A model generated the notes under the pieces. It was given only the letters and a program-made list of their open reading frames with translations. It did not search any database and was not told the DNA's origin. A stretch of DNA of 64,000 nt from an uncultured Thermoleophilia bacterium (GTDB taxonomy: Bacteria > Actinomycetota > Thermoleophilia > Gaiellales > Gaiellaceae). Positions within the stretch are counted from its first letter, which is position 1. Each line of letters begins with the position of its first letter. Shown one piece after another: positions 1-64,000 of the stretch. Location: positions 4,722 to 68,721 of the forward strand of contig CAVVWG010000009.1 of assembly GCA_963751875.1 (NCBI GenBank). The letters are read 5' to 3'. Both the position numbers and the translations under genes were made by a program.

Positions 1-527
1 GCCTGCTGACGACGCCGCTGCGCGACCGCTTCGGCATGACGTTCCGGCTCGGGTACTACGAGCCGGCCGCAGCTCGGCACGATCGTGCGCCGCTCGGCGG
101 GCATCCTCGAGGTCGAGATCGAGGACGACGCCGCCGACGAGATCGCGGGCCGCTCGCGCGGCACGCCGCGGATCGCGAACCGGATCCTGCGGCGGGTGCG
201 GGATGTCGCCGAGGTTCGCCACGCCGGCAAGATCACGAACGACGTCGCCCGCGAGGCGCTCGAGCTGCTCGAGGTCGACGGCCGCGGGTCTCGAGCGCAT
301 CGATCGCGAGCTGCTCTCTGCCGTGGCCGAGAAGTTCGGCGGCGGCCCGGTCGGCCTCTCGACGCTCGCCGTCGCGCTCGGCGAGGAGACCGACACGATC
401 GAGGACGTCTACGAGCCGTACCTGCTCCAGCTCGGGCTTTCTCCAGCGCACGCCGCGCGGCCGGATCATCACCGACCTGGGCCGGAAGCACGTCGGCGCC
501 GTCCGCGTCGACGGCAGCCTGTTCTGA
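1..527 (+). CDS. ruvB: Holliday junction branch migration helicase RuvB, 3' part (5'-truncated by window; frameshifted)
   Basis: Motifs [54 protein letters not shown] spread across three frames. Confidence 0.95.
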
Positions 528-531
528 TCCG

Positions 532-853
532 ATGCCCGAGCTCTGGATTCCGGGGACGACCGGCGCCGCTCGACGAGCTCGTCAAGCGGATCGAGCGGCG
601 GATCGAGGGGTTTCGCGCCGAGCACGGGCTCGAGCGAGCAGGCGTCAGCGTCGAGCTCGCCGACGGCTCACTGCACCGGCTCGCGTCGATCTCGGCCGAG
701 CCGGGCTTCGGGTTCATCACGCTCTGCCCGCACTGCGAGCAGGGCGAGCCCGAGGAGCTGATCGTGCCGATCGGTGCCGTGCGCGAGATCAGGATCGGCC
801 TTGCGGAGGACGAGCCGAGGTTCGGCTTCGCGCCTCCGACCGCAGCAGGCTGA
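532..853 (+). CDS. hypothetical protein (one early frameshift)
   Basis: ATG at 532 (MPELWIPG) joins the frame ...[16 protein letters not shown]...[13 protein letters not shown]. Confidence 0.6.
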
Positions 854-859
854 GCCCGG

Positions 860-1325
860 CTAGCGCCTGAACTGCAGCGAGCGCCAGCTCGGCGTGGGGG
901 CGAGCTCGAGCAGCGCCCGGCCGCCTTCCGGCTCGGCGTAGCCGAAGTCGCCGGTGCTCTCGTCGAAGCTCACCTCGAGCAGGTTCTCCTTGACGCGGTG
1001 ATCGAGGTAGGCGCCGCGGAACACGAGCTTGCGCAGCCAGTAGACGAGCGACTCGCCGTCGTTCAGCGAGAGGCGCTCCCAGTGGCGCATCAGGTACGAG
1101 CCCGAACGAGCTGCGCGGCTGCTCGATCCGCCCGTCGGCCGCAAGCTCGACGAGATCGAGGGTCTCCTCCTCGTCGAGATCGCTGTCGGCGATCAGGTCG
1201 AGCTTCACCGCTGCGCCCATCACCCGCTCGCGGAAGTCCTCCGCGCCGAACGCGAACCGGTAGCCGAGGAACTCGAGCACGTAGTCGTCGCCCGACGCGT
1301 AGTTGTTGACCTCACCCTGGGGCAC
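860..1325 (-). CDS. hypothetical protein (frameshifted)
   Basis: [24 protein letters not shown] continues as [11 protein letters not shown]...WRSLQFRR; TAGCTT -10 lies 7 nt before the GTG. Confidence 0.7.
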
Positions 1326-1348
1326 GAGAGGAAAGCTACCCTCACCGC

Positions 1349-1564
1349 GTGAACTGGCGTATCGCGATCCCGATGACGTTTGCCGTCCTGGTGATCTGGT
1401 TCGTCGGCGCGGCCGTGACGAGGTACTCGCTCGAGCAGATGGCGTACCTCGCGCCGATCGCGGTCGTCGTCGTCGGCGTCCAGATCGGCCTCGTGATGCT
1501 CTGGGTGAAGATCATTCGCCAGTCGCGCAGCGACCGCCGCGCCCGCCGCGACGCCGCAGCCTAG
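1349..1564 (+). CDS. small membrane protein (2 TM)
   Basis: Two hydrophobic segments; TACCCT -10 six nt upstream of GTG. Confidence 0.7.
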   Translation: MNWRIAIPMTFAVLVIWFVGAAVTRYSLEQMAYLAPIAVVVVGVQIGLVMLWVKIIRQSRSDRRARRDAAA

Positions 1565-1581
1565 GGAGCACGTAACCCGGA

Positions 1582-1601
1582 GGAGAGGCTGAAGCCTCTC
1601 C
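1582..1601. repeat. REP-like palindrome GGAGAGGC-TGAA-GCCTCTCC
   Basis: Perfect 8-bp stem; same core recurs many times in the window. Confidence 0.8.
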
Positions 1602-1619
1602 CCAAGGATGGATCTGCGT

Positions 1620-1642
1620 CCGTCCGGGGCGGCGCCTACCGT
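1620..1642 (+). promoter_or_regulatory. putative PafBC-type leaderless promoter of recJ (CCGTCCG-N10-TACCGT)
   Basis: Same motif and spacing at 12655-12677 and 16689-16711; start codon 6 nt after the -10. Confidence 0.6.
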
Positions 1643-1648
1643 GACTGC

Positions 1649-3529
1649 ATGGCAGGTAGCTGGAAAGTCGAGCCCGTCGCGTTCCCCGAGGTGAGGGAGC
1701 TGATGGCCGCGCTCGACGTCTCGGAGACGCTCGCGACCGTGCTCGTGCGCCGCGGTCTCGGCGATCCCAGCGCCGCCCGGGCGTTCCTCGAGCCCGAGGG
1801 CATCACCCACGATCCACTGCTCCTCGGCGACATGGCGGCGGCCGTGGAGCGCCTGCGAGGGGCGGTCGAGCGGAACGAGCGGATCTGCGTCCACGGCGAC
1901 TACGACGTCGACGGCATCTGCTCGACGGCGCTCGCCGTGCTGACATTGAGGGAGATCGGCGCCGACGTCGGCTGGCACCTTCCGAGCCGGTTCGAGGAGG
2001 GCTACGGGGTCTCGGCGACGACGATCGCGCGCCTGGCCGAGGAGGGCGTGAAGCTCATCCTCACCGTCGACTGCGGCATCACCGCCGTCGCCGAGGTGGA
2101 AGAGGCCCGGCGGCTCGGCGTCGACATGATCGTCACCGACCATCACCGTCCCGGCGACACGCTGCCGGACTGCCCGATCGTCGCGACGAGGCCCTCCGAC
2201 TACCCGTTTCCCGACCTCTGCGGCACCGGCGTCGTCGTCAAGCTCGCGCAGGCGCTCCTCGGCGCCGACCATCCGGCGATCGCGCGGCACCAGGATCTCG
2301 TCGCGCTCGCGACGATCGCCGATGTCGTGCCGCTCGTCGACGAGAACCGCGCGCTCGCGAGCACCGGCCTGCGCGCACTCTCGCGCACCCAGAAGCCCGG
2401 GCTGCGGGCGCTGATGCGCGTCGCGGGCGTCGATCCGGCCACCGTCGACGCGACGGCCGTCGGCTTCCGTCTTGCGCCACGCCTCAATGCCGCCGGGAGG
2501 CTCGGCCGGCCGGACGTGGGCCTGCATCTCGTGCTGACGCAGGACGACCGCGAGGCCGACCTGCTCGCGAACGAGCTCGAGACGCTGAACCGCGACCGCC
2601 AGGCCGTCGAGGAGCGAATCCTCCGCGAGGCGGTCGCCGTCGTCGATGCGTGGCCGGCCGAGAAGCGCAGCCGCCGCGCCTACGTCGTCTGGGGCGAGGG
2701 CTGGCACGAGGGCGTGATCGGGATCGTCGCCTCGCGGCTCGTGGAGCGATTCGGCCGGCCGGTCGTGCTGATCGCCGGCGAAGGCGACAGCTGGAAGGGC
2801 TCCGGCAGATCGGTGCCGAGCTTCGACCTCCACGCGGGTCTCGCCGCCTGCGCCGGCCATCTCGAGCGCTTCGGCGGGCATCGTGCCGCCGCGGGACTTT
2901 CGATCCGCGGCGACGAGCTCGAGCCGTTCGCCGCCGCGTTCGCCGCCCACGCCGACGCGGAGCTGCTCGACGAGGATCTGGCGCCGGTCACCCGCATCGA
3001 CGCGATCGTTCCCGCATCGGCGCTGACGCTCGAGCTGGCGCGCGAGCTCGAGCAGCTCTCGCCGTTCGGGCTCGGCAATCCCGACGTGACGTTGCTCGTC
3101 GCCGGCTGCGAGGCGGTCGGCGCCTCGACGGTGGGAGAGGGCAAGCACCTGCGCTTCCGCGTGCGCCAGCACGGGCGCGATGCGGGCAGCGCGATCGCCT
3201 TCGGGCTCGGGGGCCAGCTGGAGCGGCTCCAGGGCGCCTCGCGCTTCGACGTGGCGTTCAGGCTCAAGCAGAACCGCTGGAACGGCACCGTCTCGCCGCA
3301 GCTCGTCGTGCGGCGGGTGTTCGACACCGCGGCGGCCTACGACGAATTGCGGCTCTGGCTCGCGGAGCTGTGGCGGGCGGGCGAGACCGCCTGGACGCCC
3401 GAGGCGCGGCGGGTCTTCGACGAGCTCGCCATCGACGGTGCGGCCGGCAAGCGGCAGCTGCTCGAGTCACCGACCTTCCGGGTCCTGCTCGAGCACGGCG
3501 CGCCGATCACGTTGCCGCAGGCGGCGTAG
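1649..3529 (+). CDS. recJ: single-stranded DNA exonuclease RecJ
   Basis: GDYDVDG, TVDCG, TDHH, APRLNAAGR, GSGRS, FGGH motifs. Confidence 0.97.
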   Translation: MAGSWKVEPVAFPEVRELMAALDVSETLATVLVRRGLGDPSAARAFLEPEGITHDPLLLGDMAAAVERLRGAVERNERICVHGDYDVDGICSTALAVLTLREIGADVGWHLPSRFEEGYGVSATTIARLAEEGVKLILTVDCGITAVAEVEEARRLGVDMIVTDHHRPGDTLPDCPIVATRPSDYPFPDLCGTGVVVKLAQALLGADHPAIARHQDLVALATIADVVPLVDENRALASTGLRALSRTQKPGLRALMRVAGVDPATVDATAVGFRLAPRLNAAGRLGRPDVGLHLVLTQDDREADLLANELETLNRDRQAVEERILREAVAVVDAWPAEKRSRRAYVVWGEGWHEGVIGIVASRLVERFGRPVVLIAGEGDSWKGSGRSVPSFDLHAGLAACAGHLERFGGHRAAAGLSIRGDELEPFAAAFAAHADAELLDEDLAPVTRIDAIVPASALTLELARELEQLSPFGLGNPDVTLLVAGCEAVGASTVGEGKHLRFRVRQHGRDAGSAIAFGLGGQLERLQGASRFDVAFRLKQNRWNGTVSPQLVVRRVFDTAAAYDELRLWLAELWRAGETAWTPEARRVFDELAIDGAAGKRQLLESPTFRVLLEHGAPITLPQAA

Positions 3530-3532
3530 AGG

Positions 3533-3673
3533 CTAGAAGGTTGCGCGGCGGACGCTCAGGCGGTTCGCCTGGCGTCGGGCCCCTGGGCGCTCCGCCTTGC
3601 AGAGCGACTGCTCCAGCTCCGCCAGCAGCCGCAGCACGCGGCGGCGCTCGAGATATCGGTGGAAAACACCCAT
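3533..3673 (-). CDS. 46-aa basic small protein MGVFHRYLERRRVLRLLAELEQSLCKAERPGARRQANRLSVRRATF
   Basis: ORF fills the recJ-relA gap; AAGGA SD-like sequence about 10 nt upstream; below the ORF-track cutoff. Confidence 0.45.
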   Translation of the reverse strand: MGVFHRYLERRRVLRLLAELEQSLCKAERPGARRQANRLSVRRATF

Positions 3674-3742
3674 GACTCAGTGTTCCTTCGGCATCGGGAT
3701 TCCCAAACCTGTCACTCGAAAGGGCACAAGTAGACTGAGACC

Positions 3743-5948
3743 ATGACCGTCGTCGATGCGGAGCGTCACCAGAACGACCTCGTCAACGAGCTGATCGCAA
3801 GTGTCGAGGCCTACAACCCTGGCGTCGACAAGGAGCTGATCCGCCGCGCGTTCGACGAGGCCGAGCGCGCCCACCGCGGTCAGGTACGGCGCTCCGGCGA
3901 GCCGTTCATCAACCACCCGCTCGGCGTCGCCCTGATCTGCGCCCAGCTCCACCTCGACGAGCAGACGATTGCCGCCGCGCTGCTGCACGACGTGATCGAG
4001 GACACCGATACCGACCTCGACGAGCTCAGAGCCGCGTTCGGGCCGGACATCGCGCTCGCTCGTCGAGGGCGTCACCAAGCTCACCCGGATCAGCTTCCAG
4101 AGCCGCGAGCAGGCGGAGGCGGAGAACTACCGCAAGATGATCGTGGCGATGGCGCAGGACGTGCGCGTGATCCTGATCAAGCTCGCCGACCGGCTCCACA
4201 ACATGCGCACGATCGAGTACCTCGGCAAGCAGAAGCAGGTGCAGAAGGCGAAGGAGACGCTCGAGGTCTACGCGCCGCTCGCCCACCGGCTCGGTATCCA
4301 CGCCGTGAAGTGGGAGCTCGAGGATCTCTCCTTCCAGATCCTCCACCCGCGCAAGTACGCCGAGATCAAGGCGATGGTCGCCGACCGCCGCGCCGACCGC
4401 GAGGAGCAGGTCGAGATGGCCGCGGCCGAGCTCAAGGACGACCTCGAGAAGGCCGACATCCCCGCGCACATCTCGGGCCGCGCGAAGCACTTCTACTCGA
4501 TCTACGACAAGATGGCCAAGAAGGGCCGCGAGTTCAACGAGATCTACGACCTCACCGCGATGCGCGTCCTGATCGAGCGCGGCGGCGAGGAGGGAACGCG
4601 CGATTGCTACGCCGCCCTCGGGATCATCCACGCGCTCTGGAAGCCGATGCCCGGGCGCTTCAAGGACTTCATCGCGATGCCGAAGCTCAACCGGTACCGC
4701 TCGCTGCACACCACCGTGATCGGGCCGAACGGCACGCCGCTCGAGATCCAGGTGCGGACGCGCGAGATGCACGAGGAGGCCGAGTACGGCGTCGCGGCGC
4801 ACTGGCTCTACAAGCGCGGCCGCTCCGCCAAGGGCGACGACGAGTGGGTCGCCTGGGTCAAGACGCTGATGGACTGGCAGGGCGACGACCAGGACGCGGC
4901 CGAGTACATGCGGACGCTCCGCACCGACCTGTTCGACGACGAGGTGTACGTCTTCACGCCGAAGGGCGAGGTGAAGACGCTGCCCGCCGGCGCGACCCCG
5001 ATCGACTTCGCCTACGCCGTGCACACCGACGTCGGCCACAAGACGGTCGGCGCCAAGGTCAACAGCAGGATCGTGCCGCTGCACTACAAGCTGAAGAACG
5101 GCGACTTCGTCGAGATCCTCACCTCGAAGTCGGGTCGCGGCCCGTCGCGCGACTGGATGTCGCTCGCTGCATCCTCGCGCGCCCGCAACAAGATCCGGCA
5201 GTGGTTCCAGCGCGAGACGAAGGGCGAGACCGAGGCGAAGGGCCGCGAGGCGCTCGACCAGGCGCTGAAGGCGCAGAACCTGCCCTACCGCAAGCTGCAG
5301 GGCTCGGCGGTGCTGGCCGAGGTGATCCGCGACCTCGGGTTCAAGCGGGCGGAGGACTTCTACCTCGCGGTCGGCTCCGGCAAGCTCGGCACCGGCCAGG
5401 TCGTCAACAAGGTGCTCCAGCGGCTGAAGACCGATCAGGTCGCCGAGGAGCCGGCCGTGACGCTGAAGCAGCCGAAGGCGCGCTCCACGGTCGCGGGCGA
5501 GAGCCTCGGCATCGTCGTCCAGGGCGTCGACGACGTGTTGCTGCGGCTCGCGAAGTGCTGCACGCCGGTGCCGGGTGACGCGATCCGCGGCTACATCTCA
5601 CTCGGCCGCGGGATCACGATCCATCGCGCCGACTGCCCGAACGTGAAGGCGCTGATGCGCAATCCGGAGCGGTTCACGCCGGTCGAGTGGGAGGGAAGCG
5701 CGAAGGCGAGCTTCCGCGTCCAGATCGCCGTCGAGGCCTGGGATCGCGCCCGGCTGCTCGAGGACGTCGCCCGCACCTTCTCCGAGCACGGCGCCAACAT
5801 CGTCGCCTACGGCGGCACCGTCGAGGACGGGATGGCGAAGAACTGGTACACCGCCGAGCTCGGCGACGTCAACGACCTGCGCTCGCTGCTCTCGGCGCTC
5901 CGGCACCTCGACGCCGTGTTCGACGCGTACCGCGTGACGCCGGGCTGA
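3743..5948 (+). CDS. relA: bifunctional (p)ppGpp synthetase/hydrolase Rel (frameshift near 4060)
   Basis: HxGQxRRSGEPFINHP, LLHDVIED, IKLADRLHNMRT, YRSLHTTV, TGS domain, CCTPVPGD, ACT domain. Confidence 0.97.
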
Positions 5949-5960
5949 GCGAGCGGGCGC

Positions 5961-6017
5961 GGGATGAGGCTGCAGCCCAGCGTTCTCCCGACGAGCGGGT
6001 TGAGGCTGAAGCCTCCC
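5961..6017. repeat. degenerate REP doublet between convergent genes
   Basis: GAGGCTGCAGCC followed by GAGGCTGAAGCCTC. Confidence 0.6.
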
Positions 6018-6023
6018 TAGCCT

Positions 6024-6656
6024 CTAGACCGGCGAGCCGGGCAGCCCGCGAATCGCGTCGAGATCGGCATCGCCCTCGGCCCACTTGACGGCCTTGGGGT
6101 CGAGCTCGAACGCGGCCCGCAGCGATGCGATCGCAGCGTCCGTGTCGCCCGCGAGGGACTGCCAGCACGCGAGGGAGTAGAGGACGCCCGCATGGTCGGG
6201 GAACCGCTCCTGCGCGTCGCCGAGCAGCTCGAGCGCCGCCGCATGGTCCCCGCTCTCGCGGTACTTCTCGGCCTCGAAGTACCACTCCCAGGCCGACGGG
6301 GTGTGCACGCCCGGGACGCCGCCGATCGCGAGCACGGTGGTGCCCGGCTCGACCGCGACGGCGGAGCGCCGAACCTTCGGGTCGCGGATGAAGACGACCG
6401 TGCCCTGCGGCGCGTCGATCTCCTCGCCGTCGAGCGAGAACGTGGCCTGGCCGACGATCACGACGTACGCCTCCTGATGCCCGAGGGTCTCCTCGGTGTG
6501 CTCCTCGACGACGTGGTCGCCGACCGCCGTCGCGGAGTAGGCGTTGATCCCGAATGCGTCGATGCCGAGCGTGCGGCGCAGCGGCTTCCACTGCACGCCG
6601 GCGACGGAGATCGGCTCGATCTCGGGGATCCTGACGACGGTGTACGGCTCTGACAC
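6024..6656 (-). CDS. cupin-domain plus TPR-like protein
   Basis: EHTE...HQEAYVVIVGQATF cupin motif; C-terminal YSLACWQSLAG...AFELDP TPR_end type. Confidence 0.8.
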   Translation of the reverse strand: MSEPYTVVRIPEIEPISVAGVQWKPLRRTLGIDAFGINAYSATAVGDHVVEEHTEETLGHQEAYVVIVGQATFSLDGEEIDAPQGTVVFIRDPKVRRSAVAVEPGTTVLAIGGVPGVHTPSAWEWYFEAEKYRESGDHAAALELLGDAQERFPDHAGVLYSLACWQSLAGDTDAAIASLRAAFELDPKAVKWAEGDADLDAIRGLPGSPV

Positions 6657-6771
6657 GCCGCCAACCTACCAGCCTGCGCCGCCCATGACCGGCCGTGCCC
6701 CGCACCCCTTTCGAGGGATGAGAAGCATCCCTCGAGCAAGGGATTGCATCCCCCGACTGCGTGCATACAAC

Positions 6772-6832
6772 TAAGACCAAGGGGGAAGAGGGGTAACGTC
6801 GCAGTGGCCGCCCGTTCGCGGGCGGCCCGCGG
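6772..6832 (+). ncRNA. candidate small RNA ending in a GC-rich UUCG hairpin
   Basis: TTGCAT/TACAAC promoter-like elements upstream, purine tract GGGGGAAGAGGGG, hairpin GGCCGCCCG-TTCG-CGGGCGGCC, no ORF. Confidence 0.3.
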
Positions 6833-6842
6833 CGGACAAGCT

Positions 6843-7298
6843 CTAGCTCAGGTCGGAGCCTTCGAACTCCCGCACCCGTTCCGCTGCATGCTCGGGCACC
6901 GGCACGGGCCGGCGGGTGGCGATGTCGATCAGCACCGCGGTCTGGGTGCCCGTGACCATCAGCTCGTCGTCCGGGAGCCGGTAGGCGGCAACGTCGTAGG
7001 TGACGCTCGTGCGGCCGATGCGGCTGACGCGGACGAAGCACTCGAGCAGGTCGTCGAAGCGCGCCGGAGCGAGATACTCGACGTTCGACGCTCGCATCAC
7101 GAACTCGGCTCCGTCGATCCGCAGCGACCCGAGATGGCGGTGGTACTCCGTGCGTGCGTGGTCGAAGTACGGCAGGTAGCGGCCGTAGTAGACGACGCCC
7201 TGGGCATCGGTGTCCGAGAACCAGACGCGCGTGAGCGCGGAGTAGCGAAACGGCGGCCGGCGATCGGTGGTGCGGCCGAGCTCGAGAGGATCGTCCAC
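6843..7298 (-). CDS. acyl-CoA thioesterase (YbgC/4HBT hotdog fold)
   Basis: RVWFSDTDAQGVVYYGRYLPYFDHAR motif. Confidence 0.9.
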   Translation of the reverse strand: MDDPLELGRTTDRRPPFRYSALTRVWFSDTDAQGVVYYGRYLPYFDHARTEYHRHLGSLRIDGAEFVMRASNVEYLAPARFDDLLECFVRVSRIGRTSVTYDVAAYRLPDDELMVTGTQTAVLIDIATRRPVPVPEHAAERVREFEGSDLS

Positions 7299-7303
7299 GC
7301 CGC

Positions 7304-8651
7304 TCAGCTCTGGATCAGGGTGACGAGCTCGTCGCGCCGAGCGACCATCTCCGCCTCGGACAGCGCCTCGAGGTTGAGGCGGAGGAGCGGCTCGGTGTTC
7401 GACGGCCGCACGTTGAAGTGCCAGCTCGCGAAGTCGACCGAGACGCCGTCGAGGTGCGAGATCCGGCCGCCCTCGGCGGCGTAGCGCTGCTCGATCTCCT
7501 GCAGCTTGCCCGGCACGTCCGCGACCGGGGTGTTGATCTCGCCCGTGATGAAGAAGTTCTCGCGGAACGGCCGCAGGATCTCGGAGAGCTTCTCGCCGCG
7601 CTTCGAGATCAGCTCGAGCATGAGCAGGAACGGCACCACGCCCGTGTCGGCCTGGGTGAAGTCGCGGAAGTAGTAGTGCGCCGAGACCTCGCCGGCGAAG
7701 ATCGCGTGCTCCTCGCGCATCCGGTGCTTGATGAACGCGTGGCCGACGCGGTTGACCAGCGCCGTGCCGCCGGCGGCGGCGATCGTGCGCGGCACCGCCC
7801 AGCTGGCGCGGACGTCGTAGAGGACGGTCCCACCGGGGCTCTTGCCGAGCATCACCTCGGCGAGCAGCGCGGTGACGAAGTCGCCCGGCACGAACTCGCC
7901 CGTGTCGTCGACGAAGAAGCACCGGTCGGCATCCCCGTCGTAGGCGACGCCGAGCGCCGCCCCTTCCTCCAGCGTCTTGCCGACGATGAACGCGCGGTTC
8001 TCCTCGAGCAGCGGGTTTGGCTCGTGGTTCGGGAAGGTGCCGTCCGGCTCGAAGTAGCAGCGGTTGACCTCGACCTGCGGCAGCCGATCGAGCACCGGCG
8101 GCAGCATCGCCCCGGCCATGCCGTTGGCGGCGTCGACGACGATCTTCAGCGGCGTGATCGCGTCGACGTCGACGAAGGAGAGCACCTTGTCGACGAAGCC
8201 GGGCCAGACGTCGAGCGGCGTGATCTCGCCGCGCTGCGTAACCGGGCCGAATCCGGCCTGGGCGCCCATGCGCACGTCCTCGAGGCCCGAGTCGCCACCG
8301 ACGGGGAGCGCTCCCGGCCCGGACGATCTTCATGCCCGTGTACTGCTTCGGATTGTGCGACGCGGTGACGCAGATCCCGCCGTCGAGGCCGAGCTCGCCG
8401 ACCGCGTAGTAGACCATCTCGGTGCCGACCATCCCGAGGTCTCGGACGTCGGCGCCACCGTCCGCGGCGCCCTCCATCACGGCGGCTGCCATCGACGGCG
8501 CGGAGACGCGCATGTCGCGGCCGACGGCGATCGAGTGGGGCCGAAAGTGCTCCACGTACGCGCGTCCGATCGCGTACCCACCCTCCTCGTCGAGCTCCGA
8601 GCCATAGAGGCCGCGAACGTCGTACGCCTTGAAGATGCCTGGATCGAGCAT
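7304..8651 (-). CDS. manB: phosphomannomutase/phosphoglucomutase (frameshift near 8310)
   Basis: IFKAYDVRG, TASHNP, DGDADR, GEVSAHYY, RPSNTEP. Confidence 0.93.
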
Positions 8652-8754
8652 GGACCGTGATGCTATCGCCGCGCGGGCCGACGAGGAGGAGGCCAATTGA
8701 AATGGCCGGTTTGCCGCACCCCGGCAGGTCCGGCCGTGCGCCTATCCTTCAGGG

Positions 8755-11706
8755 ATGGAACGCAAGCTCGCGACCGTCCTGTTCGTCGACCTCGTCGGCT
8801 CGACGCAGCTCGTCGCGAGCGCGGATCCGGAGGTCGTCCGCTCGCGCCTGACGCGGTTCTTCGACCAGGTCACGCACTGCATCACGACCCACGGCGGCAT
8901 CGTCCAGAAGTTCGGCGGAGACGCCGTCATGGCGGCGTTCGGCGTCCCGTTCGCGCACGAGGACGACCCGGAACGGGCAGTCCGCGCCGCGCTCGGCATC
9001 GTCGATGGCGTCGGCAAGCTCGGCCTCGAGGTGCGGATCGGGATCGAGACGGGCGAGATCCTCTCGGACGAGACCGAGACGACCTTTGCGACCGGCCTCG
9101 CGATCAACGCGGCGGCGCGCCTGCAGCAGGCTGCGCAGCCGGGCGAGATCATGCTCGGCCCGACCGTCGAGCGCCTCACCCGCCGCATCGTCGTCACGAC
9201 CCCGCTCGGCGCCCAGGAGGCGCGCGGCTTCCCCGACGGGGTCGAGGCGTGGCGCGTCGTCTCGGTCGCCGACGACGTCGGCCGCCGGCTCGTCGTCTCG
9301 GTGCCGCTCGTCGGGCGCGAGGAAGAGATCGAGCTGCTCCACAACACGTTCGCGCGCGTCGTCAGGGACAACCGCGTGCACCTCGTCACCGTCTTCGGCG
9401 CGCCGGGTGTCGGCAAGTCGCGCCTCGCGCGGGAGTTCATCGACGGCGTCGAGCGCTCGACGATCCTCACCGGCCGCTGCCTGCCCTACGGCGAGGGCGT
9501 CACGTACTGGGCCGTCGCCGAGATGGTGAAGGTCGCCGCCGGCATCACCGACGACGACACGGTCGAAGCCGCCAACGAGAAGCTCCGGAACTGCTGCGGC
9601 GACGAGGCGGTGGCCGATCTCCTGGCGCTGGCGTCGGGCGTGCTCGACGCGGTCGGTGGCGGCGAGCAGTCCGCATCCGAGATCGCCTGGGCGGCGCAGA
9701 CGTGGGCGACGGAGCTCGCCGACCTGCAGCCGCTCGTGCTCGTCTTCGAGGACATCCACCTGGCCGAGGAGCCGATGCTCGATCTGATCGAGCACCTCGC
9801 GAGCGGCGTCAGGGACGTGCCGCTGCTGATCCTCTGCCTCGCCCGCAAGGACCTCCTCGACGAGCGGCCGGCGTGGGGTGGCGGCAACGTGCGCTCGACC
9901 TCGATCGAGCTCGAGGCGCTGCCGGTCGCGGACAGCGCGCAGCTCGTCGAGGCGCTCGTGGCGGGCGAGTCGGCCGAGCTGACCGACGAGGAGCGCGACA
10001 CCGTGCTCGAGACCACCGAGGGCAACCCGCTCTTCATCGAGGAGACGGTGCGAATGCTGCTCGAGTCCGGCGGCCAGTCCGACGGGATTCCCCACACCGT
10101 TCAGGCGATGATCTCCGCGAGGATCGACCGGCTGCCGGAGACCGAGCGCACCGTGCTGCGGCGGGCCGCCGTCGCGGGACGCGTGTTCTGGTCGGGCGCG
10201 ATCGAGGAGCTCGGCGACAGCCCGATCAAGGGCGGCGAGCTCCACGACCTCGTCGAGCGCGACTTCCTCGTCCTCGAGCCCCGCTCGACGATCCGTGGCG
10301 AGGAGGCGTATCGCTTCAAGCATGTGCTGATTCGGGACGTGGCGTACGCGGGGCTGTCGAAGTCGTCGCGGGCCCTCCTCCACCGTCAGATGGCGCAGTG
10401 GCTCGCGGAGCGGCCGGTCGCGGACGAGCTCGTGGAGATCCGGGCCTTCCACCTCGACGTCGCGACGCAGCTCGCCGAGGAGCTGGAGGGAGCCGTTCCC
10501 GAGGAGCTCGCGACCGAGACCGCCGATGCCCTCGAGCAGGCGGGTCGGCGAGCGCTCGCGCGCGAGGCGAACAACGTCGCGCGCCGGCTCTTCTCGCGCT
10601 CGGTCGAGCTCGAGCCGAACCTCGAGCGGCGCTACCTCGCGGCCCACGCTGCGTGGCGCATGTCCGACTTCCCGACCGTCTCGGCCGAGATGCACGAGGT
10701 GAGCGAGGCAGCGAGCAGCGCGGGCGATCACCGGGTCGAGGTTCGTGCCCTGACCGCGCTGGCGCGCGTGTCGTTGTTCCGCGACGCCGACAACGCCTGC
10801 GCGAGGGAGCTCGCCGGCAGGGCGCTCGCCGTCGTCGAGCAGGGCGACGACGTGGGGCGGTTCGATGCGCTCGAGGTGATCGGCACGGTCTCGTACTGGG
10901 AGGGCGACCTCGAGGAGGTCGTGCGCCTGGCGAACGAGCGGCTCGCGATCGCGGAGCGGATCGGGCGCGCCGACCTCCAGAGCGGAGTGCTGCTCGAGCT
11001 GAACGACGTCTACAACGCCCGCCTCGAGACCGACCGGGCTCACGAGCCGCTCGCGCTCGCGATCGAGCTCGCCGGGACGAGCGGGAGCCCGACGACGCGG
11101 GGCTGGATCCTGCGCGCGTCGGGCCGGCAGGCGGCGATCGAGGGCCGGCTGGGCGACGCCGAGGCCGCCCTCGACGAGGCGCGAGCGATCTTCACCGAGA
11201 GCGGGGCGACGTTGACGCTCGCCCGCACGCTGAACTGGCTCGGAGTCGTGCTCTGGGACAAGCGCGACCTCCACGGGGCCGAGGAGACCCTGCGGGAGGC
11301 GATTCGCCTGCTCAAGCCGATCCAGGACCGGGGAACGATGGTCGAGAGCCAGCGCCTCCTGGCGCAGGTGCTGCTCGACCAGGGGCGCCTCGAGGAGGCG
11401 GAGCGCTTCGCCCTCGAGTCCCGCGAGACCGTCGGCGCGGGGGACGTGTCGTCGCGTTCGACGACGCGGCTTGCGCTCGGGCTCGTCCGGGCGGCGCAGG
11501 GGAAGGACGACGAGGCCGAGCGGCTCCTGCGGGAGTCAGAGGAGATCCTGCGGCCGACCGGGTTCCGGCGCCATCAGATCGCGCCGCTCGAGGCGCTCGC
11601 CGAGTTCCTCCGCTCGCGCGACCGCGACGACGAGGCGGTCGAGGTGGAGGAGGCGCTCGCAGCGCTCCTCGGCGGCTCCAAGGTCGAAGCCCGGACGACA
11701 GGATGA
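8755..11706 (+). CDS. class III adenylate/guanylate cyclase fused to STAND-type AAA ATPase and TPR region
   Basis: TVLFVDLVGST, KFGGDAV, INAAARLQ; Walker A GAPGVGKS, Walker B LVFEDIH; GNPLFIEE; helical repeats. Confidence 0.9.
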   Translation: MERKLATVLFVDLVGSTQLVASADPEVVRSRLTRFFDQVTHCITTHGGIVQKFGGDAVMAAFGVPFAHEDDPERAVRAALGIVDGVGKLGLEVRIGIETGEILSDETETTFATGLAINAAARLQQAAQPGEIMLGPTVERLTRRIVVTTPLGAQEARGFPDGVEAWRVVSVADDVGRRLVVSVPLVGREEEIELLHNTFARVVRDNRVHLVTVFGAPGVGKSRLAREFIDGVERSTILTGRCLPYGEGVTYWAVAEMVKVAAGITDDDTVEAANEKLRNCCGDEAVADLLALASGVLDAVGGGEQSASEIAWAAQTWATELADLQPLVLVFEDIHLAEEPMLDLIEHLASGVRDVPLLILCLARKDLLDERPAWGGGNVRSTSIELEALPVADSAQLVEALVAGESAELTDEERDTVLETTEGNPLFIEETVRMLLESGGQSDGIPHTVQAMISARIDRLPETERTVLRRAAVAGRVFWSGAIEELGDSPIKGGELHDLVERDFLVLEPRSTIRGEEAYRFKHVLIRDVAYAGLSKSSRALLHRQMAQWLAERPVADELVEIRAFHLDVATQLAEELEGAVPEELATETADALEQAGRRALAREANNVARRLFSRSVELEPNLERRYLAAHAAWRMSDFPTVSAEMHEVSEAASSAGDHRVEVRALTALARVSLFRDADNACARELAGRALAVVEQGDDVGRFDALEVIGTVSYWEGDLEEVVRLANERLAIAERIGRADLQSGVLLELNDVYNARLETDRAHEPLALAIELAGTSGSPTTRGWILRASGRQAAIEGRLGDAEAALDEARAIFTESGATLTLARTLNWLGVVLWDKRDLHGAEETLREAIRLLKPIQDRGTMVESQRLLAQVLLDQGRLEEAERFALESRETVGAGDVSSRSTTRLALGLVRAAQGKDDEAERLLRESEEILRPTGFRRHQIAPLEALAEFLRSRDRDDEAVEVEEALAALLGGSKVEARTTG

Positions 11707-11749
11707 ATCCGGTCGCCGCGGCGCCCGGCTTCAGCCGGTCGTCCGGGCT
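11688..11749. repeat. inverted REP doublet (30-bp arms) overlapping the cyclase stop codon
   Basis: AGCCCGGACGACAGGATGAATCCGGTCGCC paired with GGCGCCCGGCTTCAGCCGGTCGTCCGGGCT. Confidence 0.8.
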
Positions 11750-11756
11750 GAGACGC

Positions 11757-12576
11757 TCAGGCGCGGGCGAGAATCGACCTGATCGCCTGGCTCGAGGCCT
11801 CGTCGGGCGACTCGGAGATCACGGTCGCGGGCCGCTCGAAGCGCTCGAGCGCCTCCCGCAGCGGATCGGCCCGCAGCGTCCCCTCGCCGTAGGGCAGGTG
11901 GTGCTTCTCGTTGCGGTTCGCGTAGGCGATGTCGGAGAAGTGGATGTGGAACGGCACGCCCGGCTCGAGCACGTCGTCGACTGCCTCGAGCGCCTCGGCG
12001 AACAGGCTCGCCTCGAGATACGCGCCGTCGCTCGTCGCGTGCATGTGGGCGAAGTCGAGCACGGGCCGCACCCAGCCCGTCCGGGCGGAGATCTCGACGA
12101 CATCGTCGAGCGAGCCGAGGTCGCGCACGCGCCCCATCACCTCGACGCCGAACGGCACCGCGCGTCCCTTGCCCTCGAGCCGCTCGCGCAGCGTGCCGAG
12201 CTGCTCGACGACCGACGCGATCGCGTCCTCGCGCGAGCGGCCGAGCAGGAAGCCCGGGTGGAACACGACGACCTCGGCACCGCACGCCGCCGCGATGCCG
12301 GCGCTGCGGTCGAGCGCGCCGACGGCGGAGGAGAACTTCCGTCCCTCGGCCTCGAGATGACCCATGAAGCCGAACAGCGGTGCGTGGACCGACAGCACGA
12401 TGTCTGCGGCGCGCGCCACCTCGCCGAGCTTCTCGGCCCACGGGTAGTCCATCCAGAAGCCGCCTTCGAAGTCGATCTCGCAGGCGTCGTAGCCGCGCTC
12501 GAGCAGGAGCTCGATCGGCCCGCTGCGGGTCGTCGCGGGCGGGGATGCCGGGCAGGCCGACACGGATGCGCGCCAT
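11757..12576 (-). CDS. nfo: endonuclease IV family TIM-barrel protein, archaeal-like (N-terminal frameshifts)
   Basis: SVHAP, VVFHPG, EVMGR, DFAHMHA, HIHFS, EKHHLP metal-ligand motifs. Confidence 0.75.
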
Positions 12577-12590
12577 ACCGGGAAGCTACC

Positions 12591-12616
12591 TGGGGCGAGG
12601 CTCGAGCCTCACCCCA
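12591..12616. repeat. REP-like palindrome variant TGGGGCGAGGC-TCGA-GCCTCACCCCA
   Basis: 11-bp stem with one mismatch. Confidence 0.6.
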
Positions 12617-12654
12617 GTGCCCCGAAAATGTGCCTCTTTGCGGGGATTCTGATG

Positions 12655-12677
12655 CCGTCCGATACCACTCGTACCCT
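12655..12677 (+). promoter_or_regulatory. putative PafBC-type promoter CCGTCCG-N10-TACCCT
   Basis: Identical geometry to the recJ promoter; ATG 6 nt downstream. Confidence 0.6.
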
Positions 12678-12683
12678 TGAACC

Positions 12684-12920
12684 ATGGAACAGCCCACGCG
12701 CATCGACCTGCTGGAGCTCGACATCGACCTCCGCCTCGCCGACCTCTGGCGCGAGGCTGCCGACGTGACCGAGTGGAACCTCGAGGTCGTCTCCGCCTTC
12801 ATGCGGGCCGCGTACGGCAAGGGCTACTGCGATGCCTTCACCGAGGACTCGCCGGGCTCGCTGTGCCACGACCACGGGTACGAGATCCCGGGTCAGAAGC
12901 GCACCATGCGCGCCGCCTAG
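12684..12920 (+). CDS. 78-aa hypothetical protein
   Basis: Protein-like ORF MEQPTRIDLLELDIDLRL...RAAYGKGYCDAF with its own leaderless promoter. Confidence 0.75.
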   Translation: MEQPTRIDLLELDIDLRLADLWREAADVTEWNLEVVSAFMRAAYGKGYCDAFTEDSPGSLCHDHGYEIPGQKRTMRAA

Positions 12921-12982
12921 GGGCTGACCCTGGATCGTGCACGCCTGCCGGCGTCGGCTCGGCGTCGGGTATCCTCTCTACC

Positions 12983-13391
12983 GTGGCCAGGAAGCGGTCT
13001 CCGGCGCGACTCGTCATCGCCCTCTCGATCGCGGCGGTGCTCGCAGTCTTTCTCCTCTACACCTCGATTGCAGGTGGGGGAACGCCGTCGCTCAAGCCGA
13101 GCCAGCTCGACGGCACAGACAGGAAAGGTGTCGCTCGTCGGCAAGGTGGTCGGGAAGCCGACAGGAGACTCGCACGCAGGCGGCCTGCGCTTCAAGCTGC
13201 GCGACGTGAAGGACCCGTCGAGCAAGACGGTCGCGGTGGTCTACACGGGCAGCGTTCCCGACCTCTTCCAGACCGACCGCGACATCGTCGTCGACGGCCG
13301 GCTCCGGAACGGCACCTTCGTCGCCACGCCGGGCTCGATGGTGACGAAGTGCCCCTCGAAGTACTCGGCCGCCAAGCCGTCCGCGCAGTAG
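12983..13391 (+). CDS. ccmE: cytochrome c maturation heme chaperone CcmE (CxxxY type; frameshift)
   Basis: N-terminal TM; VYTGSVPDLF, TKCPSKY. Confidence 0.9.
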
Positions 13392-15410
13392 ATGGCTGAG
13401 CTCGGGCGGGCGGCGCTCGTCGTCACGCTGGGCCTCTGCCTGTACGCGACCGTGGCAGGCGCCTACGCGGCCTCGCGACGGCGGCGTCGGCTCGCCCAGT
13501 CCGCGCGCAACGCCCTCATCGCCGCCTTCGGCTCGACGGTCGTCGCGGCCGGCGTGCTCGCGGCCGGGTTCCTGCGCAGCGACTTCTCGCTCACCTACGT
13601 CGCCGACCACTCCAACCGGTCGCTCGGCGGCGTCTACAAGCTGTCGGCGTTCTGGGGCGGGCAGGAGGGCTCGCTGCTCCTCTGGCTCCTGATCCTGACC
13701 GGGTACGCCGCGCTCGCCGTCTGGGTCAATCGCAACCGCACCCGCGACCTCGTCGTCTGGGTGACGCCGGTGCTCGCCGCGATCGCGGTCGGCTTCTCGT
13801 TCCTCCTCGTCGTCGTGGCGAGCCCGTTCGCGACGCAGGTGACCCCGCTCGACGGCGCCGGGCTCAACCCGAGCCTCCAGAACCCGTACATGATGGCGCA
13901 CCCGCCGTTCCTCTACCTCGGCTACGTCGGCCTGGCGGTGCCGTTCGCGTTCGCGATGGGCGCACTGCTCTCGGGTCGCACCGACGAGCGCTGGATCGTC
14001 GCGACGCGCCGCTGGACGCTGATCGCCTGGACGGCTCTCGGCGTCGGCCAGCTGCTCGGGGCGCACTGGGCCTACGTCGAGGTCGGCTGGGGCGGCTACT
14101 ACGCCTGGGATCCGGTCGAGAACGCCGCCCTGATGCCGTTCCTCGCCGCCACCGCCTTCCTCCACTCGGTGATGATCCAGGAGAAGCGCGGGATGCTGAA
14201 GGTGTGGAACGTCGTTCTCGTCGCGCTCGCGTTCTGCCTCTCGCTGTTCGGCACCTTCCTGACGCGCTCCGGGGTCGTCAACTCGATCCACTCGTTCTCG
14301 CAGAGCGACATCGGCCCGTGGTTCCTCGCGTTCATCGTGATCGCCGTCATCTTCTCGACGGCGCTGATCATCTGGCGCCTGCCGCTGCTTCGCTCGACGA
14401 CGAGGCTCGAGTCGCTCGTCTCGCGCGAGGCGGTGTTCCTCTACAACAACCTGCTGCTCGTGGCGCTGTGCCTGACGATCCTCTGGGGCGTCGCCTGGCC
14501 GATCCTCTCGGAGGCGGTTCGCGGCACGTCCGTGGTCGTCGGCCGCCCGTACTACGACTTCTTCCTCCGCATCTTCGGGCTGCCGCTGTTGCTGCTGATG
14601 GGCGTCGGGCCGCTGATCGCCTGGCGGCGCGCTTCGCTGCGCGGGCTCGGGCGGACCTTCACCGTGGCCGGCCATCGTCTCGGTCGCGACGGGCGTCGTG
14701 CTCCTCTTCCTCGGGGCGGGCTCCTCGATTCCGGGGCTGATCGCCTACACCTTCTCGGCGTTCGTGCTGGCGGCGATCGCGCTCGAGTTCGTCCGGGGCA
14801 CGAAGGCGCGCAAGGCGCTCTCGAACGAGTCGTGGCCCGGCGCCTTCACCTCGCTGATCGGGCGCAACCGGCGCCGCTACGGGGGCTACGTCGTGCACGT
14901 GGCGATCGTCCTGCTGGCGATCGGGATCGCCGGCTCGAGCGCCTACGACTCGGTCGTCGAAGGGAAGCTCGCGCAGGGGCAGTCGCTCGAGGTCTCGGGG
15001 TACAAGGTCACCTACACCTCGCTCACGGAGCGCGACACCCCGCACGCAGCCGAGGTGCGCGCGCACCTGCTCGTGAGCCGGAACGGCAAGGATCTCGGCA
15101 CGCTCGAAGCGGGGAAGAACTCGTACAAGATCGCCGGTCCCGATCCGCAGGTCTCGTCCGAGGTCGGCATCCGCACCGACTACCCGACCGGTGAGGACCT
15201 GTTCGTGATCCCGGAGCAGATCAACGACGACGGCTCCGTCTACTTCCGCATCTTCGTCAAGCCGCTCGTGAACCTGATCTGGCTCGCCGGGATCGTGTTC
15301 CTGCTCGGGTCGGTGATCGCGCTCTGGCCGGATGCGCGCGAGCAGCGTCGCCTCGCCGTGCGCTACGACGAGGCCGGCAGCCCGGCCAGCCCCCCGCCCG
15401 CGGCCGGTGA
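13392..15410 (+). CDS. ccmF: cytochrome c heme lyase CcmF (frameshifted)
   Basis: WGGQEGSLLLW, LNPSLQNPYM.HPP, WGGYYAWDPVEN, GTFLTRSG..SIHSF, KPLVNLIW. Confidence 0.95.
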
Positions 15411-15760
15411 ACATCGCGTTGGTTCTCGGGGCGGCGCTGGCCGTCCTCTGTGTCGTGCTGGTCGCGTTGCCGTTCCTCCGCGAGCCGGAGCCCGTCTCGG
15501 ACGAGCTCGACGAGCTGACGCCGGAGCGCCGCCGCCGGCTGGCCCTCGCGGAGGAGCGCGATCGCGCGCTCGCGGCGCTGAAGGAGCTCGAGGCCGACCA
15601 CCGCGCCGGCCGCGTCAACGACGAGGACTACCGCGCCTCGATCGGGCCGCTGCGGCGCGAGGCGGCGGAGGCGTTGCGGGCGCTCGATCGGCCGGCGCCG
15701 GTGGACGAAGCCCAGGGCGAGAGGCTGAAGCCTCGCCCCGCTCGCAGCTCGCCGCGTCAG
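15407..15760 (+). CDS. CcmI-like cytochrome c biogenesis accessory protein (3' end uncertain)
   Basis: N-terminal TM then ALKELEADHRAGRVNDEDY; coupled to ccmF. Confidence 0.65.
15715..15739. repeat. REP-like palindrome
   Basis: GGGCGAGAGGC-TGAA-GCCTCGCCC. Confidence 0.7.
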
Positions 15761-16290
15761 GCGGCGTCGGTGGCCGCGGCCGGGAGCGCCTCGGCCGGGA
15801 TGATCCGCACATCCGGAAGCGCCCGCCAGCGCTCCTCGAGCCCGAGGCCGTAGCCGGCGAACAGCTCGTCCGGGACGGTGAAGCCGACGTACTCGAGCCC
15901 GATGTTCTCGACGAGGCGGCGGTAGGGGCGGTCGAGCAGCGTCACGGCGGCGATGCTCTTCGGGCCGCGCTGCGCGAGCGTGCGCGTGAGGAACGCGAGC
16001 GTCAGGCCCGTGTCGACGACATCCGCCACGAGGATCACGTCGCGTCCCTCGATCGACTGGTCGAGATCCTTGAGCAGCCGGACACCGCCACGGCCGCCGT
16101 CCGAGTAGCCCGCCAGCTCGATCAGGTCGATCGTGTGCAGGATCGGGATCGCCCGCGAGAGGTCGGCGAGGAAGACGGCGCTCGACTTCAGCGGCGCCAC
16201 GAGCAGCGGCTCGCGGCCGGCGTAGTCCGCGGCGATCGCAGCGCCGAGCTCGCCGACGCGCGCAGCGATCTCGGCAGCCGAGATGACCAC
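15757..16290 (-). CDS. hpt: hypoxanthine phosphoribosyltransferase-like protein with atypical active-site motifs
   Basis: ISAAEIAARVGELGAAI, VILVADVVDTGLTL, VGFTVPDELFAGYGLG, WRALP. Confidence 0.75.
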   Translation of the reverse strand: MVISAAEIAARVGELGAAIAADYAGREPLLVAPLKSSAVFLADLSRAIPILHTIDLIELAGYSDGGRGGVRLLKDLDQSIEGRDVILVADVVDTGLTLAFLTRTLAQRGPKSIAAVTLLDRPYRRLVENIGLEYVGFTVPDELFAGYGLGLEERWRALPDVRIIPAEALPAAATDAA

Positions 16291-16313
16291 CTCTCCGACG
16301 GTGTCGGGGGCGC

Positions 16314-16682
16314 CTACGATGCGAGCTTCAGTCGGTATCGCTGGGCGAGGCGCTCGAGATCGCGCCGGTAGAAGAGCTTGACGTTGACGTGCGGGTACTG
16401 CTCGCGGAGCTCGCGAAGCTTGCGGTTCTTCCGGGTCACGAGCGACTGCTTCATCACCGTCACCTCGATGTAGAGATCCTCGTCCGGAAGGTAGAAGTCG
16501 GGCGTGAACGCCCGCGTGACGCGTCCCTCGTCGTCACGCTCGAGCACGAACGAGGTCGGCTCGTAATCCCAGGCGACTCCGTACCAGTCGAGGATCCTGG
16601 CGCATTCGAGCTCGATTCGGTTCGCGAACCGCGGCGGCTCGGTGCCGCGGTAGGCCTGGAACCGGTGGGATTCCGACCGCAC
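16314..16682 (-). CDS. PD-(D/E)XK nuclease-like protein
   Basis: FANRIELECARILDWYGVAWDYEP...FTPDFYLPDEDLYIEVT. Confidence 0.7.
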   Translation of the reverse strand: MRSESHRFQAYRGTEPPRFANRIELECARILDWYGVAWDYEPTSFVLERDDEGRVTRAFTPDFYLPDEDLYIEVTVMKQSLVTRKNRKLRELREQYPHVNVKLFYRRDLERLAQRYRLKLAS

Positions 16683-16688
16683 GAGTCA

Positions 16689-16711
16689 ACGGTACTCGCG
16701 CTCTCGGACGG
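16689..16711 (-). promoter_or_regulatory. putative PafBC-type promoter CCGTCCG-N10-TACCGT
   Basis: Minus strand reads CCGTCCG agagcgcgag TACCGT tgactc GTG. Confidence 0.6.
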
Positions 16712-16751
16712 CCCTCTCGACCGGGGCGGCGTCCCCACCTAGACTGCGGCC

Positions 16752-17562
16752 ATGGCCAACGGCGCCGCCAACCCCTTCAGGATCGCGCATTTCTCCGACC
16801 TGCACTGCGGGGAGCAGTACTTCGAGGCGACCCTGCTCGACCGCGCGATCGCCGAGATCAACGAGCTCGCAGCCCGACATCGTGATCTGCTCCGGCGACC
16901 TCACGAGCTTCGGGTTCAAGCACGAGTACCAGCTCGCCCGCCAGTACCTGGACAAGATCGAATGCGAGTCACTGGTCGTCATCCCCGGGAACCACGACTC
17001 GCGCAACGTCGGCTACGTGCACTTCGAGGAGCTGTTCGGCGAGCGCAACAGCGTCCTGCGCAAGGGCGGGGTGACGGTCGTCTCGATCGACTCGACCGAG
17101 CCCGATCTCGACCACGGCCAGATCGGGCGTGGCCGCTACCCGTGGATCGAGCGCGAGTTCGCAGCTCAGCCCGCAGACCTGAGGGTCTTCGTGCTGCATC
17201 ACCATCTCTTGCCTGTGCCCGGCACCGGGAGGGAGCGAAACGTCGTCTACGACGCGGGAGACGTGATCGAATGCCTCCTGCGAGCGGGCGTGCAGCTCGT
17301 TCTCTCCGGTCACAAGCACGTCCCGTACGCGTGGCGGCTCGAGAACCTCTTCGTCGTCAACACCGGCACCGTCTCGTCGCTGCGCTTGCGGGGGAACTCT
17401 CGCCCCTGTTACAACGTAATCGAGATCACCGGCAGCCATGTCGACATCTGGCGCCGGCATCCGTTCCACGGACAGGAGCGCATCATCCAGTTCTCCACCG
17501 ACACCTTCGAGTACGAGAAGTACACCGGCCGGATCGAGTCCGAGGTGACAGCGCGCTCGTGA
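16752..17562 (+). CDS. calcineurin-like metallophosphoesterase (CpdA/Icc-like; frameshift near 16870)
   Basis: FSDLH, SGDLT, PGNHD, LHHH, SGHKH. Confidence 0.92.
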
Positions 17563-18840
17563 GAGCGGTGGCCGTGATCGACGGAGAGCATTACGCCTCC
17601 GTGGTCAGGGACGCCCTCGCGGAGCTGCCGCAGGAGATCGTCGCCTGCGTCCTCGTCGGCGGCACCGAGAAGCTGCGTGGCGGGGAGGAGTACGGCGTGC
17701 CGCTCGCGTCGTCGCTCGAGGCGGCAATCCTCGAGCACGCGCCCGATGTCGTGCTCGATCTCTCGGATGAGCCCGTGCTCGGGCCTCCGGCCACGGTTCC
17801 GGCTCGCCGCCCGCGCCCTGGCGCTCGGCGTGCCGTACGAGGGCGCCGACTTCAGGCTCGAGCCGCCGCGCTTCGAGCCGATCGGGACGCCGTCCGTCGC
17901 CGTGATCGGCACCGGCAAGCGGGTCGGCAAGACGGCCGTGACCGGGCACGTCGCGCGGGTGATGGCCCGCGATCGCCGCGTCGTCGTCGTCGCGATGGGG
18001 CGAGGGGGGCCGGCCGAGCCCGAGGTCGATCGACGTGCAGCCGACCGTGGCCGACCTGCTCGAGCTCTCCCGCGCCGGGCGCCATGCGGCGTCCGACCAC
18101 CTCGAGACGGCAGCCCTGACGGGGCTGCCGACGGTCGGTTGCCGGCGCTGCGGTGGTGGGCTCGCCGGGGCGGTCGGTGTCTCGAACGTTCTCGCGGGCA
18201 CGCGGATCGCCGAGGATCTCGGGCCTGACCTGATCGTGCTCGACGGCAGTGGCGCTGCGTTGCCGCCGATCGCGGCCGAGCGCCGCATCCTCGTCGTCGG
18301 CGCGCATCAGGATCACGCGGTTGCGACCGGGTATCTCAATCCGTACCGGGCGCTGCTCGCGGATCTCGTCGTCGTGGCGATGGCCGAGGACGGCGTCGAG
18401 CACGGTCGCGCTCGCGGCACAGCTCTCCGAGCTGACGCGACCGGGCGTCCCCGTCGTCCGCGCCGTCTTGCGTCCGCGGCCGCTCGCCGACGTCCGGGGC
18501 CGGAGGGTCGCGTTCTTCGGCACCGCGCCCGCCGCGCATCACGAGCGGATCGCCGAGCATCTCCGCTGCGGCCTACGGCGCCGATGTCGTCTCCGTCTCG
18601 GGCAGCCTCTCCGACCGCGCTGCGCTCCGGCGCGAGCTCGCCGGCCTCGATGCGGACGTCGTGGTCGTCGAGATCAAGGCCGCCGCGATCGACGTCGTCG
18701 CCGAGGAGGCGGCGCGGCGCGGAATCGAGGTCGTTCTGGCCGGAAACGACGTCGTGCCGCTCGCCGGCGAAGCCGATCTCGACGCGGAGCTGGAGCGGCT
18801 TGCGGCCGAGGCGATCGCGAGCGCGATGGTGGGCGTGTGA
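17559..18840 (+). CDS. cpgS: cyclic 2,3-diphosphoglycerate synthetase (several frameshifts)
   Basis: IDGEHY, GGTEK, DLSDEPVL, YEGADF, GTGKRVGKTAV, VAMGRGGP, HAASDHLE, GCRRCGGGLAG, DGSGA, EIKAAAIDVV. Confidence 0.88.
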
Positions 18841-19760
18841 GCGAGCGCCGCTACCTGGCGCCGCTGCCGCTCGGCGGCGACGAGGGGCCGCCGTGGTCGA
18901 AGGGGCTGATGGCGCGCGCGCTCGCCGCGACGGGCCTGACGCCGACGAGGGCCTACGACCTCGCGCGCCTGGCCGAGGCGGACATGGGCAAGCGCCGTGA
19001 GGTCGAGCTCGATCTCGACCGGCTGTCGGAGCTTGCGACGGAGGTGCTCGGAGAGTCCGAGGCCGCCAGGACGATCCGGCGCCTGCGCCGGCTCCAGGTG
19101 CTCCAGCAGCTCGAGCTGCCGATCTTCCTCCTCGTCGGCGGTGCGACGGGCACCGGCAAGTCGACCCTCGCGACCGAGACGGCGCACCGCCTCGGGATCA
19201 CGCGGGTGACCTCGACCGACTTCATCCGGCAGACGATGCGGGCCTTCTTCTCGCGGGAGTTCATGCCGTCGGTGCACTTCTCGAGCTTCGACGCCGAGCT
19301 GGGGCTGAGCCGCGCCGACGAGGATGTGGCCGATGCCGCATTGCTCGGGTTTCTCGACCAGACGCGGAACGTGCTCGTCGGCGTCGAGGCGGCGATCGAC
19401 CGCTCGCTCACCGAGGGCTGGTCGATGGTGCTCGAGGGCGTGCACATCGTGCCCGGGATGATCTCGGTCGACCGCGCCGACGCGCTCGTCGTCCAGTGCG
19501 TGGTCGCGATCAGCGACGAGGATCTCCACCGGAGCCACTTCTGGGTGCGGGACGCGACGACCGACGGCCTCCGGCCGCTCGAGAAGTATCTCGACGGGAT
19601 GACCGAGATCCGGATGATCCAGGACGTCCTGCTCGAGCGCGCCCGCCGCTTCGACGTGCCCGTGATCGAGAACACCTCGTTCGACGAGGCGATCGGCCAG
19701 ATGCTCGACCTCGTGCTGACCGGGGCGGAGAGACTGGCGCCGGCCCGGACGACAGGCTGA
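18837..19760 (+). CDS. pgk2: 2-phosphoglycerate kinase
   Basis: ATP-cone-like PWSKGLMARAL; GGATGTGKSTLA; RLGITRVTSTDFIRQTMR; EGVHIVPG; IRMIQD. Confidence 0.88.
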   Translation: MSERRYLAPLPLGGDEGPPWSKGLMARALAATGLTPTRAYDLARLAEADMGKRREVELDLDRLSELATEVLGESEAARTIRRLRRLQVLQQLELPIFLLVGGATGTGKSTLATETAHRLGITRVTSTDFIRQTMRAFFSREFMPSVHFSSFDAELGLSRADEDVADAALLGFLDQTRNVLVGVEAAIDRSLTEGWSMVLEGVHIVPGMISVDRADALVVQCVVAISDEDLHRSHFWVRDATTDGLRPLEKYLDGMTEIRMIQDVLLERARRFDVPVIENTSFDEAIGQMLDLVLTGAERLAPARTTG

Positions 19761-19771
19761 AGCCTGTCGCC
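19743..19771. repeat. REP copy overlapping the pgk2 stop codon
   Basis: GCCCGGACGACAGGC-TGAA-GCCTGTCGCC, near-identical to the arm at 11689. Confidence 0.8.
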
Positions 19772-19807
19772 GGCTGAGGCCTGCCGCCTCACAGCTAGAG
19801 TGGCCGC

Positions 19808-20107
19808 ATGGTCACCGAGAACGACGTCATCGAAGCGCTGCACGGGGTCGAGGATCCCGAGCTCGGCATGGACATCGTCGAGATCGGCCTCTTCTACGAG
19901 GCGGAGATCGAGGGCTCGAACGTGAAGATCATCCACTCGCTGACCTCGATGGGCTGCCCGGCGGGCCCGATGATCCAGGAAGGCATCCACGACGCCGTCG
20001 CGGCGCTGCCCGGCGTCGAGAAGGTCGACGTCGAGCTGACGTTCGACCCCCCGTGGACGCCCGACCGGATGTCGGACGACGCCAAGTTCATCCTGGGTTT
20101 CGGCTAG
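19808..20107 (+). CDS. DUF59/SufT-like metal-sulfur cluster assembly protein
   Basis: VEDPELGMDIVEIG, LTSMGCP, FDPPWTPDRMS. Confidence 0.92.
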   Translation: MVTENDVIEALHGVEDPELGMDIVEIGLFYEAEIEGSNVKIIHSLTSMGCPAGPMIQEGIHDAVAALPGVEKVDVELTFDPPWTPDRMSDDAKFILGFG

Positions 20108-20111
20108 CCCG

Positions 20112-20697
20112 CTACGGCGTCGGCGGCTGGGGTGTAGCTGCCTTGGCCGGGGCCTTCGTCGGCGTGTAGGCGCAGATCACGTAGCCGGCGAGGCGCTTCT
20201 TGCCGCCCGAGCTGCGGGCGGTGATGATCCAGCCGGTCGCCTTGGCGCGATCGTCGACGGCGTTGGTGCCGTTCGCCGGGGCCGAGTTGATCAGGCTGCC
20301 GTAGAAGTCGTTGCCGGCGTAGTCCGTGGTCGTCGTCGAGAGGAACCCACCGCCGCCGCCGACCGGCACCTGGCCGGTGTCGCAGGGGATCAGGAGCTGC
20401 GCCTCGCCGAGGGCCGTCAGGTCCTTGGTCGCCCGGCGGACGACGAACGCGAGACCGGCGGGGATCGTCCCCGGAGCGAGGTCGCCGGCCTTCAGCGTCC
20501 CGTTCTTGATGTCCGCCCCGGTGACGGCACCGGAGCGGATCTTGTCGCCCGTGACCGCGTTCGGCTCGTAGCTGGGCGGTGCCGACGCTGCCGGCGGGCA
20601 GGACGGCGCTCCGCACCGCCTCGCCGACGCCCGTGAATCCGAGCGCCGCGACGACGAGAGCAGCGAGAGCAAGGCAGCGAGAGACGGGATCGCGCAT
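20112..20697 (-). CDS. secreted hypothetical protein (frameshift)
   Basis: Signal peptide; GSVGTAQL/NAVTGDKI/GAVTGADIKNGTL repeats; two Cys. Confidence 0.65.
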
Positions 20698-20700
20698 GGA

Positions 20701-20718
20701 GAGAGGCTTCAGCCTCTC
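20701..20718. repeat. REP-like palindrome
   Basis: GAGAGGC-TTCA-GCCTCTC. Confidence 0.75.
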
Positions 20719-20745
20719 GCCCGGGTTTCCTGCCGCGCCGAGGAG

Positions 20746-21729
20746 CTAGGGAATCGACAGGACGATCTTGCCGAGCTGCAGGCCCGCCTCGAGACGCTCG
20801 TGCGCGGCCCGCGTCTCGGCGAGCGGGATGACGGTGTCGACGTGCACCCGGGCACGGCCGCTGCGAATCAGGTCGTACGCGCCGAGGAAGTCGTCCCGCG
20901 AGCCCATCGTCGAGCCGTAGACCGTCAGCTGCTTCCACCAGAACCGATGGAGCGCAGCCGGCGGGTTCGGGCCGCTCGTCGCGCCGCAGACGGCCACACG
21001 GCCGGCGGGCGCGACCGCGGCGAGCGACCTGGCCCAGGTCGCCTCGCCGACCGTCTCGACGACGATGTCGGCGCCGCCACCGGTCGCCTCCTTCACGGTC
21101 TTGACGACGTCGCCGGTGTGGTGGTTCACCGCGACGTCGGCGCCCCAGGCGAGCGCCTGCGCGAGCTTCTCGTCGCTGCCGGAGGTGACGATCGTGCGTG
21201 CGCCGAGCGCCCGGCAGATCTCGAACGCCGCCGTCGCGACCCCGCCGCCGATGCCCCAGATCAGCACCCACTCGCCCGGCTGCACGGCCGCCTTGGTGAC
21301 GAGCATCCGGTAGGCGGTCTCGTAGACGAGCGGAAATGCCGCCGCCTGCTCGAACGTCAGCGCGTCGTCGAGCGCGAACACCTGCGCCGCGTCGACCGCG
21401 ATCAGCTCGCAGTGGGTGCCGTCGGAATGCTCGCCGAGCACCGAGATCAGGTGCCCGTGCTCGAGGCCGGGGTTGAGCACGACCCGGTCGCCGACGGCGA
21501 ATCCGTCGACTCCCGATCCGAGCGCCTCGACGACCCCGGCACCGTCCGCTCCCAGGATCCGGGGCTTCGGCACGGAAGGGAGGCCCATGCGCACCCACAC
21601 ATCGAGGTGGTTGAGCGACGCGGCTGCGAGGCGGACGAGAACCTGGCCGTCGGCCGGTTCCGGATCGGGAACGTCCTCGTACCGCAGGACCTCAGGCCCG
21701 CCGTCCTCGTGGATTCGGATCGCCTTCAC
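20746..21729 (-). CDS. zinc-binding (MDR) dehydrogenase / quinone oxidoreductase
   Basis: KAIRIHEDGGPEVL, SLNHLD, GADGAG, WGIGGGV, GSTMG. Confidence 0.9.
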   Translation of the reverse strand: MKAIRIHEDGGPEVLRYEDVPDPEPADGQVLVRLAAASLNHLDVWVRMGLPSVPKPRILGADGAGVVEALGSGVDGFAVGDRVVLNPGLEHGHLISVLGEHSDGTHCELIAVDAAQVFALDDALTFEQAAAFPLVYETAYRMLVTKAAVQPGEWVLIWGIGGGVATAAFEICRALGARTIVTSGSDEKLAQALAWGADVAVNHHTGDVVKTVKEATGGGADIVVETVGEATWARSLAAVAPAGRVAVCGATSGPNPPAALHRFWWKQLTVYGSTMGSRDDFLGAYDLIRSGRARVHVDTVIPLAETRAAHERLEAGLQLGKIVLSIP

Positions 21730-21744
21730 GGGCAGAATCCTCTC

Positions 21745-22752
21745 ATGACGGCCGCCGAGCTCGCACGCGCAGCCGAGGAGCTCGGGATCGACGTCATCGG
21801 CGCGGCGCCGGCGGAGGCCTACGACGAGACCGAGCAGCACATCATCGACCGGCGCGATCGCGGCCTCTTCGCCGGGATGAAGTTCACGATGGCGCGGCCC
21901 GAGGTCTCGTGCCACCCCGAGCTGCTGCTCGACGGCGAGGCGCGCACCGTCGTGTCGGCGGCCCTCTGTTACTGGGCCGACGCGCCCGACCCGGCGCCCG
22001 GCGAAGGACGCCTGCCGCGCTATGCCTGGATCGACCACTACGCGCTGCTCCGCGAGCGCCTCGATGCGCTCGGCAGGCAGCTCGGCGGGCGCTACCGCGT
22101 GCTCGTCGACGAGAACCAGCACGTCGACCGGGAGGGAGCGCGGCGCGCGGGCGTCGGGTTCTACGGCAAGAACACGATGATGATCACGCGCGAGCACGGC
22201 TCCTGGGTGGTGCTCGGAACGCTCGTCACCGACGCCGAGATCGAGTCGACCGCGCCGCTCGATCTCGACTGCGGCCGCTGCCGCCTCTGCATCGACGCCT
22301 GCCCGACCGGCGCGCTCGACGATCCCGGCGTGCTCGACGCGAACCGCTGCCTCTCGTTCTGGACGCAGGCCCCGGCTCCCGTGCCGGAGCCCTACCGGGT
22401 GGAGCTCGGCGCGTCCGTCTACGGCTGCGACATCTGCCAGGACGTCTGCCCCTGGAATCGCGGCATCGAGAAGCGGCGCGCCGACCGGCCGCTCCCGGCC
22501 GGTGCGACCCCGAACGTCTCGCTCCTCGACTGGCTCACGCGCGACGGCGCGGAGCTGATCGACGAGGTCGACCGCCTCTACGTTCCGCGCAACGACCCCC
22601 GCTGGCTGCGCCGGAACGCGCTCACCGCGCTCGGCAACGTGGGCGCCGCGGACGACCTGCCACTCGCCGAGGCATGGGTGGTGAGCGACGACCCGATGCT
22701 CGCCGAGACGGCGGCCTGGGCGGTCGAGCGGATCACGGAGCGGGCGGGATGA
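21745..22752 (+). CDS. queG: epoxyqueuosine reductase
   Basis: GFYGKN, CGRCRLCIDACPTGAL, YGCDICQDVCPWN, RRNALTALGN. Confidence 0.93.
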   Translation: MTAAELARAAEELGIDVIGAAPAEAYDETEQHIIDRRDRGLFAGMKFTMARPEVSCHPELLLDGEARTVVSAALCYWADAPDPAPGEGRLPRYAWIDHYALLRERLDALGRQLGGRYRVLVDENQHVDREGARRAGVGFYGKNTMMITREHGSWVVLGTLVTDAEIESTAPLDLDCGRCRLCIDACPTGALDDPGVLDANRCLSFWTQAPAPVPEPYRVELGASVYGCDICQDVCPWNRGIEKRRADRPLPAGATPNVSLLDWLTRDGAELIDEVDRLYVPRNDPRWLRRNALTALGNVGAADDLPLAEAWVVSDDPMLAETAAWAVERITERAG

Positions 22753-23389
22753 GCGGCGACCCGAGCGGTCTCGCCGTGGTCGTGCACGAGATCCGGAGCC
22801 CCGTTGCGGCGCTCGTCGCGATCGCGGCTGCCTATCCCGACGCAGACGAGCGCTAGGCAGAAGCGGCTCCTCGAGCTCGCGGAGGCAGCGCTCGTCAGCA
22901 TCGAGCGGCTCCTCGTCGAGGCACCGACGGTCTCCCTCCGCGCCGAGCGGCTCGATGTCGGCCGCCTCGCGCTCGATGCCGCCGAGACGGCGGCGCTCAC
23001 GAGCGGGTTCAGCGTCGTCGCCCGGACGGAGGACGGGCTCGTCGTCGTGGGCGACCCCGAGCGGCTGCGACAGGCGCTCGACAACCTGATCGGCAACGCG
23101 ATCGGGCACTCGCCAGACGGAGGCGAGGTCGACCGTGACGGCGGCCCGCCGCGGCGGCGTGATCACGATCGAGGTCGCCGACGAAGGGGACGGCATCCCG
23201 GCCGCCGACCTCGAGCGCATGTTCGAGCCGGGCGTCCGGCTCACGAGCGACCGACCGGGCTCGGGCCTCGGGCTCGCCGTCGTGCGGGCGATCGCGCGGG
23301 CGCACGGGGGAGAGGTCGAGGTCGAATCGACCCCTGGTCAGGGCTCGACGTTCAGGCTCGTGCTGCCGGGCGCTTCCGGCGCACCGTGA
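22749..23389 (+). CDS. sensor-less histidine kinase (frameshifted)
   Basis: HEIRSP at the N-terminus; RLRQALDNLIGNA, DEGDGI, GSGLGL, GQGSTF. Confidence 0.8.
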
Positions 23390-25388
23390 CGCCGAGCTCC
23401 TGCTGGAGCGCGCGCGCACGGGCGGCGATGCGCGCCCGCATGTCGGCCGGCTCGAGCACGACCGTCTCGCCTGCGTCGGCGAGCACCTCGGAGAGGAGCC
23501 ACTCGTCGGTCTTGAACGGCAGCTCCGACAGCGCCGCCTTGTCGGTCAGCAGCCGGCCGCCGCGCTGCTCGACCTTCCAGCGCGCGACGACGGGGGAGTG
23601 CCAGAGCCGGGCAAGGCGCGGCTCGGTGAGGTAGCTCGGGTCGAACGCCTCGCGGGGCTCGAACGACTCCTCGGTGAGACGGGCGGAGCGCATCCGGTCG
23701 AGGCGGTAGGTGCGCGGCCCGTCGGCGGTGCGATCCCAGGTGTGGACGCGCCAGACCGGCAGCTCGCGCACGAACGAGTACGGCTCGACGGAGCGCGTCG
23801 TCGGCGTCTCGTCGCCTTCCTTCAGGTACTCGATCTCGACGACGCGCCGCTTCTCGACGGCGTCCGAGAGCGTGCGCACGAGCTGCTCCTCGGCGTCGCC
23901 CGCGTCGCCGCGGAGCGTCTGCGGCAGGTCGAACTGGCCGAACGTCTCCTCGAGCTTCTTGCGCACCCGGTCGAGCGGCGTGTGCGCCTCGGCGGCGATC
24001 GTGGGGCCGACGTAGTCGATCGCGAGCCGGATCGCGCGCGCCTCGAGCGGCGTCAGGCGGGGCGGCTTGCGGAACACGTCGCCGTAGAGCTCCTTGTCGA
24101 CCCGGACGATTCCCGCCTCCTCGTCGACCTCGGCGTAGACGGTGTAACAGCCGCCGCCGAAGTTGACCAGGTTGAGCAGCGAGAGCGTGTCCTGCAGCTC
24201 CTCGCGCGGGATCGAGAACCGGGAGGCGAGATCGTCGGCGTCGAGGCGGGCGTCGCGGTTCTCGCCGCAGGCGGAGAGGACATGCGCGAGGAGCGCCTGG
24301 AGCACGCCGAAGCGCTCCGGCGCGATCGGCCCGACGGGACGGTCGCCACGCTCGGTCGACACGTCGACGCGGCGCTCGCGGGCCAGCACGGGGCTCTCGC
24401 CGTCGTGCTGCTCGCGCAGCAGCGCGAGCCCGTCGGCGACCGCGTCGCGCAGCGCCTTGGGCTCGAGCGGGATCGCGCGCCCGTTCTGGCGCAGCACCCA
24501 GCCGGCCAGCGGCTCGATCCGCGCGAACGTGGTCTCGAAGACGCCGTCCGTGAGCACGCCCGCATCCGCGAGCGTGCGGTGGACCCACCAGGCGGTGTCG
24601 CCCTGCACGGCGATGCGAGCCGTGCCGACGGTCTCGCCGATCTGCCAGGGTCGGGGGACGCGATGCGCCTCGACGTCGAAGTCGGGCGGCAGCCGGAAGT
24701 CGCGCTCGCGCCGCGTCGCGAAGCGAATGTCGCCGCGGATGCGGGAGACCCGGAAGGTGCGGACGGCGGCGCGGTCGAGATCCTGGCCGACGACGTACCA
24801 GACTCCTTCGTCGAGCCGGAGCGCGTAGGGGTTGAGCGTGCGCTCGCTGACCTTGTCGCGCTGGGGCGACCAGTAGTTGAACTTGATCGTCCGCTGCTTC
24901 GAGATCGCCGCCTCGAGCTTCGACAGGCGGCCGGCGAGCTCGGGCGAGTAGTCCGGTGCGCTGACCCGGACGCGCTCGGCCGTGTCGGTGCGCGCCTCGT
25001 CGAACCCCGGCCGGCCGAGTGCCAGGTTCTGCAGCGCGAGGCGCAACGGCTCGGCGTAGGCGAACTTGCCGTCGAGGTAGAAGAGCGCCGTCTGCAGCGC
25101 CGCCAGCTCGTCGTCCTTGAGATCGAGCCGGTCGAGGAAGTAGTTCTCGGAGCGGAGGGTGTAGAGCTCCTCGCCGGTGAACTCGTCGCGCTGCGAGTGG
25201 AGCGGCACGCCGAGCCCGGTGAGCTCGGCGCGGTCGGAGTAGAACCGCCGCGCGAACGCCTCGTCGGACATCTCCGAGTAGCCCTCGACGTTGCCCTTGA
25301 CGTCGCGGGCGGTCAGCGGCCGGCGCTCCGCCATCAGGAAGGCGACGAGCGAGAGTTGACGGATGAGCTTGTCGGTGTCGTGGGACAT
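23352..25388 (-). CDS. pafBC: fused PafB-PafC WYL-domain transcriptional regulator
   Basis: Two HTH-WYL-WCX modules: RRFYSDRAELTGLG..., WYVVGQD...RTFRVSRI; PPRLTPLEA, RTYRLDRM. Confidence 0.85.
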   Translation of the reverse strand: MSHDTDKLIRQLSLVAFLMAERRPLTARDVKGNVEGYSEMSDEAFARRFYSDRAELTGLGVPLHSQRDEFTGEELYTLRSENYFLDRLDLKDDELAALQTALFYLDGKFAYAEPLRLALQNLALGRPGFDEARTDTAERVRVSAPDYSPELAGRLSKLEAAISKQRTIKFNYWSPQRDKVSERTLNPYALRLDEGVWYVVGQDLDRAAVRTFRVSRIRGDIRFATRRERDFRLPPDFDVEAHRVPRPWQIGETVGTARIAVQGDTAWWVHRTLADAGVLTDGVFETTFARIEPLAGWVLRQNGRAIPLEPKALRDAVADGLALLREQHDGESPVLARERRVDVSTERGDRPVGPIAPERFGVLQALLAHVLSACGENRDARLDADDLASRFSIPREELQDTLSLLNLVNFGGGCYTVYAEVDEEAGIVRVDKELYGDVFRKPPRLTPLEARAIRLAIDYVGPTIAAEAHTPLDRVRKKLEETFGQFDLPQTLRGDAGDAEEQLVRTLSDAVEKRRVVEIEYLKEGDETPTTRSVEPYSFVRELPVWRVHTWDRTADGPRTYRLDRMRSARLTEESFEPREAFDPSYLTEPRLARLWHSPVVARWKVEQRGGRLLTDKAALSELPFKTDEWLLSEVLADAGETVVLEPADMRARIAARARALQQELGVTVRRKRPAARA

Positions 25389-25442
25389 CGTGGGGTCGAG
25401 CTTACCGCCGGGATGAGGGCGGTGGAGAGCCGGGACGGGGTT

Positions 25443-25515
25443 GGGGAGAGGCTTCAGCCTCACCCGCAGGTTCAGCTCGCAAGGCGACGTGCGGGTAGAG
25501 GCTAAAGCCTCACCC
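25443..25515. repeat. inverted REP doublet upstream of pafBC
   Basis: GGGGAGAGGCTTCAGCCTCACCCGCA ... TGCGGGTAGAGGCTAAAGCCTCACCC. Confidence 0.8.
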
Positions 25516-25529
25516 TCCGTCACGCGCGG

Positions 25530-25982
25530 CTACGCAGCGAGCGACGTGCGTGCTTCGAGATGCTGGTGCGACGGGCAGTAGTCGCGGTTCGGCAGCGGTG
25601 TCCGCTGGCAGGCCTTGCCCTTGCGGGTCGTCGCCTTGCAGCGGGCGATGCCGCCGTCGAACGCTCCGGCCTCGATCTGCTGCTCGATGAACGCGATCGC
25701 GGCGCCGACGCCCTCGCGCACCGACCAGGCAACGCGGGCCTGCGCGGTGATCGGGAAGTAGCGGCGAATGTCCTGGAAAAGCGCACGATCGGGGCGCGCG
25801 AAGTACTGCGGATCGGCTGCAAGGCGCGACATCGTCAGCTCGCACTCCTCCAGCACCGCGCGGCGCGACTCGAGGCGCGTCTCGTGATCGGTGTACGGGT
25901 CGATCAGATCCTTGATCGACCGGTAGATCGCCCGTGAATATTGATACATGCAGGACTGCAAATAGGCGACGTGGTCTTCCAT
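25530..25982 (-). CDS. hypothetical protein with C-terminal C-x9-C-x10-C-x2-H zinc finger
   Basis: CKATTRKGKACQRTPLPNRDYCPSH; TTGTAA-N17-TAGACT promoter and GAGGGAG SD upstream. Confidence 0.75.
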   Translation of the reverse strand: MEDHVAYLQSCMYQYSRAIYRSIKDLIDPYTDHETRLESRRAVLEECELTMSRLAADPQYFARPDRALFQDIRRYFPITAQARVAWSVREGVGAAIAFIEQQIEAGAFDGGIARCKATTRKGKACQRTPLPNRDYCPSHQHLEARTSLAA

Positions 25983-26119
25983 CAGGCGGATCTCACTCCC
26001 TCGGAAACACTGTATGTAGGCGGATAATGGGTGGTAGTCACCCGATTGATACGTCGAGTCTACCCGCTTTGCTTCGTTGTTACAAACTCGGGCTCGAATT
26101 TGCCACCGAAGGCAACGGA

Positions 26120-26677
26120 TCAGCGGCTGACGCGTTGGGTGCGGGCACCGCGTTGCACCCCGCGGGCCTCGCGCAGGCGGCTCGTCGCCTCCGGCTCGCT
26201 CGGATAGACGCCGGCGAAGACGACCCAGTACCCGGGATGGAGGCTCGCATAGCGCGACGAATCGAGCACGCCGACACGTCGCAATCCCCTCCGGCGAGCC
26301 TGCTCTGCGCGCGCAACGGCAGCGTCACGGCCGTCTACCTTCGGAACCGAGATCGAGGATGTTCGTCCAGCCCGTCGTCCCGGTGGGCCACTCGGCGAGC
26401 GCGGACTCCGAGCCGCACGGTGGCGGCGGCGAACGGTCTCGCTGCCTCCGGTGGCGGTGAGGATCGTGGTCGCCGTCGCCGTGTCACGCGTCAACGCGAT
26501 CGCGGCCGCGGCGCCGGCGATGGCGACGACCGCCGCCACGAGCAGCGGCAGCATCACCTGGCGCGGGCTCGCCGGTGCCGGCCCGAGGCGGGACGCACCG
26601 GGGAGCCGGAGCCCGCACTCGAGACAGAACTCCTGCCCTGCGGCGATGTCTCCGCCGCAGCGCGGGCACGCCGTCAT
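26120..26677 (-). CDS. zinc-ribbon, TM and SPOR-like domain protein (frameshifts)
   Basis: CPRC...CLEC, TM helix, GVLDSSRYASLHPGYWVVFAGVY. Confidence 0.7.
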   Translation of the reverse strand: MTACPRCGGDIAAGQEFCLECGLRLPGASRLGPAPASPRQVMLPLLVAAVVAIAGAAAAIALTRDTATATTILTATGGSETVRRRHRAARSPRSPSGPPGRRAGRTSSISVPKVDGRDAAVARAEQARRRGLRRVGVLDSSRYASLHPGYWVVFAGVYPSEPEATSRLREARGVQRGARTQRVSR

Positions 26678-26686
26678 CCGTCGCCT

Positions 26687-27040
26687 CTACGCCTCCACGG
26701 CGGGGGACGTCTCGTCGATCAGGGAGCGACCACAGCTCGGGCAGAAGCGGGCGCCGATCAGCAGCGGTGCGCCGCACGTGCAGATCGCGGCTCCGCGACG
26801 GCGGAGGCCTCGCGCGCCCTGGAGCAGCGCGTCGATCTCGCTCGCGCGGGCCTCGATCGCGACGAGCTCGGCGCACCGCTCGATGATCAGCGTCTCGTTG
26901 AAGTGATCGCGGCGGTACATCTCGAGCGTGAGGCCGCCGAGCTCCCGCAGCCGGTCCTCGCGGAGGAGCAGGAGCGCGCGACGCTCGCGACGGAGGTCGC
27001 TCGCGGCGGGCGCGGCAGGCTTGCTGGAGAAGATCGGCAC
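26687..27040 (-). CDS. zinc-ribbon domain protein
   Basis: LRELGGLTLEMYRRD; CTCG...FCPSCG; TATCCT -10 six nt before GTG at 27040. Confidence 0.75.
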   Translation of the reverse strand: MPIFSSKPAAPAASDLRRERRALLLLREDRLRELGGLTLEMYRRDHFNETLIIERCAELVAIEARASEIDALLQGARGLRRRGAAICTCGAPLLIGARFCPSCGRSLIDETSPAVEA

Positions 27041-27130
27041 GGGGTCAGGATATCGAGCGTGGCCGCGGCGCACCGGGGAGCATGCCCGCGAAGCGGCCCT
27101 TAGGGATTTGCTGCGATCGAGGATTCCGCG

Positions 27131-28630
27131 CTAGCGGATCGAGATCTTGCCGAAACGACCAACGCCGACGCCGCCGACGAGGACGTACTTGACGTCGACG
27201 TACTCGTCGATGCCGAAGGCGCCGCCCTCGCGGCCGTAGCCGGACTCCTTGATGCCGCCGAACGGCGCGTTGGCGGCACTGATGATCCCGGAGTTCGCGC
27301 CCACGATCCCGTACTCGAGCTTCTCGGCCACCCGCAGGAGGCGCGCGTAGTCGCGCGTGTGGAAGTACGCCGCGAGCCCGTAGATCGAGTCGTTGGCGAC
27401 CCGGATCGCCTCTTCCTCGGTCTCGAATCGGGTCACGCCGGCGACAGGGCCGAAGGTCTCCTCGTGCGAGATCAGCATCTCCGGCGTGACGCCGTCGAGC
27501 ACGGTCGGCGCGTAGTACGACCCACCGGCGTACTCGCCGCCGCTGAGCCGCTCGCCGCCGACGACGAGGCGCGCGCCGTGGGCGATCGCGTCCTGCACGT
27601 GCTCGTCGGCCTTGTCGACGCGCGCGCTCGTCGATCATCGGGCCGATCGTGACGCCGTCGGTCGTGCCGTGCCCGACGACGAGCTTCGTGACCTTCTCGG
27701 CGAGGCGGCTGACGAAGGCTGTCGTAGATGCCGCTCTGCACGTAGGTGCGGTTCGCGCAGACGCACGTCTGGCCGGCGTTGCGGAACTTCGACGCGATCA
27801 GCCCGTCGACGGCCTCGTCGAGATCGGCGTCGTCGAAGATGATGTACGGCGCGTGGCCGCCGAGCTCGAGCGACAGCCGCTTGATCTGGTCGGCGGAGCG
27901 CCGGATCAGGTCCTTGCCGACCTCGGTCGAGCCCGTGAACGAGATCTTGCGCACGCGCGCGTCGGAGAAGAGCTGGTCGGCGACCATGCCCGCCGAGCGC
28001 GACGTGATCAGGTTGACGACGCCGGGCGGCGTGCCCGCGTCCTCGATCGCCCGCAGGATCAGGGCGGCGGTCAGCGGGGTGGCGCTCGCCGGCTTGACGA
28101 CGCTCGTGCAGCCGGCGGCCATCGCCGGGCCGAGCTTGCGGGTCATCATCGCGGCCGGGAAGTTCCAGGGGGTGATCGCGGCCGTCACGCCGACCGGCTG
28201 GCGGAGCACGAGCACCCGGTTGGCGGTGTTCATCGGCGGCACGACCTGCCCGTAGACGCGCTCGGCCTCGCCGCCGAACCACTCGAGGAAGCTGGCGGCG
28301 TAGTCGACCTCGCCCGACCGCCTCGGCGAGCGGCTTGCCCTGCTCGGAGGTCATCACGAGCGCGATGCGGTCGCGGCGCTCGCGGATCAGGTCGGCGGCG
28401 CGGCGGAGGATGCGCGCGCGGTTCAGCGCGGGCTGCGCCTTCCACTCATCGAGCGCGGCGGAGGCCGCGTCGATCGCCGCGGCGACGTCGCTCTCGCCCG
28501 CGTCGGGGACGGAGCCGACGACCTCGCCGGTGCCCGGGTCGGTGACGTCGAACCGTCGCCCGTCGCCCGCCTCGACCCACTCGCCGCCAATCAGGAGCCG
28601 TTCCTCGACCCCGGTCGCCACTGCAGCCAT
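27131..28630 (-). CDS. gabD: NAD(P)-dependent succinate-semialdehyde dehydrogenase (frameshifts)
   Basis: ITPWNFP, SFTGSTEVG, LELGG, KFRNAGQTCVCANR, EETFGP, PFGGIKESGYGREG. Confidence 0.9.
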
Positions 28631-28691
28631 CACATGTCTCCCTTCTCGAATGCCGTCCTCACAGGCTAGACCATTCACTATCGTCGGCCGC

Positions 28692-29877
28692 GTGTCCGTC
28701 ACGTTCCCGGTCGGCGCAACGGTCACGCTCGCAGAGCTCGAGCACGACCCGCACCCCGCGCTCGCTCGACTGCGGGAGCACGAGCCCGTCTCGTGGGTAC
28801 CCGCGTTGCAGGCCTGGATCGTGACCCGCCGCGACCTTGCGCTGCAGGTGATGCGAGACACGGTCGTCTTCACGGTCGACGACCCACGATTCTCGACCGC
28901 CCAGGTCGTCGGCCCGAGCATGCTCTCACTCGACGGGGAGGAGCATCGCCGCCATCGTGATCCCTTTGCGCGGCCGTTTCGCCTCCAGGCGGTGAACGAG
29001 CGGTTCTCGGCGATCGTGCGGCAGGAGGTCGACAGGCTGATCACGCTCGTCGAACGCAACGGTCGCGCCGACCTGCGGGGCGATCTCGCCGGCCCGCTCT
29101 CGGTCGAGATGATGGTGCAGGCGCTCGGTCTCGAGGAGACCGACCCGGCAGAGGCGTTGGCGTGGTACGGCGCGATCGTCGCCGAGGTGACGGCGATCAC
29201 CGCGGGAGCGGCGCCGGACGGGAGCGGCCGGGAGGCATTCGCCCGTCTGTGCTCGTCCGTCGAGCCTGCGCTCGACCGTCACCCCTCGTCATCGCTCGTC
29301 GCCGCCGCTGCGCACACCGGTGGGCTGACGCGGGCGCAGGTGACCTCGAACGCCGCGGTGCTCCTGTTCGGCGGCATCGAGACGACGGAGGCGATGATCG
29401 CGAACGCGTTCCTGCACCTGCTCTCGAATCCATCGCAGCAGGCGCTCGTCGAAGCCGAGCCGGCCCTGCTCGCGGCAGCGGTCGAGGAGTCGCTCCGCCT
29501 CGAGCCCGCCGCAGCCGTCGTCGACCGGTACGTGACGCGCGACACGGAGCTTGCAGGCGTGCCGCTCGCGTCAGGGGGACCTCGTCACCGTCTCGCTCGC
29601 GGGTGCCAATCGCGACCCCGCCGTGTTCGCCGAGCCCGACCGGTTCGACGTGCGGCGTGACAACGTCGGCCTCCAGGTTGGATTTGCCCACGGCCCCCAC
29701 GTGTGCCTGGGCATGCATCTCGCCCGGCTCGAGACCCGCGTCGCCCTCGAGCGTGCCCTCGCCCGGCTGCCGCGGCTCCGCCTCGACCCGGCTCGCCCGG
29801 CCGCTGCCCGCGGCCTCGTCTTCCGCAAGCCGCCGGCCGTCTGGGCCCTGTGGGACAGGACCGCATTGGTAGGGTGA
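28692..29877 (+). CDS. cytochrome P450 (frameshift near 29575)
   Basis: GGIETT, EESLR, FAHGPHVCLG heme motif. Confidence 0.93.
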
Positions 29878-29884
29878 CGGCCGC

Positions 29885-31042
29885 ATGGCTGACGCTCTCA
29901 TCATCGATGCAGTGCGGTCGGCAATCGGACGCCGCAACGGCACCTTGGCGGCCGTTCGGGCCGACGATCTTGCCGCGGATGTGCTGAACGGCCTCGTCGG
30001 CCGGATCGGCATCGACACGGCCGAGATCGAGGACGTCCAGATGGGCTGCGTGACCCAGGTCGGGGAGCAGGCCTTCAACGTCGGCCGCATCGCCTCGCTC
30101 GTCGCGGGCTGGCCCGAGACGGTCGCCGCGACGACGGTCGACCGCCAGTGTGGCTCCTCGATGCAGGCCGCGTTCAACGCGTCGGCCGCGATCCAGGCGG
30201 GCCACCTCGATGTGATCGTCGCCGCGGGTGTCGAGTCGATGTCGCGGGTGCCGATGGGCTCGAACCTCGGTGCCGATGGCTGGTCGGGCCTCAATCAGAA
30301 GATCGCCGAACGGTGGCCGATCGTGCCGCAGGGCATCTCGGCCGAGGAGATCGCGAAGGAGTGGAACATCACCCGCGAGCAGCTCGACGCCTACTCGCTC
30401 GAGTCGACCATGCGCGCGATCGCCGCGATCGACGGCGGCAAGTTCGAGCAGGAGATCGTCCCGGTCACGCTCCCGGACGGAGGGACGTTCGAGGTCGACG
30501 AGGCTCCGCGCCGCGACACATCGGCGGAGCGGCTCGCCGAGCTCAAGCCTGCATTCATCGAGGACGGTCGCGTGACGGCGGGGAACTCGAGCCAGATCGT
30601 CGACGGCGCCGCCGCGATGCTCGTCGTCAGCGAGGCTGCTGCCGGCCGGCTCGGGCTGACGCCGCGGGCGCGATTCGTTTCGTTCGGCATCGCCGGCGTC
30701 GATCCGTACCGGATGCTGCACGGCAACCCGCAGGCGTGCGCCCAGGCGCTCACCCGCGCCGGCCTCGGCTGGGACGACATGGCCGTGATCGAGGTCAACG
30801 AGGCGTTCGCCTCGGTCGTCCTGCAGACGCTGATCGACTGCGACCTGAACGAGCGCTGGGCGGCCGGCGACGTCAACCCGAACGGCGGCGGCATCTCGAT
30901 CGGCCATCCGCTCGGCGCCACCGGCGCCCGCATCACGGCGACGCTGCTCGCCGAGCTCGACCGGCGCGACGCGCGCTATGGCCTGGCCTGCATGTGCATC
31001 GGCCAGGGCCAGGCGATCGCCGCCGTGATCGAGCGCCTCTAG
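29885..31042 (+). CDS. acetyl-CoA C-acyltransferase (thiolase)
   Basis: RQCGSS, NEAFA, GHPLGATG, CIGQG. Confidence 0.95.
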   Translation: MADALIIDAVRSAIGRRNGTLAAVRADDLAADVLNGLVGRIGIDTAEIEDVQMGCVTQVGEQAFNVGRIASLVAGWPETVAATTVDRQCGSSMQAAFNASAAIQAGHLDVIVAAGVESMSRVPMGSNLGADGWSGLNQKIAERWPIVPQGISAEEIAKEWNITREQLDAYSLESTMRAIAAIDGGKFEQEIVPVTLPDGGTFEVDEAPRRDTSAERLAELKPAFIEDGRVTAGNSSQIVDGAAAMLVVSEAAAGRLGLTPRARFVSFGIAGVDPYRMLHGNPQACAQALTRAGLGWDDMAVIEVNEAFASVVLQTLIDCDLNERWAAGDVNPNGGGISIGHPLGATGARITATLLAELDRRDARYGLACMCIGQGQAIAAVIERL

Positions 31043-31060
31043 CCGACGCAGGTCTCGCAA

Positions 31061-31483
31061 TCACACGCGGTCTGTGTGATCGCGAGACCTGACTCCAGAG
31101 TTCAGCCGGCGGCTCTCGACGATCATGAGGTGGTTCGCGTCGTGGTCGCGGAAGAAGAACAGCAGCGGCACGACGCCGTCGCCGCCCATCAGCTCCGCGT
31201 CGACGTCGACGCCCGCCGCCGTCAGCGCGGCGTGATCCGCCTTCGGATCCGTCGAGTCGAGCGCGATGCCGGTCATCCTGCCGGTCGGGTAGTCGTCCCT
31301 GCTCGGCACGAGCGCGATCGTGGCGCCGCCGGCGGGAGGCGCGACCTCGACCCAGCGGTCTCCTTCGCCGAACGGCACGTCCGCCGTCAGCGAGAAGCCG
31401 AGCTTCTCGGTGTAGAACGCGATCGCCGTGTCCTGGTCGGCGACGGGAACCATGACCCTGCCTACCTGCGTGATCTGTGGCAC
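31061..31483 (-). CDS. VOC/glyoxalase family protein
   Basis: VPVADQDTAIAFYTEKLGF, RWVEV, FFFRD. Confidence 0.88.
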   Translation of the reverse strand: MPQITQVGRVMVPVADQDTAIAFYTEKLGFSLTADVPFGEGDRWVEVAPPAGGATIALVPSRDDYPTGRMTGIALDSTDPKADHAALTAAGVDVDAELMGGDGVVPLLFFFRDHDANHLMIVESRRLNSGVRSRDHTDRV

Positions 31484-31510
31484 CTTGACTCCTTTTCCGA
31501 GTGGTCGAAC

Positions 31511-31541
31511 CTATGACGGCGAGGCTCGGCGAAACTCATCG
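31511..31541 (-). promoter_or_regulatory. ECF (SigG-like) promoter CGATGA-N18-GTCATAG
   Basis: Minus strand CGATGA gtttcgccgagcctcgcc GTC atag, upstream of the glyoxalase gene and AAGGAG SD. Confidence 0.6.
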
Positions 31542-31563
31542 GTCAGCGCTCTAGTCTCCCGGC

Positions 31564-32323
31564 ATGCTCTTCGACGTCGCCGCCGATGCGTACGACCGGT
31601 TCATGGGACGGTACTCCGTGCTGCTCTCGCCGCAGCTCGCCGATCTGGCCGGGGTCGCAGCCGGGCAGCGGGTGATCGACGTCGGCTGCGGGCCGGGCGC
31701 GCTCACCGCGGAGCTCGTCGCCCGGGTCGGGGCCGATCCGGTCGCCGCGATCGATCCGTCGGAGCCGTTCGTCGAGGCGGCCCGTGCGCGCCATCCGGGC
31801 GTCGACGTTCGGCTCGGCTCGGCGGAGCAGCTGCCGTTCCCGGACGACACGTTCGATGCTGCCCTCGCCCAGCTCGTCGTCCAGTTCATGAGCGATCCGG
31901 CGGCGGGCGTGGGGGAGATGGCGCGCGTGACCCGGCCGGGCGGCGTCGGTGGTCGCATGCGTCTGGGATCACGGCGGCGGTCAGGGGCCGCTGAGCCCGT
32001 TGTGGGACGCGGCCCGGGCGCTCGATCCGACGGTCGAGGACGAGACGATGCTGCGCCGGCTCGATCAGGGCGAGCTCGGCGCTGTTCGAGGACGGGGGGC
32101 TCGCGGACGTCGCCGAGACGGCGCTGTCGGTGAGCGTCGAGCACCCGACCTTCGAGGAGTGGTGGGAGCCGTTCACGCTCGGGGTCGGCCCGGCCGGCGC
32201 CTACATCGCGGGTCTCGACGCCGAGCACCAGGCCGCAGCTCCGGGAGCAATGCCGCGCGATGCTTCCGGCGGCGCCGTTCGTGCTGACGGCGCGCGCCTG
32301 GACGGGCTCGGCCGCGCCTTTAG
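31564..32323 (+). CDS. class I SAM-dependent methyltransferase (frameshifts; end approximate)
   Basis: AYDRFMGRYS, IDVGCGPG, LPFPDDTFD. Confidence 0.85.
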
Positions 32324-32774
32324 AGCGACTTCTCGTAGAAGATCGAGTAGTCCGAGAGCGGGTAGTCGAGCACCGGGCCGCAGCGGGTGAACCCGCCGCG
32401 CTCGTACACGCGCCAGGCGGCATCGTGGACGTGCCCGGTCTCGAGCACGAGCTGCGTCAGTCCTTCATCGCGCGCCCGCGCCTCGATCTGCGCCAGGATG
32501 TCGCCGCCGATGTGCTGTCCCCGATGCGAGGGCAGCGTGTACATGCGCTTCACCTCGCCGATGCCGTCGCCGTGGCGGCGGAGCGCTCCGCAGGCGACGG
32601 CGGCGCCCTCGTCGCGCGCGATCCAGACCGTCGTGTCCGCGTCGGCCATCTGCTCGACGGTGAGGTGGGAGCAGAACTCGGCGGTGTGAGCTCGAACAGG
32701 TGCGCGTTCAAGGCCGCGATCAGCTCGCGCACGTCGTCCTGCAAGGGGCTCTCGACCGCGATCGTGACTGCCAT
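32320..32774 (-). CDS. GNAT acetyltransferase (frameshift)
   Basis: VACGAL, GEVKRMY, HRGQHIG, LETG, YERGGF. Confidence 0.88.
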
Positions 32775-32815
32775 CGCGCGGAATCTATCGAGGCCGTTCC
32801 GGGCCGCGCCACTCG

Positions 32816-33334
32816 CTAGTCGACGATCTCGACCCCGGTCACATGCGCGAACAGGGCCGCGTTCTCGACGATGTCGCTCCACGGCATCCGGGCGCCGCGC
32901 AGCGCCTCCGGCCCGCGGAGGCCGCTGAGATCGCAGCCGCGCAGCTCGACGCGCTCGAGCGTTGCGCCGGAGAGCGTCGCCTCGCGCAACTCGCAGCGCT
33001 CGAACAGGACGTCCTTGAGCGTGGCGCCGTAGAGATCGCACTCGCTCATCCGGCAGTCGCGGAACACGACCCGCTCGAGCGTCGCGTGGCGGAGGCCGGC
33101 GAGGTCGATCCGGCACTCGTCGAAGGTGACGTCGGCGATCGTCGCCTCCGCCAGCTCGGCTCCCGTCAGCCGGCACCGCCGCAGCACGGCCCGCCGCGCC
33201 GAGAAGCCCGGTGCGCGCTCGCCGGCCCAGTCGACGTCCACGACGACGGCGTCGACCAGATCGCCGAAATCGACCGTCGGCGGCTGGTCGTCGGCGAGGT
33301 CCGGCGGGTAGGGGGAGACCAGCGGCTTCGACAT
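32816..33334 (-). CDS. pentapeptide repeat protein
   Basis: Repeats such as CRLTG/AELAE/ATIAD, ATLER/VVFRD/CRMSE. Confidence 0.85.
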   Translation of the reverse strand: MSKPLVSPYPPDLADDQPPTVDFGDLVDAVVVDVDWAGERAPGFSARRAVLRRCRLTGAELAEATIADVTFDECRIDLAGLRHATLERVVFRDCRMSECDLYGATLKDVLFERCELREATLSGATLERVELRGCDLSGLRGPEALRGARMPWSDIVENAALFAHVTGVEIVD

Positions 33335-33570
33335 GAGCGGTAGCGCATGCGGGCCGGCCACGCGGCGTTGCGGCCGAGGCGGCGGTCGACGGCGATCAGG
33401 CCGATGACGACGATGAATCCCAACGGAATCGTCAGCCACCACCAGATCGAGGTCGTCGCCGATCCGGGCAGGAATCCCTTCGGCGCATACTCCGATCGCT
33501 GATATAGGGGCTGAGCTGACGATCCGGCTCGAGCGTGCGCCGCTCAGGCGCCCGTTCGCCGGGGGGGGAG

Positions 33571-34030
33571 TCAGGCGGGGACGATTCGCTGCGGCCCGTG
33601 GGTCGGCCGCGTCAGATCCGGATAGTTCTCGCGGTCGATGTCGACCAGCAGAACCGGTGTCGGCTCGCCCTTGACGTCGATCTCGTAGCGGGCCGTCGTA
33701 GCGTAGCCCGTGCCGAAGTCGCCCGCGTCGTAGCGCGTCCAGAGTTCGTCGAAGCGGCCCACGTCGACGCGCATCGTGTCGCCGCCGCGGCCCCGCTCGA
33801 CGATGGCGTCCGTTGCAAGCAGCAGCGAGCCCGCGATCTGCCGCTCGAACCGGCCCTCGTCGTTTGCGCTCGAACCGCTGCGTCACGATCGACCCTGCCT
33901 CGATCGGGCCCTCGACCGTCGCGAACGCCGAGCGCACAGTGGAGAGCTGAACCCTGATGACGGCCATGGTCGGGAGGGCCCTGCCCGTCGGGTTCGCCTG
34001 GGGAGGTGGCGCGTTCGACTCGAAGTCCAT
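33571..34030 (-). CDS. hypothetical protein (frameshift)
   Basis: MDFESNAPP...MAVIRVQL joins MRVDVGRFDELWTRY...QRIVPA. Confidence 0.5.
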
Positions 34031-34105
34031 GGCGGTCCAGCGTCGCGGCGGGCGCGCCGACGCTCGCGCGACGAGAGGTGCGGTGCTCACCGCTACGATC
34101 GCGGG

Positions 34106-34732
34106 GTGGCGACGCCGTCGCGGATTCGACCGCTCCGGGACGCGGCGTGGGCGCTGCGGCCTCGTCGCGACCGTCGCCGTGCTCGCCTGCGCCGCGGCGT
34201 TGCTCGGGCATGCGGTCGCCCGCGGCGCCACGGCCGCAGCTATTACCGCGGCGACGCTGCGCGACCCGGCGAACGACGTCCGGGAAGCAAGACGTCGACC
34301 TCCCTTCATCGCCGTGTCGAAGCAGAACGGTGCTCTCATCGTGCGCTTTACGGTGCGCCGGCCGATCACCGACAACGTGAGCTACACCGCGAGCGTCCGG
34401 GCAGGAACCGGATCATGGGCGCTCGTCGCGAGGCGAGGCGCGGGAGCCGACTCCTTCTTGCTCTACAACCTCTCGACCGGGATGACGACGCGCGTCACCG
34501 GAGCGTTCGGAGGTCGAACGGCAACGGTGAGGGCGCCGATCGCGGCGCTGGGTGGCCAGACGAACGCCACGTGGGCCGGGTCAGCGCCTACTTCCGGGCC
34601 GAGCCGGTGGGCGGAAGGACCGGCACCGCCGACCGTGCCGCAAGCGCCGGGCCGACCGTCTTCTTCTGCCTCACGGATCGTCGCCCGAGGCCCCACTGGG
34701 GCCCGTGCATCTGGCCCGGCCAGGTTCGCTGA
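34106..34732 (+). CDS. secreted hypothetical protein (frameshifts; ends approximate)
   Basis: TACGAT -10 before GTG; hydrophobic signal; RDPANDV and beta-rich body. Confidence 0.45.
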   Translation: MATPSRIRPLRDAAWALRPRRDRRRARLRRGVARACGRPRRHGRSYYRGDAARPGERRPGSKTSTSLHRRVEAERCSHRALYGAPADHRQRELHRERPGRNRIMGARREARRGSRLLLALQPLDRDDDARHRSVRRSNGNGEGADRGAGWPDERHVGRVSAYFRAEPVGGRTGTADRAASAGPTVFFCLTDRRPRPHWGPCIWPGQVR

Positions 34733-34750
34733 GCGGGCTGCGGTACGCCC

Positions 34751-35733
34751 CTACGGCCCGACGAGATCCCGCTCGACCTCGGCGCTGACCGTGCGGGCGA
34801 TCTCGACGAAGGCGCGGGACGACGGGGAGCGGTGGCGGTCGCGGTGCCAGACGACGCCGAGCGCGGCGGCGGGGGACGGGTGGGTCGAGGGCGATCACCT
34901 TGACGCGGTCGTCGCCCTGCTGGATCGCGAGCAGCGGCATCAACGCGACGCCGAATCGTGCAGCGACGAGCCCCTGCAGGGTCGTGTTGTCGTCGGAGCG
35001 GAAGGCGTAGTCGATCTGCTCGCCGCGCTCGTGCAGCGCATCCTCGACGACGTTGACGCTCGAGCACTGGTTGGCCCCGATCATCGGCACCTCGCCGAGG
35101 TCGGCGAGCGAGATGCTGTCGCGTGCGGCGAGAGGGCTGTCGCCGAGACGAGGAGCACGTGAGGATCGGTGAGGAGCTCGATCGCGTCGAACGGGCCGTC
35201 CGGAAAGGGGAGGCTGCAGAACCCGAGGTCGATCGCGCCGCTCTCGATACCGCGGTAGAGCGTCTCGTCGTTGGAAGGCTCCGACAGCTCGAAGGCGATC
35301 CCGGCCAGTCGGCCATGAAGCGGCGCATCACGAGGGGGAGGACGCGCGCGCTGATCGACTGGTAGGTCGCGACCCGCAGCGTGCCGGTCTCGCCGGCGCG
35401 CAGCGCGGCCATGTCCGCGCGCGCCGCATCGAGCCGGTTGACGATCGCCTCGGCATGTCGCAGGAGCAGCTCGCCGGCCTCGGTCATCGAGACTGCCCGC
35501 GGGCCACCGGGGCGCTCGACGAGCTTCTCGCCGACGATGCGCTCGAGGGCGGCGATCTGCTGGCTCACGGCCGACTGGGTGTAGCCGAGCTCGAGGGCGG
35601 CGCGGCCGAACGAGCCGGTCCGGGCCACCGCTTCGAGCGCCGCGAGGTGCCGCACCTCGACGCCGAGCCAGTTGTCGGCGGCGCCGTCGCGAGCCGATCG
35701 TGGAAGTTGATTAGCTGTGGTAATGGATGTCAT
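34751..35733 (-). CDS. LysR family transcriptional regulator (frameshifts)
   Basis: RHLAALEAVARTGSFGRAALELGYTQSAVSQQIAALE. Confidence 0.92.
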
Positions 35734-35781
35734 GAAAACCTCGACTTGTGCTGATAGTACCTGCTCAGCGATCATGCGGCC

Positions 35782-35892
35782 ATGGAAATCGCACTGATCG
35801 TCTTCATTCTCCTCGTCGGGATCGGGGCGGTCGTTGCCGGCCGTGACTCCCGGATCGACGAGACGGCCCGTCGGCGGCGGTACCTCGGGTGA
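35782..35892 (+). CDS. 36-aa single-TM peptide MEIALIVFILLVGIGAVVAGRDSRIDETARRRRYLG
   Basis: Clean ORF divergent from LysR; GTGA overlap with the next gene. Confidence 0.65.
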   Translation: MEIALIVFILLVGIGAVVAGRDSRIDETARRRRYLG

Positions 35893-36173
35893 CCGAGCAC
35901 CTGCCGGCGGCCCTCGCACGTCAGGTCGGCGAGCGCGGCGAGATCGCGATTCGCCCCGCCCAGCCGGCCGACGGGGAGACGTTCGCAGGCTGGCGCAGCT
36001 CGTCGACCGGCCCGTGCCGGCGGAGCCGATGCTGCTCGCCGAGAGTGACGGCGCCGTCGTCGTCGCGCTGTCGACGGTGACCGGCGACGTGGTCAGCGAT
36101 CCATTCCGGGCGACGGGCGACTCGTCGACCTGCTCCGGCTGCGCTCGGCGCAGCTCACGACCTCGCCGCCTGA
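35889..36173 (+). CDS. small hypothetical protein, truncated GNAT-like (frameshifts)
   Basis: IAIRPAQPAD...LAQLVDRPVPAEPMLLAESDGAVVVALS...SDPFRAT. Confidence 0.55.
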
Positions 36174-36217
36174 ACCGCCCGGCGGCCCGGTCGGCGCAAG
36201 CCTCTAGGATCGGCCGC

Positions 36218-37073
36218 ATGACGGAGATCCGCACGATCGGCGTGATCGGCCTCGGCGCCATGGGCGGCGGGATCGCGCAGCTTGCGATCGAGGCGGGCTA
36301 CGACACGGTCGGACGCGAGGTGACCGGTGAGCTCGCAGACGCGGCGGCGGGCAGGATCGGGCACTTCCTCACCCGCAAGGTCGAGAAGGGCCAGCTCGAG
36401 CAGGCCGAACGCGATGCGGCGGTCGCGCGGCTCACGACCACGACCGAGCTCGAGGAGCTCGCCGGCTGCGATCTCGTGATCGAGGCGATCGTCGAGGAGC
36501 TCGAGCCGAAGCGCGAGCTCTTCGCCGAGCTCGACCGGATCTGCCGGCCCGACGCGATCCTCGCGACCAACACCTCGGCGCTCTCGGTGACCGAGATCGC
36601 CGCCGCGACGACCCGGCCCGAGCGCGTCGTCGGCATGCACTTCTTCAATCCGGCGCCGCTGATGCCGCTCGTCGAGATCGTCCAGGCCGAGCTCACCTCG
36701 CGCCGAGACCGTCGAGGCCGCTGCGGCCGTCGGCGCGCGGCTCGGCAAGGAGGTCGTGCGCTGCCACGACACGCCCGGGTTCGTCGTCAACCGCGTCCTG
36801 ATCCCGCTCCTCAACGACTGCCTGCGCGTGCTCGACGAGGCGCGCGTGACGCCCGAGGCGCTCGACATCGCGATGAAGAACGGCGCGGGCTGGCCGATGG
36901 GGCCGTGCACGCTCGTCGACCTGGTCGGCATCGACGTGCACGTCCACGCGTCCGAGGCGCTGTACGAGAAGCTCCGCGAGCCGCGGATGGCGCCGCCGCC
37001 GCGGCTCGTGGCGATGAAGAACGCCGGCCTGCTCGGCCGCAAGAGCGGCCGCGGCTTCTACAGCTACGACTGA
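36218..37073 (+). CDS. 3-hydroxybutyryl-CoA dehydrogenase (frameshift)
   Basis: GLGAMGGGIA, IEAIVE, ATNTS, GMHFFNP, PGFVVNR, PMGP. Confidence 0.93.
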
Positions 37074-37077
37074 GCCT

Positions 37078-38285
37078 TCAGCGCTCGACGTCGGTCATCG
37101 GCACGCCGAGCCGCTCCGCGACGCGCGGCACGAGCGTTCCCTGGACGACGACCGAGAACAGCACGACGACGAAGACGATCCCGTAGATCTGATTCGCACT
37201 GCTCGGTGTGGGCCGACGACGGCGAGCGAGGCGAGCAGGATCGGCACGGCTCCCTTCAGCCCGGCCCAGGTGACGAAGAGCCGCTCACCGCGGGAGAGCC
37301 GCGACGGCAGGAGGAGCGGCGTCACCACGAGCGGCCGCACGACGAAGCCGAGGATGACGGCGAGCACGAGCCCCTCCCACCAGAGCGAGCCCGACAGGAT
37401 GTAGCCGAGGTCGACCGTGAGCCCGAGCGCGACGAAGACGGCGAGCTCGCCGAGGTCGGCGAGCGCCGACTGGAAGTGACGCACCTCGACCGGTGCCGGG
37501 ATCTCGGCGTCGCCGATCACGATCCCGGCGACGAAGACGGCGAGGAAGCCCGACCCGTGCGAGACCGCGGCGAGGCCGTAGACGACCCCGGCGCCGAGCA
37601 TCACCGCCAGCGGGTACAGCGAGCCGTCGGGCAGCGGCACGCGGCGGAGCGCCTGCAGCATCACGACGCCGGCGACGGCGCCGACCGCGAGCCCGATGCC
37701 CATCTCCCGCAGGAACTCCCAGGCGACGTCGGCGATCCCGGCCGACGGGACGGTCGCCAGCTCGATCATCCCGATCATCAGCGCGATCCCGACCGGGTCG
37801 TTGAACCCCGACTCGCCCTCGAGGATCGTGCCGGAGCGGCCCTCGACCTCCTTGCCGGCGAGCACGGAGAACGTCACCGCCGGGTCGGTCGGTGCCAGCG
37901 CCGCGCCGATCAGGAGCGAGACGGTCCAGTCGAAGCCGAGCAGGTAGTGCGCCGCGACCGCGACGAGCGGCGCGGTGGCGAAGGTCCCGAGGACGCCGAG
38001 GATCGTGATCGGCACGGCGGCGGTGCGGAACCTGCTCAGCCCGATGCTCGTGCCGCCGTCGAAGAGGATCGCGATCAGCGCGAGCGTGGCGACCCGCTGG
38101 ACGTCCTCGAACGTGAGCAGGCCCGCGAGCCGGTCGGAGAGCTCGGAGGCGACCGCCGCGACGGCCAGCAGCAGCGCCGCCGTGGGGAGGCCGATCCGGG
38201 AGGCGACGACCCGGATCAGGATCGCGATCGACAGGGCCCCGGCGACGACCAGGATGATCCGCCCGAAATCGAGGATGTCGTCCAC
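37078..38285 (-). CDS. CPA1 cation/proton antiporter (NhaP2/CvrA-like)
   Basis: ILFDGG, APTDPA, ESGFNDP, SGFLAVF, GLKGAVPI; about 12 TM. Confidence 0.9.
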
Positions 38286-38392
38286 GTCGCCGATTCTCCC
38301 TGTTGGGGCGGGCGCGGGCGGAGCTGCGCTAACAGATTCCTTACGGGCGTCTCATTGCAGGCACATGCCGCCGACCGATACTGATGCACGTA

Positions 38393-38848
38393 ATGCGCCT
38401 CGCGGCAATCATCACGCTCGCCCTCGTACTGTCCGCCGGAGTGGCGAGCGGTGCTGCGCTCGCGCCCGGTGGCTCGTTCGAGGTCAAGGGCGGACGGGGA
38501 ACGGTGCAGATCTCCGGCAAGGGCGTGCTCGTCGGCCGGCTCGGGAAGGGGTCGCTCGAGATCGTCGACCTCAGCCCGAACGACCAGTGGAGCCCCCGCG
38601 TCAACGGCATCCCCCGCGGCAAGACCGTGACGCTGCGGGGCAAGAACGTCTCGTTCTACATTCCCGGCGGCCGCTACAAGATCACCGCGCGCGGCAGCGA
38701 TATCTCGATCTCGGCGCGCGGCACCGGCGCCGTGATGCTGAACGGCGATCCCGACGCGGTCGGCGATACCGGCATGTACGCAGTTGGCGACGGCGACCTC
38801 GATTCCGTTGCCCGAAGTGCCGACAAAGGCGACGTTCGGGCCGAATGA
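38393..38848 (+). CDS. secreted beta-rich hypothetical protein
   Basis: Signal peptide MRLAAIITLALVLSAG; Gly-rich beta strands. Confidence 0.6.
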   Translation: MRLAAIITLALVLSAGVASGAALAPGGSFEVKGGRGTVQISGKGVLVGRLGKGSLEIVDLSPNDQWSPRVNGIPRGKTVTLRGKNVSFYIPGGRYKITARGSDISISARGTGAVMLNGDPDAVGDTGMYAVGDGDLDSVARSADKGDVRAE

Positions 38849-38888
38849 GGTGTTCGCGCCGTCTCCTCAATCGTTCAAGATTCCAGCC

Positions 38889-39596
38889 ATGACCACCCCG
38901 CAGACGATTCTGATCGTCGAGGACGAGACGTCGATTGCGTCGTTCGTCGCCCTCTATCTGAAGAACGCCGGCTACGTCGTGAAGGCTGTCGGCACGGGCG
39001 GAGCAGCTCTCAACGCGATCGCCGCCGAGCAGCCCGCGCTGATCATCCTCGATCTCAACCTGCCCGACATGGACGGTCTCGAGATCTGCCGCCGCGTGCG
39101 CAAGAGCTCGGACGTGCCGATCCTGATGCTGACTGCGCGGGACGAGGACGTCGACAAGATCATCGGCCTCGAGGTCGGCGCCGACGACTATCTGACGAAG
39201 CCCTTCAACCCGCGCGAGCTCGTGGCACGCGTGAAGAGCGTGCTCCGCCGCTCCTCGCCCGACCGCCGGCGCGACGAGGGTGACGAGATCCGCCACGGCG
39301 ACCTCGTGATCAATGCCGGGCGGCGCGAGGCGATGGTCGGCGACCGCGAGATCCAGCTTGCCCCGAAGGAGTTCGACCTCCTCTGGGAGCTGCTCGACCA
39401 CCGCGGGCTCGTGCTGACGCGCGACCAGCTGCTCGAGCGCGTGTGGGGCTACACCTTCGCGGGCGACACGCGGACGGTCGACGTGCACGTGCGGCAGATC
39501 AGGCGCAAGCTCGAGGATGCGTCGCCGATCGTCACCGTCTGGGGCGTGGGCTACAAGGTCGCGCCCGATCGCAGCACCACCGCGCCGGCCGCCTAG
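38889..39596 (+). CDS. OmpR/PhoB family response regulator
   Basis: ILIVEDE, LDLNLP, GADDYLTKPF, RTVDVHV, TVWGVGY. Confidence 0.95.
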   Translation: MTTPQTILIVEDETSIASFVALYLKNAGYVVKAVGTGGAALNAIAAEQPALIILDLNLPDMDGLEICRRVRKSSDVPILMLTARDEDVDKIIGLEVGADDYLTKPFNPRELVARVKSVLRRSSPDRRRDEGDEIRHGDLVINAGRREAMVGDREIQLAPKEFDLLWELLDHRGLVLTRDQLLERVWGYTFAGDTRTVDVHVRQIRRKLEDASPIVTVWGVGYKVAPDRSTTAPAA

Positions 39597-39625
39597 TCGT
39601 CGACAGCTAGACCTACACTTCGAAC

Positions 39626-41044
39626 GTGCTCGGGTCGCTGCGATTCCGCCTGCCGGCCTTGTTCCTGCTCGGGATCGTGCTCGCCGGCGTCGTCGCGGCG
39701 CTGATCTCGCTGCGGCTCTTCCAGACGTACACCCGCAGCCAGTCGATCCAGGAGCTCCAGCGCGAGGCCTCCGGGCTCTCCCAGCTCTACGCCGATGCCG
39801 CCCTGCGGGCCGCCGACGAGGGCTCGGGCGCGATCGACTTCGCCGCCTCCAAGCTCGAGCTCGCGACGGGCGACCGGATCTTCTACGTCGGCGCCTCGCT
39901 CTTCCCCGGTGAGGACTCGGGCCTGAAGCGGCTGAAGGAGTCGGCCGTGCCACCGGTGGTGAGCGAGCTGAAAGGGCCGGTGACCTTCGAGTTCACGCCG
40001 CCGGGAAGCAGCCGCTCGTACCTCGCGGCAGCGGAGCCGGTGCGGCTCGAGCCCGAGAGCGAGGCGCTCGGCGCGATCATCGTCGCGAAGCCGCGCACGG
40101 AGCTTCGCGACCAGTGGCTCCCGCTCGTGTTGCGGCTCGCCGCCGCCGTCGCCGTCGGAGTGCTGCTCGCCGGCCTGCTCTCCTGGTGGCTCTCGCGCAA
40201 GATCACCGGGCCCGTGCTGGCGCTGTCGAGCGCGGCCAGGGAGATCGCGGCGGGGAACTACGCCGTGCGCGTCCCGGCCGGCGGCGGTGGCGACGAGATC
40301 AGCCGCCTGTCCGAGCAATTCAACGAGATGGCCGCGCGACTGGCGGCAACCGAGGAGCGCGAGCGGCAGTTCCTGATGTCGGTCTCGCACGAGCTGCGCA
40401 CGCCGCTGACCGCGATCAAGGGCCACGTCGACGCGATCCGGGACGGGCTGTTCGACGACCCCGAGCTCGAGCGTGCCTCGCTCGATGTCGTCGCCGGCGA
40501 GACGATCCGGCTCGAGCGACTGGTGGGCGACGTGCTCGATCTGGCGAAGCTCAACGCGCACCGGTTCACGGTGCACGCGCAGGAGGTCGACATCGGCGTG
40601 CTCGTGGAGCGTGCCCACGCGAGCTTCGGCGAGGAGGCGCGACGACGCGAGATCGACTTCCAGCTGACCGAGGATCCCGACGCGCCGACGATCGTGACCG
40701 ACGGCGACCGGGTGCTGCAGGTGATCACGAACCTGCTCGCGAACGCGTTCCGCTGGACGCCCGACGGCGGCGTGGTCTCGCTCGGCTCCTCGACGGAGAA
40801 CGGCGTCGTCCAGATCGACGTCCGCGACACCGGCCCGGGCATCCAGCCGGACGAGCGCGAGCGCATCTTCGTGCCGTTCATCTCGCGCGACAACCACGGC
40901 ACCGGCCTCGGTCTGCCGATCGCGCGCGAGCTGGCGCATGCGCTCGGCGGCAGGATCGAGCTCGACTCGACCGTCGGCGAGGGCAGCCGCTTCAGGCTCG
41001 TGCTGCCGGCGGTGCCGGCGTCGGCCAGGGCGCCCGTCGCGTAG
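39626..41044 (+). CDS. HAMP-domain sensor histidine kinase
   Basis: 2 TM, HAMP, SHELRTPL, NLLANA, DTGPGI, GTGLGL. Confidence 0.95.
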   Translation: MLGSLRFRLPALFLLGIVLAGVVAALISLRLFQTYTRSQSIQELQREASGLSQLYADAALRAADEGSGAIDFAASKLELATGDRIFYVGASLFPGEDSGLKRLKESAVPPVVSELKGPVTFEFTPPGSSRSYLAAAEPVRLEPESEALGAIIVAKPRTELRDQWLPLVLRLAAAVAVGVLLAGLLSWWLSRKITGPVLALSSAAREIAAGNYAVRVPAGGGGDEISRLSEQFNEMAARLAATEERERQFLMSVSHELRTPLTAIKGHVDAIRDGLFDDPELERASLDVVAGETIRLERLVGDVLDLAKLNAHRFTVHAQEVDIGVLVERAHASFGEEARRREIDFQLTEDPDAPTIVTDGDRVLQVITNLLANAFRWTPDGGVVSLGSSTENGVVQIDVRDTGPGIQPDERERIFVPFISRDNHGTGLGLPIARELAHALGGRIELDSTVGEGSRFRLVLPAVPASARAPVA

Positions 41045-41058
41045 GCGACGGCTGAGGC

Positions 41059-41077
41059 GGGAGGCTTCAGCCTCTCC
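41059..41077. repeat. REP-like palindrome
   Basis: GGGAGGC-TTCA-GCCTCTCC. Confidence 0.7.
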
Positions 41078-41158
41078 CCAGGCGTCTGACGAGTCCGCCG
41101 GTGGCGCCCGGCATGAGCCGGCGGCCGGGAGACGGCCGAAGCCGACTACGATCGCCGG

Positions 41159-42065
41159 ATGGTCGAGCCTGCACGAGTGGCCGAGGTGGCTATCTGCCGA
41201 CGAGGCGCGCCCGCTGCGCGCGGCGTTCGTCGCGCTCCGGCCGCGGCAGTGGTTGAAGAACCTGCTCCTCTTCGCCGGGATCATCTTCGCGGCAGAGCTC
41301 GGCGACCCAACCCGCTGGGTCGAGGCGGTGGCCGCGTTCGTCGCGTACTGCGCCGCGTCGAGCGCCGCCTACCTCGTCAACGACCTCCGGGACATCGACG
41401 CCGACCGGCAGCACCCGGTCAAGCGGCGGCGGCCGATCGCGCGCGGCGAGCTGCGGCCCCGTGCTGCCGTGATCCTCGCCGTCGCGCTCGGGCTCGCCGC
41501 GCTCGCGATCGTCGGCGCCCTCGGCCCGCTCTCGGTCGCGTGCCTCCTTGCCTTCGTCGCGCTGCAGGCCGCGTACACGCTCCGGCTCAAGCACGTCGTC
41601 CTCGTCGACGTGCTCGTGATCGCCGGGCTCTTCGTGATCAGGGCATCCGCCGGCGCGATCGCCGTGGACGTGAAGATCTCGCCCTGGCTCTTCGTCTGCA
41701 CGGCACTCCTCGCGCTCTTCCTCGCGCTCGGCAAGCGGCGGGCCGAGCTCGTGCTCGTCGGTGCCGAGCGTACGCCCGGCCGCGCGGTGCTCGAGGGCTA
41801 CTCGCTCGCGCTCGTCGACCAGCTGCTCGCGGCCGTCGCCGGCGCGACGATCGTCGCCTACGCGCTCTACTCGGTGACCGCGCGCGACTCGTGGGCGCTC
41901 GTCGCCACGGTCCCGTTCGTCGTCTTCGGCCTGGCGCGCTACCTCCAGCTGCTGCACCGCCACGATGCGGGCGAGGAGCCGGAGAACGTGCTGCTCGGCG
42001 ACTGGCCGATCCTCGCCACGGTGGCGGGTGGGCCGCTCACCTGTGCGGCGACTTCTCGTCGGTGA
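41159..42065 (+). CDS. UbiA-family decaprenyl-phosphate phosphoribosyltransferase-like protein (frameshifts)
   Basis: RPRQWLKN, NDLRDIDADRQHPVKRRRPIA, LKHVVLVD, GKRRAE. Confidence 0.88.
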
Positions 42066-42076
42066 GCTCGTAGCGC

Positions 42077-42517
42077 CTACGACGCAGCGGCGACGTGATC
42101 GTGCAGCGACACGATCTCGGCGGTCTCGCCCAGCTCGATCCGCTCGAGCCGGCGATCGACGCCCTGCCAGCCGGTCGAGACGAGGTCGACGAGCAGCGTG
42201 AGGTCGTCGAGGCGCGCGTTGCGCTCCGCGATCAGCTCCTGCTCGAGCCGTTCGAGCCGGCCGATCGCGTTGTTGAGCAGCCCCTTGATCTCGCCGAGGT
42301 TGCGGGCGACGGGGAGCACCTCGCGGCGCATGCCGTCCTGCACCGCCTCGCCGATTCGCTCCGGCATCGACGTCTCGAGCGCGAGTGCCGCGGCGCCGAG
42401 CGCCTCGACTTCCTCGCGAGAGCGCCGCAGCGCTACCTCGAACCGACCTTCCTCGTTGCGACCTGCTCGCGCCTCCGCGATGCGCTGCTTTGCCCGTTCC
42501 AATGCCTGTTCATCCAT
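42077..42517 (-). CDS. coiled-coil hypothetical protein
   Basis: Helical ORF with TAGCCT -10 before ATG. Confidence 0.65.
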   Translation of the reverse strand: MDEQALERAKQRIAEARAGRNEEGRFEVALRRSREEVEALGAAALALETSMPERIGEAVQDGMRREVLPVARNLGEIKGLLNNAIGRLERLEQELIAERNARLDDLTLLVDLVSTGWQGVDRRLERIELGETAEIVSLHDHVAAAS

Positions 42518-42543
42518 GAGCGCAAGGCTACTCTGGCCATCGG

Positions 42544-43482
42544 ATGAGATCGGACGAGCTCGACTACGCCCTGCCGCCCGAGCTGATCGCGCAGCATCCC
42601 GCCGACCGTCGGGATGCCTCGCGACTGCTCGTCTACGACCGCGCCACGGGCGCCGTGCGCCATCGAACGTTCAGCGACCTGCCGTCCGAGCTCGCCGGCG
42701 AGCTCGTCGTCGTCAACGACACCAAGGTCGTCCCCGCGCGGCTCAACCTGCAGCGCGAGAGCGGTGGCGCGGCCGAGGTGCTGCTCCTCGAGCCGCTCGG
42801 CGACGGGGTCTGGGAAGCGCTCGCGCGGCCGTCGCGGCGGCTGCGCGCCGGGGAGCGGCTCGGCCCGGTCGAGCTGCTCGAGTCGCTCGGCGAAGGGCGC
42901 TGGCGGGTGCACCTCGACGGCGAGCCCGAGGGCGAGCCGCCGCTGCCGCCGTACATCCACGAGCCGCTGGCCGAGCCCGGGCGCTATCAGACGGTCTACG
43001 CCGCCGACCCCGGCTCCGCGGCCGCGCCGACGGCCGGGCTCCACTTCACGCCGGAGCTGCTCGCGCAGCTCGACGTCGAGCACGTCACGCTCCATGTCGG
43101 GCTGGACACGTTCCGGCCGCTCGCCGTGCCCGAGCTCGAGCAGCACGAGCTCCACGGTGAGCGCTACCACGTCGCCCCGGAGGCCTGGGCGAGGATCGAG
43201 GCGGCGGAGCGGGTGCTCGCGGTCGGCACGACGACGGTGCGCGTGCTCGAGACCATCGCCCGCGAGGGCGGGCTCGAGGGGCGCACGTCGCTCTACGTCC
43301 TGCCGGGGTTCCGGTTCCAGCGCGTCGACGCGCTGCTGACGAACTTCCACCTGCCGCGCTCGACCCTGCTCGCGCTCGTGATGGCCTTTGCGGGCGTCGA
43401 CGCCGTTCGCGACCTCTACCGGATCGCGATCGACGAGCAGTACCGGTTCTACTCCTTCGGCGATGCGATGCTGATCCTGTGA
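42544..43482 (+). CDS. queA: SAM:tRNA ribosyltransferase-isomerase
   Basis: [56 protein letters not shown]. Confidence 0.97.
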
Positions 43483-44614
43483 CCTGCTTCACCCTCGAGG
43501 CCACGGACGGAGCCGCCCGTGCCGGCGTCGTCCACACCGCCCACGGCGACATCCCGACGCCCGCCTTCATGCCGGTCGGCACCAAGGCGACCGTGAAGAC
43601 GTTGCATCCCGACGAGGTGCGGCAGATGGGGGCGAGCATCATCCTCGGCAACACCTACCACCTGCACTTCCGCCCCGGCGAGGACGTGATCGAGGAGCTC
43701 GGCGGGCTGCACGCGTTCTCGGGCTGGGACGGGCCGATCCTCACCGATTCGGGCGGTTTCCAGGTCTTTTCGCTGCGCGACACGCTGCTCGCGGTCGACG
43801 ACGACGGCGTCACGTTCCGCTCGGTCTACGACGGCGCACCCGGAGCGGTTCACGCCCGAGAGCGTCGCCGAGATCCAGCGGCGCCTCGGCTCGGACATCG
43901 CGATGTGCCTCGACATCTGCCCGCCGGCCGACTCGTCGCGCGCCGAGCACGAGGATGCGGTGCGGCGCACGCGCCTCTGGGCCGAGCGGCAGATCGACGC
44001 ACCCCGGGCGCCGGGGCAGCTGCGGTTCGGGATCGCGCAGGGAGGAACCGACCCGGAGCTACGGCGCCGCTCGATCGAGGAGATCGTGGCGCTCGGGTTC
44101 GACGGCAACGCGCTCGGGGGCCTCGCCGTGGGGGAGAGCCGGGCCGAGATGCTCGAGACGGTCGGCGTGGGCAGCGCCGCTCCTGCCCGCCGAGAAGCCG
44201 CGCTACTTCATGGGCCTCGGCGACGCCGAGGGCATCCTCGGCGTGATCGCAGGCGGCATCGACATGTTCGATTGCGTGCTGCCGACGCGGATGGCGCGGA
44301 CGGGCTCGGCCCTGACGGCGACCGGCAAGATGAACCTGCGCAACGCCCGCTACGCCCGCGATCCGCGCCCGCTCGAGGAAGGCTGCGGCTGCCCCGCCTG
44401 CACCGGATTCTCGCGCGCGTTCATCCGGCATCTGGTCAATCAGAACGAAATGCTCGGGCTTCGCCTGATCTCTCTGCATAATCTATGGCTCATTCATCGA
44501 CTGACCGCCGGAGCGCGGGATGCGATTTGCCGCGGGACGTTCGACGACTTCCGCGCGCAGGCGCTCTCTCGGCTCACCGGCGGCTCCCAGGAGGATCTGT
44601 GCAAGGAATCTTGA
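43479..44614 (+). CDS. tgt: tRNA-guanine transglycosylase (frameshifts)
   Basis: [38 protein letters not shown]...H. Confidence 0.96.
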
Positions 44615-45046
44615 TCATCGTTCTGCTGTTCGGCGTGCTCTGGTTTGCCATGATCCGCCCGCAGCGCGCGAAGGTGCAGGCGCAGCAGCGGATGCTCGGC
44701 ACGGTCGCGCCCGGCGACGAGATCCTCACCGTCGGCGGCATCTACGGCATCGTCCAGGAGCTCGAGCCGGACGAGGACGGGGGCGACCTGATCGTCGAGA
44801 TCGCCGAAGGCATCCACGTTCGCATCGCCCGCAAGGCGCTCGCGACGGTGATCAAGCCCGAGGACGACGACGAGGACGCAGACGAGCGACGAGGCAGACG
44901 ACGACGGAGACGAGGATGTCGACGGCGAGGCCGAGCTCGTCGCCGACGACGCGCAGCCCGCCACCGGCGTAGAGGGTGTTACGAACGAAGGGGAAACTGT
45001 AAATCCAGGAGCTGCAGAGCCAGCGGCGCCTTCAGAGCGCAGCTAG
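44599..45046 (+). CDS. yajC: preprotein translocase subunit YajC with acidic tail (frameshift)
   Basis: AGGAGG SD; TM, MIRPQR, GDEILTVGGIYG. Confidence 0.9.
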
Positions 45047-45061
45047 CCTACCGCCGCATCC

Positions 45062-47787
45062 ATGACCCGTCGCGCTTCCATCGTTGTCGTTTCCCTGGTC
45101 ATCGCCGGGCTCGTTGCCGTGGCGTTGATGATCGTCCCGTCGTCGCCGATCCACAAGAAGCCGACGCTCGGGCTCGACCTCCAGGGTGGCCTCGAGATCA
45201 CGAAGGAAGCCGTTCCGCCCAAGGGCCGGAAGCTGACGAAGGAAGACCTCTCCCGCTCGGTCACGATCATGCGCGACCGCGTCGACCGCCTCGGTGTGTC
45301 GGAGCCGGAGATTCGGACGCAGGGCAGCAACCAGATCACGATCCAGCTGCCGGGCGTCAAGGATCCCGAGGCGGCCGCGAAGATCATCGGCAAGACCGCC
45401 CAGCTCGAGCTCTTCGACCTCGAGACGAGCCTCGTGGCGCCGTCGATCGACATCAACGGGAACCCGCAGGCCGCGCTCGAGCGTCTACGACCTCCTCGCC
45501 GGCCAGCAGGCGATCGTCAAGGACAAGTCCGACCAGTGGTGGGTCTTCGACAAGAAGAAGAAGCTCGTCGTCGGCCCGGTCTCGTCGAAGGAGAAGGCGC
45601 TCGCCAAGTACGACGGCAAGCTGCCTGACGGCTACAAGCTCTTCGGCACCCCGAACGGCACCGTGGTGATCTCGTGCGGCGTGCAGGCAGTCGTCTGCCC
45701 GGGTGTCGGAACGCCCGACCGGCGAACTCGTACTACCTCTTCAAGTACGACCCGCCGGCCGTGCCGCAGATGACGGGTGCCGACCTGAAGCTCTCCGGCA
45801 CGCGCCAGGACTTCGACACGACGACCAACCAGCCGATCGTGTCGCTCGAGTTCACGAACAAGGGCAGCGACCGCTTCCAGGAGATCACGCGCTCCGAGTA
45901 CGTGCGCGGCAAGCTCCGGAACGCGCCGCAGCACTTCGCGATCGTGCTCGACCGCGAGATTCGCTCGTGGCCGCAGATCGACTACACCGACGGCGCGCTC
46001 GCCGGCGGCATCTCGGGCAACGCCCAGATCACGGGGATCGGCGACATCCAGGAGGCGAAGGATCTCGCGCTCGTGCTCCAGACCGGTGCGCTGCCGGTCG
46101 AGTTCGTGACGCTCGACCAGACCGCGATCTCGGCCACGCTCGGTAAGGACTCGCTCAACCAGGCGAAGACCGCCGCGATCGTCGGCCTGTTCCTCGTCGC
46201 GCTCTTCCTGCTCATCTTCTACCGCTTCCTCGGCGTCATCGCGGTGCTCGGCCTCGGCATCTACGCCGCCTTCCTCTACGCCGCGATCCTCGTCTTCAAC
46301 GTGACCCTGACCCTCCCGGGCTTCGCCGGCCTCGTGCTGACGCTGGGGGTGGCCGCCGACGCGAACGTCGTCATCTTCGAACGCATCAAGGAAGAGGCGC
46401 GCGCGGGGCGGAGCATCCGGGCCGCGATCCAGACCGGGTACACGAAGGGCTTCGCGACGATCGTCGACGCCAACGTCGTCACCGCGATCACCGCGCTCGT
46501 CCTGTTCGCGGTCGCCACCTCCTCGGTGCGCGGATTCGCCCTCATGCTCCTGATCGGTACCGCGATCTCGATGCTCACGGCCGTGCTCGCGACGCGCGCG
46601 TTCCTGTCGCTGCTCGCCGGCTCGAAGCTCCTCGACAACCCGCGCGTGATCGGCACCTCCGGCGGCGGCATCCGCCCGTGGCTCAAGATCGACTTCATCA
46701 GCCGGCGGCGGCTGTGGTTCGGGATCTCGGCCACCGTGATCCTGGTCTCGGTCCTCGCGCTCGGCGTCCGCGGGCTCAACCTCGGCATCGACTTCAAGGG
46801 CGGCACGCAGATCGGCTTCACGACGCCCGCGCCGACCTCGATCGAGGAGGTTCGCAAGCAGGCGGCCCAGGTCGGCCAGGCGAACGCCGTCATCCAGGGC
46901 CGTGGCCCGTCGACGAACGGCGACTACAAGAGCTTCCAGATTCGCACCGAGTCGCTCACGGGCGAGGAGTCGGTGCAGCTCCAGCAGGACCTGAAGAAGT
47001 CGGTCAACGCCGACGCCTTCGGGGTCAAGAACGTGTCGTCCAGCTTCGGCCGCCAGATCGCGAAGAGCGCGATCCTCGCGATCATCGTCTCGCTGCTCCT
47101 GATCGTCGGCTACATCTCGATCCGGTTCCAGTGGCAGTTCGCCGTGCCCGCGATCGTGGCGCTGATGCACGACATCCTGATCACGGTCGGCATCTACGCC
47201 CTGCTCGGGCGGGAGGTGACGACCGCCACGGTCGCCGCGGTCCTGACCGTGCTCGGGTACTCGATCTACGACACGATCATCATCTTCGACCGGATCAGGG
47301 AGAACATCCCGCTGATGAAGCGCGGCTCGTTCCGCCAGATCACGAACGTGTCGCTGTGGGAGACGATTCCGCGGTCACTCGCGACGACGTTCATCACGCT
47401 GCTGCCGATCGTCGCGCTGCTCATCTTCGGCGGCGCCACGCTCAACGACTTCGCGTTCGCGCTGCTGATCGGTATCGCCTCGGGTGCGTACTCGTCGATC
47501 TTCGTCGCCGCACCGCTGCTCGACTGGCTCAAGGAGCGCGAGCCGGAGTACGCGCGTCGCAAGCACGAGGAGCTCGGCGACGTCCAGTCGGTCGGAGGCG
47601 CCGTCGTCACCGCCGCCACGCCGACCGCGGCGCCGACGCGCCGACCGCCGACGCTGCTCAAGGAAGCCGACGCACTGCTGGCGACCGAGGGGCCTGCGAC
47701 GCCGGCGACGCCTGCGCCGGACTCCTCGAGCCGAGCGCGCCGTCAGGCCCGCCGCACGAACCGGCAAGCACGGCCGCAACCGTCTAG
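45062..47787 (+). CDS. secDF: fused SecD/SecF translocase subunit (frameshifts)
   Basis: LGLDLQGG, DANVVIFERIKEE, LGIDFKGG, GYSIYDTIIIFDRIREN within one continuous frame from SecD to SecF. Confidence 0.95.
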
Positions 47788-47815
47788 GTCGTGCTCGACC
47801 GCGTAGACTGCGGTC

Positions 47816-48166
47816 ATGGACGGGAACGGAACTTCCGAGTCGGGCGCCGCGGAGCCGCGCACCTTCGAGCAGCTGCTGCTGGCCGGGTTCGGCTGGCTCT
47901 CGCTCACGGCCGAGGCCGCTGACGACGTCGCCGACGATCTCGCGCGGCGAGTCGGGATCGAGCGCGACGCGATGCGCAACGCCGTGCGTGATGCGGTCGC
48001 GAGCTGGCGGGCGGAGGCGGAGCGGCTCGGTTCGATGCCGTCCGACGCCTCCGACAGGGCCATGCGGCGCCTCGGGGTCGTGCGGCGCGAGGAGGCCGAC
48101 GATCTCGCGCTGCGGGTAGCGCAGCTCGAGCATCGCGTCCGCCTGCTCGAGACGCCTGCCGAGTAG
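47816..48166 (+). CDS. phasin-like helical protein
   Basis: LLLAGFGWLSLT...LGVVRREEADDLALRVAQLE; upstream of ubiB. Confidence 0.6.
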   Translation: MDGNGTSESGAAEPRTFEQLLLAGFGWLSLTAEAADDVADDLARRVGIERDAMRNAVRDAVASWRAEAERLGSMPSDASDRAMRRLGVVRREEADDLALRVAQLEHRVRLLETPAE

Positions 48167-48186
48167 CCGGAACGGCGCACTGTCCG

Positions 48187-49830
48187 ATGGAGACAGCGAA
48201 ACCTCAGCGACGGATCGGCCGGCTGTCCGAGATCGGGCGCGTCGCGACGCGCCACGGCTTCGGGTACCTGATCGACCGGCGCCGCAGCAACGACAACACG
48301 CAGCTCGCCGACCGCGGCCGCCGGCTGCGCGAGATGCTCGACGAGCTCGGGCCGACGTTCGTCAAGTTCGGCCAGCTCCTCTCGACGCGGCCGGACGTGA
48401 TGCCGCCGGACATCATCGTCGAGCTGCGCAAGCTGCAGGACGACGTGACGCCGATCCCGTTCGCCGACATCCGGCGCGTGATCGAGGAGGAGATGGGCCT
48501 GACGCTCGAGCAGGCGTTCCTCACCTTCGACGAGACGCCGATCGCGGCCGCGTCGATCGGCCAGGTGCACCGCGCGACGTTGCCGACCGGCGACCAGGTC
48601 GTCGTCAAGGTGCAGCGCCCGGAGGCTCCCCGCCAGGTCGAGTCCGACCTGCAGCTGATGCGCTCCGCTGCCCGCGTCGTGCGCGAGCGCGTGCGGGCGC
48701 TCGACTTCATCGACGCCGAGGCGCTCGTCGACGAGTTCGCCCGCTCGATCCGCCAGGAGCTCGACTACCAGCACGAGGCCCGCAACGCCGAGACGTTCAG
48801 GCGCAACTTCGGCGACTCGACCGAGGTTGCCGTCCCGAAGGTGATCTGGCGCTACTCCTCCAGCCGCGTGCTGACGCTCGAGTTCCTCGAGGGCACCCAG
48901 TTCGCCGATCTCGACCTCACGTCACGCTCCCCCGAGCAGCGCCGCGAGCTCGCCTATCGGATGACCGACGCGTGGATGACGATGATCTTCCGCCACGGGT
49001 TCTTCCACGGCGACCCGCACCCGGCGAACATCCTCCTGCTCGACGACGGGCGCATCGGCCTCGTCGACTTCGGCCTCGCGGGGCGCCTGACCGACGAGGA
49101 CATGACGCGCCTGACGCGGCTCTTCGTCGACGCGGCGACCGAGAACGTCGACGCGCTGCCGCGGCGCCTGGCGGAGCTCGGCCTGCGCTATCCGAAGGAG
49201 CGCGAGGAGGAGCTGCGCGACGCGATCGAGGACCTCTTCTACCGCTACTACGGGTCGAGCATCTCGAGCATCGATCCGATCGAGGTGATCCGCGAGGGGC
49301 TCGACCTGATCTACTCGCTCAACCTGCGGCTGCCGAGCCGGTTCGTGACGCTCGACAAGGCGATCGCGACCCTCGGTGCCGTCGGCGTCGAGCTCTATCC
49401 CGACTTCAACGTCTTCGAGGTCGCCCGCCCGTATGCGCGCGGCCTGATCGCGGAGCGCTTCTCGCCGCGGCGGATGGCGCTCCGGGCTCAGAACGAGGTG
49501 CGCGAGCTCGGCGGCGTCGCGCGCGAGCTGCCGTACCAGCTGCGCGACGTGATGGAGCAGACGCGCGACGGCAGGCTCGAGATCCAGATCCGCAACCCCG
49601 GCTTCGACGACCTCACCTACCACATCGACCATGCCGTCAACCGGATCGCGGTGGCGCTGATCGTGCTCGGCGGCCTCGTCGGCTCGTCGATCGTCGGCGT
49701 GCTCGCGAAGAACGGCCCGCACGTCATGGGCCTGCACCTGCTCTCGTTCGTCGGCTTCGTGATCTCCGGGATCTTCGCGCGTCTGGCTCGTGTGGGGGAT
49801 CGCCAGGTCCGGAAGGCTCTAGAGCGCTAG
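48187..49830 (+). CDS. AarF/UbiB (ABC1) family protein kinase
   Basis: LGPTFVKFGQ, AAASIGQVH, VKVQRP, FHGDPHPAN, DFG. Confidence 0.93.
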   Translation: METAKPQRRIGRLSEIGRVATRHGFGYLIDRRRSNDNTQLADRGRRLREMLDELGPTFVKFGQLLSTRPDVMPPDIIVELRKLQDDVTPIPFADIRRVIEEEMGLTLEQAFLTFDETPIAAASIGQVHRATLPTGDQVVVKVQRPEAPRQVESDLQLMRSAARVVRERVRALDFIDAEALVDEFARSIRQELDYQHEARNAETFRRNFGDSTEVAVPKVIWRYSSSRVLTLEFLEGTQFADLDLTSRSPEQRRELAYRMTDAWMTMIFRHGFFHGDPHPANILLLDDGRIGLVDFGLAGRLTDEDMTRLTRLFVDAATENVDALPRRLAELGLRYPKEREEELRDAIEDLFYRYYGSSISSIDPIEVIREGLDLIYSLNLRLPSRFVTLDKAIATLGAVGVELYPDFNVFEVARPYARGLIAERFSPRRMALRAQNEVRELGGVARELPYQLRDVMEQTRDGRLEIQIRNPGFDDLTYHIDHAVNRIAVALIVLGGLVGSSIVGVLAKNGPHVMGLHLLSFVGFVISGIFARLARVGDRQVRKALER

Positions 49831-49831
49831 G

Positions 49832-50924
49832 TCAGCCCAACCGGCCGTGCGTCCGCAGCAGCTCGAGCACCGGCTCGTGCGGCAGGGCGCGGACGATCCG
49901 TCCGCCTCGGCCCTCCGTGTCGACCGCCGCCCAGAGGGCGTTGAGCACCGCCTCCTCGGTCGCCTCGACGACGGCGGCGAAGAGCGGGTCGAGGTGAGCG
50001 TCGGGAACGGTGAGACGGTCGACGCGAATCGGTGGTGTCTCGCCGCGCTCGCTCGCCGCCGTTGAGAAGGCGACGAAGATCTCGCCGCTCCCGTGATGGG
50101 CGACCGAGCCCGTCCGCGCGAGCCCGAGGCCCGCGCGCCGGGCGAGGCGCTCGAGCTGGGCCGGCTGCAGAGGCGCGTCGGTCGCGACGACGGCGATGCA
50201 GCTCCCTGCCGGCGGGCGCGGGTCGATGCCGTCACCGACCGTCGGGAAGATCGGCACGCCGTCGATTCGCAGATCCTGTGCCGAGCCGAAGTTCGCGAGC
50301 ACGAGCACGCCGACGGTTGCATCGACCGCGGGAACGAGGCGGCTGGACGAGCCGATGCCGCCCTTCCAGCCGAGCGCGATCATGCCGGTGCCCGGCGCCG
50401 ACGCACCCCTCGCCCACGGCTCCGTTCGCCGCGGCGCCGCGACGCGCGCGGCCGGCGTCCTCCGCCTCGACCTGCACGGTGCGCGCGTCGTTGAGCCAGC
50501 TGTCGTCGCACTCGCCGACGACCGGGATCACGACCTCGTCGGTGCCGACGGCCGGATCGGCCTCGCACGCGGCCGCGACGGCGCCGTCGAAGATGCGGCC
50601 GACGGCCATCGTCGAGGTGAGGAAGATGGGCGTCTCGATCAGCCCCCATTCCGAGATCTGGAGAAAGCCCGTCAGCTCGCCTGCGCCGTTCAGCGCCGTC
50701 GCCCCGGCCGGCACGGGACGCCGGAACACGGAGTCGCCCGGCGCCGGGCAGGACGGCCGTGACGCCGGTGCGCGCGAGGCCGCGGCCGACGGGCGGCTCG
50801 GGCTCGTCGCGGACGACGGTGACGTGGCCGACGCGCACGCCCGGACGTCGGTGATCGCGTTCGCGGCACCGGCCTCGAGATGGCCGATGCGCAGGCCGTG
50901 CTCGCGCAGCGTGGGCTCGCTCAT
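49832..50924 (-). CDS. DmpA/P1 (S58) aminopeptidase (frameshifts)
   Basis: NAITDV, NGAGELTG, VVGECDD, WKGGIGSSSR, GSCIAVVATDAPL, EEAVLNAL. Confidence 0.9.
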
Positions 50925-50964
50925 GCGGGCGAGCCTAACCGACCAGCCTTGTAGGGTCGCGCCC

Positions 50965-52045
50965 ATGGCGTTGTCGATTCCGCTCGTGTGGGCCGACGGT
51001 CACCGGCTCCACGAGCCGTCGGCCGAGATCTGGGTCGGCGTCAGAACGCCCGCGCGCCGAGCTCCCTGCGCGGGCCGATGCGATCCGTGCCACGCTGCTC
51101 GAGGCCGGCGCCGACGAGGTTGCGGCGACGCCGCACGACGACGCCGCGGTCGAGGCCGTTCACGATTCCAGCCTGCTCGCGTTCCTCGCCTCGGCGTGGG
51201 CCGACTGGGAGGCGGCGGGGCTGCCGGATGACCCCGGCCAGGACCAGGTCGTCCCGTACATCTTTCCGCATCCGGGGCTGATGGGCGGGCTCGAGCCACA
51301 GGTGCCGGCGGCAACCTGGGCCCGGCCGGGCGCGTTCTGCTTCGACACGATGACGCTGATCGGCCCGGGTACCTGGGAGGCGGCACGCGCGGCGGCGGAC
51401 GCGGCGCTCACGGCGGCGGATCTCGTCGCCGGCGGGGCGCCGCTCGTCTACGCCTGCTGCCGGCCCCCGGGGCATCACGTGACGCGGAGCGCCTACGGCG
51501 GCTCGTGCTATCTCAACAACGCGGCCATCGCTGCGCAGCAGCTGCGCGCAGGGGGAGCGGCGAGGGTCGCCGTCATCGACATCGACGCTCATCACGGGAA
51601 CGGCGCCCAGTCGATCTTCTGGGAGCGGGATGACGTCCTCACGGCCTCGGTGCACATCGATCCGGCGACCGGCTGGTTCCCACACTTCCTCGGCGGCGAG
51701 GCCGAGCGCGGCGGCGGTGCAGGGCTCGGCTCGAATCTCAACATCCCGCTGCCACCGGGAGCGCGGGATGACGAGTGGCTGCGGGCCGTGGGCGAGCTCG
51801 TGCAGACGGCGCGATCGAGCGGCGCCGAGGCGCTCGTGCTCGCGCTCGGCGTCGATGCGGCGGGCGGCGATCCGGAGAGCCCGCTCGACGTTACGGTTCG
51901 AGGTTTTCGCGAGGCCGGGCGACTGATCGGCCAACCCGGGCTGCCGGTCGTCGTCGTACAGGAGGGCGGGTACGATCTCGCCTCGATCGGAGGGCTCGTG
52001 CTCGCGACGTTGGAAGGACTTCAGGAAGGCCATGGGAATGCCTGA
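50965..52045 (+). CDS. histone deacetylase family acetylpolyamine amidohydrolase-like protein (frameshift)
   Basis: RPPGHH, GGSCYLNNAA, DIDAHHGNG, GVD, QEGGY. Confidence 0.92.
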
Positions 52046-53910
52046 ACCGCTCGACGTGTGGCTCGGCAAGGACGAGGTCGAGGGCGTCCCGTCGCCAGCC
52101 GCGGAAGGACCTGAAGCCGCCGCCGAACTGGCGGCTCGAGGCAGTTGCCGCGACCGAGCGTCCCCGGTCGCTGACCATGGGTGCCGACGGGCGCACCGCC
52201 GTGTTCATCCAGGACCGGGACACCTCCGACGTGTGGCTGCTCGAGCTCGACGGCGACGCGGGTGCTCCGCCGCAGCGACTCACGACGGGTCGCGATCCGA
52301 TGCCGTACTGGGAGGACACCGAGCCGCGCCTTTCGCCGGACTGCTCCACCGTGGCCTACGCCGACCAGGGCAGCGTCTGGGTCGTTGCCGCCGCGGGCGG
52401 GCCGCCGCGGAAGCTCGCCGAGGCGGGGAGCCCGGTGTGGCTCGGCAACGACCGGCTCGTCGTCTCGGTCGAGCGCGAGGATACGTCGCGGCTCGCGGTG
52501 CTCGACGTCGCGGATGCGTGGCCCCGGCGGCTGTGCGCCTCCGGCGAAGCTGGTGGCCTCGAGGAGTACGGCGACGAGTGGGGCGCCGCCGTCTCGCCCG
52601 ACGGCACGGCCGTCGCGTTCGTGTTCACGCCGCGGCACGACCTGCTCAGGAACGAGATCCGCATCGCCGACGTCGCGACCGGAGCGGTGCGGGCGCTGAC
52701 CGGGACCGACGGCGATCGCCGACAAGGCACCCGCCTGGTCGCCCGACGGCTCGCGGATCGCCTTCACCTCGGAGCGCAGCGGCTGGTACGAGCTCCACCT
52801 GATCGAACCGGATGGGAGCGGCGAGCGGCAGCTCACGAGCGCGGCAGCCGACTTCGGCGAGCACACGTGGTCGGCCGACGGCGGCACGATCGCGGCCGTT
52901 TGCTGCCGGCGCAATCGCTTCGACCTCGTGACGGTCGACGTCGCAACGGGTGAGCTGAACGTCGTCGCCGACGGGCGGGTCGTGGGGCGCGCCGCAGTGG
53001 ACGGCAACGGGCGCGCTGCTCGGCACCTACGAGGATGCCGCCACGCCGGCCGAGCTCCGCCTCGCCGGCGACGGTGCTTCGCACACGCTGCACGCACCCG
53101 CACCGCGCGCCGTCCGCGCCGCCCCGCACGTGCGTCCCGAGGACGTCACGTATACGTCGTTCGACGGCACCGAGATCCCGGCGTTCCTGTTCCGCCCGCC
53201 GGGCGCCTCGACGGAGGCGCCGGTGCCCGCGGTCGTGTACCCGCACGGCGGCCCGACGAGCTGCTACGGCGACGAGTGGGACGGGCACGCGCAGTACTTC
53301 ATCGAGAAGGGCTACGCCTGGCTCGCGATCAACTTCCGCGGCTCGACCGGCTACGGCCGCGACTTCGAGCGGCTCAACCACGGCGACTGGGGCGTGGGGG
53401 ACACGAAGGACTGCCTCGCCGCCGCGGACTATCTCCGCGCCCTCGACTGGGTCGACGGCGACCGCCTCGGCATCTTCGGCGCGAGCTACGGCTCGTACCT
53501 GGCGCTGCTCGCGGTCACGGACGATCCGGAGCATCGCTTCCGCTGCGCCGTGCCGCAAGTACGGCGACTGCGACATCCTCACGTCGTGGGCGCAGGGCGA
53601 CCGCGAAGGTGTCCAGGACATGGGGCGGATGATGGCGCCGCCCGTCGCGGGATCCGGCGGCCTACCGCGCGGGTCACCCGTGCACCGGCTCGCCAACGTC
53701 GAGGTGCCGCTGCTGATCGCGCACGGCGAGCTCGACCTGCGGGTCAACCCGAAGCAGTCCGAGGAGCTCGTGCAGGAGCTCCGCCGGCTCGGCGGCAAGA
53801 CGTTCGAGTACCTGACCTATCCGACCGAGGCGCACGGCTTTCTCCGGGTCGGCCCGCAGCTGCACTTCTACCGCCGCCTCGAGCGGTTCCTCGACTGGTA
53901 CCTGATGTGA
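52038..53910 (+). CDS. S9 prolyl-oligopeptidase/acylaminoacyl peptidase family (frameshifts)
   Basis: Beta-propeller N-terminus; HGGP, NFRGSTGYG, GASYG, HGELD, EAHG. Confidence 0.92.
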
Positions 53911-53984
53911 GGCGGCATGCCTCGATGCGAGATAGTGGCTGGCACGCGAGCAATGACCACGACGCGAGACAAGGAGTGTTCGAG

Positions 53985-55708
53985 ATGAGAGCACGCATGG
54001 TGATGGGGCTGGCTCTGGCAGCGATCGTCCTCACGGCTGTCCTTGGCTGCAGTGGCGGCGACTCATCCGGGAGCGACACGACCGCCGGAGCGACGACGAC
54101 CACCCCCGAGGCGTCGTCGAGCGGCGTGCTCCGCATCGGGACGGTCAACTACATCGACTCGCTGAACCCGTTCAACTACATCGAGGCGCAGTCGACGAAC
54201 GCGATGATCATGATCTACCCGCAGCTCGTCCAGTACGGCCCCGGGATGAAGTTCGAGGGCGACTGGGCGGACTCGTGGACGACGTCGGCGGACGGCAAGG
54301 ACTGGACGTTCAAGCTGAAGCCCGACACGAAGTGGTCCGACGGCCAGCCTCTCACGGCTGCCGATGCCGCGTGGACGATCAACACCACCGTGAAGTACGC
54401 CGACGGCCCGGCTGCCGTCGCCGCTGCGGCGCTCGCGCACGTGAAGAGCGCGACCGCACCGGACGCGACGACCCTCGTGATCCACTACGAGTCGCCGGTC
54501 GGCAACGTGCTCGCCCAGCTCGAGACGTTCTTCGTGCTGCCCAAGCACGTGTGGCAGTCGAAGGTCGGGACCGACGGCAAGGGGCTCAAGTCCTTCCACC
54601 CGGAGCTGAATCTCCCGATCGTCTCCGGCGGCGCGTACACGATCACGCAGTACGAGAAGAAGGGGACGACGGCGTTCAAGCCCTATCCGGACTTCTACGG
54701 CCCACCGTCGGCCGCCTCCGGCGTCGCGCTGACGTACTACACGAACTCCGACGCCGTGATCGCCGACCTCGAGAGCGGCGAGCTCGACTGGGCCGACCAG
54801 GTGCCGTTCAAGGCGGTCGACGCCGTGAAGAAGAGCGGCAAGGCCGTCGTGACCACGATCCCGGGCGCCGAGACGACCAACATCACCTGGAACTCGAACC
54901 CGGCCAAGACCGAAGAACCGCGAGCTCCTCAGCCCGGCGGTGAAGCGCGCGCTCTCGATGTGCGTCGATCGCGATCAGATCATCGACGTCGTCTTCGCCG
55001 GCTACGCGACGAAGGTCGAGAGCCTCGTCGGGCACATCTCCGGCGAGCTCGAGAACCCGAACCTCGGCCCGCTGCCGTACGACTGTGCAGCCGCCAACAC
55101 GGCGCTCGAACCAGCTCGGGTACAAGCGCGGCTCTGACGGCATCCGCGTGGTGCCCGCCACGACCGGCGCGAACGCGCAGGCCGCGCACCCGATGCAGTA
55201 CGAGATCCTGACGCCGACCTCGACCGACTTCAACGTCGACCGGGCGTTCTCGATCGTCCGCAACGGCTTCGCGAAGCTCGGCGTCAAGGTGACGCAGAAG
55301 GTCGGCGGCGACACGACCGCCACCTACGCGCTCGAGACAGGCGACTGCTCGGGGCCCGAGGCCAAGCAGTACACCGGCTTCGACATCGCGATGTGGGACT
55401 GGGTCGGGTACATCGACCCGGACTTCATGCTCTCCGTCGTCACGAAGGGCCAGTGGTGCTCGTGGAGCGATACGGGCGCGAACAATCCGGCCTACGACAA
55501 GCTCTACAACCAGCAGGGCATCACGGTCGATCCGGCCAAGCGCAAGGCGATCGTCTACACGATGCAGAAGATCATCTACGACAACTTCTATTACACCCAG
55601 CTCGCGAACGAGCTGGCGATCGATGCCCACGCGAAGAACTGGACGGGCTTCGACCCGCAGCTGAGCGGCTACTCGAAGCTCTACTACACCGCACCCCACG
55701 AGATGTGA
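53985..55708 (+). CDS. family-5 ABC substrate-binding lipoprotein (frameshifts)
   Basis: Lipobox VLGC; WTFKLKPDTKWSDGQPLTAADA; DPAKRKAI. Confidence 0.9.
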
Positions 55709-55747
55709 GCGGATGACCCACCGGAGAGGAGCGGGAGCTAAGCTGAG

Positions 55748-56723
55748 GTGAGAGGGTCCGACTACGTCGTGAAGCGGATCGCGTACGCGATCCTGACCGT
55801 CTTCATCGCGATCACTCTCAACTTCGTGCTCTTCCGCGCCCTCTCCGGTGACGCGGTCTCGGCGTTGCGCTGCAAGCAGTGCAGCAAGGCGTTCAAGGAG
55901 GAGCAGCGCCGCGACCTCGGCCTCGACCAGTCGAAGTGGGTGCAGTACAGGCTCTACCTCGCCTCGCTCGCCCGCGGCGATCTCGGCAAGTCCGTGCCGT
56001 CCGAGAAGCCGGTCCGGGGCGAGCTCGTCGAGCCGATCAAGAACTCGCTGCCGATGATCGCGCTCGGGACGCTCTTCGCGATCGTCTTCGGCACGCTCGT
56101 GGGGGTGGTCGCGGCGTGGCGCCGCGGCACGTTTGCCGACAAGGGCAGCCTCTACACGGCGCTCGGCTTCTACTCGATGCCGACCCAGTGGCTCGGCCTG
56201 GTGCTGATCTTCTTCGTCGCGGGCGCCGTCGGCCTGCCGACCTCGGGCATCAAGACGCCGACGCTCGGGCTGTTCTCCGACGCGTCGACGTGGGACGGTC
56301 TTCGTCGATCGGCTGCGTCACATGATCCTGCCGGCGCTGACCCTCGGGCTCGTCCTCTACGGCGACTACGCGTTGATCGTCCGCTCGGCCATGCTCGAGA
56401 CGCTCGGCGAGGACTACGTCCTGACGGCGCGGGCCAAGGGGCTGAAGAACTGGACGATCGTGCGCAGGCACGGGCTGCGGAACGCGATGCTGCCGATCAT
56501 CACGCTCGTCGCGCTGTCGCTCGGCTTCATCATCGGCGGCTCGATCACGGTCGAGTACGTCTTCTCGTACCCGGGCCTCGGCCTGCTGACGGTGGAGGCG
56601 ATCGACAAGCGCGACTTCCCGCTCCTGCAGGCGATCTTCATGCTGCTGACGCTGTCGGTGATCGTCTTCAACCTGATCGCCGACCTGCTCTACTTCAAGT
56701 TCGATCCGCGGGTGACGGCATGA
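55748..56723 (+). CDS. Opp/Dpp ABC permease B (frameshift)
   Basis: EDYVLTARAKGL, HGLRNAMLP, EYVFSYPGLG. Confidence 0.92.
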
Positions 56724-57689
56724 GCCTGATCGAGCCGCTCCAGTCGGCCGACCCGGATGCGCTCGCCGAGGGGATCGCCCGGAGCGGACGCCGCGGCTTC
56801 GTGCGGACGGCGATCCTCGGCAACCGCCAGGCGATGATCGGGCTCGGCGTGCGTGGTCGTTCTTCGTCCTCGTGGCGCTGTTCGCGCCGTGGCTCGAGCC
56901 GTACGATCCGACAGCCAAGACGGGCCCCGTCTACGCGCCGCCGAGCAGCGCGCACTGGCTCGGCACCGACGACGGCGGCGTCGACATGCTCTCGCTGATC
57001 ATCGCCGGCTCGCGCGTCTCGCTCGGGGTCGGGTTCCTGGCCGCGCTCGTCGCGATCCTGATCGGCGGCACCGTGGGCGTGCTGTCGGGGTTCTTCGGCG
57101 GCGTCACCGACACGATCCTGATGCGCTTCACGGACTACATGCTCGTGATCCCCGACATCCCGCTGATGATCATCGCCGCGGCGCTGTTCGGCCGGAACCT
57201 CGTCAACATCATCGTGATCATCGGGATCATCTACTGGACGAGCACCGCCCGGCTGATCCGGGCTCAGGTGATGACCGTGCGCGAGCGGGTCTACGTCAAG
57301 CGCGCGCAGAGCGCTCGGGGCGGGAAACCGGCGGCTCGTGTTCAAGCACGTGCTGCCGCAGGTGGCGCCGCTTCTGGTCGCCAACACGGTGCTGATGATC
57401 GCGCTCGGGATCTTCGCCGAGACGTTCATCACGTTCCTCGGCCTCGGCGACCCGAGCACGATCTCGTGGGGACGCCTGATCGAGAACGCGTTCACGGGCG
57501 AGGCGACGATCAACAACGCGTGGTGGGCGATCGTGCCACCCGGGCGTGTGCGTCACGCTCGTGATCCTCGCCTGCACGATGGTGGGGCAGTCGGTCGAGG
57601 ACTCGCTCAATCCGCGGCTCCGCGTCGGCCACGTCTCGGTGCGGCGGTTCCGGATGCGGCCGCTCGGCGGCAAGGCAGGCCCGGAGTGA
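56720..57689 (+). CDS. Opp/Dpp ABC permease C (frameshifts)
   Basis: HWLGTDDGG, ARLIRAQV, HVLPQV, SWG. Confidence 0.92.
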
Positions 57690-58680
57690 GCGCTCGGCAG
57701 CCGCTCGTCAGGGTCGAGGACCTGCACGTCTGGTTCGACGCTGCCGGGGGGCGGCGAGCTTCACGCCGTGCAGGGCGTCACCTTCGAGCTGAACGAGGGC
57801 GAGCGGATGGGCCTCGTCGGCGAGTCCGGCTGTGGCAAGACGACGACGATCCTCGCGATGATGGGGCTCCTGCCCGCGAGCGCGTCGGTGTCGGGGAAGG
57901 TGATCCTGGCCGGCGAGGACATCCTCGCGCGGGGGGAGGACTCGGTCAGCCCGCATCGCTGGACGCGACATCTCGATGGTCTTCCAGGGCGCCATGAACG
58001 CGTTCAACCCGGTGAAGACGATCGGCGCGCAGATCGCCGAGCCGATGGAGCTCCACGGCTTCGCCTCCCGCAAGGAGGCGCGGCTGCGGGTGGGTGAGCT
58101 GCTCGAGCTCGTCGGCATCTCGGCCGATCGGGCCGACCGCTACCCGCACGAGTTCTCGGGTGGCATGCGCCAGCGCGCCGCGATCGCGATGGCGCTCGCC
58201 TGCGCGCCCAAGGTGCTGCTCGCCGACGAGCCGACGACCGCGCTCGACGTGATGGTGCAGGCGCAGATCCTCGAGCTGCTCATGAGCCTCAGCTCGACCC
58301 TCGGCAAGGAGCTCGGCCTGACCGTGATCCTCGTCACGCACGACCTCCCGATCGTGGCGCAGGTCTGCGATCGCGCCGCGGTGATGTACGCAGGCGAGAT
58401 CGTCGAGATGGCCGAGATGTCGACGATCTACCACGATCCGCGCCATCCCTACACGCGCATGCTCTTCGCCGCCACGCCCGATCTGCTCGGCGACGACGAG
58501 GTGATCTCGATTCCCGGCGCGCCGCCGCGGCTCGACCGCGAGATCGTCGGCTGCCCGTTCCGGCCGCGATGCGACTCGGCCTTCGAGCCGTGCGCGACGG
58601 TGCATCCGCGCCGCGCTCGAGCCGAGGCCGCGGCATCAGGCGCTCTGCCATCTCAACGACGCGACGATGAAGGCGGCCTC

Positions 58681-58684
<4 letters not shown>
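57686..58684 (+). CDS. Opp/Dpp ABC ATP-binding D (frameshifts)
   Basis: GESGCGKT, YPHEFSGGMRQR, ADEPTTALD. Confidence 0.93.
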
Positions 58685-59711
<1,027 letters not shown>

Positions 59712-59756
59712 AAGGCGACGGCGAGCAGGCTGTCAGCCGCTCGCCCGGCGGTTGCA

Positions 59757-61732
59757 TCAGGCAAGCCGCCGCGGGAACGACCGCTCGAACCGCCGCTCGC
59801 GGTAGAACGCCGTCTCGCCGGCCTCCGGCGCCGAGCTCCTCGGCGATGAGCGTGATCACGACGTGGTACGCCGTCGGCGTCGGAGCGCAGGTCGAGCGTC
59901 GCCTCCGTTCGCACGTCCGCCTCGGGCCAGGTGATGCGGTAGACGGTGCGCGCCCCGGGCCCACGCGAGCGCAGGGTCGTCCTTCGAGACGCCGGTCGTG
60001 CCCTCGTACCGCTCCTCGACCCGCGCCCCGAACGGCGCCTCGTAGTTCGAGCCGTGATCCCGTGACCGCAGCGCGACTCGTGCGCCGATCTGGTCGTCCT
60101 CGAGCCTCCAGACCGTCGGCGGCTGCTCGTCGTCCGGCGTCCGGCGCATGCGTGTCCTTGCCGGTCGTCGGCGGCAGCACCGGCGGCGGGCAGCGGCGAG
60201 CGGCCCGTCGAGCACCGGCAGGACGAGCTCGACGCTCGCGCGATCGACCTGCGAGCGGCGCGCCGCTCGGCGGCGGCCAGATGTTCGGCCAGTCGGCGCC
60301 GGCGAGCGAGAGCCGCACGCGATGGCCCGGCTCGAAGATCCACGAGGTCGCCTCGAGCTCGATCTCGACCTCGGTCGGGACGCCGGGCTCGAGCGCGACG
60401 CGGAGCGTCGTGGCCGTCGCGGTGCGTGAGGTTGAGCAGCCCGCGGCCGGCGAGGGCGGAGGTGCCGTCGGGGAAGACGTCGCAGAGCTTGGCGGAGAGG
60501 TACGCGACGGGAACCGGCGAGGTGACGGTGAGCCGCACGCGCGGGTGGCCCATCACGTCGAGATCCGCGGCGAGCGGCTCCCAGTCGTAGGTGAGCGAGA
60601 GGGCGTCGTCGACGCGCTGGTCGTCGGGGAGCCCCCACGGGAGCTTCCCGGCGCACGAGATCCACGCCGTCTGGCCGACGTCGCCGCGGACGTGGATCGT
60701 GTCGGTGCCCTCGCCCGTCGGGCCGCAGCACCTGCTCCGTGAGCCGCTCCGGCGGCCACGTCGCCTCGCTGCGCCACTCGCCGCGCATCTCGGCGAGATC
60801 CGGCGCCGGGCCGCGTCGAGCGGCGGGCGAACACCGCGATCGGCGGCTCCTCGTCGACGCCGTTCTGCTCGTCGGCGAGCCAGCGGCGGAACCAGCGGAT
60901 CAGCTCCGGGACGAGGTCGATGTGCGGCCCCGGCAGCGCGGTGGCGGTCGACCCGTGCCCCCACGGGCCGAGGATCACGCGCTTCGGGCACGAGAGCGCC
61001 TCGAAGCCGCGGAAGGCGATGTTCGTGTAGCCGTCGGCCCAGCCGGCGACGATCATCGTCGGGCAGGTGATCCGGCCGTAGTCCGGCCGCACCGAGCCGT
61101 GCCGCCAGTACGGCCCGTCGACCTGCTCCTCGATCCAGCGCAGCAGCCATGGCTCGGCGTCGTCGACTCGCCGCTCCCACTCGCTCGCGCCAGCCGGGGC
61201 CGAACACGGCGGGCACCGGCGGCAGCGCGTTGCCGGCGACCATGTAGAGCTCGTAGTCGATCAGGTCGATCGCCTTGAGCGCGCCGCCCATGTAGTGGAC
61301 GTCGTCGTTGTAGCGGTCGTCGGAGGCGTAGATCGGCACGATCGCGTGGAGCGCCGGCGGGCGCAGGCAGGCGACCTGGAGCGAGTTGAAGCCCGACCAC
61401 GAGGTGCCGTACATCCCGACGCGGCCGTTCGACCACTCCTGCTCCGCCAGCCACGCGATCACCTGGCAGATGTCGTCGAGCTCGGCCGCCGTGTACTCGT
61501 CGGTCGCGATTCCCTCGGACGAGCCGGTGCCGCGGATGTCGAGCCGGCAGACCGCGAAGCCGCCCTCCTCGCAGAGCCGCTCGTACTCCGAGGCGTAGGC
61601 GGACGTGAGGTCGTCCATCCGGTAGGGCAGCGCCTCGATCACGACCGGTGCCGGGCGCTCGTCGGGCAGCCAGAGCTGCGCCGCGAGGCGCGTGCCGTCG
61701 GCCACGGTGATGAAGGCGCGCCGGTGCTCCAT
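59757..61732 (-). CDS. CocE/NonD family hydrolase (frameshifts)
   Basis: DGTRLAA, LPYR, DIRGTGSSEG, WSNGRVGMYGTSWSG, GPWGH. Confidence 0.92.
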
Positions 61733-61765
61733 CGGCGCAATCCTCCCAGGTAGGGTCGGGCGGCG

Positions 61766-62919
61766 GTGCACCTGCAACCGACAGCCGAGCAGATCGCGCT
61801 CCGGGCCGATGCTGCCGCCTTCTGCGCCGGCTTGCGGCCGTTGCTCGAGAGCGGACCCCGAGTGGTGGCGCCAGGGAATGCTCTCCGACGGCGACTCGCG
61901 TCGCGGTCAATCGCGCGCTCGGCGAGGCAGGCTGGATCGGGATGTCGTGGCCGGTCGAGCTCGGTGGGCGCGGGCTCTCGCGGCTGACGGCGACGCTCGT
62001 CGAGGAGGTCTTCGGCTACCACTGGCTGCCGCTCTCCTCGTACCTGCTCTCGTACAAGACGATCGGTGCGGCGATCGAGCGCTTCGCCTCGCCCGAGCTC
62101 GTCGAGCGGCTGCTGCCGCCGATCGCGCCGCGGCGAGCTCGTCTTCTGCCAGGGCTTCTCGGAGCCGGGCGCGGGCAGCGACCTCGGCGCGCTGACGACG
62201 AGGGCGGAGCTGCGCGGCGACACCTACGTCGTCGACGGGCCACAAGATCTGGACCTCGAGCGCGCAGCTCGCCGACTGGATCTATCTCGCCGTCCGCACC
62301 GACCCCGACGCCAAGCACCGCGGGCATCTCGGTGCTCGTCTGCCCGGTCGACACGCCCGGGATCGAGGTGCGAACGTTCCCGACGCTCGGCGGCGGGACG
62401 CTCTGCGAGACGTTCCTCGACGGTGTCGAGATCCCGGCCGCGAACCTCGTCGGCGAGGTCAACGGCGGCTGGGACGTGCTGATGTACACGCTCGACTTCG
62501 AGCGCGTGACGGCCGAGAAGATCGGCGGCGCCGCCTGGGTGCTCGACGCCGTCGAGGAGCGGCTCCGCGCGACCGACCGGCTCGACGGCGGAGCGCGCGA
62601 CCGGCTGCTCGCGCCTGCGCGGCGAGCTCGAAGCGGCGCGGCTGCTCTCGTTCCGCGCCGCCGACATGCTCGACCGGGGCTGCCCGGCAGCGCGACCTCG
62701 GCGATGGCGAAGCTCGCGGGGGCGCGGCTGATGCAGCGGGTCGGGGATGCGTCGATCGACCTGCTCGGTCTCGAGGGGCTCGGCGATGCCTCGCCCGAGG
62801 CGGCGATCCAGGGTCGCGCGGCGGCGCTCTACCGCGCCTCGGTCGGCTCGACGATCGCCGGCGGCACGGCCGAGGTGCAGCAGCTCGTGATCGCGCGCCG
62901 GGGGCTGGGGCTCCGATGA
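61766..62919 (+). CDS. acyl-CoA dehydrogenase (frameshifts)
   Basis: WPVELGGRG, CQGFSEPGAGSDL, GEVNGGW, TIAGGTAEVQ. Confidence 0.92.
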
Positions 62920-64000
62920 GCTTGCCGCTCGAAGGCGTGCGCGTGGTCGAGGTGGCGCAGTACGTGGCCGGGCCGCTCGCCGGGCTCGCTGCTCGCCGAG
63001 CTCGGCGCCGAGGTGATCAAGGTCGAGCCGCCGGGCGGCGACGCCTACCGGCGGGTGATGCCCGTTGCGGCCGGGTTCGGGCGCTACTTCGTCCCGCTCA
63101 ACCGTGGCAAGCGCTCGGTCGTGCTCGATCTCAAGTCCGCCGCCGGCCGCGCGCTCGCTCGCGCAGCTCGTCGGCACCGCCGACGTCGTCATCCACAACG
63201 CGCCGCCGCCGCGCGCGGCGACGTTCGGGCTCGGCTGGGAGGGGCTGCATCGTCGCGCACCCGGCGCTCGTCGTCGGCGTCGTCACCTCGTTCGGCCCGC
63301 ACGGGCCGCTCGCCGGGCTGCCCGCCTACGACCTCGTCGCCCAGGGGCGCTCCGGCCTCCTGACCTCGCACGCCTCGCCGGCGACCGGGTGCCGGTGCGC
63401 GCCGGCGGGATCCCGATGGCCGACCTCACGGCGGGGCACCTGCTCGCGTCCGGCGTGCTGGCGGCGCTCGTTCGCTCGCGGACGACGGGGGAGGGGCAGC
63501 TCGTCGAGGTGTCGCTGCTCGGTGCCGCGCTCGCCGTGCAGATCCAGGATCTCGTCTGGCTCGAGGGTGAGGCCGACGGCGGTGCCGCCGCCGCGACCCG
63601 CGCCGATCTCGAGGCGCGCGCCGACGAGATCGCCGGCGGCCTCGCGATGAACCCGTACTACCGCTGCTACGAGGCAGCCGACGGCTTCCTCGCGCGTCGC
63701 CTGCCTCAACCTGGCGCAGCGCGAGGCGTTCCTCGGCGCTGTTCGGCCTCGACGATCCGACGATCGCGGCGCCCGACCTCGTTCCCGCCGACCCGGCGGT
63801 GCTCGGCGGCGAAGCAGCGGCTGACGGCGGCGATCGAGCGACGCGATCGCGGCGGCTCCGGTCGAGGAGTGGCTCGCGCGGCTCGGCGCGGTCGGCGTTC
63901 CGGCCGGCCCGGTGCTCGTCGCGCGAGACGGTCCATGCCGACGCGCAGGTGCGGGCGAACGGGCTGATCCAGGACGTCGACGCAGCCGGGGCTCGGCGCC
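62916..64000 (+). CDS. CaiB/BaiF family CoA-transferase, partial (frameshifts)
   Basis: PLEGVRVVE, LGAEVIKVEPP.GD, NRGKRSVVLDLK, AYDLVAQG. Confidence 0.92.

Follow-up and report, generated by a model that had tools for sequence, protein, structure and literature searches.

A putative cyclic 2,3-diphosphoglycerate operon with a candidate hydrolase gene in an uncultured actinobacterium

The window, the whole 64,000-nucleotide stretch of DNA analyzed here from an uncultured Thermoleophilia bacterium, carries three (+) strand genes within positions 16752-19760. They encode a metallophosphoesterase (MPE), a homologue of cyclic 2,3-diphosphoglycerate (cDPG) synthetase (CpgS), and a homologue of 2-phosphoglycerate kinase (2PGK). 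The best explanation, a tentative one, is an intact coupled operon that would make cDPG, with the MPE as its hydrolase. The wider proposal is more doubtful: that this MPE clade is the missing cDPG hydrolase and that cDPG is widespread and turned over in soil and sediment Actinomycetota, Thermoplasmatota, and other phyla.

Results

Organization of the operon

The MPE gene, a candidate cDPG/2,3-diphosphoglycerate (2,3-DPG) hydrolase gene, occupies 16752..17562 and has 269 codons with one extra base removed. The cpgS gene spans 17559..18840, starts with GTG, and has 425 codons with four extra bases removed. The 2PGK gene spans 18837..19760 and is intact at 307 codons. All features described here lie on the (+) strand. 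The genes overlap at two GTGA sequences read directly from the DNA. Positions 17559-17562 join the MPE stop to the cpgS start, and positions 18837-18840 join the cpgS stop to the GTG start of 2PGK, which is translationally coupled to cpgS. A -10-like hexamer, TAGACT, lies at 16740..16745, 6 nt 5' of the ATG at 16752, and is a probable promoter for a leaderless transcript. A TA[G/C][A/G][C/A]T hexamer is kept 6-8 nt 5' of the start codon in 12 relatives with divergent upstream DNA. A sigma-70 consensus scan gave no match, and the promoter call derives from the conserved -10-like box. The three genes, the GTGA overlaps, the TAGACT hexamer, and the MPE and CpgS motifs listed in the original prediction were all found in the sequence.

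A stable stem-loop covers the 2PGK stop codon at 19745..19773 (RNA fold -22.6 kcal/mol, z -5.85). It is found in the relative G004 and deleted in the relative G017. The structure lacks a U tract, and the fold is compatible with a possible terminator or 3' end stabilizer. RNA-library contigs from run X15 partly cover each of the three genes, with one of them crossing the cpgS/2PGK junction; DNA carry-over is possible in this library, so the contigs are not taken as proof of expression.

Origin of the frame shifts

The deposited sequence has one frame change in the MPE gene and four in cpgS, every one a single extra base, and the 2PGK homologue is a single open frame. The extra base in the MPE gene lies at 16868..16870 and is missing from G004, G017, contigs of runs X1, X2, and X3, and RNA run X15; at 16869 the contigs that omit it account for only about half of the total depth. 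In cpgS the first extra base falls at 17791..17793, where X1 omits one letter at 17793 (depth 9.7/9.7). The second is at 18027..18029 and is omitted by X1 at 18027 (depth 14.5/14.5) and by X2 at 18029. The third is at 18407 (depth 10.8/12.8 in X1 and 20.5/20.5 in X3), and the fourth is at 18563..18568 (at 18568, depth 13.9/13.9 in X1 and 20.5/20.5 in X3). All five bases are missing from the two relatives and from independent metagenome contigs of 96-99% identity (three DNA runs and one RNA run), so cpgS is most probably intact in nature. Comparison of the window with G004 over 52.9 kb revealed 62 isolated 1-nt insertions and 7 deletions. Per kb of the window there are 1.2 such isolated insertions, 9 times the frequency of deletions, and ccmF is split by insertions of this kind as well. 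Because insertions of the same type are spread across the whole window, the five frame shifts are attributed to assembly errors and not to decay. The source genome consists of 25 contigs with a completeness of only 64.75%. The frame shifts flagged in the original prediction are present in the deposited sequence, and removal of the five bases yields MPE, CpgS, and 2PGK proteins of 269, 425, and 307 residues that agree in length with intact orthologues. Judged by these sequence comparisons, the MPE-cpgS-2PGK operon is most probably intact in the living organism.

It is very improbable that the operon is decaying in this organism, with real frame shifts and with the MPE gene and cpgS as pseudogenes. 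The extra bases do stand in the deposited sequence and some contigs keep them, as the divided depth at 16869 illustrates. Decay is hard to reconcile with five lesions that are all single-base insertions of the kind that recurs window-wide and breaks ccmF, and with the nearest contigs from independent runs, which are free of them. Stop codons and larger lesions are also absent, and the stretches compared are about 91-92% identical to the intact orthologues. Programmed frameshifting at the five sites was rejected on account of the absence of the bases from relatives and independent contigs and of the window-wide distribution of the insertions.

CpgS and 2PGK homologues

The G004 orthologue of CpgS (P0002) matches the Methanothermus fervidus cDPG synthetase (PDB 8ORU/8ORK) with E 1e-81 over residues 3-398, and is 91% identical to the window protein in the 120-residue stretch compared. 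The window frames contain the motifs DGEHY, GTGKRVGKT, AMGRGGP, HAASD, GCRRCGGG, and GGTEKL. In 8ORU, 2,3-DPG is bound by E45, K46, K145, and R146, with E45 and K46 supplied by the partner subunit (PMC10690619). Their counterparts, E37, K38, K120, and R121, are invariant in an alignment (A2) of 25 bacterial and archaeal sequences. The window protein thus shares with the M. fervidus enzyme full-length homology, a Walker A motif, and the Glu/Lys and Lys/Arg pairs that bind 2,3-DPG, and bacterial CpgS is predicted from this conservation to make cDPG from 2,3-DPG with ATP. PF27272 is precomputed for close CpgS relatives, and the sources label them cyclic 2,3-diphosphoglycerate synthetase; cpgS in bacteria is already machine-annotated. 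The gene is present in Rubrobacter, as the original prediction noted.

The 2PGK homologue was assigned with NCBIfam. Its best matches are PRK12337 (262.9 bits), a longer fused form with a curated cut-off of 603, and PRK04220 (251 bits, cut-off 343), so both scores fall under the curated cut-offs. The mevalonate-3-phosphate 5-kinase model gives 87 bits, far under the 2-phosphoglycerate kinase models. The P-loop GGATGTGKST was found, and the protein is 90% identical to G004 P0003. CpgS and 2PGK are, as the original prediction proposed, a true homologue pair, and the substrate-binding residues are conserved.

A distinct clade of metallophosphoesterases

The MPE was assigned with Pfam. Its main frame in the window matches PF00149 (Metallophos) with E 5e-14, and the intact G004 orthologue (P0001), which is 92% identical, matches with E 1.5e-19. 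The five MPE motifs are present as SDLH, GDL, GNHD, HHH, and GHKH. D15, H17, D48, N79, H80, H148-150, H186, and H188 are invariant in the MPE alignment (A1), and the set of catalytic residues is complete. The structure model (pLDDT 87) has the MPE fold. Rv0805 of Mycobacterium tuberculosis, GpdQ of Enterobacter aerogenes, and CpdA/Icc share its fold (TM 0.63-0.69) and its five metal-binding motifs, and the MPE, like these class III phosphodiesterase-like enzymes, is probably dimeric. Identity to them is only 17-21%, and the invariant motifs PxPGTGRERN, DAGD, and RG are peculiar to the clade. These Arg-rich motifs would suit a polyanionic small substrate. The long archaeal form is a fusion of an active and a degenerate copy. 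A search for membrane segments found none in any form (highest 19-residue Kyte-Doolittle mean 0.8-1.3), although the protein may bind membranes peripherally. The MPE is best described as soluble, binuclear, and probably dimeric, and its clade stands apart from other metallophosphoesterases. JGI labels relatives CpdA or Icc. The NCBIfam CpdA/Icc cAMP phosphodiesterase model PRK11148 gives 40.2-40.8 bits, far under its cut-off of 225, so these labels hold only at the superfamily level. Complex prediction for MPE and CpgS, both entered as alignments, returned no support and is neutral on binding.

Linkage and co-occurrence across genomes

Of 401 Actinomycetota genomes, cpgS was found in 230, MPE in 229, and 2PGK in 229, and the three genes are spread over the same families. 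Over half of the genomes (226/401) have both cpgS and MPE; cpgS stands without MPE in 4 and MPE without cpgS in 3, and the remaining 168 lack both. In the roughly 95 Actinomycetota genomes with coordinates for both genes, MPE lies directly upstream of cpgS on the same strand. The order MPE-cpgS-2PGK occurs in Gaiellales, Rubrobacter, and low-GC Actinomycetota, and in Rubrobacteraceae MPE-cpgS is followed by the FBPase gene glpX. A second order, cpgS-2PGK-CBS-MPE, occurs in Thermoplasmatota, one Thermococci MAG, Cloacimonadota, Spirochaetales, and Mcinerneyibacterium. The cpgS-linked MPEs all fall in one clade with 98/100 support. Clade members without cpgS exist in G034 and G157. All three genes are missing from several families of the class Thermoleophilia, which makes some lineages of the class unsuitable as test organisms. 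The bacterial hosts are mesophilic and come from soil and sediment; that of the window is a soil actinobacterium of the order Gaiellales.

The archaeal co-occurrence counts cover the class Methanobacteria. Of the 151 genomes of this class, 138 carry an MPE orthologue, among them genomes of about 1.7 Mb, and the orthologue is flanked by RNA-related genes. Co-occurrence is loose, with cpgS only in 8 genomes and MPE only in 6, and the three genes are unlinked in the Methanobacteria genomes examined. The description of a methanogen-type operon in the original prediction is accordingly misleading: it is Actinomycetota that have the operon form, with a rearranged version in Thermoplasmatota and some other bacteria. 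Nearly all Methanobacteria genomes carry cpgS, whatever their size within the sampled range of 1.2 to 3.2 Mb, so the family is probably not bound to one lifestyle there. The adjacency and co-occurrence that had been proposed as a check across bacteria and archaea gave a strongly positive outcome, and linkage and co-occurrence together indicate a functional tie between the MPE clade and the cDPG pathway that is well supported by the genomic data.

Discussion

The literature states that cDPG is exclusive to (hyper)thermophilic methanogens (PMC10690619). Both enzyme families of its synthesis in M. fervidus and Methanothermobacter (8ORK, 8ORU; PMC10690619, PMC12136491) are common to the window. 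Unlike those archaea, the host here is a mesophilic actinobacterium of soil or sediment, a third gene joins the pair in a coupled operon, identity is only about 35-40%, and the product is predicted. No paper on cDPG in Rubrobacter, Gaiella, Thermoleophilia, or Acidimicrobiia turned up in a search of the open-access literature, and the Rubrobacter solute surveys, as summarized in PMC6741124, name mannosylglycerate, trehalose, and di-myo-inositol phosphate and do not list cDPG. The cDPG hydrolase activity of Methanothermobacter thermautotrophicus is membrane-bound and inhibited by K+ and phosphate, and its gene is not named (PMC1224877), which agrees with the earlier statement that the gene is unassigned. 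That hydrolase, known as an activity without a sequence, would share with the MPE the proposed reaction of cDPG to 2,3-DPG. It differs in being membrane-bound, whereas the MPE clade is without a predicted membrane segment.

We infer all three enzymatic activities from sequence. By homology to the characterized M. fervidus enzymes, the 2PGK homologue would phosphorylate 2-phosphoglycerate to 2,3-DPG and CpgS would convert 2,3-DPG and ATP to the cyclic pyrophosphate cDPG. The MPE would most likely open the cDPG phosphoanhydride and give 2,3-DPG back, in which case making and breaking would be encoded in one operon. The synthetase alone achieves full conversion of 2,3-DPG to cDPG in vitro (PMC12136491), so the MPE is dispensable for synthesis. 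In this scheme the cell may turn cDPG over as a phosphate/energy store or a stress metabolite instead of using it as a bulk solute, and the second operon form would add a CBS-domain sensor. In the ppk-ppx genes for polyphosphate and the cphA-cphB genes for cyanophycin, one transcript encodes both a synthetase and the enzyme that degrades its product, and post-translational control sets the balance. The balance between cDPG synthesis and breakdown could be set post-translationally in the same way; those systems use other enzyme families on other compounds, and the degrading role assigned here is inferred.

Several observations count against the MPE as hydrolase. Co-transcription of a synthetase and a hydrolase risks a futile cycle unless regulated. 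The methanogen activity is membrane-bound and the MPE clade has no hydrophobic segment. The Methanobacteria MPE is unlinked and loosely co-occurring, and clade members without cpgS are known. For the operon as a whole, the 2PGK scores under the NCBIfam curated cut-offs weigh on the same side, as do the Rubrobacter solute surveys, which do not list cDPG although the genus carries MPE-cpgS, and the lack of any report of cDPG from a bacterium.

A less probable alternative is that the MPE is a phosphomonoesterase acting on 2,3-DPG or another pathway phosphate, yielding 2-phosphoglycerate or 3-phosphoglycerate and phosphate and leaving the cDPG ring untouched. The linkage evidence serves it equally well, the MPE fold allows mono- and diesterase and anhydride chemistry with GpdQ and Rv0805 as nearest solved relatives, and glpX beside the Rubrobacteraceae genes encodes another gluconeogenic phosphatase. 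A coupled upstream gene that destroyed the CpgS substrate, however, would counteract synthesis in a more direct way than an enzyme that opens the ring. The two activities are inseparable by sequence alone. It is rather unlikely that this is not a cDPG operon, with bacterial CpgS and 2PGK using other substrates, or making a signal or cofactor precursor, and the MPE finishing or trimming an unknown product. The identity of only 35-40% to the archaeal enzymes, the sub-threshold 2PGK scores in a family that includes mevalonate-3-phosphate 5-kinase, the mesophilic soil and sediment hosts, and the solute surveys as summarized in PMC6741124 lean that way. They are opposed by the invariance, across bacterial and archaeal members, of the four 2,3-DPG-binding residues of the crystal structure, by the joint presence of the same three families in both domains, and by the near-universality of cpgS in Methanobacteria of all sampled sizes.

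Somewhat less likely again is an ordinary cyclic-nucleotide phosphodiesterase of the CpdA/Icc type that lies beside cpgS for reasons of regulation or by an accident of history. This would account for the JGI labels, for Rv0805 as the nearest solved structure, and for the RNA-related neighbors of the Methanobacteria orthologue. It sits poorly with a PRK11148 score so far under the cut-off, with linkage held in two gene orders and two domains and near-perfect co-occurrence within a phylum, and with clade Arg-rich motifs that are missing from generic MPE profiles.

If the MPE is the cDPG hydrolase, an orphan enzymatic activity gains a gene and the range of cDPG widens from methanogens to abundant soil bacteria; cpgS and MPE extend beyond Actinomycetota to several other phyla. 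The operon would then offer a testable model of pool control that may bear on phosphate economy and on survival under stress in soil. cDPG is under development as a protein-stabilizing extremolyte (PMC12136491). Hosts for its production should, on the same premise, avoid the hydrolase, and the enzyme itself would be usable as an analytical tool.

An MPE-cpgS-2PGK operon

Stop-to-stop frames and the DNA define a three-gene unit on the plus strand (16752-19760) that encodes a metallophosphoesterase (MPE), a homologue of cyclic 2,3-diphosphoglycerate (cDPG) synthetase (CpgS; cDPGS) and a 2-phosphoglycerate kinase homologue (2PGK). The features of the original prediction were confirmed in the window DNA: the three genes, a TAGACT box (16740-16745, +) upstream of the MPE ATG at 16752, and two GTGA overlaps (+) in which the stop of MPE is the start of cpgS (17559-17562) and the stop of cpgS is the start of 2PGK (18837-18840). 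The 2PGK stop codon (19758-19760, +) lies inside a stable, perfect stem-loop lacking a U tract (19745-19773; -22.6 kcal/mol, z = -5.85) that is kept in the same-genus relative G004 and deleted in a second one, G017. A consensus promoter scan that requires a -35 box gave no match upstream of the operon. A hexamer of the form TA[G/C][A/G][C/A]T is conserved in 12 relatives, 6-8 nt ahead of the start codon, and the DNA further upstream diverges. Leaderless transcripts of actinobacteria usually have a hexamer this close to the start.

The operon is self-contained because its flanks are a divergent small gene with ccmF beyond it on the 5' side, and a SufT-like gene with a promoter-like box of its own and an opposite-strand gene on the 3' side. 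The SufT/DUF59-type Fe-S assembly gene (19794-20107; PF01883, E = 1e-18) is directly downstream and is followed by a zinc alcohol dehydrogenase gene on the opposite strand. A TAGAGT box 7 nt ahead of the SufT-type gene's ATG is probably a second leaderless promoter with a layout like that of the operon's TAGACT. The divergent small gene (16314-16682, -; 122 aa) resembles phage endonuclease I only weakly and below threshold (E = 7e-4).

Frame shifts in the window

The protein motifs listed in the original prediction are all present and are scattered over several frames because MPE shifts frame once and cpgS four times. Alignment with G004 and G017, which are colinear with the window at 84-87% DNA identity, located exactly five single-base insertions (near 16870, 17791, 18028, 18407 and 18567) and no other frame-breaking difference inside the three genes. 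The G004 orthologues have unbroken frames of 268, 425 and 304 aa and identical GTGA overlaps. Contigs 96-99% identical to the window came from independent runs, three on DNA of sediment and rhizosphere and one on RNA of soil, and omit one letter at these five places (16868-16870, 17793, 18027/18029, 18407 and 18568/18572). Over 52.9 kb, the whole window has 62 isolated single-base insertions and 7 deletions relative to G004. Gene decay was rejected as the source of the shifts, given the window-wide insertion excess and the absence of the five bases from relatives and independent contigs. Four lines of evidence agree that the five shifts are most probably assembly errors, and the pattern is consistent with an assembly prone to insertions, for example one from unpolished long reads. 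The window's genome is 2.9 Mb in 25 contigs with a completeness score of only 64.75%, and similar split genes occur in other few-contig, low-completeness relatives. Gene calls anywhere in the window require frame-shift-tolerant reading. The isolated insertions (for example 14661, 26045, 36701 and 56298-63981) are densest in 56-64 kb, and the one near 14661 breaks ccmF into two frames.

The synthesis pair

The CpgS orthologue of G004 matches Methanothermus fervidus cDPG synthetase (8ORU, 8ORK) over nearly its full length (E = 1e-81) and a second solved cDPGS, 9SXB (E = 1e-79). In the cDPG synthetase structure, 2,3-diphosphoglycerate (2,3-DPG) is bound by the P-loop residues K145 and R146 and, from the partner subunit, by E45 together with K46 (PMC10690619). 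The matching residues are present in the window and invariant in a 25-sequence alignment of bacterial and archaeal proteins. The best NCBIfam matches of 2PGK are two 2-phosphoglycerate kinase models (251 and 263 bits); both scores lie under the curated cut-offs for formal membership, and judged from these profiles 2-phosphoglycerate kinase is clearly the nearest family. Both homologue assignments in the original prediction are thereby supported. CpgS matches >8000 protein clusters. The bacterial pair is already known to annotation pipelines, since JGI and NCBI label close CpgS relatives (Gaiella sp. and Thermoleophilia bacterium, for example) '(cyclic) 2,3-diphosphoglycerate synthetase'. It goes unmentioned in the searched open-access literature, which calls cDPG exclusive to hyperthermophilic methanogens. 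The pair adds a new bacterial member to a known pathway, and the new element of the system is the conserved phosphoesterase partner.

MPE is linked to cpgS in two gene orders

Profile matches identify the first gene as a complete calcineurin-like metallophosphoesterase whose relatives are named CpdA, Icc or plain metallophosphoesterase; it scores only 40 bits against the cAMP phosphodiesterase model (cut-off 225). The structures closest to its AlphaFold model (pLDDT 87) are Rv0805 and GpdQ (TM 0.63-0.69, 17-21% identity). The catalytic residues are present across a 30-member clade alignment, which also has the clade-specific invariant motifs PxPGTGRERN, DAGD, RG and YN and several arginines. 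These arginine-bearing motifs would suit a small polyanionic substrate.

MPE, cpgS and 2PGK are colinear in the window's order in three families and were not found in two others. Among 401 Actinomycetota genomes at least 80% complete, cpgS occurs in 230, and MPE (E below 1e-30; 50-88% identity) and 2PGK occur in 229 each, with all three genes in the same families. Both cpgS and MPE are present in 226 genomes, cpgS alone in 4, MPE alone in 3 and neither in 168. These tallies take in five unpublished genomes with all three genes (G041, G088, G128, G160 and G347), which contributed no loci to later comparisons; leaving them out gives 225, 224 and 224 of 396. In about 95 genomes with both coordinates listed, MPE immediately precedes cpgS on the same strand, 2 to about 820 nt away. 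The co-occurrence and adjacency of the two genes, proposed as a test, are borne out. The pattern recurs over dozens of families; related genomes are not independent and no P value is given.

Species genomes were also scanned with a degenerate pattern for the CpgS motif GCRRCGGG. Limiting arginines to AGR codons favored lower-GC genomes and thus reached beyond high-GC relatives. The cpgS loci sort into three types. Type A (MPE-cpgS-2PGK) is the form of Actinomycetota, Rubrobacter, Hydromicrobium and Humimicrobiales among them. Type B is a tightly packed cpgS-2PGK-CBS pair-MPE operon (L047:1238-5483, L089:935-5155, L065, L025, L136 and L138; CBS pair protein, 143 aa) found in nine Thermoplasmata/Thermoplasmatota MAGs, one Thermococci MAG and bacteria of Cloacimonadota, Spirochaetales and Mcinerneyibacterium, a distribution that suggests the module spread horizontally as a unit. 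The type B MPE, about 500 aa long, joins an active copy at the N-terminus to a degenerate one (32% identity) that has lost the catalytic residues. Type C is a solitary cpgS in Methanobacteriaceae and Methanobrevibacter. In a maximum-likelihood tree, the linked type A and B MPEs and the best Methanobacteria paralogue form one clade (98/100) with other paralogues outside. That a single clade is linked to cpgS in both orders, and in two domains, is strong evidence for a shared function.

Methanobacterium has up to three MPE paralogues, the closest 46-48% identical to the actinobacterial protein and encoded far from cpgS and 2PGK, between PUA/TGT-C2 and NYN ribonuclease genes. Across 151 Methanobacteria genomes, 132 have cpgS and MPE, 8 cpgS alone, 6 MPE alone and 5 neither; the association is weak, and both genes are nearly universal in the class and present together in its small genomes of thermophile size (1.2 and about 1.7 Mb). 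The archaeosine-type PUA/TGT-C2 and NYN-domain flanks (L146:406-3619; also L144, L145 and L147) are a conserved neighborhood in Methanobacterium and Methanobrevibacter, unrelated to cDPG.

Proposed role of MPE

Recombinant cDPGS alone takes 2,3-DPG completely to cDPG (PMC12136491), therefore synthesis does not require MPE. The conserved operon place of MPE points to a part in turning over or controlling the phosphorylated compounds of the pathway, and the most economical reading is that MPE would hydrolyze the cyclic anhydride of cDPG. The metallophosphoesterase superfamily cleaves phosphoanhydrides in addition to esters, as in LpxH-type enzymes. Synthetase and hydrolase in one unit would constitute a make-and-break operon similar to ppk-ppx, and the type B CBS-pair gene would fit a regulated system. 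The main alternative is that MPE is a 2,3-DPG phosphatase, a role that sequence cannot separate from ring hydrolysis. The cDPG hydrolase described in Methanothermobacter thermautotrophicus is a membrane-bound enzyme that K+ and phosphate inhibit (PMC1224877), whereas MPE is predicted to be soluble, with no membrane segment predicted in any clade member; this difference counts against a simple identification of one with the other. Of the original prediction that MPE is a cDPG hydrolase or 2,3-DPG phosphatase, the link to the cDPG pathway is thus well supported by conserved linkage and a single clade, and ring hydrolysis by MPE is plausible but unproven.

cDPG does not appear in the published Rubrobacter solute lists as summarized in PMC6741124, which would fit a pool that is small and turned over, not a bulk solute. 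Rubrobacteraceae have glpX after MPE-cpgS, with 2PGK elsewhere in the genome, a neighborhood that links the module to gluconeogenesis; glpX encodes a class II fructose-1,6-bisphosphatase (L160:1086-4430 and L161:1346-4673). A more distant MPE subclade (L155, L156) lies in a genome without cpgS. Rubrobacteraceae also have a recent second MPE copy (L152:4009-5788, L153:3891-5636 and L154:3353-4992) that is convergent with a SAM hydroxide adenosyltransferase (DUF62) gene.
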